Source: Oligoflexales bacterium
Lineage (GTDB): Bacteria > Bdellovibrionota_B > Oligoflexia > Oligoflexales > CAIYRB01
Length of the DNA stretch: 10,674 nt
Assembly (NCBI GenBank): GCA_041736175.1
Contig: JBGSUI010000045.1
Span: 1-10,674, forward strand
Reading direction: 5' to 3'
Shown: piece after piece, positions 1 to 10,674 of the stretch
How the letters are laid out: each line of letters begins with the position of its first letter
How positions within the stretch are numbered: position 1 is the first letter of the stretch
The notes under the pieces: generated by a model
What the model was told of the DNA's origin: nothing
Seen by the model: only the letters and a program-made list of their open reading frames with translations
The model's database searches: none
Program-made: the position numbers and the translations under genes

Positions 1-61
1 GACGTGGAGCCAAACATAAGCCGCAGGAAGCGATAGCGACCTGCGCATCTGTGGTAGAAGC

Positions 62-94
62 GTCAAAAAAGAAAAGGAAAGCAGCGAAAGCTGC
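62..94 (-). terminator. Rho-independent terminator for the minus-strand gene 118-660
   Basis: GCAGC-GAAA-GCTGC hairpin at 81-94. On the minus strand it is immediately followed by the U-rich tract UUUCCUUUUCUUUUUUG (plus coordinates 62-80). A second perfect hairpin, GCACCCC-TTTA-GGGGTGC (110-127), overlaps the stop codon at 118-120. Confidence 0.5.
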
Positions 95-117
95 TTGACC
101 TTGGAAGCCGCACCCCT

Positions 118-660
118 TTAGGGGTGCTGGTAGTTCACCAGGACGGTTTTGATCTTAGGAGTTTCGATGGTTTGTTTGAGAAGGCGTGCTTCGTATTTGC
201 CATTCAGACGTCGGTGCAGCGCCCAAAAAATCCTTTTGAGATCATTATTGTTTAAAATGAAAGCCGCGTCTTCGATGGCCTCGAGCCCGCGCAAAAACTC
301 AGGCTTTTGCATTTCCTTGTTGGCCTGCTGAGGGTCATTGTCGCCAAAAAATCCAAATTGACTGAATTCTTCATTAAACCAATTAAAAGAAATGTCGGGC
401 CCCGTTTTTCTTCGGTCAGATTTGAAATAGACCGCGACTGATGCGTTGTCGTCTTTTAGATTAGAGAGATTTAGACCCCAAAAATTATCCGTGGAAAGAT
501 TCATCTCGACTTCAACGTCGCCAACCTTGGCTTTGACACTCTTACCTCTATTTTTTACAACCAGCTCGTTTATGGCTATCCAATACTCATCCATCGCAGG
601 ATTGTCTGTTGCAGCGACGACGCTGCCGTCCTGAAGGGAGCGCGGACGGACGCAGGACAT
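118..660 (-). CDS. Hypothetical protein of 180 aa with no recognised domain
   Basis: 180-codon ORF from an ATG at 660 on the minus strand. An AGGAA Shine-Dalgarno lies about 9 nt upstream. The ORF is followed by hairpin terminator structures. The protein shows no transmembrane segment and no motif I can assign. Confidence 0.6.
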   Translation of the reverse strand: MSCVRPRSLQDGSVVAATDNPAMDEYWIAINELVVKNRGKSVKAKVGDVEVEMNLSTDNFWGLNLSNLKDDNASVAVYFKSDRRKTGPDISFNWFNEEFSQFGFFGDNDPQQANKEMQKPEFLRGLEAIEDAAFILNNNDLKRIFWALHRRLNGKYEARLLKQTIETPKIKTVLVNYQHP

Positions 661-960
661 ATCGAAGGTTCCTGAAACGAGATCTTTGATCGGTTTTGTG
701 GGAGCTTAAAGCAGTTCATTTTGAGTCCTTCGGTTGCATGTATTTATTGTAGGAAGTAAATCCTTGAGAAACCACAGGGCATGCCGTGAGCAGAGGTTAT
801 GCAATAGACAGGCCAACCATGGCGAACAATCGATGCCAATGGTTGTTGCTTGGATTTTCTATATTGATTTATGCGAGTAAGCCCAAGGTCTGGCGGACGG
901 AATCTCCTCAAAAGTCCGATGGTCAAAGCGTTTGCGAGTGTACAATCAATGTACTAATGT

Positions 961-1012
961 GGCCATTGGCCTTGAGTCTGTGTTGAGACAAGGTTAAGAA
1001 CCAAAGAACCTA
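961..1012. repeat. 52-bp repeat, copy 1 (ggccattggccttgagtctgtgttgagacaaggttaaga[a/t]ccaaagaaccta)
   Basis: Matches 3800-3851 at 51 of 52 positions in direct orientation. It contains the GGCCATTGGCC dyad and an imperfect CCTTG...CAAGG inverted repeat. It lies about 280 bp upstream of the SPFH gene. Confidence 0.9.
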
Positions 1013-1045
1013 CTTTTTCTTCCTCCCCACGCCAGGTACGGCCAC

Positions 1046-1112
1046 GTGGTCTCAAGGTCATCTGGAGTGTGGACAATCGATATTTAACCATCTCTTTGAT
1101 AAGTTTCCGAGG
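1046..1112. repeat. 67-bp repeat, copy 1 (gtggtc.caaggtc.tctggagtgtggacaatcgatatttaaccat.tctttgataagtttccg.gg)
   Basis: Matches 8308-8374 at 63 of 67 positions in direct orientation. It sits 33 bp downstream of 52-bp repeat copy 1. The hypothetical ORFs that cover the two copies are on different strands and frames, so conservation is at the nucleotide level and not protein-coding. Confidence 0.85.
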
Positions 1113-1280
1113 TGGGGAGCTTCGGCTATTGCCATCATAGCTCCTTAGGTTTACATGTAACAACCAATAATTGCTTTTTAATTTGCATCTCCTTGCTTTT
1201 GACGAGTCTTTTTCCTCAAAAGATGCTCTGTAAAACCCGACACCTTTATGTCTGCCAACCTTGGCAGAGCAGATTTCACC

Positions 1281-1286
1281 AGGAGG
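1281..1286 (+). promoter_or_regulatory. Shine-Dalgarno AGGAGG for the SPFH gene
   Basis: AGGAGG lies 7 nt upstream of the ATG at 1294. The TTG at 1261 used by the ORF track is probably not the real start. Confidence 0.6.
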
Positions 1287-1293
1287 ATTAAAA

Positions 1294-2343
1294 ATGTCTA
1301 TCGTTCAATCTCTAAAAAACCAACTCCGCTCCGTCATCGAGTGGGAGGGGTTTGACAGCAGCGCGGTACTTTGGCAATGGACCATCAACGGTGACGAAAT
1401 TAAAAACGCATCAAAACTTTTGGTAAAACCTGGTCAGGGCTGTTTTTTCCTCCACGAAGGAAAAGTTGAGGCTATCCTAACTGACTCTGGAACCTACACA
1501 CTTAAGACTGCAAATATTCCGTTTTGGACCACCGTATCAAAATTTATGCAGGCCTTTGAAAGCGAGCATAAGGTGGGAATCTACTTTTTTCGCAGCGGTC
1601 CCCTCGTCGATCAGAAATGGGGCACCACAAATCCCATCAAATACTTTGATGCCAAATACGAGCAATCTGTGATGCTTAAAGCCTTTGGAACCTATACCGT
1701 CCAAGTGTTGGAGCCAAAGTCTTTTTTAGAGTTTGTGGCGTCGGCACCGTCGTTTTCGGGGGAGCAGCTCAGGAGTGCTTTATTTTCGCGGCTGGAACAG
1801 TCTATCAAAGACAGCATTGCCGAGTGCCAGTTTGGCTTTGACGAGATTGATTCTAAACTTAACGAGATTAGCGCAAAAACCCGAGACCACCTAAATAACG
1901 ATGTGGCAAACTTAGGGTTTAAAATCACGGATTTCAGGATTAACGGTACGACCTTTGACGAACAGACCACAAAAAATATCCAAGAGATCTCTCGGGCCGC
2001 AGCCGAGGCCATGGCCGCCAAAAAACGAGGTCTCACCTACGCCCAGCAGGCACAGATCGATACGATGAAAATTGCGGCGGCAAACGAGGGGGGAGGGCTG
2101 GCCGCGACGGGAGCTCAGTTGGCTGCTGGTGTTGGGATGGGCCAAATGATGGCTGGAGCCATGGCTGCCAACCTGGCAGCATCCACACCACCCCAAGCGG
2201 TACAAACCCAGGTAAGCCAAAGTCCGCACGACGCAAACGAGCCGGTAAAGCGCCTTAAAAAACTCAAAGACTTGTTTGACGCCGGCTTGATCGATGCCCA
2301 GGAATTTGAGTCTAAGAAGAAGGAGATACTAGCAGATATTTAA
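1294..2343 (+). CDS. SPFH/Band-7 family protein (Band_7_1, YdjI-like) with a C-terminal SHOCT-type motif
   Basis: The N-terminus, MSIVQSLKNQLRSVIEWEGFDSSAVLWQWT, matches the characteristic start of YdjI/Band_7_1 SPFH proteins. A central coiled, Ala/Gly-rich linker follows. The C-terminal KRLKKLKDLFDAGLIDAQEFESKKKEILADI is a typical SHOCT bihelical motif. The start has a strong RBS. Confidence 0.85.
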   Translation: MSIVQSLKNQLRSVIEWEGFDSSAVLWQWTINGDEIKNASKLLVKPGQGCFFLHEGKVEAILTDSGTYTLKTANIPFWTTVSKFMQAFESEHKVGIYFFRSGPLVDQKWGTTNPIKYFDAKYEQSVMLKAFGTYTVQVLEPKSFLEFVASAPSFSGEQLRSALFSRLEQSIKDSIAECQFGFDEIDSKLNEISAKTRDHLNNDVANLGFKITDFRINGTTFDEQTTKNIQEISRAAAEAMAAKKRGLTYAQQAQIDTMKIAAANEGGGLAATGAQLAAGVGMGQMMAGAMAANLAASTPPQAVQTQVSQSPHDANEPVKRLKKLKDLFDAGLIDAQEFESKKKEILADI

Positions 2344-2382
2344 AGCGAGTTTACAATATGGTTCGGGTTTATAAAGGAAGGT

Positions 2383-3525
2383 ATGGCTATGGGTATGCGT
2401 GTAAAAAAACAACTAATCTATGAATTCTGGGACTGTCCCCAGTGCGGTGCTCAAGGCATCCTAGGGTCAGCAGAATCCTGTCCCCATTGCTCAAAGCCTC
2501 GAAACCAAAGCATCAAATTTTATCGGAAAAGCGACCAAGAGATCTTGGTCGAGCAAGAAAAGCTCAGCAGACACAGTGGAGGAGCTGACTGGATTTGTGA
2601 ATACTGTGATGGACTCAACGCCGCGATGTTGACCCACTGTGGTTCGTGTACCGCCGAAAAATCTGCAAATGCCAAGACCGTTGTTGACCCAGGGCCTAAA
2701 GACATTCCCCCTCCTAAAGTCGAAGCATTATCTAAAGGTCCGCCCACTAAAAGCCGACGGCGGTTGATTCTTGGTCTGGTGGTGGCATCAATCGCTGCTC
2801 TCTTATACTGGTCTATGGCTGCGGAAAAAAACACCTATAGGGTGGACCAAGTCTCCTGGAGTCGCAAAATAATCGTGGAGCGTTACGTGCGGGAGTTCCG
2901 AGAATCATGGGAAGATGAACAGACCGGTGACGACATATCGCTTCTCACCAAGAAATCTAAGGTCAGGTCCTACAAGGATGTTCTCGACCACTATAAGACC
3001 GAGACCTATTCCGAAGAGGAATCCTATCAGTCAGGTAGTCGCGAAAAATGCTCTACCGAGTATAAATCCACGGGCAATGGTGCTGCAGAAAAAATCACTG
3101 CTTGCCACGACGAGCCGGTTTATGCAACAAGGCAGATCACAAAAACCAGAGAGGTTCCCGTCTATAGAAAAGAGCCAGTTTATGCAAACTGGGTTCGGTA
3201 CCAATCAAGCTTTTATAAAGACCATCAGGTCTTTGAAAGCTCCGGGACAAACAATGCTCCCCAATGGCCTAAAACTAAATTAGGAACGGGGGTCTCGCAA
3301 AGACCCGACCGGGAAGGTGCGCGGGACGGTCTTTATCGAGTGACGTTAAGGAGAATGTCTCCCAGTAAAAAAGCGCCTCCTTCCGTCACGATCACGACGA
3401 TAGAAAAGCGATTTGTCGATCACTATGAGATCGGCAAAGAGATCGCTGTGGACTATCAAAATGTGGGCGGTCTGCAGTGGCCCGAGGGCGACAAGGAGGA
3501 ATCAAGCTCTACTGACAAACCTTGA
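2383..3525 (+). CDS. Double zinc-ribbon single-pass membrane protein (YdjG-like partner of SPFH/Psp modules)
   Basis: Two CxxC...CxxC zinc-ribbon units (CPQC..CPHC and CEYC..CGSC) lie at the N-terminus. One hydrophobic transmembrane helix follows (RRRLILGLVVASIAALLYWSMAA). The C-terminal domain of about 230 aa has repeated EPVY/VPVY motifs. The gene begins 40 bp after the SPFH gene with no terminator between them. The start could be the ATG at 2383, 2389 or 2395; the RBS AGGAAGG at 2373-2379 favours 2389 or 2395. Confidence 0.8.
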   Translation: MAMGMRVKKQLIYEFWDCPQCGAQGILGSAESCPHCSKPRNQSIKFYRKSDQEILVEQEKLSRHSGGADWICEYCDGLNAAMLTHCGSCTAEKSANAKTVVDPGPKDIPPPKVEALSKGPPTKSRRRLILGLVVASIAALLYWSMAAEKNTYRVDQVSWSRKIIVERYVREFRESWEDEQTGDDISLLTKKSKVRSYKDVLDHYKTETYSEEESYQSGSREKCSTEYKSTGNGAAEKITACHDEPVYATRQITKTREVPVYRKEPVYANWVRYQSSFYKDHQVFESSGTNNAPQWPKTKLGTGVSQRPDREGARDGLYRVTLRRMSPSKKAPPSVTITTIEKRFVDHYEIGKEIAVDYQNVGGLQWPEGDKEESSSTDKP

Positions 3526-3799
3526 GGTTGCTCTTGGATTTTTGAACGATCCAAAAGGGCTGTGAGTTCTGGAACCTCAGGTGGAAGAGCCGGAGTAAAA
3601 TCTTGGGCTTTGAGGGCGGTACCTGCCAAGATGATTCCTAGAAAAACAAAGGGATTTTAGAGTGACCAAGGTCCATTGAGAGTATCATCATGATAATAAA
3701 GATTAAAATCGAGTAAGTAGGGGTTTGGATAAATCCTCTATGTCGGCCTCTGGACGGGGCGGGGTCAAGACACTTTTAGCACGTCTTTGTATCCGGTGC

Positions 3800-3851
3800 G
3801 GCCATTGGCCTTGAGTCTGTGTTGAGACAAGGTTAAGATCCAAAGAACCTA
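3800..3851. repeat. 52-bp repeat, copy 2
   Basis: Matches 961-1012 at 51 of 52 positions. It lies about 70 bp upstream of the GTG start of the oppD-like gene. Confidence 0.9.
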
Positions 3852-3922
3852 GAGGGGAATCCCTAACAAGAGACTATCTCAACCTTCGAGACATCCGGGC
3901 CTCAAGAAAGGCAAAGCCACCT

Positions 3923-4981
3923 GTGACTGACCCCCTGCTTAAAGTCGACCAATTGGTCACATCCTTTAAAGTCGAAGCCGGAGTGCTCCGGGCAGTCGAT
4001 AAAGTCAGCTTTAGTATCAACCGGGGTGAGACGGTCGGGCTTGTGGGCGAATCAGGCTGCGGTAAGAGTGTCACCTCCCTGTCTATTTTAAGACTGATCG
4101 CCTCACCTCCAGGACTGATTGAGTCGGGTAAGATCCTCTTTGATGGCCAGGATCTCGCCCAGCTCTCCGAAGAAGAGATGCGAAAGCTGCGGGGAAACCG
4201 CATCTCGATGATCTTTCAAGAGCCCATGACGAGTCTTAATCCGGTGTTTACCATCGGTGACCAGATCGGCGAGGTCTTTAGGATCCACCAAAAATCATCC
4301 CGCGCCGAGGCTCGTAAAAAAGCCATCGAGATGCTCCACTTGGTCAAAATCCCTGCTCCCGAGGCACGGGTTGATGAATACCCCCACCAACTCTCCGGCG
4401 GCATGAGGCAGCGGATTATGATCGCCATGGCTTTAGCCTGTCGCCCCCAGCTGTTGATTGCAGACGAGCCCACGACCGCCCTTGATGTGACGATCCAAGC
4501 ACAGATTCTCGACCTGATCGAAAGCCTGCAAAAAGAACTCAATATGGCGGTCCTCCTGATCACCCACGACCTGGGTGTGGTGGCTGAGGTTTGCGACAAG
4601 GTTGTGGTGATGTATGCAGGTAAGGTAGTCGAACAGGGGACGGTGCACCAACTCTTTACCAATCCCCAGCACCCCTACACCCAAGGGCTGCTTCGCTCTA
4701 TCCCTAAGCTCGGCCATAAGTCCGAGTATCTGCCGACGATCGAAGGAACAGTTCCCAGTTTAGGAAATCTACCTCAAGGCTGCCGCTTTCAAACCCGATG
4801 CTCCCAGGTTTTTGACCGGTGTCGGACCGTGGAGCCTCCTTTGGTCCCTGTCCCTACGGGGTCAGGACCAACCCGCGACCTCGATGATTTAGGTTTAGGC
4901 CATGCCAGTGCCTGTTACCTGGTCCAAGGCGCAAGTGGACCCCATATCGACGGGAGGCCTGGTCATGACTCCACTCCTTGA
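3923..4981 (+). CDS. oppD: Oligopeptide/dipeptide-type ABC transporter ATP-binding protein (OppD/DppD-like)
   Basis: Walker [12 protein letters not shown] signature LSGGMRQR and Walker [13 protein letters not shown] are present, as is the oligopeptide-ABC C-terminal region ([17 protein letters not shown]). The gene uses a GTG start with an AAAGG RBS. Its 3' end overlaps the next gene by 17 nt. Confidence 0.9.
4952..4957 (+). promoter_or_regulatory. Shine-Dalgarno GGGAGG for the oppF-like gene
   Basis: GGGAGG lies 7 nt upstream of the ATG at 4965. This supports the internal start over the ATG at 4902. Confidence 0.55.
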
Positions 4982-5951
4982 AGTCCGCAACCTCATAAAA
5001 TACTTTCCTATCAAAGGGGGAGTTTTTGGCAGAGTCGTTGCCAAAGTCCATGCGGTGGACGGTGTCAGTCTGTCTATGCTGCCAGGCCAAACCTTAGGTC
5101 TCGTGGGTGAGTCGGGCTGCGGCAAGTCCACCTTAGGCCGGGCGATCCTTCGGCTGCACGAACCCTCCTCTGGCCACATTCAATTTGATGGTTGCGATCT
5201 CCTTTCGCTGACGACCAGCGAACTCCGTGCAAAACGTCGGGATATGCAGATTATATTTCAAGACCCCTTTTCCTCCCTCAATCCGCGGATGACCGTGGGA
5301 TCTATCCTCGCGGAGCCCTTTTTGATCCATAGGCTATGTTCAAAAAAGGAAACCACCCAACGAGTTAAGGAGCTATTAGAGACAGTTGGACTGCCTCCCG
5401 AGGCGGATAGCCGCTATCCCCACGAGTTTTCCGGTGGCCAACGGCAGCGTATTGGGATCGCCCGGGCGATTGCCCTTAGACCTAAGCTGATCGTTGCGGA
5501 CGAACCCGTCAGTGCTCTCGATGTTTCGATCCAATCCCAGATCCTTAATCTGCTGGTAGATCTCCGTAAAAAACTCCAGCTCACCTATCTTTTTGTGGCC
5601 CATGATCTCGCGGTCATCGAACACATCAGCGATTTTGTCGCCGTGATGTATCTGGGAAAGATTGTCGAATACGCCTCAAGCGAACAGCTTTACTTGAAGC
5701 CTTCGCACCCCTATACCAGAGCCTTGATCAGTGCCATTCCCGTCCCTAAAGTCAGCCTTCCAGGGACTCCTAAAAGACAGCGGCAGATCCTGATCGGCGA
5801 TGTGCCTAGCCCAATTAATCCACCTTCGGGATGTTATTTTCATCCCCGGTGTCCCCTGGCGACCGACAAGTGTAAGCAAGAGGCTCCGGCCCAACGCAAT
5901 ATCAGCGGCGCGGGCAAACCGCCCCATTTGGTTGCTTGTCATTATGCATAA
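4965..5951 (+). CDS. oppF: Oligopeptide/dipeptide-type ABC transporter ATP-binding protein (OppF/DppF-like)
   Basis: The N-terminus [19 protein letters not shown] is typical of OppF/DppF. Walker [10 protein letters not shown], signature FSGGQRQR and Walker [13 protein letters not shown] are present, with a C-terminal [12 protein letters not shown] motif and a CxxxRC..C tail. It is translationally coupled to the neighbouring genes at both ends. Confidence 0.9.
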
Positions 5952-7035
5952 CGTCCACCCTAGGCCAGACAAAACCCTGATCTGTCTCACAGGAGGCGGC
6001 ACGGCGGGGCATGTCACGCCTCATTTTGCATGGACGCCTTTTTTTGACAAACAAGGCTGGGATTATATCTATATCGGATCTCAGGGTTTAGAAAAATCCC
6101 TTGTGGAAGCCCAAAAGATCCCTTTCTATACCATCGCTGCGGGTAAACTCCGCCGCTATGCCTCCTGGCAAAACTTTACGGATCTCTTTAAAGTGGTCGG
6201 GGGGTTTTTCCAGGCATTTCGAATTTTAGGCCAAACCCGACCCAGCCTTATCCTGAGCAAAGGGGGATTTGTGGCGGTGCCGGTTGCTGTGGCAGGCTGG
6301 TTGCGGAAGATCCCGGTGATCTCCCACGAATCAGATGTATCCCCAGGACTCGCCAATCGGATCATCGCCCGGTTTGCCCACAAGATCCTCTACGCTTTTC
6401 CCGAGACAGCCCAATATATCAGCGGCGATAAAGGGGTATATGTGGGCGCACCGGTACGGGCTGACCTGGCCCTTGGGGACAAAAACCGAGCTGTCGCCCT
6501 GTGTGGATTCCAAGATTTTGACCCTAGCCTGCCGACGCTTTTGGTGATGGGCGGAAGCCAAGGGGCCCAGCGTATCAACGATGCTCTTAAGATCATATTA
6601 CCAACTCTTACCCAGTCTATGCAGGTGATTCACCTGACGGGCAAAGGCAAGACGATAGGCTTTCAGCATCCTCGCTATAAAGCTTTTGAGTTTGTGTCCC
6701 AAGAGTTTAAAGACCTCCTCGCCCTGTCGACCCATGTGGTTAGCCGTGCGGGGTCTAACTCCATCTTCGAACTCTTAGAGCTCCATAAGCCGATGCTTTT
6801 GATCCCTCTTGAGCTTGGAAGCAGGGGCGACCAAATCCTCAACGCCAACTCCTTTGCCCGCCAAGGCTGGTGTTTGACCTTAAGGGACAAGGATCTATCG
6901 GAGACGTCGCTCCTCGCTGCTATTAAACAGCTGATCGACCAGGGTCCACAGCTGGTCCTCAAACACCAATCCCGGCCCACCAGTCATACCTGTGATAGGG
7001 TAGTGGACGAGATCAAATCCACTCTTAAGATCTAG
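5944..7035 (+). CDS. murG: MurG-type GT28 glycosyltransferase (UDP-GlcNAc:undecaprenyl-PP-MurNAc-pentapeptide GlcNAc transferase)
   Basis: The N-terminal G-loop [15 protein letters not shown], the HESD motif, GAPVR, GGSQGAQ and SRAGS all align with conserved MurG motifs (GGTGGHVFP, HEQN, GNPVR, GGSQGA, SRAGA). The start ATG at 5944 sits in the sequence ATGCATAA, which overlaps the oppF stop codon. The longer form starting at 5800 in the ORF track is an upstream extension. Confidence 0.8.
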
Positions 7036-7169
7036 CCAACTCAGTGGGGATCAGGCCTGCCCAACTTCTCTAAAAGTGGCACCTGAATCTTCGCTTGTAA
7101 AGCATCTGAGTAAGGACCTGTCAATAAATAACTTGGACACTTTCTAATTAAATAGTCTATAGTCCAAGA

Positions 7170-8156
7170 ATGCTATCAGAACAATCAAAAAACCTAGATC
7201 GAATCCCAGATGTCATCGCCCTACTTGAAGAGATTGTAGATCCTACGAGCCGCGGCGATCCAGAATCTCCGCTTCGCTGGACTTGCAAGAGTGTCCGAAA
7301 TATAACGGAGTCTTTGAACATTAAAGGATATGCAATCAGCCGACAAACTGTAGCAAATATTCTCCATGAACTAGACTATAGTTTGCAAACAAACAGAAAA
7401 ACATCTGAAGGTAAGAAGGATCACCCAGATCGAGACCAGCAATTTCGTTTCATCATTAGTAAGGCAAAAGCCTTCCTAAATAAGTCTCTGACGGTTATTT
7501 CCGTTGACCCAAAGAAGAAGGAACTGATCGGCAAATATAAAAACGCGGGCCATGAATGGGAAAAAAAGGCATGTCAGTCAAAGTGCTAAGTCATGATTTT
7601 CCTGATCCTGATAAACCAAAAGCAGTTTCTTATGGCGTATATGACATTGGGGGAAATCTTGGGTGGGTCAAGATCGGCATCTCGGCGGACACTACTGAAT
7701 TCGCTGTTGAGAGTATCAAACAATGATGGAATTTAATGGGTAGAAAACGATACACGATGGCTCGAGAAATATATATTTGCGCGGACAGCGGAGGTAGCAA
7801 CGGCTACCGAATTCACCTTTGGAAATATGAACTACAAAAGTTTTGTGATACTCAAAATATTACCATCACCGTCTCATTATCTTCCGGGTACAAGTAAATG
7901 GAACAAGATAGAGCAACGTCTGTTTTCATATATCACCATGAATTGGTGTGGGCGGCCACTCACGGATTACAGAACTGTCGTTGATCTAATTGCAGCAACT
8001 ACCACTAAGATGGAGTTGATCGTCAAGGCACGTCTCGATAATAAAAAGTACAAAAGAGGCATTAAGGTTTCTGCCAGCGAAATGGCAAAATTAAATATCT
8101 TTCGCAGTACATTTCACGGTGAATGGAATTACACCATTTCACCTCGAAGTGTCTAA
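7170..8156 (+). pseudogene. Decayed ISAzo13-family (Rhodopirellula-type DDE) transposase relic, 5'-truncated and frameshifted
   Basis: Three successive reading frames carry family-typical segments. The first is ESPLRWTCKS..RQTVANILHELDYSLQTNRKT..HPDRDQQFRFI (7170-7589). The second is SYGVYDIGGNLGWVKIGISADTTEFAVESIKQ*W (7571 to about 7877), with a TGA at 7724-7726 where the family has a conserved Trp. The third is CADSGGSNGYRIHLWKYELQ.../HYLPGTSKWNKIEQRLFS...FHGEWNY (to 8156). This gives at least two frameshifts and one nonsense codon, and the N-terminal 70-100 aa of the family are absent. Confidence 0.7.
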
Positions 8157-8307
8157 GTTATTTCTTGAAAGGTCCTTAGCTTTTGCTGTACTCGCCTTGC
8201 CGGACACAATGGATTCCGTCAAGATCAAGCCAGCTTTTCTTTTTTTACCTTTCCTGGGGATATGGGTTTATGATCGGTGGGTTTGGAAACCTTGTCGGAC
8301 TTTTGGG

Positions 8308-8374
8308 GTGGTCGCAAGGTCTTCTGGAGTGTGGACAATCGATATTTAACCATGTCTTTGATAAGTTTCCGGGG
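8308..8374. repeat. 67-bp repeat, copy 2
   Basis: Matches 1046-1112 at 63 of 67 positions. It lies about 150 bp after the 3' end of the ISAzo13 relic. Confidence 0.85.
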
Positions 8375-8818
8375 GATAGGTTTGTTCAAGGGACACTGAA
8401 TTGACCCTTTGGCAAATTTGTATTCGCCCCTAGTCGGTCCCCGAGAGCCTCAATAACAGCAAGAGAGGGGTAAAAGCCCACGTGTTTGGAATAACCAGCC
8501 ATCATGATTTTTTGGTCTCGCTTCCCGCCATGGACTAGGGCAAAAGATGGAATCTTGTAATTCATTTAAAACTTTCTGATTGAAGTTGGGTAAGGAGTTT
8601 GGAATTGAAAATCCTGCTGTGGCCTGTGAAACGCAACTTGAGAAGGGTGATTGCTTGATTAGGTCTCTAAGAAAAGAGTTGGATGGTTGATGCCTTTTTC
8701 CATTGGCCTTCTTAGGGAGGTCCTTAGGTTGGAATCACGAGTCGATCCGGCTGCCCAGAAACTGACCATCATTTGTCCACGAAACATTTCGACTTGTTAT
8801 AACTTACCGTGACATAGG

Positions 8819-9160
8819 ATGAAAATAATTCCACTCGCTCCCAATCGTCAATGCGTTATTTCATTCGCAGTGCTTTTAAAGTTCTGGTTTCAAACAAACA
8901 AAAAGCTGTACTCACAGGTCCATAAAATAGTCATCAGAGAAATCCAACCTTATTACAAAAATAAGGCCATATCCCTAGGTGTCAAATATCCTCTGAATGG
9001 AACTAATTCCTACACACTGAGATTTGGATCAGACCCAAACTTAAACCAACAGAACCATTGCCTGGCGCTTGATGGCGTTTTCACTGATGTCGCTGGTGTC
9101 ATGCGCTTTTATAACACCCCTGCCATCCGCGATCAAGAAGTGGCCACACTGATCACTTAA
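8819..9160 (+). pseudogene. Fragment of an IS91/ISCR-family (HUH-Y2 rolling-circle) transposase
   Basis: The 113-aa ORF contains LRFGSDPNLNQQNHCLALDGVF...TPAIRDQEVATL. This matches the conserved RFGSALNLN-hHfH-LaLDG...aPT.aEvAtl block of IS91/ISCR transposases. The HUH histidines are degenerate here (NHC). There is an in-frame stop just upstream and no catalytic C-terminal half, so this is a truncated relic. Confidence 0.5.
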
Positions 9161-9290
9161 ATCAGCAACAAGGTCATAACGTCCCTTAAAAAGAAGTCTC
9201 TTGACTCTTCGTCGGAATTCTTGGGAAGAGAGGTAGTTTTGCTAAAAAATTCTAGTTTGAAGGTTCAAGTTTCCAGAGGTCGCCGACCAA

Positions 9291-10655
9291 CTACGGAACT
9301 ACGCAGCGCACCACAGTGGCGCTCTCAGAGCCGCTGAAGCTAGCCCCGGTTCCCGCCCACATCCAGTAATGATTAGAATAGTAAGTGCTGGCCGAAGACG
9401 TTCTGGTATTACTCATGCCCACAGACGGTACACCAGTGGTCGAGGATGACCAGCTAGGCGAGGCTGGGTCCGCAGGTTTGTTATCCACTGGATCGTTGGC
9501 AGTCGTCTCGTATAGGAGCGGCAGCCGCATTCCCTTATTGGCACAGGTTTGGATATTACCTTCATACCACGATGCACTATAGCTGGCACCACCGGCGGTT
9601 GTGTTCCAGAACCCTAAACGGTAGGCTCCTGCTGTGGTCTGATTGGTGTTGCCGTCATGGGCGGTGGCATCCAGACGCTGGCTTGGGTTTCCTTGATCGT
9701 AATATACACAACGCCCGGTCGCTACTCTATTGCCGTCATCGACATACACGTTTACAGGACAGACGCGACCACCAAGATTGGCCACGGTCCTATCGAGATT
9801 TGTGGCGCTAAAAGAGCGACCATTGGCGTTAAGCTTCAAATGCCAATTATCGGAACCATTTACCCGCAGCACGTTATTGCCGTCGGCCTGTACCCATATC
9901 CCCGAGGTAAGGACAAGAAGCTTGCCGCTTCCTGTATATGCCATGCCCGAATTCAAGGCAGCACTGGTCTGGTAGCAATCCACGCCGCAAAGCTCTGGTT
10001 TATCCCGGCTAGTGGTCCCTATCAACGATGTCTGGTACCAGGCAATACCATTGGAGACTAGCTGGACCAGAGCATTGGTTTGCAGAGTTATGGGCGCCTG
10101 AACCCCATCGATCTGGTCCGTGCCAGAGGGGAGGACTGTTGCCCAGAGCCCTGCACCTTTTACTGTGAGTAGATATCCCGCACCGGCACTTGCTGCAGTA
10201 GGGAGGGTCAGGGTGGTCCGGTTCCCTGTCACGATAAAATATTTGCCGCTGTCTCCAGCTGTCAGAGTATAGTCAGAGCTTTTCGTAGAAACACCCACAC
10301 TACCTCCACTAGCAGCCCAAGATAAGGATCCCGATCCATCCGTCACTAGTGCCTGGCCACTTGTCCCATCTGCGGCAGGGAGGGTCCAGATTTTATTGGT
10401 GGTGACAGAAGCAGGAGCCTTAAAACCTACATAGTGGCTATCGTCGTTATCCCCAAATCTAAGATCCGTAGCAGCTGTACCAGTTCCTGCCACCCGGATA
10501 TTGCCAGTGCTTGAGAGCTGGCCAGATGTGGCCACCACAGTGGAGCCCCCGATGGTCCCCGAGGTGATGGCAGAGCCAGAGACTTTGCCCGCAGTGCTAA
10601 TGGTGTCCAGTTTAGTATCAGCGATGGCGGCTGAGGCGTTGATATCCGTGTCCAT
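9291..10655 (-). CDS. Fibre/adhesin-like protein: phage-tail-fibre-like Gly/Thr/Ser-rich N-terminal region plus a DUF1566/Lcl-like lectin-type C-terminal domain. The 5' end may lie beyond the window.
   Basis: 454-aa ORF. The N-terminus ADTKLDTISTAGKVSGSAITSGTIGGSTVVATSG...LRFGDNDDSHYVGFKAPASVTTNKIWTLPAADGTSGQALVTDGSGSLSWA is a motif seen in tail-fibre or Bdellovibrio-type surface fibre proteins. The C-terminus CANKGMRLP...SWSSSTTG...VVRCVVP fits the DUF1566 pattern (C..G.WRLP..EL, YWSST, vRCVR). The reading frame remains open upstream of the ATG at 10655 all the way to the window edge, so the true start may be further 5'. Confidence 0.8.
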   Translation of the reverse strand: MDTDINASAAIADTKLDTISTAGKVSGSAITSGTIGGSTVVATSGQLSSTGNIRVAGTGTAATDLRFGDNDDSHYVGFKAPASVTTNKIWTLPAADGTSGQALVTDGSGSLSWAASGGSVGVSTKSSDYTLTAGDSGKYFIVTGNRTTLTLPTAASAGAGYLLTVKGAGLWATVLPSGTDQIDGVQAPITLQTNALVQLVSNGIAWYQTSLIGTTSRDKPELCGVDCYQTSAALNSGMAYTGSGKLLVLTSGIWVQADGNNVLRVNGSDNWHLKLNANGRSFSATNLDRTVANLGGRVCPVNVYVDDGNRVATGRCVYYDQGNPSQRLDATAHDGNTNQTTAGAYRLGFWNTTAGGASYSASWYEGNIQTCANKGMRLPLLYETTANDPVDNKPADPASPSWSSSTTGVPSVGMSNTRTSSASTYYSNHYWMWAGTGASFSGSESATVVRCVVP

Positions 10656-10674
10656 GATCGAATTATTGGTGATA

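Follow-up and report, generated by a model that had tools for sequence, protein, structure and literature searches.

Sigma-70 housekeeping promoters accompanied by an operator dyad combine two hexamers set apart by the optimal 17 nt and lie 60-100 nt ahead of an operon's first gene. Between orthologues the hexamers stay conserved, whereas spacer and flanks drift. One copy (R2) of a direct repeat in the window, a stretch of 10,674 bp that constitutes one entire contig, has the same layout and the same pattern of conservation. It differs in that its hexamers are moderate matches to the consensus, the sigma-factor preferences of the host lineage are assumed, and its start and activity are predicted. 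Small dispersed repeats can also bear promoters, for example the Correia elements of Neisseria; REP elements and MITEs are further repeats of this kind. Like these, the repeat is short, non-coding and nearly identical between copies, and it precedes more than one operon. However, two copies are known, terminal inverted repeats and a target-site duplication are absent, and one of the copies has conserved orthologues at its own locus in diverged relatives.

The other copy (R1) resembles short ectopic duplications, templated patches and collapsed segmental duplications. R1 (55 nt) and a second patch (D1a, 67 nt) adjoin one another. Their sources are found on the same contig at a distance of 4.46 kb, the patches being collinear with them in order and orientation, and divergence from the sources is similarly low (2/55 for R1, 4/67 for D1a). 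In contrast to such patches, the 33-nt filler between them could not be traced to a source, and the junctions of R1 and D1a showed no microhomology. Attachment sites, target-site duplications and attC sites are likewise direct repeats that flank a small gene set, but here the bracketed segment carries no recombinase gene, its flank homology falls on the wrong side, and the attC cores are unmatched. An integron attC site was rejected by eye, neither RYYYAAC nor GTTRRRY being matched. The phenomenon is of an ordinary kind.

The first-pass annotation had described a 52-nt direct repeat at 961-1012 and 3800-3851, with a single A/T difference. The description is correct: both copies are on the plus strand, the A/T position is 1000 versus 3839, and without gaps the match extends to 958-1012 and 3797-3851, with two mismatches in 55 nt. 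Self-BLAST of the window gives an E-value of 3e-20 for R1 against R2, while 200 dinucleotide-preserving shuffles produced no match to the 52-mer, even with three mismatches allowed. The window contains exactly two copies, and by chance none is expected. The distances given earlier are also accurate, with 281 nt from the end of R1 to the SPFH ATG (1294) and 71 nt from the end of R2 to the oppD GTG (3923), and both internal dyads named there are present. As reported, the 2.8-kb bracketed segment comprises the SPFH-SHOCT gene and the Cys-rich membrane gene, with no other genes. A second dispersed repeat inside this segment had been overlooked: positions 1046-1112 are a 67-nt, 94% copy of 8308-8374. 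The features are collected in Table 1.

Table 1. Features of the repeat-bearing locus, by position in the window
Feature	Position	Strand	Remarks
R1	958..1012	+	Derived ectopic copy of the predicted promoter block; -35 at 972-977, -10 at 995-1000 (TAAGAA); 53/55 identical to R2
33-nt spacer between ectopic patches	1013..1045	.	Not significantly similar to the sequence that follows R2 or precedes 8308
D1a	1046..1112	-	Ectopic, 67 nt, 94% identical to its source in a decayed minus-strand ORF (3' part); copy-specific variant joined to the SPFH gene in L001
SPFH (Band_7_1) protein with C-terminal SHOCT domain	1294..2343	+	Pfam Band_7_1 6.9e-38, SHOCT 7.3e-08
Cys-rich (CxxC x4) membrane protein, SPFH partner	2389..3525	+	Sub-threshold zinc-ribbon matches only; adjoins the SPFH gene in L002 and L003
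Conserved upstream motif TTTTAGCACGTC	3774..3785	+	Outside the repeat; L085 and L004 have TTTTAnCACGTC at an identical offset; no duplicate beside R1
R2	3797..3851	+	Ancestral repeat copy; conserved predicted promoter block of oppD-oppF-murG, about -50 to +5; orthologous to blocks upstream of oppD in L085, L004, L086/L087 and L088
Dyad GGCCATTGGCC	3800..3810	+	Directly upstream of the -35 box; possible regulator site
Predicted -35 hexamer TTGAGT	3811..3816	+	Identical in L085 and L004; TTGATG in L086 and L088
Predicted -10 hexamer TAAGAT	3834..3839	+	TAAGAT in L085; TAGGAT in L004, L086 and L088; last T invariant in all orthologues
oppD 5' leader (predicted)	3852..3922	+	Ends with AAAGG ribosome-binding site; no Rfam match; fold z-score +1.0
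oppD (3923-4981), oppF (about 4965-5951), murG-like GT28 (about 5944-7035)	3923..7035	+	Pfam; overlapping ends; one operon, predicted to be served by R2
D1b	8308..8374	-	Source copy of D1a, in frame inside a frameshifted ORF (about 8226-8565); frame runs on past the repeat on both sides

The genes on either side of R2 have separate sets of relatives. Homologues of the SPFH protein occur in L002 (80% identical) and L003 (70%), each followed by the same partner gene. L002 carries the pair in a different genomic context, without the repeat, and its homology with the window is confined to the coding sequences (1281-3510). PADLOC models matched neither the SPFH protein nor its partner, nor three other proteins of the window. 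The gene order oppD-oppF-murG is also found in L088 and L089.

R2 is ancestral at oppD and is kept there by purifying selection. Five distinct oppD upstream regions, those of the window, L085, L004, L086 and L088, share TTGA(G/T)(T/G), 17 nt, and TA(A/G)GAT, and the sequence around these hexamers diverges between clades (L087 is identical in sequence to L086 and was counted with it as one region). All four distinct relatives possessing an intergenic region before oppD have this layout; L089 and L090 (OppD about 76%) were left out, their oppD lying 24-38 nt after another gene with no promoter region to compare. The pattern TTGANN-N17-TANGAT, derived post hoc from these same sequences, occurs 11 times on the two strands of 1.38 Mb of compared loci. 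Five of these occurrences are oppD upstream sites (four distinct sequences), and the window has one. In L085, the first 44 nt of R2 are matched at 43 positions (98%), compared with 62% at third codon positions of oppD, and R2 is therefore both ancestral and under purifying selection. Against L004 the values are about 75% for R2 and 46% for oppD third codon positions.

The flanks of the two copies also differ in their affinities. To the right of R2, alignment of the window with the L085 sequence before oppD is strong (score 88), and the leader is 84% identical over 75 nt, compared with 62% at oppD third codon positions and 56% for the 50 nt upstream of R2. To its left, about 50 nt align weakly with the relatives, the firm part being the 12-nt motif TTTTAnCACGTC at the same offset. 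R1 has flanks that bear no relation to the regions before oppD, the left one aligning only at chance level. The gene preceding oppD varies among the relatives, from an AAA ATPase fragment (L085) to a 425-aa orphan (L004) and a Na/H exchanger (L086, L088), and the SPFH/zinc-ribbon pair lies next to oppD in none of those with the promoter layout.

Judged by its conservation, R2 is almost certainly an ordinary promoter, that of oppD-oppF-murG, retained in evolution. Its -35- and -10-like hexamers keep within the 16-18 nt separation of sigma-70-type promoters, the spacer being 17 nt in the window and in every orthologue, and both hexamers and spacing are kept upstream of the same gene. The hexamers match 8 of 12 consensus positions (4/6 each against TTGACA and TATAAT), and the predicted -10 box, about 84 nt before the oppD GTG, has A at position 2 and T at position 6. 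A promoter and terminator consensus scan with a threshold of 9/12 listed nothing in or near the repeat, the R2 site scoring 8/12. The dyad reads GCCATTGGC in L085 and CCCATAGGG in L004, where one arm pair is altered on both sides, and is absent at the orthologous place in L086 and L088. From this conservation we infer promoter activity and a transcription start. Because the leader downstream of R2 is conserved as well, R2 may serve a regulatory role besides, or instead of, that of a promoter.

The state of R1 is derived. Its only internal change is an A at 1000 in place of the T found in R2; because all orthologues have T at this position, the A is the derived base. The dyad and the -35 box are unaltered. 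The last base is the most critical one of the -10 box in sigma-70 promoters, and because this key T has been lost, R1 is most likely a weak or dead pseudo-promoter. R1 sits in a patchwork spacer, 33 nt from D1a. When the intervening 33 nt were aligned with the sequences flanking R2 and D1b, no score exceeded those of shuffles, and a homologue search with the 180-aa protein of the gene at 118-660, which sought a relative predating the patch, found none, leaving this protein an orphan. On the preferred reading, R1 is a stray duplicate of recent origin whose -10 box is damaged, and not the edge of a mobile cassette.

A history that accounts for both copies can be proposed, with a probability of about two thirds for the overall explanation that the R2 promoter block is ancestral and R1 a recent ectopic pseudo-promoter copy. 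R2 (3797-3851) would be the core promoter of oppD-oppF-murG, whose short upstream dyad is a possible regulator-binding site; the predicted start near 3846 gives a leader of about 77 nt. R1 (958-1012) would be a recent ectopic copy of the promoter block alone, inserted into the long and decayed stretch that precedes the SPFH gene. One event probably brought in both R1 and the 67-nt duplicate of 8308-8374, after which R1 would have lost the last T of its -10 box. Two routes are conceivable. A 4.6-kb segment may have been duplicated and later collapsed through internal deletion, or a repair or template-switch event may have copied two short stretches. The order and orientation of the two patches fit templated patching and duplication followed by deletion alike. 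A single-event origin of R1 and D1a is unproven because the 33-nt spacer matches neither source flank.

Several other explanations account for parts of these observations. In the first-pass annotation, a shared cis-regulatory element or a 5'-UTR RNA motif was a candidate. The regulatory proposal survives for the oppD-side copy, as a conserved promoter block, and fails as an RNA motif. Its extension to the SPFH pair is doubtful because of the T-to-A change at the last -10 base and the 287 nt between R1 and the SPFH ATG. As a functional shared promoter or operator, R1 would drive the SPFH/zinc-ribbon genes, or co-regulate them with oppD-oppF-murG, through the same regulator at the GGCCATTGGCC dyad. 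Both copies do face a plus-strand operon, the duplicated stretch matches the promoter block in full, dyad through about +5, with dyad and -35 box intact in R1, and 1113-1293 contains no convincing alternative promoter. Against this, R1 reads TAAGAA where all orthologous promoters have T in the last position, an antisense pseudogene patch lies between R1 and the distant SPFH ATG, and the SPFH upstream regions of L002 and L003 are without such an element, all of which makes shared control unlikely. Still less should be expected of a portable promoter-operator module that is copied to new sites and places the SPFH/zinc-ribbon membrane-stress pair under oppDF-murG control, or of repeats between which homologous recombination could remove and restore the 2.8-kb SPFH segment; if true, the latter would create population heterogeneity. 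Membership in a dispersed family of small repeats (REP, MITE or Correia-like, possibly promoter-bearing), with the oppD copy as an old insertion, is improbable too. Two near-identical copies lie within 2.8 kb, a second short dispersed repeat adjoins one of them, and the contig has a decayed insertion sequence. Yet the ends of the repeat, GGCCATTGG... and ...AGAACCTA, are not inverted copies, the flanks differ on both sides of both copies, and both copies lie upstream of operons and not, as expected of REP, at 3' ends. Unlike a neutral repeat, the oppD copy is orthologous and selectively conserved despite saturated third codon positions, and the conserved positions are exactly the -35 and -10 hexamers. 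The MITE/REP option of the earlier annotation thus gained no positive evidence, with no terminal inverted repeats, no target-site duplication and no match in three public collections. An exact scan of genome_contigs and metagenome_contigs with the 24-mer core gave 0 matches, as did a scan of metagenome_contigs and viral_contigs with a degenerate 26-mer, and megablast of the whole window against plasmid records found no match. The degenerate 26-mer does match L085, a JGI contig whose sample evidently lies outside the scanned set.

The repeats had also been read as a duplicated target or attachment sequence left by insertion of an SPFH/zinc-ribbon cassette upstream of oppD. Direct repeats do bracket the two-gene unit, which stands in a different context in L002, and relatives are without the pair beside oppD. 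A target duplication, however, predicts a match to the left flank of R1. In the empty-site comparison, what lies to the left of the promoter in L085 and L004 resembles the window left of R2, inside the segment, and not the outer flank of R1; the alignment is weak and centres on the 12-nt motif. Integrase, recombinase and transposase genes are all absent from the segment, which holds only the SPFH and Cys-rich membrane genes. It begins with a pseudogene patch and not a cassette end, and homology with L002 ends at the coding sequences. A cassette origin is accordingly very improbable, and a near-identical non-coding repeat around genes need not mark a mobile cassette. More improbable again is that the junction 1-957/R1/spacer/D1a is a metagenome assembly artefact at short repeats. 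This junction is seen in a single NCBI contig only, and an independent Logan contig (L001), equivalent to window positions 1062-3838, stops inside both repeats. However, L001 joins the D1a-specific variant to the SPFH gene, and metagenome assemblers normally use large k-mers that exceed repeats of 55 and 67 nt in length. L001 breaks exactly before the repeat variant positions; at the 52-nt repeat it ends just before the A/T variant. For each repeat, both variants are therefore present in the reads.

A structured RNA or 5'-UTR motif was rejected, with stems that are not conserved in L004, unremarkable fold z-scores, and a position mostly upstream of the predicted start. The z-scores span -2.0 to -0.7 in L085 and the two copies of the window; L004 is without the hairpin (z +0.8). 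Folding of both strands of both copies and the orthologues revealed no significant or conserved structure, and with three alignable orthologues a covariation test has little power. Rfam gave 0 matches anywhere in the window with E allowed up to 1, and a tRNA scan of the window found nothing.

Under the preferred reading of an ancestral R2 and a stray R1, a likely promoter and leader are located for an unusual oppD-oppF-murG operon in a poorly sampled lineage, with little import beyond annotation. R1, if active, would be a small natural example of regulatory rewiring via promoter duplication; its derived -10 defect speaks against this. In OppD, the nearest named relatives are metagenome-assembled genomes that carry the labels Proteobacteria, Bdellovibrio and Oligoflexia. 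The ORF around D1b weakly resembles DUF1801 (Pfam E 0.034, below the cut-off), and the decayed transposase, of the ISAzo13 type, lies 3.3 kb away from the repeat-bracketed segment with inverted repeats of its own.

The 52-nt direct repeat R reported in the first-pass annotation is real. Its copies lie on the plus strand at 961-1012 and 3800-3851, differ only at an A/T position (1000 versus 3839), and stand at the previously reported distances from the SPFH ATG (1294) and the oppD GTG (3923). Gap-free extension gives 958-1012 (R1, SPFH side) and 3797-3851 (R2, oppD side), identical at 53 of 55 positions (self-BLAST E-value 3e-20), and none of 200 dinucleotide-preserving shuffles matched the 52-mer with three mismatches permitted. 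The window is the complete 10,674-bp contig of an NCBI metagenome-assembled genome, and an independent Logan assembly (run SRR28170473) holds a contig identical to positions 1062-3838. That contig ends immediately ahead of R's variant base; thus both variants are present in the reads, and R is not a consensus artefact.

Features of the window
Feature	Coordinates	Strand	Remarks
Orphan ORF, 180 aa	118-660	minus	
Spacer, 633 nt	between the 118-660 ORF and the SPFH gene		
SPFH(Band_7_1)-SHOCT gene	1294-2343		
Cys-rich membrane gene	2389-3525		
oppD	3923-4981		followed by oppF and a murG-like GT28 gene, ends overlapping
ISAzo13-type insertion sequence	7111-8178		frameshifted/decayed; imperfect inverted ends of ~49 nt, starting TAAGGACC
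Decayed ORF	~8226-8565	minus	weakly DUF1801-like (E 0.034, below cut-off)

Orthologous loci were fetched via OppD homologues. OppD is 97% identical across its first 300 residues in a JGI contig (L085), 92% identical in a Logan contig (L004), and ~78-80% identical in L086, L087, and L088. In all five, the intergenic region before oppD contains a counterpart of R2. Both clades retain TTGA.., exactly 17 nt, and (A)GGTTA(A/G)GAT, a pattern that reads as -35 and -10 hexamers at optimal spacing, 40-100 nt upstream of the homologous start codon. The motif TTGANN-N17-TANGAT, defined post hoc from these same sequences, is rare: it occurs 11 times on both strands of the 1.38 Mb of collected loci, with five of the occurrences at these oppD sites. 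The window has it once.

Predicted oppD promoter elements in the window and its relatives
Locus	Upstream 11 nt	-35	17-nt spacer	-10
Window R2	GGCCATTGGCC	TTGAGT	ctgtgttgagacaaggt	TAAGAT
L085	TGCCATTGGCC	TTGAGT	ctgtcttgagacaaggt	TAAGAT
L004	TCCCATAGGGC	TTGAGT	ctctctttagaggagga	TAGGAT
L086	CACCTATTCGC	TTGATG	ccccatctggagaaggt	TAGGAT
L088	CACCTATTCGC	TTGATG	acccatggggagaaggt	TAGGAT

Against L085, R2 is identical at 43 of its first 44 nt and the predicted oppD leader at 84%, compared with 56% for the 50 nt upstream of R2 and 62% for oppD third codon positions. Against L004, R2 is ~75% identical and third codon positions, which are saturated, 46%. As R2 identity exceeds third-position identity in both comparisons, R2 is under purifying selection. 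On this sequence evidence, R2 is the ancestral copy, conserved at oppD, and the simplest reading is that it is the ordinary promoter of oppD-oppF-murG; transcription is predicted to begin near 3846, giving a leader of ~77 nt. A promoter consensus scan with a cut-off of 9 of 12 positions passed over R2, which matches 8. At L004 2638 and L086 6001, the automatic gene calls place the OppD start 7-14 nt past the predicted -10 box, probably too far upstream; the counterpart of the window GTG is found 40-98 nt past that box. In addition, the window, L085, and L004 share a conserved TTTTAnCACGTC (3774-3785 in the window), equally spaced from the predicted oppD promoter in each. It falls outside the duplicated block, amid sequence that otherwise does not align, and may be a regulator site.

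R1, as judged from its sequence, is the derived copy. Internally it departs from R2 only at 1000, with A in place of the T seen in R2 and every orthologue; this position closes the -10 hexamer and is its most critical base in sigma-70 promoters. At 960, the mismatch either is likewise derived or falls outside the duplicated stretch. A second dispersed repeat, overlooked in the first-pass annotation, begins 33 nt right of R1: D1a (1046-1112) is a 67-nt, 94% copy of D1b (8308-8374). D1b is in frame within the frameshifted, weakly DUF1801-like minus-strand ORF, and D1a is an isolated fragment. Divergence (2/55 for R1 versus R2, 4/67 for D1a versus D1b) is far below the neutral divergence between the window and L085, so both patches are recent. 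R1 is a recent ectopic copy of the predicted promoter, and probably an inert one, in a patchwork spacer. Because R1 and D1a are adjacent and keep the order and orientation of their sources, 4.46 kb apart, a single event is suggested. A duplicated 3797-8374 segment could later have collapsed by losing its interior, or two short stretches could have been copied during repair or template switching. Neither source's flank matches the 33-nt filler between R1 and D1a, and the single-event step can therefore only be inferred.

Among the loci compared, the SPFH pair adjoins the oppD promoter in the window alone; the relatives carry an AAA ATPase fragment (L085), a 425-aa orphan (L004), or a Na/H exchanger (L086, L088). 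By itself this would allow the earlier proposal that R is target or attachment sequence duplicated around an inserted cassette. Had an insertion duplicated its target, the stretch just left of the promoter in the relatives should resemble the left flank of R1. Instead, the relatives share TTTTAnCACGTC with the left side of R2, inside the supposed cassette, and the R1 flanks show only chance similarity to their oppD upstream regions. The left-flank alignment of R2 is weak overall (local score 19), the right flank against L085 strong (score 88). Pfam searches found no recombinase between R1 and R2. In L002, which shares its sample with L004, an M50 peptidase gene and another gene flank the SPFH/partner pair, which is 80% identical to the window pair in amino acids and 69% in nucleotides; homology is limited to window 1281-3510, and R-like sequence is absent from the locus. 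Flank homology on the R2 side, the missing recombinase, and a pair without R leave the cassette proposal unsupported.

A MITE/REP-type repeat had also been considered; it is unlikely and has no supporting evidence: R has no terminal inverted repeats or target-site duplication, and exact or degenerate searches of public collections with its core gave no match. The suggestion of a shared cis-regulatory element or 5'-UTR RNA motif holds as far as a cis-regulatory element is concerned; shared control is probably absent. An RNA motif is rejected: Rfam returned nothing at E up to 1, and a hairpin across -35 to -10, for which folding the window copies and L085 gave z-scores of -2.0 to -0.7, does not form in L004 (z +0.8).

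Elsewhere in the window, the ISAzo13-type element lies between murG and the decayed ORF, its DDE_Tnp_ISAZ013 transposase broken into two or more ORFs (7170-7589, 7827-8156). A search of 5.8 billion proteins returned no homologue of the 180-aa ORF. A 454-aa Gly/Ser/Thr-rich protein (9291-10655, minus strand) forms a single-member 90%-identity cluster by exact look-up and has no match in Pfam or PADLOC.

At each of its loci (window 1294-3525, L002 2477-4733, L003 145-1710), the SPFH(Band_7_1)-SHOCT gene precedes the gene of a single-pass, Cys-rich membrane protein with four CxxC motifs and no Pfam family above threshold. The pair recalls ydjG/ydjH/ydjI (samGHI) of Bacillus subtilis, a module whose zinc-ribbon membrane protein recruits YdjI, itself an SPFH protein (PMC8581546; bioRxiv 10.64898/2026.02.06.704340). 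In the neighbouring operon, the Opp/Dpp-type ABC ATPases OppD and OppF are encoded with a murG-like GT28 glycosyltransferase (window 3923-7035, L088 1404-4683, L089 2740-5805). The fetched stretches contain no permease or substrate-binding genes, and the arrangement recurs among relatives down to ~76% OppD identity.

Follow-up and report, generated by a model that had tools for sequence, protein, structure and literature searches.

A 67-nt direct repeat around an oppDF-murG operon is the coding tail of a DUF1801/YdhG gene, probably a relic of duplication and decay

Two described systems come closest to the situation in which the tail of a gene turns up twice in a bacterial genome. In E. coli K-12, the element e14 inserted at icd and left an icdC fragment, so that icd and icdC now flank e14 in a documented case of an attachment-site scar (PMC13626634). 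In the IS91/ISCR family, the DNA on the terIS side is co-mobilised when termination fails (PMC13181058). A third and more ordinary point of reference is the gene fragments and pseudogene relics of IS-rich bacterial regions.

Here, we have taken an inventory of one window, by which we mean the whole stretch of DNA analysed, a complete 10,674-nt contig of a metagenome-assembled genome (MAG). Its repeats, genes and ISAzo13 relic follow one another in the nested order that the original prediction had set out, and the features on which the argument rests are the following:

958-1012, plus strand: 55-nt repeat, copy 1, 96% identical to 3797-3851 and 33 nt from the orphan fragment
1046-1112, minus strand: orphan DUF1801/YdhG fragment, codons 107-124 (PRKLIKEMVKYRLSTLQM) plus 13 nt past the usual stop position of the family
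1294-3525, plus strand: SPFH gene (Band_7_1 + SHOCT) and zinc-ribbon membrane-protein gene (Pfam)
3797-3851, plus strand: 55-nt repeat, copy 2, 71 nt upstream of oppD
3923-7035, plus strand: oppD-oppF-murG operon, between the two 67-nt copies
7111-8178, plus strand: decayed ISAzo13-family element with 49-nt inverted repeats at 7111-7159 and 8130-8178 (78%)
8308-8374, minus strand: 67-nt repeat, copy 2, PRKLIKDMVKYRLSTLQK plus 13 nt, continuous with the pseudogene body (repeat search, tblastn, alignments)
8321-8565, minus strand: DUF1801/YdhG pseudogene, codons 44-124 only, the first 43 codons missing (tblastn, DNA alignment)
8819-9160, plus strand: 113-aa internal remnant of a rolling-circle transposase (ISCR/IS91 family) of ~509 aa (NCBIfam NF052416)

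The 67-nt pair lies in direct orientation at 1046-1112 and 8308-8374 with a spacing of 7262, and the predicted match at 63 of 67 positions (94%; blastn E 5e-20) is confirmed by our repeat search of the window and by independent assemblies. Mismatches fall at 1052/8314, 1060/8322, 1092/8354 and 1110/8372, leaving a longest exact run of 31 nt (1061-1091), and a 28-mer from the core, searched with up to three mismatches, occurs twice in the window against 0.00 expected from 200 shuffles. Both ends of the unit are sharp: gapped alignment of the flanks finds no similarity beyond the 67 nt on either side, and sensitive searches of the neighbouring DNA (blastn, tblastx) add none. Logan assemblies from two independent sequencing runs are 99.96-100% identical to the window; their contigs join the copy-specific variants of each 67-nt copy to its own right-hand flank and end at the 31-mer common to both copies, where the k-mer graph breaks. 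Because both right-hand junctions are reproduced in this way, the repeat is not an assembly artefact. We had considered contig breaks inside the 67-nt and 55-nt repeats as a sign of higher copy number and dropped the idea, since the exact runs of two copies (31 nt and 39 nt) suffice to cause them. A 24-mer from the core of the 67-nt unit has no exact match in genome, metagenome and viral collections, among which the source MAG is not included.

What is repeated over these 67 nt is the 3' end of a coding sequence, namely the final 18 codons of a small DUF1801/YdhG gene on the minus strand. The two copies share one open minus-strand frame, whose translation is PRKLIKE/DMVKYRLSTLQM/KTLRP. In a protein alignment, both place the residues of the repeat on C-terminal columns that vary little or not at all within the family (P, L, M, V, K, Y, R, L), and the motif encoded, conserved at the family's C-terminus, is P-x-x-L-[IV]-x-x-M-V-K-[YF]-R-L. 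At the DNA level, intact DUF1801 genes on unrelated contigs have 3' ends that match the unit at 81% identity, a resemblance that marks the unit as native to the gene rather than inserted into it. The original prediction had called the unit non-protein-coding, which is wrong as to its origin. That view pointed to hypothetical ORFs on opposite strands over the two copies, which are mechanically possible, but the frame that matters is the minus-strand one that both copies share. Codons account for the motifs flagged at the time: ATCGAT is part of TAT-CGA-TTG (Y-R-L), and TTGATAAGTTTCC complements the codons for R-K-L-I-K. In some sources, DUF1801/YdhG-like proteins (Pfam PF08818) carry the annotation 'iron chaperone'.

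A recognisable gene body still adjoins the right copy, and that body is a pseudogene. In tblastn with intact homologues, residues 44-88 map to 8565-8431 (frame -1) and residues 89-124 to 8428-8321 (frame -3), and an alignment to the intact DUF1801 DNA of L028 and L029 places a 2-nt insertion near 8430-8433 as the cause of the frameshift; no stop codon stands at the position usual for the family. Once the frame is corrected, the product is 78-80% identical to 124-aa PF08818 proteins over residues 44-124 (best E 1.8e-33), and its 45 protein matches (81-132 aa, 58-80% identity, E 1.8e-33 to 1.8e-23) carry PF08818 in all but one case (44/45). The Pfam DUF1801 profile is matched up to position 84/85 with 24.9 bits (E 2.7e-5), just below the 27.2-bit cut-off, and this score, like the protein alignment, was obtained with a reconstruction that included a spurious N-terminal part. 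That part, upstream of 8565, was discarded, as tblastn and DNA alignment both have the homology start exactly at residue 44.

The left copy consists of the tail and nothing else. Residues 107-123 of intact homologues map to 1112-1062 (tblastn, E 2e-4), and the DNA alignment with intact DUF1801 genes begins at codon 107. Neither a gene body nor any other DUF1801 piece was found in 661-1293 by tblastn, blastn/tblastx or six-frame Pfam searches, and no IS end or target duplication was found to mark the copy. The SPFH gene starts 181 nt downstream of it, the stretch around it (661-1293) is gene-free, as had been predicted, and the 33-nt spacer (1013-1045) described between the two repeats at this site is also there. 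Neither copy is an intact full-length DUF1801 ORF, the right one being truncated and frameshifted and the left one reduced to 18 codons. The four differences between the copies comprise two synonymous and two non-synonymous changes, with one derived residue in each copy, a number too small to show the absence of selection statistically.

The surroundings contain two wrecked mobile elements. The ISAzo13 transposase survives as several broken ORF pieces, with PF07592 matched at 7170-7589 (E 3e-41) and 7827-8156 (E 2e-34). The 67-nt unit, for which a remnant of a composite mobile element had been one proposal, shows no similarity to the inverted repeats of this element, which has its own 49-nt pair, and it starts 129 nt beyond 8178. 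The second wreck matches NF052416 at profile positions 126-212 of 509 (E 5.2e-7) and has the DUF1801 relic upstream of it, on the terIS side; six-frame Pfam searches of 661-1293 and 8566-9290 yielded no integrase or additional gene relic, the NCBIfam ISCR model being the sole match.

The neighbouring repeat, described before as 52 bp long, is present beside the left copy, and its length is 55 nt. Its first copy forms a modest hairpin (z -2.0), the core of which has no exact match in metagenome or viral collections (the source MAG is not among them). A reading of this unit as an integron attC site was dropped on sequence grounds, the core-site motifs being unmatched and the stem depending on G-T pairs. 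The SPFH/zinc-ribbon module that the 55-nt repeat brackets has a lower GC content and is missing from L030, a relative, and PADLOC returned no match for this gene pair or its neighbours.

The segment between and including the two 67-nt copies, 1046-8374, is not a unit. In L030, the single relative on which this synteny comparison is based (67-80% identity), oppD, oppF and murG are contiguous at 74%, 80% and 67% identity, the flanks are unrelated and the rest of the block is missing. The three genes have a GC content of 0.53-0.55 against 0.42-0.50 around them, and the bracketed segment as a whole is a mosaic (0.45/0.49/0.54/0.43). A composite mobile element, as had been suggested for this block, fits poorly with a conserved backbone operon inside it and a mosaic composition. 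Among GTDB genomes the nearest is an uncultured Oligoflexales MAG (MurG 58%), in which no other genes of the window lie near murG, and no contigs are on record for the window's MurG and its 180-aa left-flank protein.

From these observations, we consider it probable that the 67-nt pair represents non-functional relics of a duplicated and decayed DUF1801/YdhG gene in an IS-ridden region. The two copies would go back to a duplication of all or part of the gene in this genome lineage and would both have decayed afterwards. The right copy would have stayed joined to its gene body while losing the first 43 codons and acquiring the 2-nt frameshift; the left copy would have been cut down to codons 107-124 plus 13 nt and joined by rearrangement to the SPFH upstream region. 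We infer that duplication came first and that the 1112/1113 junction then arose by deletion or replacement; the adjoining ISAzo13 and ISCR/IS91 relics are the likely agents. A point against this account is that both copies lack the family stop codon and share the 13 further nt, which implies that the duplicated ancestor was already defective or had an unusual end. The route by which the orphan arose can only be reconstructed in such conditional terms, and neither copy is likely to have a present function. As leftover gene tails, the pair would be an ordinary rearrangement scar rather than a module for regulation or the end of a mobile element. The original prediction rightly recognised a real repeat within an IS-rich mosaic shaped by rearrangement, and the local segmental duplication that it named as a fallback comes close to this outcome; its specific proposals fail.

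The rival that survives best is itself a specific mechanism for the duplication step of this explanation. An ISCR/IS91-type element beside the DUF1801 gene would have missed its terIS and, by one-ended rolling-circle transposition, taken adjacent DNA to a second site; the mobilised DNA would have ended at the present 8308/1046, and a later deletion would have left only its distal 67 nt. The transposase relic at 8819-9160 (plus strand) with the DUF1801 relic upstream, on the terIS side, is in keeping with this route, which would also account for one of the sharp boundaries as the end of the mobilised segment. However, no IS remnant, oriIS or other similarity accompanies the left copy, the relic is truncated at both ends so that terIS and oriIS are not identifiable, the extra deletion is still required, and adjacency may be a coincidence in an IS-rich zone. 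We regard this route as unlikely.

An attachment-site scar is considerably less probable still. An integrative element carrying its own copy of the gene tail would have inserted at the DUF1801 3' end, so that the two copies would be attL and attR and 1113-8374 the decayed element. The geometry fits: of the two direct repeats, one runs on into the gene body while the other is an orphan 3' fragment, and the block of identity is imperfect (94%), begins inside the coding region and extends slightly past its end. Against it stands the content of the segment: 1113-8307 holds no integrase or recombinase, its ORFs being SPFH, zinc-ribbon, oppD, oppF, murG and ISAzo13 pieces; oppD-oppF-murG is the contiguous backbone conserved in L030, which lacks the rest; and GC is mosaic rather than uniform. 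Moreover, members of the 55-nt and 67-nt pairs alternate (55a, 67a, 55b, 67b), an order that two simple insertions cannot yield.

Stated broadly, the view that the copies are scars of a mobilisation using the DUF1801 3' end, whether by an integrase-less element of the icd/e14 type or by one-ended ISCR/IS91 transposition, carries only a small likelihood. Were it true, the 67-nt copies and the interleaved 55-nt repeat would record the grafting of accessory modules around an oppDF-murG backbone in an almost unsampled, Oligoflexia-like lineage.

The weakest rival, a functional shared module (promoter, operator, small RNA or small peptide) with selection keeping both copies, could appeal to 94% identity over 67 nt with sharp ends and to a left copy placed upstream of SPFH in a gene-free stretch, but we find it scarcely credible, as the promoter or operator originally proposed is not borne out by any sigma-70-like promoter or terminator-like site inside either copy, Rfam has no match at E<=1 in the whole window, each copy, on either strand, folds less stably than its shuffled controls (z +0.7 to +1.9), the right copy lies inside a pseudogene without a gene at a comparable downstream distance on either strand, and the conserved codons of the DUF1801 family fully account for the sequence.

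For annotation, a DUF1801 pseudogene (8321-8565, minus strand) and an orphan fragment (1046-1112) should take the place of the 'hypothetical' ORFs that cover the copies, and the region should be treated as decayed accessory and IS material around a conserved oppDF-murG operon. The case also shows that what looks like a non-coding repeat, in a stretch free of genes, can be a piece of coding sequence.

The phenomenon is of an already known kind, touching no new mechanism or open question, and its likeness to the three points of reference differs as follows. (i) As in icd/icdC-e14 of E. coli K-12 (PMC13626634), an orphan C-terminal fragment forms a direct repeat of imperfect identity that starts inside a coding region; unlike that case, the locus has no integrase, brackets a conserved backbone operon, is mosaic in composition, and has a 'target' gene that is itself a wreck. 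(ii) As in one-ended IS91/ISCR transposition (PMC13181058), a transposase relic is adjacent, and the DUF1801 relic sits on its co-mobilised side; unlike the products of that process, the second copy has no IS remnant, terIS and oriIS cannot be identified, and trimming to 67 nt would be needed afterwards. (iii) As among the gene fragments and pseudogene relics of IS-rich bacterial regions, a gene piece without a body occurs with a truncated and frameshifted paralogue nearby, amid decayed IS elements and with no sign of function, and the locus departs from such relics only in that both ends of the 67-nt unit are sharp and that the loss of the stop codon is common to both copies.

The 67-nt direct repeat, the 33-nt spacer between its left copy and a neighbouring 55-nt repeat, and the gene-free stretch of the original prediction (661-1293) were all borne out. 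A repeat search of the window, which is an entire NCBI MAG contig (10,674 nt), aligns 1046-1112 with 8308-8374 at 63 of 67 positions, with mismatches at 1052, 1060, 1092 and 1110 and a longest exact run of 31 nt (1061-1091). Sensitive blastn (word size 7) matches the two copies at E 5e-20, and a 28-mer from the core occurs twice in the window, versus 0.00 expected by chance. In the surrounding non-coding stretches, blastn (word size 7) and tblastx found nothing besides this repeat and the 55-nt pair (958-1012 and 3797-3851, 96 % identical), and exact matches to a 24-mer core of the 67-mer were absent from the genome, metagenome and viral collections. The repeat is no assembly artefact: two sequencing runs, independently assembled as Logan contigs, reproduce the window at 99.96-100 % identity. 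One contig (L001) links the left-copy variants (1092 C, 1110 A) with the SPFH gene, and two (L034, L035) link the right-copy variants (8354 G, 8372 G) with DNA on the right side. All three end precisely at the common 31-mer, as expected of two copies in a k=31 graph. Other features of the window are:

118-660, minus strand, predicted 180-aa protein
1294-3525, SPFH gene (Band_7_1 + SHOCT) and zinc-ribbon gene
7111-8178, ISAzo13 relic of ~1.07 kb, with 49-nt inverted repeats at 7111-7159 and 8130-8178
8819-9160, plus strand, internal fragment of an ISCR/IS91-family transposase (113-aa ORF; NCBIfam NF052416, E 5e-7, profile positions 126-212 of 509)
9291-10655, minus strand, predicted 454-aa protein rich in Gly, Ser and Thr, with backbone-like GC of 0.54

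Both copies are decayed tails of a DUF1801/YdhG gene, and their similarity has sharp limits: when both are aligned, with gaps, together with their surroundings (320 nt each), it ends abruptly on either side. On the minus strand one frame is open in both, reading PRKLIKEMVKYRLSTLQMTLRP on the left and PRKLIKDMVKYRLSTLQKTLRP on the right; upstream of the right copy, this strand encodes MNYKIPSFALVHGGKRDQKIMMAGYSKHVGFYPSLAVIEALGDRLG and, in a different frame, EYKFAKGSIQCPLNKPIPRKLIKDMVKYRLSTLQK. The joined right-hand product reaches the last positions of the Pfam DUF1801 profile (E 2.7e-5; 24.9 bits, just below the 27.2-bit cut-off). In a large protein collection it matches 45 proteins. Almost all are 114-132 aa long, 44 have PF08818, and the best match is at E 1.8e-33 and 78-80 % identity; the names given by sources are DUF1801 domain-containing protein, YdhG and iron chaperone. 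In the family alignment, the C-terminal columns that the repeat encodes (P..L..MVK.RL) are invariant or nearly so, and homologues stop one to three residues past ...RLSxL. With intact homologues as tblastn queries, residues 44-88 map to 8565..8431 (frame -1), residues 89-124 to 8428..8321 (frame -3) and residues 107-123 to 1112..1062 (E 2e-4), with no further credible piece anywhere in the window, 661-1293 included. Intact genes for DNA alignment came from two different contigs of one metagenome:

L028 6001-6372, intact DUF1801 gene, JGI sample 3300044712, ~80 % DNA identity to the window relic
L029 3345-3719, intact DUF1801 gene, JGI sample 3300044712, ~80 % DNA identity to the window relic

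Against these genes, homology in the right copy starts precisely with the residue-44 ATG, and the frameshift there comes from 2 inserted nt (CGACT-AG-GGG, about 8430-8433); in the left copy, homology starts at codon 107. The 67-mer is ~81 % identical to their 3' ends and is therefore native coding sequence rather than an insertion into the family. The motifs singled out by the original prediction are codons, ATCGAT lying within TAT-CGA-TTG (Y-R-L) and TTGATAAGTTTCC being the complement of R-K-L-I-K codons. The homologues' stop codon is missing from both window copies, which have 13 more nt in common before diverging; on the minus strand (8225-8323 and 954-1061) both have four extra codons (TLRP), so the duplicated ancestor was already unusual at its 3' end. 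Past TLRP each copy stays open for ~30 more, unrelated codons.

The copies are likely a duplicated gene relic without present function. They are 94 % identical to each other versus ~80 % for the nearest homologues elsewhere. A DUF1801 gene, whole or in part, would have been duplicated in the window's lineage; the right copy may then have lost its 5' part and gained the frameshift, and the left copy would have lost everything 5' of codon 107 as SPFH-upstream DNA joined at 1112/1113. Of the four differences in the DUF1801 frame, CCT/CCC and AGA/CGA are synonymous, E/D and M/K non-synonymous, and one residue per copy departs from the family consensus. The pattern is compatible with neutral drift of both copies, four differences being too few for a test. 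In other metagenomes, intact homologues have a flexible-genome context, with toxin-antitoxin genes and an IS as neighbours (for the L028 and L029 genes, toxin-antitoxin genes of ParE/Gp49 type and an rve-type IS). The phyla to which the named close homologues are assigned are several, which suggests a horizontally mobile small gene.

The block 1046-8374 does not behave as a unit. The nearest species-level genome, an uncultured Oligoflexales MAG, has a MurG only 58 % identical and no synteny. In the single moderately close relative compared, the metagenomic contig L030, backbone oppD-oppF-murG alone is kept, contiguous (74 %, 80 % and 67 % identical, respectively) between flanking genes unrelated to the window's and with no SPFH/zinc-ribbon pair, IS or DUF1801. 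GC is mosaic: ~0.45 at the left end, 0.48-0.50 in SPFH/zinc-ribbon, 0.53-0.55 in oppDF-murG, 0.42-0.44 in the IS/pseudogene zone and 0.54 in the last gene. The right-hand zone consists of truncated pieces one after another, the ISAzo13, DUF1801 and ISCR/IS91 relics; the ISCR/IS91 ORF is undetected by Pfam. The oligopeptide-type ABC ATPase genes oppD and oppF have no permease or binding-protein gene nearby. murG follows directly, overlapped by oppF, an arrangement (3923-7035; 1404-4683 in L030) kept in L030 at 67-80 % identity; in the window murG lies outside any cell-division or cell-wall gene cluster. The 454-aa and 180-aa proteins have no match in Pfam, NCBIfam or PADLOC.

The 55-nt pair brackets exactly the SPFH/zinc-ribbon module, whose GC of 0.48-0.50 is lower than the 0.54 of oppDF-murG and which L030 lacks. 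These repeats could mark an insertion, and the module would be excised if they recombined. Each copy is upstream of a plus-strand operon and carries a palindrome, GGCCATTGGCC, and a modest hairpin (z about -2). The metagenome and viral collections gave no exact match. The SPFH partner gene encodes a 380-aa protein that has zinc-ribbon motifs at its N-terminus and is predicted to contain a membrane segment, and neither gene matches the defence-system library.

The 67-mer is neither an IS end, nor a regulatory module, nor the boundary of a coherent mobile block. The proposed mobile-element remnant fails, as the unit starts 129 nt outside the ISAzo13 relic and is unrelated to its inverted repeats, themselves only 78 % complementary around a transposase in at least three ORF pieces (PF07592 matches), with no obvious target-site duplication at 7111 or 8178. 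A promoter or operator module, also proposed, is not supported. Neither copy contains a sigma-70-like or terminator-like site, the whole window has no Rfam match at E<=1, and for each copy, on each strand, the predicted fold is less stable than those of shuffled controls (z +0.7 to +1.9). Placement is not comparable: between the left copy and the SPFH start downstream of it lie 181 nt, whereas the right copy lies within a pseudogene with a comparable downstream gene on neither strand.

Two mechanisms were considered in more detail. A scar at an attachment site, as with icd/icdC-e14 (PMC13626634), fits the geometry, an orphan 3' fragment that directly repeats a gene-attached 3' end, but no integrase is present, the bracketed DNA is mosaic in composition and includes the conserved oppD-oppF-murG operon, and the two repeat pairs, 55-nt and 67-nt, are interleaved (55a, 67a, 55b, 67b), an order that two simple insertions cannot yield. 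One-ended rolling-circle transposition would draw on the neighbouring ISCR/IS91-type element, a family that co-mobilises terIS-adjacent DNA when termination fails (PMC13181058); the DUF1801 relic does lie upstream of the transposase relic, on its terIS side, but no IS remnant stands beside the left copy. The 67-nt repeat is real and its explanation ordinary: in a region scarred by IS elements, two relics remain of the tail of one small gene.

Follow-up and report, generated by a model that had tools for sequence, protein, structure and literature searches.

A rare variant of the bacterial pairing of SPFH proteins with zinc-ribbon partners, not a copy of Bacillus YdjG/YdjI

Band_7_1 SPFH proteins are without a membrane anchor of their own, and it is only for YdjI (SamI) of Bacillus subtilis that their way of reaching and organising the membrane is understood. 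This soluble Band_7_1 protein needs two membrane proteins, YdjG, which carries zinc ribbons, and YdjH, for its membrane localisation (PMC8581546; bioRxiv 10.64898/2026.02.06.704340). YdjI/SamI has a C-terminal zinc finger that follows a low-complexity linker (PMC11237479; bioRxiv 10.64898/2026.02.06.704340). YdjG, in turn, is built of two zinc ribbons, then an NTF2-like/YpeB-like domain and then a transmembrane (TM) segment, and works with the TPM protein YdjH (PMC11237479); its Pfam annotation is TF_Zn_Ribbon (PMC9239133). Here we analyse two genes of an Oligoflexales bacterium, ORF A and ORF B, which an earlier note on this DNA had read as an autonomous and possibly mobile counterpart of the ydjI and ydjG genes. 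We refer to the whole stretch of DNA that was analysed, 10,674 nt in length, as the window. At this locus, a widespread bacterial pairing, that of an SPFH protein with a zinc-ribbon partner, takes a rare form that is not a copy of Bacillus YdjG/YdjI.

Gene layout and domains of ORF A and ORF B

ORF A (1294..2343) and ORF B (2383..3525) are adjacent genes on the + strand, to which all domain coordinates below refer. The two are separated by 39–45 nt and each has its own ribosome-binding site (AGGAGG and GGAAGG, respectively), an arrangement that looks like an operon. ORF A starts at ATG 1294, with AGGAGG 8 nt upstream, and the same start is used in the public gene calls (P0006, 349 aa). ORF B could start at either ATG 2383 (380 aa) or ATG 2389 (378 aa), more probably at the latter, which is better spaced from GGAAGG and is the one used in the public gene calls (P0001, 378 aa). 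A promoter and terminator scan of the locus yielded no signal above chance level. A Pfam scan of the window’s larger ORFs detected no PspA-family protein; neither a TPM nor a Tim44-like protein was found in the window, and no sigma factor or regulator gene adjoins the pair there.

The 349-aa ORF A product is a soluble protein, for which the earlier note had proposed a Band_7_1 domain and a C-terminal SHOCT motif. Both are borne out by the Pfam search, each scoring above its cut-off: Band_7_1 (PF13421) matches residues 27–233 (1372..1992) with an E-value of 6.5e-38 and 130.9 bits (cut-off 24), covering profile positions 2–207 of 211, and SHOCT (PF09851) matches residues 320–346 with an E-value of 7e-8 and 32.4 bits (cut-off 27). 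The AF2 model (overall pLDDT 75.9) comprises an N-terminal beta extension and an alpha/beta SPFH core followed by helical (coiled-coil) segments, and, as judged by Foldseek, resembles prohibitin, HflK/C, stomatin, erlin and flotillin (probability 1.00, E-values down to 1e-9). The SHOCT bi-helical domain (residues 316–348; 2239..2337) is modelled as helices 316–329 and 335–348, with pLDDT of ~90. Preceding it is a linker, Gly/Ala/Met-rich and then Pro/Gln-rich (residues ~266–313; 2089..2232), which is predicted to be disordered (pLDDT <50 for residues 266–313); a G-rich linker motif is kept in the ORF A family, with N264, G266, G267, G273, G279 and G283 being invariant. ORF A has no TM segment, its top Kyte-Doolittle 19-residue mean being 1.14, and no CxxC pair: its C-terminal module is SHOCT.

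ORF B, a protein not described before, is predicted to be a bitopic membrane protein that comprises, in this order, two zinc ribbons, a single TM helix, a beta-ribbon and a small barrel. Alignment of its CxxC motifs, hydropathy analysis and the AF2 model together confirm the earlier description of the second protein as two zinc ribbons, a single TM helix and an ectodomain without a name. The four CxxC motifs (residues 18/21, 33/36, 72/75 and 86/89) are invariant or nearly so in 185 relatives. Zinc ribbon 1 (W16, C18-x2-C21 ... C33-x2-C36; 2428..2490) and zinc ribbon 2, which is RanBP2/NZF-like (W70-x-C72-x2-C75-x3-N79-x6-C86-x2-C89; 2590..2649), are defined by residues at least 90% conserved across these 185 members. 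A PDB profile search returns zinc-ribbon proteins only. The sole Pfam match of ORF B at E-values up to 0.1 is Zn_ribbon_RanBP, which is sub-threshold (E 0.045), and the relatives of ORF B likewise give sub-threshold matches to this model.

One hydrophobic helix spans residues ~123–146 (Kyte-Doolittle 19-residue mean of 2.17; residues 123–145, 2749..2817, in the feature assignment that combines the AF2 model, hydropathy and flanking charges). This TM helix is located centrally in the protein and has a basic N-terminal flank, KSRRR, which predicts a cytoplasmic N-terminus. Ectodomain cysteines are even in number in 152 ORF B relatives and odd in 33; in the window’s ORF B, C223 and C241 are placed symmetrically about a G-N-G turn and thus lie opposite each other across the hairpin. 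Both the position of the ribbons and KSRRR ahead of the TM helix and the mostly even cysteine counts beyond it are consistent with this putative topology.

The ORF B family and its predicted beta-ribbon ectodomain

The C-terminal domain of ORF B, ~235 aa in length, contains three conserved P-V-Y motifs (EPVY, VPVY and EPVY), as the earlier note had pointed out when it described EPVY/VPVY repeats. It is without a match in Pfam, NCBIfam, PADLOC or PDB, one spurious PADLOC match of ORF B (E 0.042) aside, and a Foldseek search returned nothing significant; the previous statement that this domain belongs to no nameable family thus stands. The AF2 model of ORF B (pLDDT 87.8, with the beta-ribbon segment mostly >90) confidently predicts a long three-stranded beta-ribbon (strands 148–176, 185–229 and 234–288; 2824..3246) and a small C-terminal beta-barrel (residues ~310–365; 3310..3477). 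The ribbon has an invariant G231-x-G233 turn, and the PVY motifs lie within it. Across the 185 relatives the lengths of the hairpin arms covary (Pearson 0.976, Spearman 0.75): the two arms, of ~50–95 residues, become longer together.

With elongated or single-layer beta-sheet proteins and with the hairpins of beta-pore-forming toxins, the ribbon has in common that its antiparallel strands are very long and contain many charged, Thr, Ser and Tyr residues, an analogy of structure only. Foldseek ranks lysenin, aerolysin and alpha-hemolysin, each in its pore form, highest for ORF B, and phmmer gives weak matches to leukocidin (E 0.37), so one could picture ORF B as an effector in pore formation or defence: its long beta-hairpins would join to build a barrel, and ORF A would regulate it. 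We regard this as hardly credible. The Foldseek matches are not significant (E-values of 3.8e-3 at best, probability of at most 0.35, TM-score of ~0.1), and neither structure nor sequence relates ORF B significantly to aerolysin, lysenin or leukocidin; ORF B is helix-anchored, and its ribbon segment (35% charged, 34% polar and 16% aliphatic, that is, 69% charged or polar) shows no evident amphipathic alternation. A defence role was considered and rejected: PADLOC gives nothing for either protein, ORF A having no match among its defence models, no defence genes lie near the pair, and in a scan of 2.9 million viral contigs the ORF B gene is all but missing, with one weak match.

The ORF B family is large, unnamed and without a Pfam model. 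We define it here by the order ‘two zinc ribbons – TM helix – beta-ribbon’ and a full-length profile match; the window’s protein has the hallmarks of the family, namely the four CxxC motifs, the TM helix, the invariant residues W159, W176 and G231-x-G233, and the PVY motifs. The profile search yields 2,415 representatives (50% identity clusters) at E-values up to 1e-3 and 422 at E-values up to 1e-30, and exactly four CxxC motifs and one TM helix are present in 157 of the 185 top members. An initial picture of a tiny family, suggested by a word-index homology search that gave 5 proteins, was discarded when the exhaustive profile search gave the number above. Hosts include Chloroflexota, Clostridia, Cyanobacteria and Riflebacteria. 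This family, with its unusual, confidently predicted elongated ectodomain, deserves to be formally defined and to have a structure solved.

Recurrence of the pair and the zinc-ribbon partners of ORF A relatives

A Band_7_1 gene lies directly upstream of an ORF B-family gene at five loci that fall into two separate clades. Three belong to the clade of the window: the window itself, L004 (ORF A 80% and ORF B 60% identical to the window’s) and L145 (ORF A 70% identical). The other two, L007 and L012, belong to a Chloroflexota clade whose SPFH gene shares only 27% identity with ORF A. Since this SPFH gene is so distant, and since the sister ORF B genes of the Chloroflexota pairs have no SPFH neighbour, the linkage has arisen or persisted in two separate clades. 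The recurrence upholds the earlier view that the two genes form a unit, and so does the neighbourhood the view that they stand without an adjacent pspA: none is found in the window or next to the pair in L004 and L007, the pair loci with Pfam-annotated neighbours, and no TPM or Tim44-like proteins were found in these two loci either.

The pair is flanked by 55-nt direct repeats (958..1012 upstream and 3797..3851 downstream) that are 96% identical to each other, and only ORF A and ORF B lie between them. A second repeat of 67 nt (1046–1112 and 8308–8374, 94% identical) has its first copy in the upstream spacer and appears to resemble the 3' end of a DUF1801-like gene, as indicated by a weak match (E 0.016). 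The 55-nt repeat does not behave as a structured RNA or terminator, its fold z-scores being -0.2 to -1.2 and Rfam giving no match. A decayed ISAzo13 transposase is present in the same contig.

While the near-identical flanking repeats reported earlier are thus real, the mobility that was read into them fares poorly, and we consider it very improbable that the 55-nt repeats delimit a cassette, made up of the pair, that moves horizontally. Such a cassette would accord with the direct repeats, with the transposase remnant in the contig and with the genomic context of the pair, which differs among the window, L004 and L007. Against it, no recombinase, integrase or transposase is encoded between the repeats, the homologous pair in L004 is without comparable flanking repeats, and the nucleotide composition of the pair is not distinct from that of its flanks. 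Moreover, the second, unrelated repeat ties the upstream spacer to position 8308, apparently through a DUF1801-like gene fragment, and both repeat families contain break points of an independent assembly, one of them at window position 3838, within the downstream 55-nt copy, as expected of ordinary multi-copy dispersed repeats. We take the 55-nt repeats for short repeats of the dispersed kind that do not belong to the functional module.

For the ORF A family, we surveyed 80 metagenomic loci, 71 of them evaluable, with SPFH proteins 43–53% identical to ORF A. A zinc-ribbon protein is encoded adjacently in 62 of the 71 evaluable loci (87%), that is, SPFH proteins of the ORF A type are almost always encoded beside a zinc-ribbon protein, as is ORF A itself; some close ORF A homologs are without any partner, and most such SPFH modules are without PspA. 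The commonest partner, found in 40 of the 80 loci, is a soluble downstream protein with two Zn_ribbon_TFIIB domains. The second, found in 22, is a Tim44-like/double-zinc-ribbon (DZR) protein with two TM helices; a TPM protein is present in 7 of the 80 loci, and this combination looks like the YdjG/YdjH pattern. ORF B was not encountered in any of the 80.

As the TFIIB-ribbon partner lacks a TM helix, ‘membrane anchor’ may not be a trait common to the zinc-ribbon partners. This protein carries a conserved C-terminal amphipathic helix, DLLxSVSxLIYKLF, with a median hydrophobic moment in the top 1.5% of windows, and so all three partner types have a candidate membrane-binding element: an amphipathic helix, two TM helices or one TM helix. 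By hhalign, the ribbons of ORF B show no significant similarity to those of the other two partner types (probability 52% and 7%). With the Tim44-like/zinc-ribbon partners ORF B shares a generic 26-column ribbon match and no further profile similarity, its ectodomain aligning to them with a probability of 0.3%. Because ORF B occupies the position usually held by the zinc-ribbon partner of Band_7_1 proteins, we read it as a non-homologous replacement in a conserved pairing. The identity of the partner has been swapped several times: in some loci it is soluble and has an amphipathic tail, in others it is Tim44-like with two TM helices, and here it has one TM helix and a large ectodomain.

Seen from the side of ORF B, the linkage is much weaker. 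A Band_7_1 gene is located within 6 kb in only 1 of 51 ORF B-family genome loci (L012), more than 90% of the sampled loci have no SPFH neighbour and most members stand alone; while the neighbourhood survey therefore supports a pair that recurs without pspA, it also reveals a family mostly unlinked to SPFH genes, and the core function of ORF B accordingly needs no adjacent SPFH partner. The adjacency might then be incidental or only regulatory: ORF B would be an independent envelope protein (a sensor, an anti-sigma-like signal transducer or a cell-wall anchor), its ribbons would bind another cytoplasmic target, and ORF A would act alone or with a partner encoded elsewhere. Along with the missing SPFH neighbours, this explanation is favoured by the Riflebacteria members, which keep other conserved neighbours (an NHL-repeat protein and a ~180-aa protein), by the ability of ORF A homologs to occur alone, and by the layout of ORF B, since ‘zinc-binding domain, TM helix, ectodomain’ is common among transmembrane signalling proteins. 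It does not sit well with a pair that is kept at 60–80% protein identity in three loci with differing flanks and appears again in an unrelated clade whose SPFH genes belong to a distant subfamily, nor with the position of ORF B, which is precisely that of the zinc-ribbon protein found in 87% of ORF A relatives; furthermore, no regulator or sigma factor gene adjoins the pair in the window. On balance, we consider incidental adjacency possible but rather unlikely.

A putative membrane-organising module and known systems

The reading that we put forward, and to which we give about an even chance of being correct, is that the two genes encode a small membrane-organising module: an SPFH assembly made by ORF A and its membrane partner, ORF B. 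ORF A, which has no anchor of its own, would probably oligomerise as other SPFH proteins do, and the resulting large ring or cage would sit against the inside of the cytoplasmic membrane. ORF B would be inserted as a bitopic protein with its N-terminus inside the cell, and its two cytoplasmic ribbons would bind ORF A, directly or via the SHOCT tail, thereby fixing the SPFH assembly at the membrane. The extracytoplasmic part of ORF B, which is modelled as a rigid beta-ribbon of ~15 nm, of lineage-variable length and ending in the small barrel, may reach into the envelope, where it could either determine the placement of the assembly or signal the condition of the envelope. The contact between zinc ribbons and SPFH proteins that is proposed here is a concrete hypothesis applicable across many bacteria.

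A bolder and rather doubtful extension is that the ORF B family constitutes a new class of envelope-spanning ‘ruler’ proteins, in which a rigid single-layer beta-ribbon of lineage-tuned length projects the small barrel across the wall or periplasm and tandem zinc ribbons in the cytoplasm link the condition of the envelope to assemblies there, the assembly at this locus being an SPFH cage. If true, this would amount to a PspA-independent route from the envelope to SPFH proteins, serving signalling or positioning.

Among known systems, the SPFH cages (HflK/C-FtsH, prohibitin, stomatin, flotillin and QmcA-YbbJ) share with the ORF A model the SPFH domain and helical regions, which Foldseek matches with a probability of 1.00. 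Several of these proteins are also encoded with a dedicated membrane partner, such as NfeD/YbbJ, to which ORF B is unrelated. The cage proteins are anchored by a TM helix or hairpin of their own; ORF A is without such an anchor and has an N-terminal beta extension and a SHOCT tail. In the metagenomic modules, Band_7_1-SHOCT proteins are combined with the double Zn_ribbon_TFIIB protein or with the Tim44-like/DZR protein, to which TPM may be added. These modules share with the locus the SPFH subfamily, a zinc-ribbon protein encoded immediately downstream on the same strand, and the absence of PspA. The difference lies in the partner, which in those modules is non-homologous to ORF B, with its TM helix and large ectodomain.

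It is against YdjGHI (SamGHI) that the locus was originally interpreted, and orthology to YdjG/YdjI would make the pair an accessory of the Psp system, recruiting PspA made from a gene elsewhere in the genome. We deem this improbable, although ORF A shares its Pfam family with YdjI, ORF B resembles YdjG (PMC11237479) in its two N-terminal zinc ribbons, and a contig of only 10.7 kb leaves room for a distant pspA. The YdjGHI operon contains pspA and the TPM gene ydjH, both of which are absent from the window, L004 and L007, so that no pair locus with Pfam annotation has pspA, and the gene order is reversed relative to B. subtilis. Where YdjG is described as having an NTF2-like domain and a TM segment at its C-terminal end (PMC11237479), ORF B has a central TM helix and a beta-ribbon ectodomain with a barrel; it gives no match to TF_Zn_Ribbon, by which YdjG is annotated, only the Zn_ribbon_RanBP match given above; and it is unlike the Tim44-like/zinc-ribbon proteins, which look like the true YdjG analogues. 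With YdjG judged by its published domain descriptions, no homology between ORF B and the B. subtilis system is detectable beyond generic zinc ribbons, and ORF B is therefore not, as had been supposed, a counterpart of YdjG by descent. The analogy between ORF A and YdjI holds in part: both are soluble Band_7_1 SPFH proteins in which a low-complexity linker leads to a small module at the C-terminus, but this module is a zinc finger in YdjI and SHOCT in ORF A, so that the ribbon is found on the same protein in YdjI and on a separate protein at this locus. In both systems the SPFH gene adjoins one encoding a membrane protein with two N-terminal zinc ribbons, and the logic that they have in common is likely that of a membrane partner localising the SPFH protein.

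Domain architecture of ORF A and ORF B

The SPFH gene of the pair, ORF A (1294–2343), begins with an ATG at 1294 that is preceded by an AGGAGG box, in agreement with the public gene call P0006, and lies on the same (plus) strand as ORF B (2383–3525), whose start codon is the ATG at 2383 or, more likely, 2389. The window containing them is an entire public contig of 10,674 nt. The earlier note's assignment of Band_7_1 and SHOCT domains to ORF A is borne out, both scoring over the Pfam threshold (E 6.5e-38 and 7e-8, respectively). The protein has no hydrophobic segment: its top Kyte-Doolittle 19-residue mean, 1.14, falls within a conserved Gly/Ala/Met-rich stretch. The AF2 model (31 homologs, pLDDT 75.9) comprises an SPFH core up to approximately residue 221, helices at 223–266, a disordered linker at 266–313 and, predicted with confidence, a SHOCT module of two helices at 316–348, and Foldseek matched it with a probability of 1.00 to prohibitin, HflK/C, stomatin, erlin, flotillin and QmcA. 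This SPFH-SHOCT protein is ordinary in itself, and its family is very large, with at least 2,150 matches at E < 1e-10, the majority of which combine Band_7_1 with SHOCT.

ORF B returned nothing from Pfam, NCBIfam or PADLOC except a sub-threshold RanBP-type zinc-ribbon match, and no sequence relatives in the PDB outside the ribbons. Alignments place one Cys4 ribbon at W16-C18-x2-C21...C33-x2-C36 and the other, with RanBP2/NZF spacing, at W70-x-C72-x2-C75-x3-N79-x6-C86-x2-C89; each of the named positions reaches at least 90% conservation among 185 relatives. In the AF2 model (31 sequences, mean pLDDT 87.8) the ribbons (residues 6–100) are followed by a disordered Pro/Lys linker (103–122), a TM helix (123–145), three very long strands (148–176, 185–229 and 234–288) and a small barrel (~310–365). 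Alignments and model thus agree with the two ribbons, single TM helix and unnamed C-terminal domain described earlier, the ectodomain being blank in all three databases. The long hairpin is supported by independent sequence evidence, as the arms flanking the invariant G231-x-G233 turn covary in length (for example 52/54, 56/56, 67/68 and 81/80 residues) across the 185 family members; the Pearson correlation, inflated by a few truncated sequences, is 0.976 and the Spearman correlation 0.75, both ignoring kinship, whereas the correlation of arm length with the length of the linker is just 0.15–0.20. The ORF B relatives P0004 and P0005 carry extra tandem short repeats (YQSGSR-E-TY, VPVYSTRQVSR-R-T) in both arms (columns 270–300 and 350–375 of A1, the alignment of ORF B relatives), so that in some relatives the ribbon lengthens in matched steps.

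As the beta-ribbon is 35% charged, 34% Ser/Thr/Gln/Asn/Tyr and only 16% aliphatic, it has the character of a single-layer sheet exposed to solvent rather than of a barrel in the membrane; we assign a small probability to a pore or defence function. Ahead of the TM helix lie the zinc ribbons and the stretch KSRRR, which suggest a cytoplasmic N-terminus and a C-terminal domain outside, as do the ectodomain cysteine counts, which are mainly even across the family (152 even vs 33 odd). C223 and C241 are placed symmetrically on either side of the turn and would face each other across the hairpin, which we also count towards an outside C-terminal domain.

Partner genes seen from either side of the pair

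While a first homology search with ORF B gave five matches, making the protein nearly unique at first sight, an exhaustive profile search recovered 2,415 cluster representatives (50% identity) at E ≤ 1e-3, 422 of them at 1e-30. The profile matches are full-length, and 157 of the 185 top members have a single TM helix together with four CxxC motifs, no more and no fewer. Genome matches come from Chloroflexota, Lachnospiraceae and other Clostridia, Coriobacteriia, Longimicrobiaceae, Cyanobacteria, Riflebacteria and Methylomirabilis. In ten diverse members all Pfam zinc-ribbon matches were sub-threshold and the ectodomain was blank; this uncharacterised family is without a Pfam model, and its predicted ectodomain is unusual. 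The sole viral-contig match (L142:5001–5765; 23% identity, E 2e-8) is located close to one end of an IMG/VR contig of 43 kb and may represent host sequence from the edge of a prophage.

Among 51 genome loci, a Band_7_1 gene stands directly upstream of the ORF B-family gene in L012 only. Once individually fetched contexts are added, the pair is found at five loci: the window, L004 (ORF A 80% and ORF B 60% identical to the window's), L145 (ORF A 70% identical; ORF B truncated at the end of the contig), L007 and L012. In a rough neighbour-joining tree of the ORF B family, the window and L004 form their own clade and L007 and L012 are nested in a Chloroflexota clade whose other members are sisters without an SPFH gene; since the SPFH protein of the Chloroflexota pair is merely 27% identical to ORF A, the linkage is present in two distinct clades, each with its own SPFH subfamily. 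To this extent the pair recurs as a unit, as the earlier note had proposed, but ORF B relatives mostly lack an SPFH neighbour, and Cyanobacterial, Riflebacterial and other members are alone or have different neighbours. At Riflebacteria-type loci (L005, L030, L035, L036, L038, L039, L041, L042 and L044, near position 6000) a different context is conserved, with an NHL-repeat protein upstream and, downstream, a ~180-aa protein whose N-terminus contains a hydrophobic segment, followed by a ~440-aa multi-TM protein.

From the side of ORF A, we surveyed 80 metagenomic loci (L061–L140; for example L098:6017–6679, L110:6017–7528 and L069:1723–2346) encoding homologs 43–50% identical to it, and found an ORF B-family gene in 0/80. 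Half of the loci (40/80) have an immediately downstream gene for a ~220-aa protein that has two Zn_ribbon_TFIIB domains besides a ribbon at its N-terminus, and 22/80 encode a ~500-aa protein with two TM segments, Tim44-like domains and double zinc ribbons. A TPM-domain protein is also encoded at seven loci, six with the Tim44-like and one with the TFIIB-ribbon partner. At their C-terminus the TFIIB-ribbon partners share a conserved amphipathic helix, DLLxSVSxLIYKLF, a possible membrane-targeting sequence. With nine loci lacking such a neighbour and nine too short to judge, 62 of the 71 evaluable Band_7_1-SHOCT loci have a zinc-ribbon partner, and ORF B thus sits in that partner slot.

Our analysis establishes the domain identities, predicted folds, pair recurrence and these partner statistics. 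On the most likely reading, to which we give an even chance, ORF B would be the membrane-embedded partner of an ORF A SPFH assembly, its cytoplasmic zinc ribbons binding ORF A and its ribbon-and-barrel ectodomain reaching into the envelope; the contact between the two proteins, the oligomerisation, the topology and any part in sensing or positioning are what we infer. The main rival holds that ORF B works on its own and is next to ORF A by chance or for regulatory reasons; it is kept alive by the many ORF B genes, the majority, that stand alone, and we consider it rather unlikely.

Repeats and surrounding genes

The repeats bracketing the pair had been taken as a sign of possible mobility. The 55-nt direct repeat (958–1012 and 3797–3851, 96% identical) folds weakly and matched no Rfam family. 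A second repeat (67 nt, 94% identical), at 1046–1112 in the spacer that precedes ORF A and at 8308–8374, seems to overlap the 3' end of a DUF1801-like gene (1046–1163, minus strand), of which a fuller, apparently frameshifted copy lies at 8225–8565 (minus strand; weak Pfam match, E 0.016). L141, a contig from another sequencing run, covers exactly window 1062–3838 at 100% identity, with its ends inside the two repeat families; given how assemblers behave at multi-copy repeats, this implies that both are multi-copy in the genome. As there is no recombinase between the 55-nt copies, nothing comparable around L004, and an independent assembly breaks there, we rejected the repeats as a mobile-cassette boundary and conclude that they are ordinary dispersed sequences; that the pair is a mobile cassette has a small probability. 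Perhaps they mark a rearrangement in a contig that also bears a decayed transposase.

That ISAzo13-family (DDE_Tnp_ISAZ013) gene (7170–8156, plus strand) is split into several overlapping ORFs at 7170–7589, 7556–7726, 7736–7897 and 7827–8156, and has the appearance of a decayed insertion sequence broken by frameshifts. Two OppD/OppF-like ABC ATPase genes (ABC_tran plus oligo_HPY; 3923–5951, plus strand) lack permease and binding-protein genes upstream, the usual place of oppABC being taken by ORF B and a repeat, and murG follows at ~5977–7035; this arrangement may be a local rearrangement. A 454-aa ORF (9291–10655, minus strand) with no Pfam, NCBIfam or phage (tblastn) match has a Gly/Ser/Thr-rich N-terminus (…ISTAGKVSGSAITSGTIGG…) that may resemble those of fibre or adhesin proteins. 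The 180-aa ORF divergent from the pair (118–660, minus strand) was blank in Pfam, NCBIfam and PADLOC.

Comparison with Bacillus YdjGHI

In B. subtilis, YdjI (SamI) is soluble, requires YdjG and YdjH (SamG and SamH) to arrive at the membrane, and is itself required for PspA foci (PMC8581546); according to a 2026 preprint, SamGHI also works independently of PspA (10.64898/2026.02.06.704340). The claim that our pair lacks an adjacent pspA stands, as none occurs in the window or at pair loci L004 and L007. ORF A shares the layout of YdjI, in which a low-complexity linker leads to a zinc finger, except that SHOCT replaces the finger in ORF A and the ribbons come from the neighbouring gene. The proposed likeness of ORF B to YdjG fails beyond the two ribbons, as TM position and ectodomain differ; we give a small probability to the pair being YdjG/YdjI orthologues. 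Tim44-like (NTF2-fold) plus TPM loci fit the published descriptions of YdjG and YdjH (PMC11237479), and thus PspA-free YdjGHI-like sets exist. The window locus is not among them, and hhalign of ORF B against the Tim44-like partners found no relationship past 26 ribbon columns (probability 52%). The pairing is a rare variant of the common theme of Band_7_1 plus a zinc-ribbon partner, with a logic related to that of Bacillus SamGHI.

What the first reader, a model, noticed from the sequence alone, without database searches (positions are those of the whole stretch)
3923..7035. Orphan oppD/oppF ATPase pair translationally coupled to murG, outside any dcw cluster
The three ORFs overlap: oppD and oppF share 17 nt, and the oppF stop codon lies inside the murG start within ATGCATAA. 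This implies tight co-translation. No permease (OppB/C) or substrate-binding gene is present in the window. On the upstream side the neighbour is the unrelated SPFH/zinc-ribbon module and then a repeat. On the downstream side there is only IS debris. murG is normally embedded in the cell-division/cell-wall (dcw) cluster between ftsW/murD and murC. A murG fused in an operon with peptide-importer ATPases is unusual. It might reflect coupling between murein-peptide uptake (Opp/MppA-type recycling) and lipid II synthesis. Alternatively this is a second, accessory MurG-like GT28 paralogue with a different acceptor.
Basis: partly seen in the sequence, partly recalled or inferred. Interest (0 to 1): 0.55.

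Follow-up and report, generated by a model that had tools for sequence, protein, structure and literature searches.

The report
Lineage-conserved oppD-oppF-murG operon
The overlapping oppD, oppF and murG genes are real, but the same three-gene arrangement recurs in many related Oligoflexia-type bacteria, so it is an ordinary cell-wall enzyme gene that sits in an unusual, inherited operon position.

Summary
Three intact genes overlap: oppD-like 3923-4981, oppF-like 4965-5951 (17-nt overlap) and murG 5944-7035 (ATGCATAA, 8-nt overlap). No permease or binding-protein gene lies anywhere on this 10.7-kb contig.

The trio is not a one-off. The same oppD-oppF-murG order occurs in 7 further independent loci from Oligoflexia/Bdellovibrionota-type bacteria. 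At least 28 of the 120 closest MurG homologues sit on the same contig as a close OppF homologue. In 6 of 8 loci the murG ATG lies inside the last oppF codons.

This MurG belongs to the NF009102/PRK12446 subfamily. It scores above that family's curated cut-off and keeps the MurG catalytic motifs. In every context I examined (15 Oligoflexia-type loci, 3 Firmicutes loci) this subfamily lies outside a dcw cluster.

The ATPases are standard, intact Opp/Dpp-type subunits. Their membrane partners are probably encoded elsewhere.

Two questions could not be answered with these tools: whether these genomes also carry a dcw-encoded murG, and where oppB/oppC are. Nothing shows functional coupling between peptide uptake and lipid II synthesis. 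Interest is low to moderate.

The parts
3526..3922 (+). Non-coding leader upstream of oppD. It contains a 55-nt repeat copy at 3797-3851.
   Evidence: There is no credible ORF here. Segment 3797-3851 is 96% identical to 958-1012. No sigma-70-like site was found on the + strand and there is no Rfam match.
3923..4981 (+). oppD-like gene: the D-type ATPase subunit of an Opp/Dpp (peptide/opine/nickel-type) ABC importer, 352 aa.
   Evidence: Pfam gives ABC_tran 2.4e-32 and oligo_HPY 5e-22. The best NCBIfam matches are DppD/OppD models, below their equivalog cut-offs. It is 73-74% identical to the OppD of L001, L004 and L094. Walker A, signature, Walker B and H-loop motifs and the C-terminal Cys motif are intact in the alignment. 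The protein has a 13-aa insertion and a C-terminal tail that relatives lack.
4965..5951 (+). oppF-like gene: the F-type ATPase subunit, 328 aa.
   Evidence: Pfam gives ABC_tran 2.6e-33 and oligo_HPY 4.5e-17. NCBIfam gives PRK11308 404.4 bits (cut-off 408) and OppF 391.8 bits (cut-off 540). The best solved-structure matches are M. tuberculosis Rv1281c (8j5q) and E. coli OppF (8z21). It is 66-80% identical to more than 100 relatives. The N-terminus MTPLLEVRN matches relatives.
4952..4981 (+). oppD/oppF junction: GGGAGG at 4952-4957, oppF ATG at 4965, and a 17-nt overlap with the oppD 3' end.
   Evidence: Read directly from the sequence. This junction varies among relatives, from a 4-nt overlap to a 147-nt gap.
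5944..5951 (+). oppF/murG junction ATGCATAA. The murG ATG is built from the oppF Tyr-Ala codons and overlaps the oppF TAA.
   Evidence: Read from the sequence. The same ATG-inside-oppF design is found in L004, L087, L090 and L093 (8 nt) and in L094 (11 nt). It is absent in L001 and L088, where an AAGGA/AAGGG motif precedes a separate ATG.
5944..7035 (+). murG: lipid II synthase (UDP-GlcNAc:lipid I GlcNAc transferase), GT28, NF009102/PRK12446 subfamily, 363 aa.
   Evidence: Pfam gives PF03033 1.1e-34 and PF04101 1.1e-27. NF009102 scores 360.1 bits against a cut-off of 339; TIGR01133 scores 231.6 against 250.25. The protein aligns over its full length to P. aeruginosa and E. coli MurG structures with the key residues kept. 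It shares all 81 columns that are invariant across 28 subfamily members.
7111..8178 (+). Context: a degenerate ISAzo13-family insertion sequence directly downstream of murG.
   Evidence: The inverted repeats 7111-7142 and 8178-8147 are 91% identical over 32 nt. The DDE_Tnp_ISAZ013 domain is complete but split over four ORFs. GC is 0.415 against 0.53-0.55 for the trio.
8308..8374 (.). Context: a 67-nt repeat copy. Together with 3797-3851 it brackets the trio and the IS.
   Evidence: It is 94% identical to 1046-1112. At 958-1112 the two repeat segments lie only 33 nt apart.

Best explanation
This is the murG gene (lipid II synthase) of an Oligoflexia-like member of the Bdellovibrionota. It belongs to the Firmicutes-like MurG subfamily NF009102/PRK12446.

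In this bacterial class murG is not part of the dcw cluster. It is the last gene of a conserved envelope-biogenesis gene string: uppS, cdsA, rseP, tsaB, pgsA, (asd), truA, a TPR protein, a lipoprotein-like protein, an MshEN-like protein, then murG. In a large part of the class an oppD-oppF ATPase pair sits directly in front of murG, and that arrangement has been inherited.

The murG ATG is embedded in the last codons of oppF and has no Shine-Dalgarno sequence of its own. MurG is therefore most likely translated by ribosomes that terminate at the oppF stop and restart (inferred). That would tie MurG output to oppF translation.

OppD and OppF are catalytically intact Opp/Dpp-type ATPase subunits. 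They most likely power one or more peptide-type permeases encoded elsewhere in the genome (inferred). The adjacency to murG is best read as a stable operon position, not as a shared pathway.

On this contig the trio has been separated from its ancestral neighbours. It now lies beside a decayed IS and between short repeats.
For: The conserved trio:
- oppD-oppF-murG occurs in L001, L004/L005, L087, L088, L090, L093 and L094.
- At least 28 of the 120 top MurG hits share an exact contig length with a top-120 OppF hit. Four of these were checked directly.
- In a neighbour-joining tree the linked MurGs are spread over the whole Oligoflexia-type clade, including the basal window clade.

The same neighbourhood occurs without the ATPase pair in Pseudobacteriovorax (L006), L089 and L174.

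The overlap junction is kept in 6 of 8 loci. An SD-like motif appears only where the genes do not overlap.

For the MurG subfamily:
- The window protein and relatives pass the NF009102 cut-off, and some relatives also pass the TIGR01133 cut-off.
- NCBI names these relatives MurG.
- The nearest relatives outside the clade are Firmicutes MurGs at 44-50% identity. Those also lie outside dcw.

For the ATPase pair:
- No permease or binding-protein gene lies within about 8-10 kb of the pair in L004, L087, L088 or L090.
- A 66%-identical oppDF pair in L091 is likewise alone, without murG.

The codon usage of the three genes is mutually similar, and their GC3 is only modestly above that of their neighbours.
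Against: - I could not inspect any complete genome of this lineage. A second, dcw-encoded murG is therefore not excluded, and the partner permeases have not been located.
- The loci were found through this MurG or through OppF. Genomes that lack the gene would not have been sampled.
- The trio stayed together through rearrangement of both flanks (window and L001). The overlap has persisted across lineages whose MurGs are only about 55-60% identical. Both facts could reflect selection for co-expression beyond mere hitch-hiking.
- Co-transcription and translational coupling are inferred from sequence only.
Confidence: 0.6

Rival explanations
1. This is an accessory MurG paralogue. The genome also has a canonical dcw-encoded murG, and this NF009102-type copy is a second lipid II synthase used under particular conditions. 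Comparable cases are MglA in Kitasatospora and the non-dcw second murG copy implied by the 'murG1' label in Firmicutes.
For: - The subfamily's nearest relatives are Firmicutes MurGs. In Bacillaceae, Brevibacillus and Clostridium loci they sit outside dcw.
- A Firmicutes survey labels the dcw copy 'murG1', which implies a second type exists (PMC8136486).
- In actinomycetes, MurG-like proteins with both GT28 domains coexist with dcw MurG and can replace it (PMC8092295).
- The window protein misses the TIGR01133 cut-off (231.6 against 250.25).
Against: - The gene occupies a fixed position at the end of a housekeeping envelope operon across deeply diverged lineages. MglA-type genes are patchy by comparison, present in 38% of strains.
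- The protein passes a curated MurG equivalog cut-off, and some relatives pass both cut-offs.
- From memory only, the sole MurG of S. aureus is of this type and is also outside dcw. My recalled sequence scores 425.8 bits on NF009102 and is 42% identical to the window protein. It is not an exact database match.
Confidence: 0.25
2. There is true functional coupling. The OppDF pair energises uptake of murein peptides or other wall precursors (an MppA/Opp-type recycling route), or acts directly on the lipid II pathway. Tight translational coupling would then keep MurG and the ATPases in fixed proportion.
For: - The trio stays together when both flanks change (window, and L001).
- The overlap junction is conserved in 6 of 8 loci.
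- OppD and OppF are more conserved (66-80%) than MurG (50-67%) across the same contigs.
- No permease lies nearby in any locus.
- From established knowledge, E. coli OppBCDF with MppA imports murein tripeptide.
Against: - Sister lineages keep murG at the same position with no ATPase pair.
- A close oppDF pair occurs alone next to unrelated genes (L091).
- The ATPases show no feature that separates them from ordinary Opp/Dpp ATPases. ABC ATPases are generally more conserved than glycosyltransferases.
- No paper linking oppDF and murG as an operon was found.
Confidence: 0.08
3. The arrangement is an artefact, or a recently acquired mobile island. It would have been produced by mis-assembly at short repeats or by IS-mediated capture, with no biological continuity between the three genes.
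For: - The contig is a short metagenome-type contig.
- The trio plus a decayed IS lies between two repeat halves that are contiguous elsewhere on the contig.
- The trio's GC is 3-6 points above its neighbours.
Against: - The same three genes in the same order, with the same junction, occur in independent assemblies from different samples.
- The repeats are only 55-67 nt long, and they flank the trio without interrupting it.
- GC3 and codon usage differ only modestly from the neighbours.
Confidence: 0.03

Closest known systems
MurG of the NF009102 / PRK12446 subfamily (Firmicutes-type MurG; from memory this includes the single MurG of Staphylococcus aureus)
   Same: - Two GT28 domains and a score above the curated cut-off (360.1 against 339).
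- Shared motifs: GGGTAGH, GKLRRY, SKGGFVxVP, HESDxxPGLAN, GGSQGA and SRGDQxxNA.
- Encoded outside the dcw cluster.
   Different: - The host is a diderm Oligoflexia/Bdellovibrionota-type bacterium, not a Firmicute.
- Identity to Firmicutes members is only 44-50%.
- The gene is preceded by oppDF, with an overlapping stop and start.
Canonical dcw-encoded MurG (E. coli 1F0K/1NLM, P. aeruginosa 3S2U)
   Same: Same fold family and a full-length alignment. Conserved features are the G-loop with His (E. coli H19), GGSQGA, the Glu of the UDP-binding helix (E269) and the Q..N motif.
   Different: - The match to the solved Proteobacteria MurG structures is distant (E 5.6e-30 to 1.7e-22).
- HEQN is replaced by HESD.
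- The protein falls below the TIGR01133 cut-off.
- The gene is not flanked by ftsW or murC.
MglA, the alternative lipid II synthase of Kitasatospora viridifaciens (PMC8092295)
   Same: A GT28 protein with both domains, encoded away from the dcw cluster, that can make lipid II.
   Different: MglA coexists with a dcw murG and is patchily distributed. It clusters apart from true MurGs. Here the gene is syntenic across the class and passes a MurG equivalog model. Whether it coexists with a dcw copy is untested.
Opp/Dpp ABC importer ATPases (E. coli OppD/OppF 8Z21, DppD/DppF 8Z1V; M. tuberculosis OppD Rv1281c 8J5Q)
   Same: ABC_tran plus the oligo_HPY C-terminal domain with a four-Cys motif. They form a D-type/F-type pair and all ATPase motifs are intact.
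   Different: - The genes are not adjacent to oppA/B/C in the window or in any relative examined.
- Scores are below the equivalog cut-offs, so the substrate cannot be named.
- oppF is fused translationally to murG.
Shared or stand-alone ABC ATPases that serve permeases encoded elsewhere (for example MsiK of Streptomyces; from general knowledge)
   Same: ATPase genes that are separated from the membrane components they presumably energise.
   Different: MsiK belongs to the sugar (CUT1) class and is a single gene. No partner permease has been identified here.

Membership tests
MurG (GT28 lipid II synthase) | N-terminal GT28 domain (PF03033) plus C-terminal GT28 domain (PF04101) | tested here: met
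   PF03033 scores 1.1e-34 over residues 13-149. PF04101 scores 1.1e-27 over residues 198-336.
MurG (GT28 lipid II synthase) | Score above a curated MurG equivalog cut-off | tested here: met
   NF009102 scores 360.1 bits against a cut-off of 339. The second model, TIGR01133, is missed (231.6 against 250.25). Relatives P0105 and P0011 pass both models.
MurG (GT28 lipid II synthase) | Catalytic and substrate-binding motifs: G-loop with His (E. coli H19), GGSQGA, Glu269, Q..N | tested here: met
   The alignment to 1f0k and 3s2u shows GGTAGH (H23), GGSQGA, IFE (E276) and DQILNA. These positions are invariant in 28 subfamily members. The roles of the residues are taken from knowledge of the E. coli structure.
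MurG (GT28 lipid II synthase) | Transfers GlcNAc to lipid I; complements loss of murG | not testable with these tools
   This needs an enzyme assay or a complementation experiment.
Canonical dcw-cluster murG | Located between ftsW/murD and murC in the dcw cluster | tested here: not met
   No dcw gene occurs in the window. No dcw-cluster gene is called within about 10 kb of this murG type in the ten Oligoflexia-type loci that have gene calls.
Accessory MurG-like paralogue (MglA / 'MurG2' type) | Coexists with a canonical murG in the same genome | not testable with these tools
   Only about 10 kb around each hit could be read.
Opp/Dpp (peptide/opine/nickel) ABC importer, ATPase subunits | ABC_tran domain with intact Walker A, Q-loop, signature, Walker B and H-loop | tested here: met
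   OppD carries [28 protein letters not shown] and ITHDL. OppF carries [28 protein letters not shown] and VAHDL.
Opp/Dpp (peptide/opine/nickel) ABC importer, ATPase subunits | C-terminal oligo_HPY domain (PF08352) | tested here: met
   The scores are 5e-22 for OppD and 4.5e-17 for OppF. Both have the C..C..C...C motif.
Opp/Dpp (peptide/opine/nickel) ABC importer, ATPase subunits | Equivalog-level assignment to a named system (OppD/F, DppD/F, GsiA, NikD/E and so on) | tested here: not met
   The best scores are 398.3 against 541 for DppD, 391.8 against 540 for OppF and 404.4 against 408 for the PRK11308 subfamily. The substrate therefore stays unassigned.
Opp/Dpp (peptide/opine/nickel) ABC importer, ATPase subunits | Encoded in one operon with OppB/OppC permeases and an OppA binding protein | tested here: not met
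   None are present in the window (whole contig), nor within about 8-10 kb in L004, L087, L088, L090 or L091. Their presence elsewhere in the genome was not testable.

The most novel reading that the evidence does not exclude
The stand-alone OppDF pair of Oligoflexia may be dedicated to the cell-wall precursor economy. For example, it could energise uptake of murein peptides from prey or from the cell's own wall turnover, or some other lipid-II-linked transport step. Its conserved stop/start overlap with murG would then be a device that fixes the ratio of recycling capacity to lipid II synthesis.
Probability: 0.07. Interest if true: 0.6.

Novelty: new member of a known kind. Interest (0 to 1): 0.27.

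Why it matters
Mostly it serves as a correction. A murG outside the dcw cluster, behind peptide-transporter ATPase genes, looks odd from an E. coli viewpoint. Here it is the inherited, normal state for a whole bacterial class and for this MurG subfamily.

It adds a small piece to the picture of how the dcw cluster has been eroded in some lineages. The Firmicutes-like MurG type in a diderm phylum hints at an old gene replacement.

If the ATPase-murG coupling were functional, it would give a handle on how wall-peptide recycling is balanced against lipid II synthesis. Nothing here shows that it is functional.

Tried and rejected
- Looking for a second, dcw-type murG and for oppB/oppC in the same genomes. 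This was not possible. Contig look-ups show only about 10 kb around a known protein.
- Literature searches for an oppDF-murG operon or for Oligoflexia/Bdellovibrio murG placement. Nothing relevant was found. The dcw-evolution paper I wanted was not in the library.
- Rfam scan of the window: no match.
- Promoter and terminator scan of 3400-7400: counts were no higher than in shuffled sequence, and there was no + strand promoter before oppD.
- Search of all related loci for the window's repeats, leader and flanking proteins: no match. The flanks are therefore specific to this contig.
- PADLOC: only generic ABC-ATPase similarities, with no defence system.
- Horizontal-transfer island idea: GC3 and codon usage of the trio differ only modestly from the neighbours, so I rejected it as a main explanation.
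- Exact database look-up of my recalled S. aureus MurG sequence failed. That comparison therefore rests on memory, plus its strong NF009102 score.
- The DUF1801 assignment for 8225-8565(-) is only weakly supported (E 0.026).
Full report
**1.

The ORF list and the sequence give three genes on the + strand:
- oppD-like, from GTG 3923 to 4981;
- oppF-like, from ATG 4965 to 5951;
- murG, from ATG 5944 to 7035.

oppD and oppF overlap by 17 nt. A GGGAGG motif lies 7 nt before the oppF ATG. The oppF stop TAA (5949-5951) lies inside ATGCATAA.

The mechanical ORF list extends oppF and murG to upstream ATGs at 4902 and 5800. The N-termini of relatives (MTPLLEV..., and M...[12 protein letters not shown]) support 4965 and 5944.

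Pfam assigns ABC_tran plus oligo_HPY to both ATPases, and both GT28 domains to the third protein. Nothing in the window matches a permease or a binding protein. The window is the entire contig, because the contig length recorded for its MurG equals the window length. 'Just outside the window' therefore cannot be examined for this organism.

**2. The arrangement is inherited**

The closest MurG homologues (50-67% identity) come from MAGs labelled Oligoflexia, Oligoflexales, Deltaproteobacteria or Proteobacteria, and from Pseudobacteriovorax. Gene neighbourhoods show oppD-oppF-murG in L001, L004/L005, L087, L088 and L090 and in L093 and L094. That is seven loci besides the window.

Four of these were confirmed directly.

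Most of these loci share an upstream string: (uppS, cdsA), rseP, tsaB, pgsA, asd, a hypothetical gene, truA, a TPR protein, a ~225-aa protein with a lipoprotein-like N-terminus, and a ~165-aa MshEN-like protein. Then come [oppD-oppF] and murG.

Other lineages have the same string with murG directly after the MshEN-like gene and no ATPases: Pseudobacteriovorax L006, L089 and L174. L007, L008, L108 and L173 also lack the ATPase pair.

In a neighbour-joining tree the linked MurGs are scattered through the whole clade, including the basal branch that holds the window protein. The linkage is therefore old, and it has been lost or was never gained in some sub-clades.

**3. The junction**

In the window, L004, L087, L090 and L093 the murG ATG is formed by the Tyr/Asn-Ala codons at the very end of oppF (...C-H-Y-A-stop), which gives an 8-nt overlap. 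In L094 the overlap is 11 nt.

No Shine-Dalgarno-like motif precedes these ATGs. In L001 and L088 the Tyr codon is different and the genes do not overlap. There, an AAGGA/AAGGG motif precedes a separate ATG.

This pattern is what is expected if MurG translation normally depends on ribosomes that finish oppF. That is an inference and has not been shown.

The oppD/oppF junction is variable among relatives. The window's OppD has its own 13-aa insertion and a C-terminal tail.

**4. What the MurG is**

It scores 360.1 bits on NCBIfam NF009102 (PRK12446, a MurG equivalog, cut-off 339). It scores 231.6 on TIGR01133 (cut-off 250.25). Relatives give the same picture, and some pass both models.

It aligns over its full length with P. 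aeruginosa and E. coli MurG structures. The G-loop His, GGSQGA, the helix Glu and the Q..N motif are kept. It shares all 81 columns that are invariant across 28 members.

The nearest relatives outside the Oligoflexia-type clade are Firmicutes MurGs at 44-50% identity. In three Firmicutes loci checked, the neighbours are LytR-CpsA-Psr, GtrA, RecJ, a nuclease and similar genes, not dcw genes. A Firmicutes survey calls the dcw copy 'murG1' (PMC8136486).

From memory, the single MurG of S. aureus is of this type and lies outside dcw. The sequence I recalled is 42% identical to the window protein and scores 425.8 bits on NF009102. It is not an exact database match, so this point is a lead only.

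'A different acceptor' has no support.

**5. What the ATPases are**

Both are ordinary, intact Opp/Dpp-type subunits, one D-type and one F-type. They carry all ATPase motifs and the Cys-rich oligo_HPY domain. The best structural relatives are M. tuberculosis Rv1281c and E. coli OppF/DppF. Scores are below every equivalog cut-off, so the substrate cannot be named.

No permease or binding-protein gene lies within 8-10 kb in any relative. A 66%-identical oppDF pair in L091 stands alone among unrelated genes, with no murG. Single-chain OppD-OppF fusions also occur.

The pair thus behaves as a self-contained two-gene unit in this phylum. The simplest reading is that it serves permeases encoded elsewhere. 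This is inferred and could not be tested.

**6. This contig's own history**

Here the trio is not in the ancestral neighbourhood. Upstream are an SPFH/SHOCT protein and a Cys-pair protein, followed by a 397-nt leader. Downstream is a frameshifted ISAzo13-family element with 32-nt inverted repeats.

A 55-nt segment 72 nt before oppD (3797-3851) and a 67-nt segment after the IS (8308-8374) are 96% and 94% identical to two segments that lie only 33 nt apart at 958-1112. The trio and the IS therefore sit between the two halves of a sequence that is contiguous elsewhere on the contig. This suggests rearrangement. None of these sequences occurs in the related loci.

GC3 and codon usage of the trio differ only modestly from the neighbours. 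The closest relative, L001, also has rearranged flanks, with a Kef-type antiporter upstream and the TPR gene downstream. The three genes stay together when their surroundings change.

**7. Verdict**

- The best explanation (confidence about 0.6) is a bona fide, probably housekeeping MurG of the NF009102 type. It sits in a lineage-typical operon behind a stand-alone oppDF pair, is translationally coupled to oppF, and has no demonstrated pathway link to it.
- The main rival (about 0.25) is that it is a second MurG alongside a dcw copy.
- True functional coupling to peptide uptake is possible but unsupported (about 0.08).
- An assembly or mobile-island artefact is unlikely (about 0.03).

No paper describing this operon was found. 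The parts are known kinds, so I rate it a new member of a known kind with low-to-moderate interest.

The decisive test is a census of GT28 genes, dcw clusters and Opp permeases in complete genomes of the lineage. I could not run it.

Noticed in passing
window 958-1112, 3797-3851, 8308-8374: Two short segments lie 33 nt apart at 958-1112. They recur separately, one 72 nt upstream of oppD (96% identity) and one just past the IS (94%). The oppDF-murG-IS block (3852-8307) therefore sits between the two halves. They are absent from all related loci. This could be a rearrangement scar or a local intergenic repeat.
   Followed up: partly
window 7111-8178: An ISAzo13-family insertion sequence with 32-nt imperfect inverted repeats. 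Its transposase DDE domain is complete but broken into four reading frames. GC is 0.415, well below the rest of the contig.
   Followed up: partly
window 1261-2343 and 2383-3525: An SPFH (Band_7_1) protein with a SHOCT tail is followed by a 380-aa protein with four Cys pairs and one hydrophobic segment that matches no family in Pfam, NCBIfam or PADLOC. From memory, the pairing resembles B. subtilis YdjI/YdjG. The likely SPFH start is the ATG at 1294, behind AGGAGG.
   Followed up: no
window 9291-10655 (-) and 118-660 (-): Two sizeable ORFs, one of 454 aa (Gly/Ser/Thr-rich) and one of 180 aa, have no match in Pfam, NCBIfam or PADLOC.
   Followed up: no
window 8225-8565 (-): A small gene is split by a frameshift near 8389. 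When the halves are joined it gives only a weak DUF1801 match (E 0.026). Its 3' part is one of the repeated segments.
   Followed up: partly
L004 5076-8039; L006, L087, L088, L089, L090, L174 at equivalent positions: In relatives, murG (with or without oppDF) always follows three genes: a ~590-aa TPR protein, a ~225-aa protein with a lipoprotein-like signal (MRWFAIAWLFQGC) and a ~165-aa MshEN-like protein. This conserved trio of unknown role is linked to murG across the class.
   Followed up: partly
L092 7240-8919 (P0122) and P0137, P0160, P0196, P0226: Close relatives of OppF exist as 541-566-aa single chains with two ABC_tran and two oligo_HPY domains. These are OppD-OppF fusions, and the one examined is also not next to a permease.
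   Followed up: no
L091 8985-10999: A 66%-identical oppD-oppF pair stands alone between a 2OG-Fe(II) oxygenase gene and a glyoxalase gene. It has no permease and no murG nearby, which shows that the stand-alone state of this ATPase pair is wider than the murG linkage.
   Followed up: partly

What the first reader, a model, noticed from the sequence alone, without database searches (positions are those of the whole stretch)
9291..10674. Fibre-like adhesin with a tail-fibre-type N-terminal shaft and a DUF1566/Lcl lectin-like tip, located next to IS relics
The N-terminal 150 aa, ISTAGKVSGSAITSGTIGGSTVVATSG...LRFGDNDDSHYVGFKAPASVTTNKIWTLPAADGTSGQALVTDGSGSLSWA, resemble the conserved attachment/shaft region of phage tail fibres and of Bdellovibrio-type mosaic surface fibres. 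The C-terminal about 120 aa, C..G.RLP...E, SWSSST, VVRCV, look like a DUF1566/Lcl C-terminal (C-type-lectin-like) domain. Conserved shaft plus swappable tip is the hallmark of host- or prey-recognition proteins. The gene converges on an IS91-like fragment and an ISAzo13 relic, a typical context for diversifying adhesin loci. The ORF is still open at the right window edge, so additional N-terminal sequence, or a longer gene, may exist.
Basis: partly seen in the sequence, partly recalled or inferred. Interest (0 to 1): 0.65.

Follow-up and report, generated by a model that had tools for sequence, protein, structure and literature searches.

The report
Truncated surface fibre with lectin-fold tip
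The window ends in the last 460 codons of a gene for a long, phage-tail-fibre-like surface fibre of a probably Bdellovibrio-related lake bacterium, whose tip is a large, uncatalogued binding module ending in a C-type-lectin fold; it is a plausible cell-recognition adhesin of a recently described kind, not a new kind of system.

Summary
A minus-strand ORF (9291-10673) stays open to the window edge. The window is a whole 10,674-bp contig, so the gene is cut at its 5' end.

The 460 residues have four parts:
- shaft repeats (aa 1-118) shared with proteins that carry phage tail-fibre attachment domains;
- a knob (aa 119-222) that forms the C-terminus of many phage-like fibres;
- a beta-rich lobe (aa 225-365);
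- a C-type-lectin-like core (aa ~366-460).

Full-length relatives (688-1565 aa) add a signal peptide and a conserved N-terminal beta-sandwich. They occur in several copies per genome in lake MAGs, several named Oligoflexales or Bdellovibrio. The tip was not found in viral collections.

Best reading: a cellular MAT-like adhesive fibre, not a prophage fibre.

Unexpected lead: two near-identical relatives differ at the tip only at codon positions 1-2 of NNY codons, the signature of a diversity-generating retroelement. No template repeat, reverse transcriptase or Avd lies in this window.

The parts
9291..10673 (-). 3' part (460 codons plus TAG stop) of a fibre-protein gene. The 5' end is cut off by the contig end.
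   Evidence: The ORF is open to the edge. The contig length equals the window length. The homology to P0002 runs to the first codon.
10320..10673 (-). Distal shaft, aa 1-118. Two repeat-type units: unit A aa ~1-56 (INASAAIADTKL..GKVSGSAITSGTI) and unit B aa ~57-125 (LRFGD..YVGFKAP..WTLP..DG..GQ.L.TDG.G.LSW).
   Evidence: Each unit recurs 2-4 times in other proteins at 50-76% identity. Partner proteins carry Mtd_N, Phage_T7_tail or Peptidase_S74. IMG/VR loci L040-L045 match, and L042's ORF hits PHROG tail-fibre families.
10008..10319 (-). Knob domain, aa ~119-222 (KSSDYTLT..TLTLP..G..I.V..G....V..SG.D.IDG......L.SNG..W).
   Evidence: It is the very C-terminus of P0044, P0061, P0093, P0111, P0285 and P0287, but is followed by the C-domain in the window's subfamily. 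The profile hits the C-terminus of PDB 24qj_A, a tailspike depolymerase, at E 2.9e-5. Seven of 15 members hit the PHROG tail-fibre family phrog_11518, and the window copy hits phrog_37034 at E 1.4e-4.
9579..10001 (-). Lobe A of the C-terminal module, aa ~225-365. Beta-rich, with conserved cysteines (CG.DCY; GRVCP...GRC.YYD).
   Evidence: It always co-occurs with the lectin core in the 236-aa family. It was modelled together with the core at pLDDT 92.1 and pTM 0.89. Invariant residues come from alignment A1.
9294..9578 (-). C-type-lectin-like core, aa ~366-460 (the boundary is approximate). It contains WYEGNIQTCANKGMRLPLLYET ... VVRCVVP.
9294..9401 (-). Hypervariable patch of the lectin core, aa 425-460 (TSSASTYYSNHYWMWAGTGASFSGSESATVVRCVVP). 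It corresponds to the stretch that varies in a DGR-like way in relatives.
   Evidence: The family consensus is TWTSSAxTxxxxxYWxWxxxxxxxxxYxxxxAVRCVVP. No template copy is present in the window.
9244..9290 (-). Conserved non-coding element directly after the stop codon (TTGGTCGGCGACCTCTGGAAACTTGAACCTTCAAACTAGAATTTT).
   Evidence: It aligns with the 3' flanks of C-domain genes in L001, L002, L003, L027, L035 and L056 (blastn hits). It has no stable fold and no Rfam hit. Function unknown.
8819..9160 (+). Context only: fragment of an IS91/ISCR-like transposase gene, convergent with the fibre gene.
   Evidence: tblastn gives about 38% identity over 97-99% of its length to at least 5000 plasmid records. 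In the one record inspected, the site is about 750 nt downstream of sul1. There is no Pfam hit.
7111..8178 (+). Context only: decayed ISAzo13-family insertion sequence.
   Evidence: DDE_Tnp_ISAZ013 hits on three ORF pieces. Flanking 49-nt inverted repeats.

Best explanation
The window holds the distal 460 residues of a secreted, cell-surface fibre built like the 'mosaic adhesive trimer' (MAT) fibres of Bdellovibrio. The host is most likely a freshwater member of Bdellovibrionota (class Oligoflexia).

By analogy with full-length relatives, the missing 5' part encodes a Sec signal peptide, a conserved beta-sandwich domain of about 105 aa that would hold the fibre on the cell, and more shaft.

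The part present here is the end of a phage-tail-fibre-type shaft, then a tail-fibre-type knob. Fused behind the knob is a 236-aa disulfide-bonded module whose distal half is a C-type-lectin-like fold. The last ~35 residues of that fold are the most variable part of the family and would form the ligand-binding face.

The fibre would project this tip away from the cell to bind a glycan or protein on another cell or particle (prey, host or substrate).

Shown here: the domain order, the homologies, the fold, the paralogy and the tip hypervariability. Inferred: trimer formation, surface anchoring, ligand binding and any role in predation.
For: - Gene anatomy and truncation.
- Shaft homology to phage-type fibres.
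- The knob is a tail-fibre or tailspike C-terminal domain.
- The C-domain is a real family. It has 268 representatives at E<=1e-3 and 231 at E<=1e-10. Of 149 full-length copies, 111 lie at the protein C-terminus. It also occurs in tandem copies and on proteins with Flg_new, fn3, He_PIG, TIG, Invasin_D3 and SBBP, all extracellular domains.
- Model and fold: pLDDT 92.1; best PDB matches are the Bd2740 MAT tip and the Lcl C-terminal domain.
- Six conserved cysteines fit an oxidising, extracellular location.
- Full-length relatives P0002 (688 aa), L001 (1565 aa) and L004 (1296 aa) start with a signal-peptide-like segment and a conserved N-terminal domain. That domain modelled as a beta-sandwich with pLDDT 84-93 over residues 10-100 and has only generic PDB matches. 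The MAT paper reports the same for the MAT N-domain (PMC10769870).
- Mosaicism. The shaft segment is also joined to a Gly_rich_2 or a Peptidase_S74 end, and the N-domain plus shaft to an RCC1-repeat end.
- Taxonomy and paralogy. 39 genome loci were found, all in MAGs, many from lakes. Several are named Oligoflexales, Bdellovibrio sp. or Pseudobacteriovorax. There are 3-5 loci per MAG. Three paralogous fibres occur in one MAG.
- Non-phage context. No tip relatives were found in IMG/VR or BFVD.
- Fusion/fission support. Stand-alone signal-peptide-plus-C-domain genes lie 4-22 nt downstream of fibre genes. Those fibre genes carry the MAT capping-loop motif NVGIGTTxPxxxL and end in a C-terminal domain that looks like this knob by eye.
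Against: - The window lacks the N-terminus, so the signal peptide and anchor domain are inferred from relatives at 52-58% identity.
- One close relative (P0003, 458 aa, on a 46-kb contig) is called from a Met at the equivalent position. A shorter or two-polypeptide form is therefore possible. Its DNA could not be fetched.
- Homology between the N-domain and the B. bacteriovorus MAT N-domain was not tested, because afdb50 was unavailable.
- No sequence-level link to Lcl_C reaches significance.
- The organism of the window itself is not identified.
- No trimer prediction or ligand test was possible.
- The canonical Ca2+/sugar motifs (EPN/QPD, WND) are absent, read directly from the sequence. The ligand class is open.
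Confidence: 0.72

Rival explanations
1. It is a prophage or phage-remnant tail fibre (receptor-binding protein), and the rest of the prophage lies beyond the contig end.
For: The shaft repeats and the knob are shared with genuine phage fibres. These include proteins with Mtd_N, the T7 tail-fibre N-domain or S74, IMG/VR contigs whose ORF hits PHROG tail-fibre families next to a tail-fibre assembly gene, and PHROG and tailspike hits for the knob. C-type lectin domains are used at fibre tips by phages such as BPP-1 (Mtd). IS relics lie next to the gene.
Against: Full-length relatives begin with a signal peptide and a non-phage N-domain instead of a virion-attachment domain. The 9 kb next to the gene encode MurG, Dpp-type ABC ATPases and an SPFH protein, not phage genes. 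Relatives sit next to toxin-antitoxin and housekeeping genes. The tip module was not found in IMG/VR, and no BFVD match reaches E<=0.001. The shaft-plus-knob query has a single weak hit in 50,697 phage genomes. There are 3-5 copies per genome.
Confidence: 0.08
2. It is a target (variable protein) of a diversity-generating retroelement (DGR). The last ~100 nt of the gene would be a variable region rewritten from a template repeat by an error-prone reverse transcriptase, so that the cell continually changes the fibre's binding specificity. This adds to the fibre reading rather than replacing it.

For: Orthologous fibre genes in L001 and L002 are 99-100% identical over more than 1.3 kb. In the last ~100 nt they differ at 13 positions, all at codon positions 1-2 of codons ending in C or T: TCC/AAC, TAT/AGT, CTT/TCT, AAC/GGC, CTC/GGC, AGC/GGC, ACT/GCT.

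A non-coding, AAY-rich copy of this stretch lies 670 nt downstream in L002, where the contig breaks. Its flanks are 100% identical to the same stretch of paralogue L004 in the same MAG. Across 17 tip copies, 47% of mismatches fall on the 26% of template positions that are A.

The ORF between the stop codon and that copy has a weak bAvd-like hit, E 0.024.

In the window, the aligned codons are TAC TAT TCT AAT CAT against AAC AAT TCC AAC AAT in that copy. Three of the five codon differences are single changes at a template A. Of the 14 variable-position codons, picked by eye are NNY.
Against: No reverse transcriptase, template repeat or Avd lies in the window. A motif search found no reverse transcriptase in any of the 58 sequences held (57 loci and the window).

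The template-like copy is only 50 nt long because the contig ends, and many mismatches are not at A. The Avd-like ORF is on the opposite strand and has no PDB support. L001 and L002 also differ by a codon indel and by a second variable patch that is not A-specific.

NNY codons make up 62% of the whole gene, so the enrichment in the window is marginal, roughly P 0.01 by my own binomial estimate on positions chosen after the fact. Stand-alone relatives show non-AAY changes such as N to M and W to F in this stretch.
Confidence: 0.2
3. It is a decaying gene remnant. IS activity or assembly error has left a non-functional 3' fragment.
For: Two IS relics lie within 1.2 kb of the 3' end. Related fibre genes in MAGs are often broken by frameshifts or stops: L002 is split in two ORFs, L008 is split, and P0048 and P0283 end in out-of-frame sequence.
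Against: All 460 codons are intact. All invariant family residues are kept. The model is confident. The truncation coincides exactly with the contig end, which is where a repetitive shaft would break an assembly.
Confidence: 0.1

Closest known systems
Bdellovibrio bacteriovorus MAT (mosaic adhesive trimer) fibres, especially the non-S74 member Bd2740 with its trimeric C-type-lectin tip (Caulton et al. 2024, PMC10769870; PDB 8OKS)
   Same: The plan of full-length relatives matches: signal peptide, conserved beta-rich N-domain, phage-like fibrous shaft, exchangeable adhesive tip. They occur in several copies per genome. The host phylum is Bdellovibrionota. The lectin core's best PDB match is the Bd2740 tip. 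No S74 chaperone is present, as in the NS74 subgroup. Neighbouring family fibres carry the MAT capping-loop motif NVGIGTTxPxxxL.
   Different: The tip is not a compact 110-aa lectin domain on the shaft. It is knob, then a 140-aa beta lobe, then the lectin core. Only 14% identity holds over 91 aligned residues. The host class is Oligoflexia, known from lake MAGs, not Bdellovibrio proper, and predation is unproven for it. Homology of the N-domain to the MAT N-domain is untested. The same tip also exists as a stand-alone secreted protein and on non-fibre scaffolds.
Lcl_C / DUF1566 (Pfam PF07603; Legionella collagen-like protein C-terminal domain, PDB 8Q4E)
   Different: The Pfam model does not hit the window protein at E<=10. 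Relatives reach only E 0.0021. Profile comparison with a true Lcl_C domain gives E 0.34. One relative (P0242) carries a genuine Lcl_C domain and this module side by side, so they are distinct families.
DGR variable proteins with a C-type-lectin fold (Bordetella phage BPP-1 Mtd; Treponema TvpA, PDB 2Y3C)
   Same: A lectin fold at the C-terminus of a fibre or surface protein. Variability is concentrated in the last ~35 residues. There is an AAY-type codon pattern of variation in relatives. TvpA is among the fold hits.
   Different: No reverse transcriptase, full template repeat or convincing Avd was found. The window has none of them.
Phage long tail fibres with a separate tip adhesin (T2-type gp37 plus gp38). 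This comparison rests on my own knowledge, not on a test here.
   Same: In relatives, a stand-alone tip-module gene follows a fibre gene that ends in a knob-like domain. In the window the same module is fused to the knob.
   Different: No sequence relationship to gp37 or gp38 was tested. The proteins here carry signal peptides and sit in cellular contexts.

Membership tests
MAT fibres (B. bacteriovorus, PMC10769870) | Signal peptide followed by a conserved beta-rich N-terminal domain of ~130 aa | tested here: inconclusive
   This part is not in the window because the 5' end is missing. Relatives P0002, L001, L002, L004 and L008 have a signal-peptide-like start and a shared ~105-aa domain. That domain modelled as a beta-sandwich with only generic PDB matches. 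Comparison with real MAT N-domains was impossible: afdb50 is unavailable and the paper's supplement holds no sequences.
MAT fibres (B. bacteriovorus, PMC10769870) | Phage-tail-fibre-like fibrous shaft | tested here: met
   The shaft repeats are shared with Mtd_N, T7-tail and S74 proteins and with IMG/VR tail fibres.
MAT fibres (B. bacteriovorus, PMC10769870) | Trimeric assembly | not testable with these tools
   Only monomer prediction was available.
MAT fibres (B. bacteriovorus, PMC10769870) | Mosaic build: conserved proximal end, exchangeable distal tip, several paralogues per genome | tested here: met
   The shaft segment is joined to a Gly_rich_2 or an S74 end, the N-domain plus shaft to an RCC1 end, and the N-domain to fn3 plus the C-domain. 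There are 3-5 loci per MAG. The window's own genome could not be examined.
MAT fibres (B. bacteriovorus, PMC10769870) | Surface exposure and involvement in prey contact | not testable with these tools
   This needs an experiment.
Pfam Lcl_C / DUF1566 (PF07603) | Match to the family HMM at or above the gathering score | tested here: not met
   No hit at E<=10 for the window protein. Three of 29 relatives hit at best E 0.0021. The one strong hit, in P0242, is a separate upstream domain.
Pfam Lcl_C / DUF1566 (PF07603) | Fold of the Lcl C-terminal domain | tested here: met
C-type-lectin-like domain superfamily | C-type-lectin fold, with a conserved cysteine pair placed where the canonical alpha1-beta5 disulfide would be | tested here: met
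C-type-lectin-like domain superfamily | Ca2+-dependent sugar-binding motifs (EPN/QPD and WND) | tested here: not met
   Absent on direct reading of aa 366-460. [quoted passage not shown]
DGR variable protein | Cognate template repeat differing from the variable region only at template adenines | tested here: not met
   None in the window. A 50-nt template-like copy exists only in relative L002, with mixed mismatches.
DGR variable protein | Reverse transcriptase (and usually Avd) nearby | tested here: not met
   None in the window and none found by motif search in any sequence held. L001 and L002 have a weak bAvd-like ORF, E 0.024. Remote targets are known to exist, so this does not exclude DGR targeting.
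DGR variable protein | Variation limited to positions 1-2 of AAY-derived codons at the C-terminal end of a lectin fold | tested here: inconclusive
   Met for the L001/L002 pair, 13 of 13 substitutions. The window gene has no close allele to compare. Its NNY enrichment is marginal.
Phage/prophage tail fibre | Virion-attachment N-domain and flanking tail or baseplate genes | tested here: not met
   The downstream 9 kb are non-phage. Relatives have signal peptides and cellular neighbours. The upstream side of the window gene does not exist in the data.

The most novel reading that the evidence does not exclude
Cells of lake Oligoflexia (Bdellovibrionota) use a diversity-generating retroelement to rewrite the lectin tip of MAT-like surface fibres, the same trick that Bordetella phage BPP-1 uses on its tail-fibre tip Mtd. 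The window's gene would be one such target, either a remote one or a former one. That would give a possibly predatory bacterium a programmable recognition organ. The 236-aa module with its conserved 3' flank would be the exchangeable, hypermutable cassette.
Probability: 0.2. Interest if true: 0.75.

Novelty: new variant of a known kind. Interest (0 to 1): 0.45.

Why it matters
Chimeric, phage-like recognition fibres were described in Bdellovibrio only in 2024. This gene and its relatives suggest that the same design is used by uncultured freshwater Oligoflexia.

The tip module is not in Pfam. It is widespread on extracellular proteins (268 representative clusters). It occurs fused to fibres, free-standing next to fibres, and in tandem arrays. 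It could be defined as a new domain family, and it gives candidate specificity determinants for organisms whose lifestyle is unknown.

If the DGR-like variation seen in relatives is real, it would link two fields: predator or adhesin fibres and targeted hypermutation. It would also offer a natural, evolvable binding scaffold.

For the window itself the finding is modest. It is a truncated member of the family with no diversification machinery in view.

Tried and rejected
- Direct family and structure searches. Pfam, PHROGs and NCBIfam on the whole 460 aa gave nothing usable. PDB sequence searches with the protein and with the C-domain profile gave nothing relevant.
- Genome scan. The first scan, with the single protein, found no relative, so the window's genome is not among the GTDB representatives.
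- Contig look-ups. P0001, P0002 and P0003 are not on record. The start of P0003 and the context of P0002 therefore remain unknown.
- Cluster look-ups gave no organism names for the window's proteins.
- The metagenome scan found no contig extending the window gene.
- The word-indexed search with P0002's N-terminus found only 10 close relatives and no named Bdellovibrio protein.
- Foldseek against afdb50 was unavailable. This was the planned test of MAT N-domain identity.
- The MAT paper's supplement holds no N-domain sequences.
- The strong Lcl_C hit in the family (E 2.2e-14) turned out to be a separate upstream domain in P0242. I rejected it as evidence of membership.
- The polyubiquitin 'hits' of the knob profile are summed repeat artefacts and were ignored.
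- L001's downstream 138-aa ORF is unrelated to the window's 113-aa ORF and has no copy in the window.
- A motif search for a reverse transcriptase in all loci found nothing.
- The 3' flank does not fold into a stable RNA. Rfam found nothing in the window, and the consensus scan found no terminator.
Full report
**1. The observation**

The minus strand carries an ORF whose TAG stop is at 9291-9293. Its frame stays open to base 10673. The public copy of the protein (P0001, 454 aa, called from the ATG at 10655) lies on a contig of exactly 10,674 bp. The window is therefore the whole contig, and the gene is cut at its 5' end.

The six codons upstream of that ATG (ITNNSI) still align with the full-length homologue P0002 (IANNTI). 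The ATG start is therefore probably an annotation artefact.

Pfam, PHROGs and NCBIfam give no usable hit on the 460 residues. Neither does a PDB sequence search.

**2. Anatomy**

A homologue search and BLAST mapping split the protein into modules.

*Shaft (aa 1-118).* Residues 1-56 and 57-125 are two repeat-type units. Each recurs two to four times in other proteins at 50-76% identity. Some partner proteins begin with Mtd_N or the T7 tail-fibre N-domain, or contain the Peptidase_S74 chaperone. Six IMG/VR viral contigs encode the same stretch at 40-59% identity. In L042 the ORF hits PHROG tail-fibre families and lies near a tail-fibre assembly gene. Only one of 50,697 deposited phage genomes matches, weakly.

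*Knob (aa ~119-222).* This domain is the very C-terminus of P0044, P0061, P0093, P0111, P0285 and P0287. Its profile matches the C-terminal domain of a phage tailspike depolymerase (24qj_A, E 2.9e-5) and PHROG tail-fibre families. The polyubiquitin matches are repeat artefacts.

*C-terminal module (aa 225-460).* These residues are one module.
- An exhaustive HMMER search found 268 representative proteins at E<=1e-3 and 231 at E<=1e-10.
- Of 149 full-length copies, 111 end within five residues of the protein's C-terminus. Up to five tandem copies occur in one protein.
- Partner domains are extracellular: Flg_new, fn3, He_PIG, TIG, Invasin_D3, SBBP.
- Many members are just a signal peptide plus the module.
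- No Pfam family covers it.

**3. Fold of the tip**

Only about 95 of the 236 residues align. The lectin-like core is therefore roughly aa 366-460, and aa 225-365 form an extra beta-rich lobe.

Invariant residues include the cysteines in IQTC and RCV, which sit where the canonical alpha1-beta5 disulfide would be. Two further cysteine pairs lie in the lobe. The Ca2+/sugar motifs are absent on direct reading.

At sequence level the link to Lcl_C (DUF1566) stays below threshold:
- no hit for the window protein;
- 3 of 29 relatives at best E 0.0021;
- one relative with a marginal Fib_succ_major hit;
- hhalign pairs the expected motifs but at E 0.34;
- the only strong Lcl_C hit in the family is a separate, additional domain in P0242.

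**4. The missing N-terminus and the kind of protein**

P0002 (688 aa, 58% identical over all 460 residues) and the ORFs in L001 (1565 aa) and L004 (1296 aa) start with a signal-peptide-like segment. A conserved domain of about 105 aa follows (YSGRL...YPRQ..VP.AL), then shaft, knob and the module.

An iterative search on the sequences held finds this N-domain on 18 proteins or ORFs. They include P0069, whose distal end is RCC1 repeats, and P0166, which has fn3 plus the module. The domain models as a beta-sandwich (pLDDT 84-93 for residues 10-100) and has only generic PDB matches.

The MAT paper states three things (PMC10769870):
- that domain has no PDB homologue;
- tips vary and include the C-type-lectin tip of Bd2740.

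The architecture therefore matches. I could not test whether the N-domains are homologous, because afdb50 was unavailable and the supplement has no sequences.

**5. Where it occurs**

A genome scan with the module alignment returned 39 loci. All are in MAGs, many from lakes. The organism labels are Proteobacteria, Deltaproteobacteria, plain 'bacterium', Oligoflexales, Bdellovibrio sp. or Pseudobacteriovorax. There are three to five loci in several MAGs. Oligoflexales and Pseudobacteriovorax belong to Bdellovibrionota.

One MAG holds three paralogous fibres with the same domain order at 38-60% identity to the window protein.

The module was not found in IMG/VR. No BFVD structure matches at E<=0.001.

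Neighbours are not phage genes:
- In the window: a decayed ISAzo13 element, an IS91/ISCR-like fragment, murG, two Dpp-type ABC ATPase genes, and genes for a zinc-ribbon protein and an SPFH/SHOCT protein.
- In relatives: toxin-antitoxin pairs and housekeeping genes.

The organism of the window itself could not be named.

**6. Fusion/fission**

Stand-alone genes for the module (P0141, P0005) lie 4-22 nt downstream of fibre genes. Those fibre genes carry the MAT capping-loop motif NVGIGTTxPxxxL (compare) and end in a C-terminal domain that looks like the knob by eye. In the window's subfamily the module is fused to the knob.

This supports reading the module as the terminal adhesin and the knob as its platform. 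That step is inference.

**7. Mechanism proposed**

I propose a Sec-exported, probably trimeric fibre. Its N-domain would anchor it to the cell and it would project a lectin-like, disulfide-stabilised tip. The tip's last ~35 residues are the family's most variable stretch (consensus TWTSSAxTxxxxxYWxWxxxxxxxxxYxxxxAVRCVVP). They would bind a ligand on another cell or particle.

Shown: the architecture, the fold, the paralogy and the variability. Inferred: the oligomeric state, the localisation, the ligand and the biological role.

**8. An unexpected lead**

The fibre genes in L001 and L002 come from two different MAGs. They are 99-100% identical over more than 1.3 kb. In the last ~100 nt they differ at 13 positions, every one at codon position 1 or 2 of a codon ending in C or T, plus one codon indel. 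This is the footprint of DGR adenine mutagenesis on AAY codons.

Three further observations fit a DGR:
- In L002, 670 nt downstream of the stop and at the contig's end, lies a non-coding AAY-rich copy of the stretch (ACC AAC AAT TCC AAC AAT TAT TGG ATC TGG). Its flanks are 100% identical to paralogue L004 of the same MAG.
- Mismatches to 17 tip copies fall on template A positions about twice as often as expected.
- The ORF in between has a weak bAvd-like hit (E 0.024).

Several observations count against it:
- no reverse transcriptase was found anywhere;
- many mismatches are not at A;
- the Avd-like ORF is antisense and has no PDB support;
- a second variable patch is not A-specific.

In the window there is no template copy, reverse transcriptase or Avd. 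The NNY enrichment of its tip codons is marginal against a 62% gene-wide background. I therefore report this as the most novel reading not excluded, not as the explanation.

**9. Comparison and verdict**

The gene works like, and most likely is, a MAT-type chimeric fibre of the non-S74 class. Its lectin-fold tip is closest to Bd2740 and Lcl.

It differs from the known examples in three ways:
- the tip is much larger (knob, lobe, lectin core) and belongs to an undescribed domain family;
- the host lineage is different;
- the module also occurs free-standing and in arrays.

Novelty: a new variant of a known kind. Interest is moderate for the window itself. It would be higher if the DGR lead is confirmed.

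Noticed in passing
L001:10600-10705 vs L002:5937-6051; L002:6721-6770; L001:10791-11207 (-): Two otherwise 99-100% identical fibre genes differ at the lectin tip only at codon positions 1-2 of NNY codons. An AAY-rich non-coding copy of that stretch lies downstream, where the contig breaks. A weakly bAvd-like ORF lies in between. Together these are a possible diversity-generating retroelement. No reverse transcriptase was seen.
   Followed up: partly
window 9244-9290 (-); L001:10706-10760; L002:6052-6100; L003:1193-1255; L027:1499-1535; L035:400-431; L056:6507-6560: The ~45 nt directly after the stop codon are conserved among genes ending in this tip module, across paralogues and MAGs (GCGAC ACTTTGAAACTTGAATCTTGAAACTTTAATTTT, built of CTTGAAA-like units). 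There is no stable fold and no Rfam hit. Function unknown; it might be a recombination, homing or regulatory site.
   Followed up: partly
L053:3-2622; L054:2-1310; L056:4281-6506: Stand-alone genes for signal peptide plus tip module lie 4-22 nt downstream of fibre genes. Those fibre genes carry NVGIGTTxPxxxL capping-loop motifs and end in a knob-like domain (by eye). This suggests a two-protein version (fibre plus separate tip adhesin) of the fused architecture in the window.
   Followed up: partly
P0147 (3263 aa, 5 copies); L005, L011, L018, L019, L021 (2-4 copies): The tip module also occurs in tandem arrays within one protein or as adjacent genes, and on non-fibre scaffolds (Flg_new, fn3, SBBP, Invasin_D3). 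It is a general extracellular module that Pfam does not cover.
   Followed up: partly
window 7111-8178: Decayed ISAzo13-family insertion sequence. The transposase is split into three ORF pieces (7170-7589, 7556-7726, 7827-8156) between 49-nt imperfect inverted repeats.
   Followed up: yes
window 8819-9160 (+): A 113-aa ORF with no Pfam hit. It is about 38% identical over nearly its full length to a sequence present on at least 5000 resistance plasmids. In the one record inspected, that sequence lies about 750 nt downstream of sul1, the usual place of ISCR1 (IS91 family).
   Followed up: partly
window 1261-3525 (+): A gene for an SPFH/Band-7 protein with a SHOCT tail is followed by a 380-aa protein with N-terminal zinc-ribbon-like CxxC pairs and one hydrophobic segment. 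The second protein has no family assignment.
   Followed up: no
window 3923-7035 (+): Two overlapping DppD/DppF-type ABC ATPase genes have no permease or binding-protein gene in view. They are followed by a murG gene that stands outside a dcw cluster. The long ORF call for murG (from 5800) overlaps the preceding gene, and the real start is probably at 5944.
   Followed up: no
L002:1352-6051; L008:124-4027; P0048; P0283: Several related fibre genes in MAGs are interrupted by a stop or frameshift, or end in out-of-frame sequence. These could be assembly errors in repetitive shafts or real pseudogenisation.
   Followed up: no
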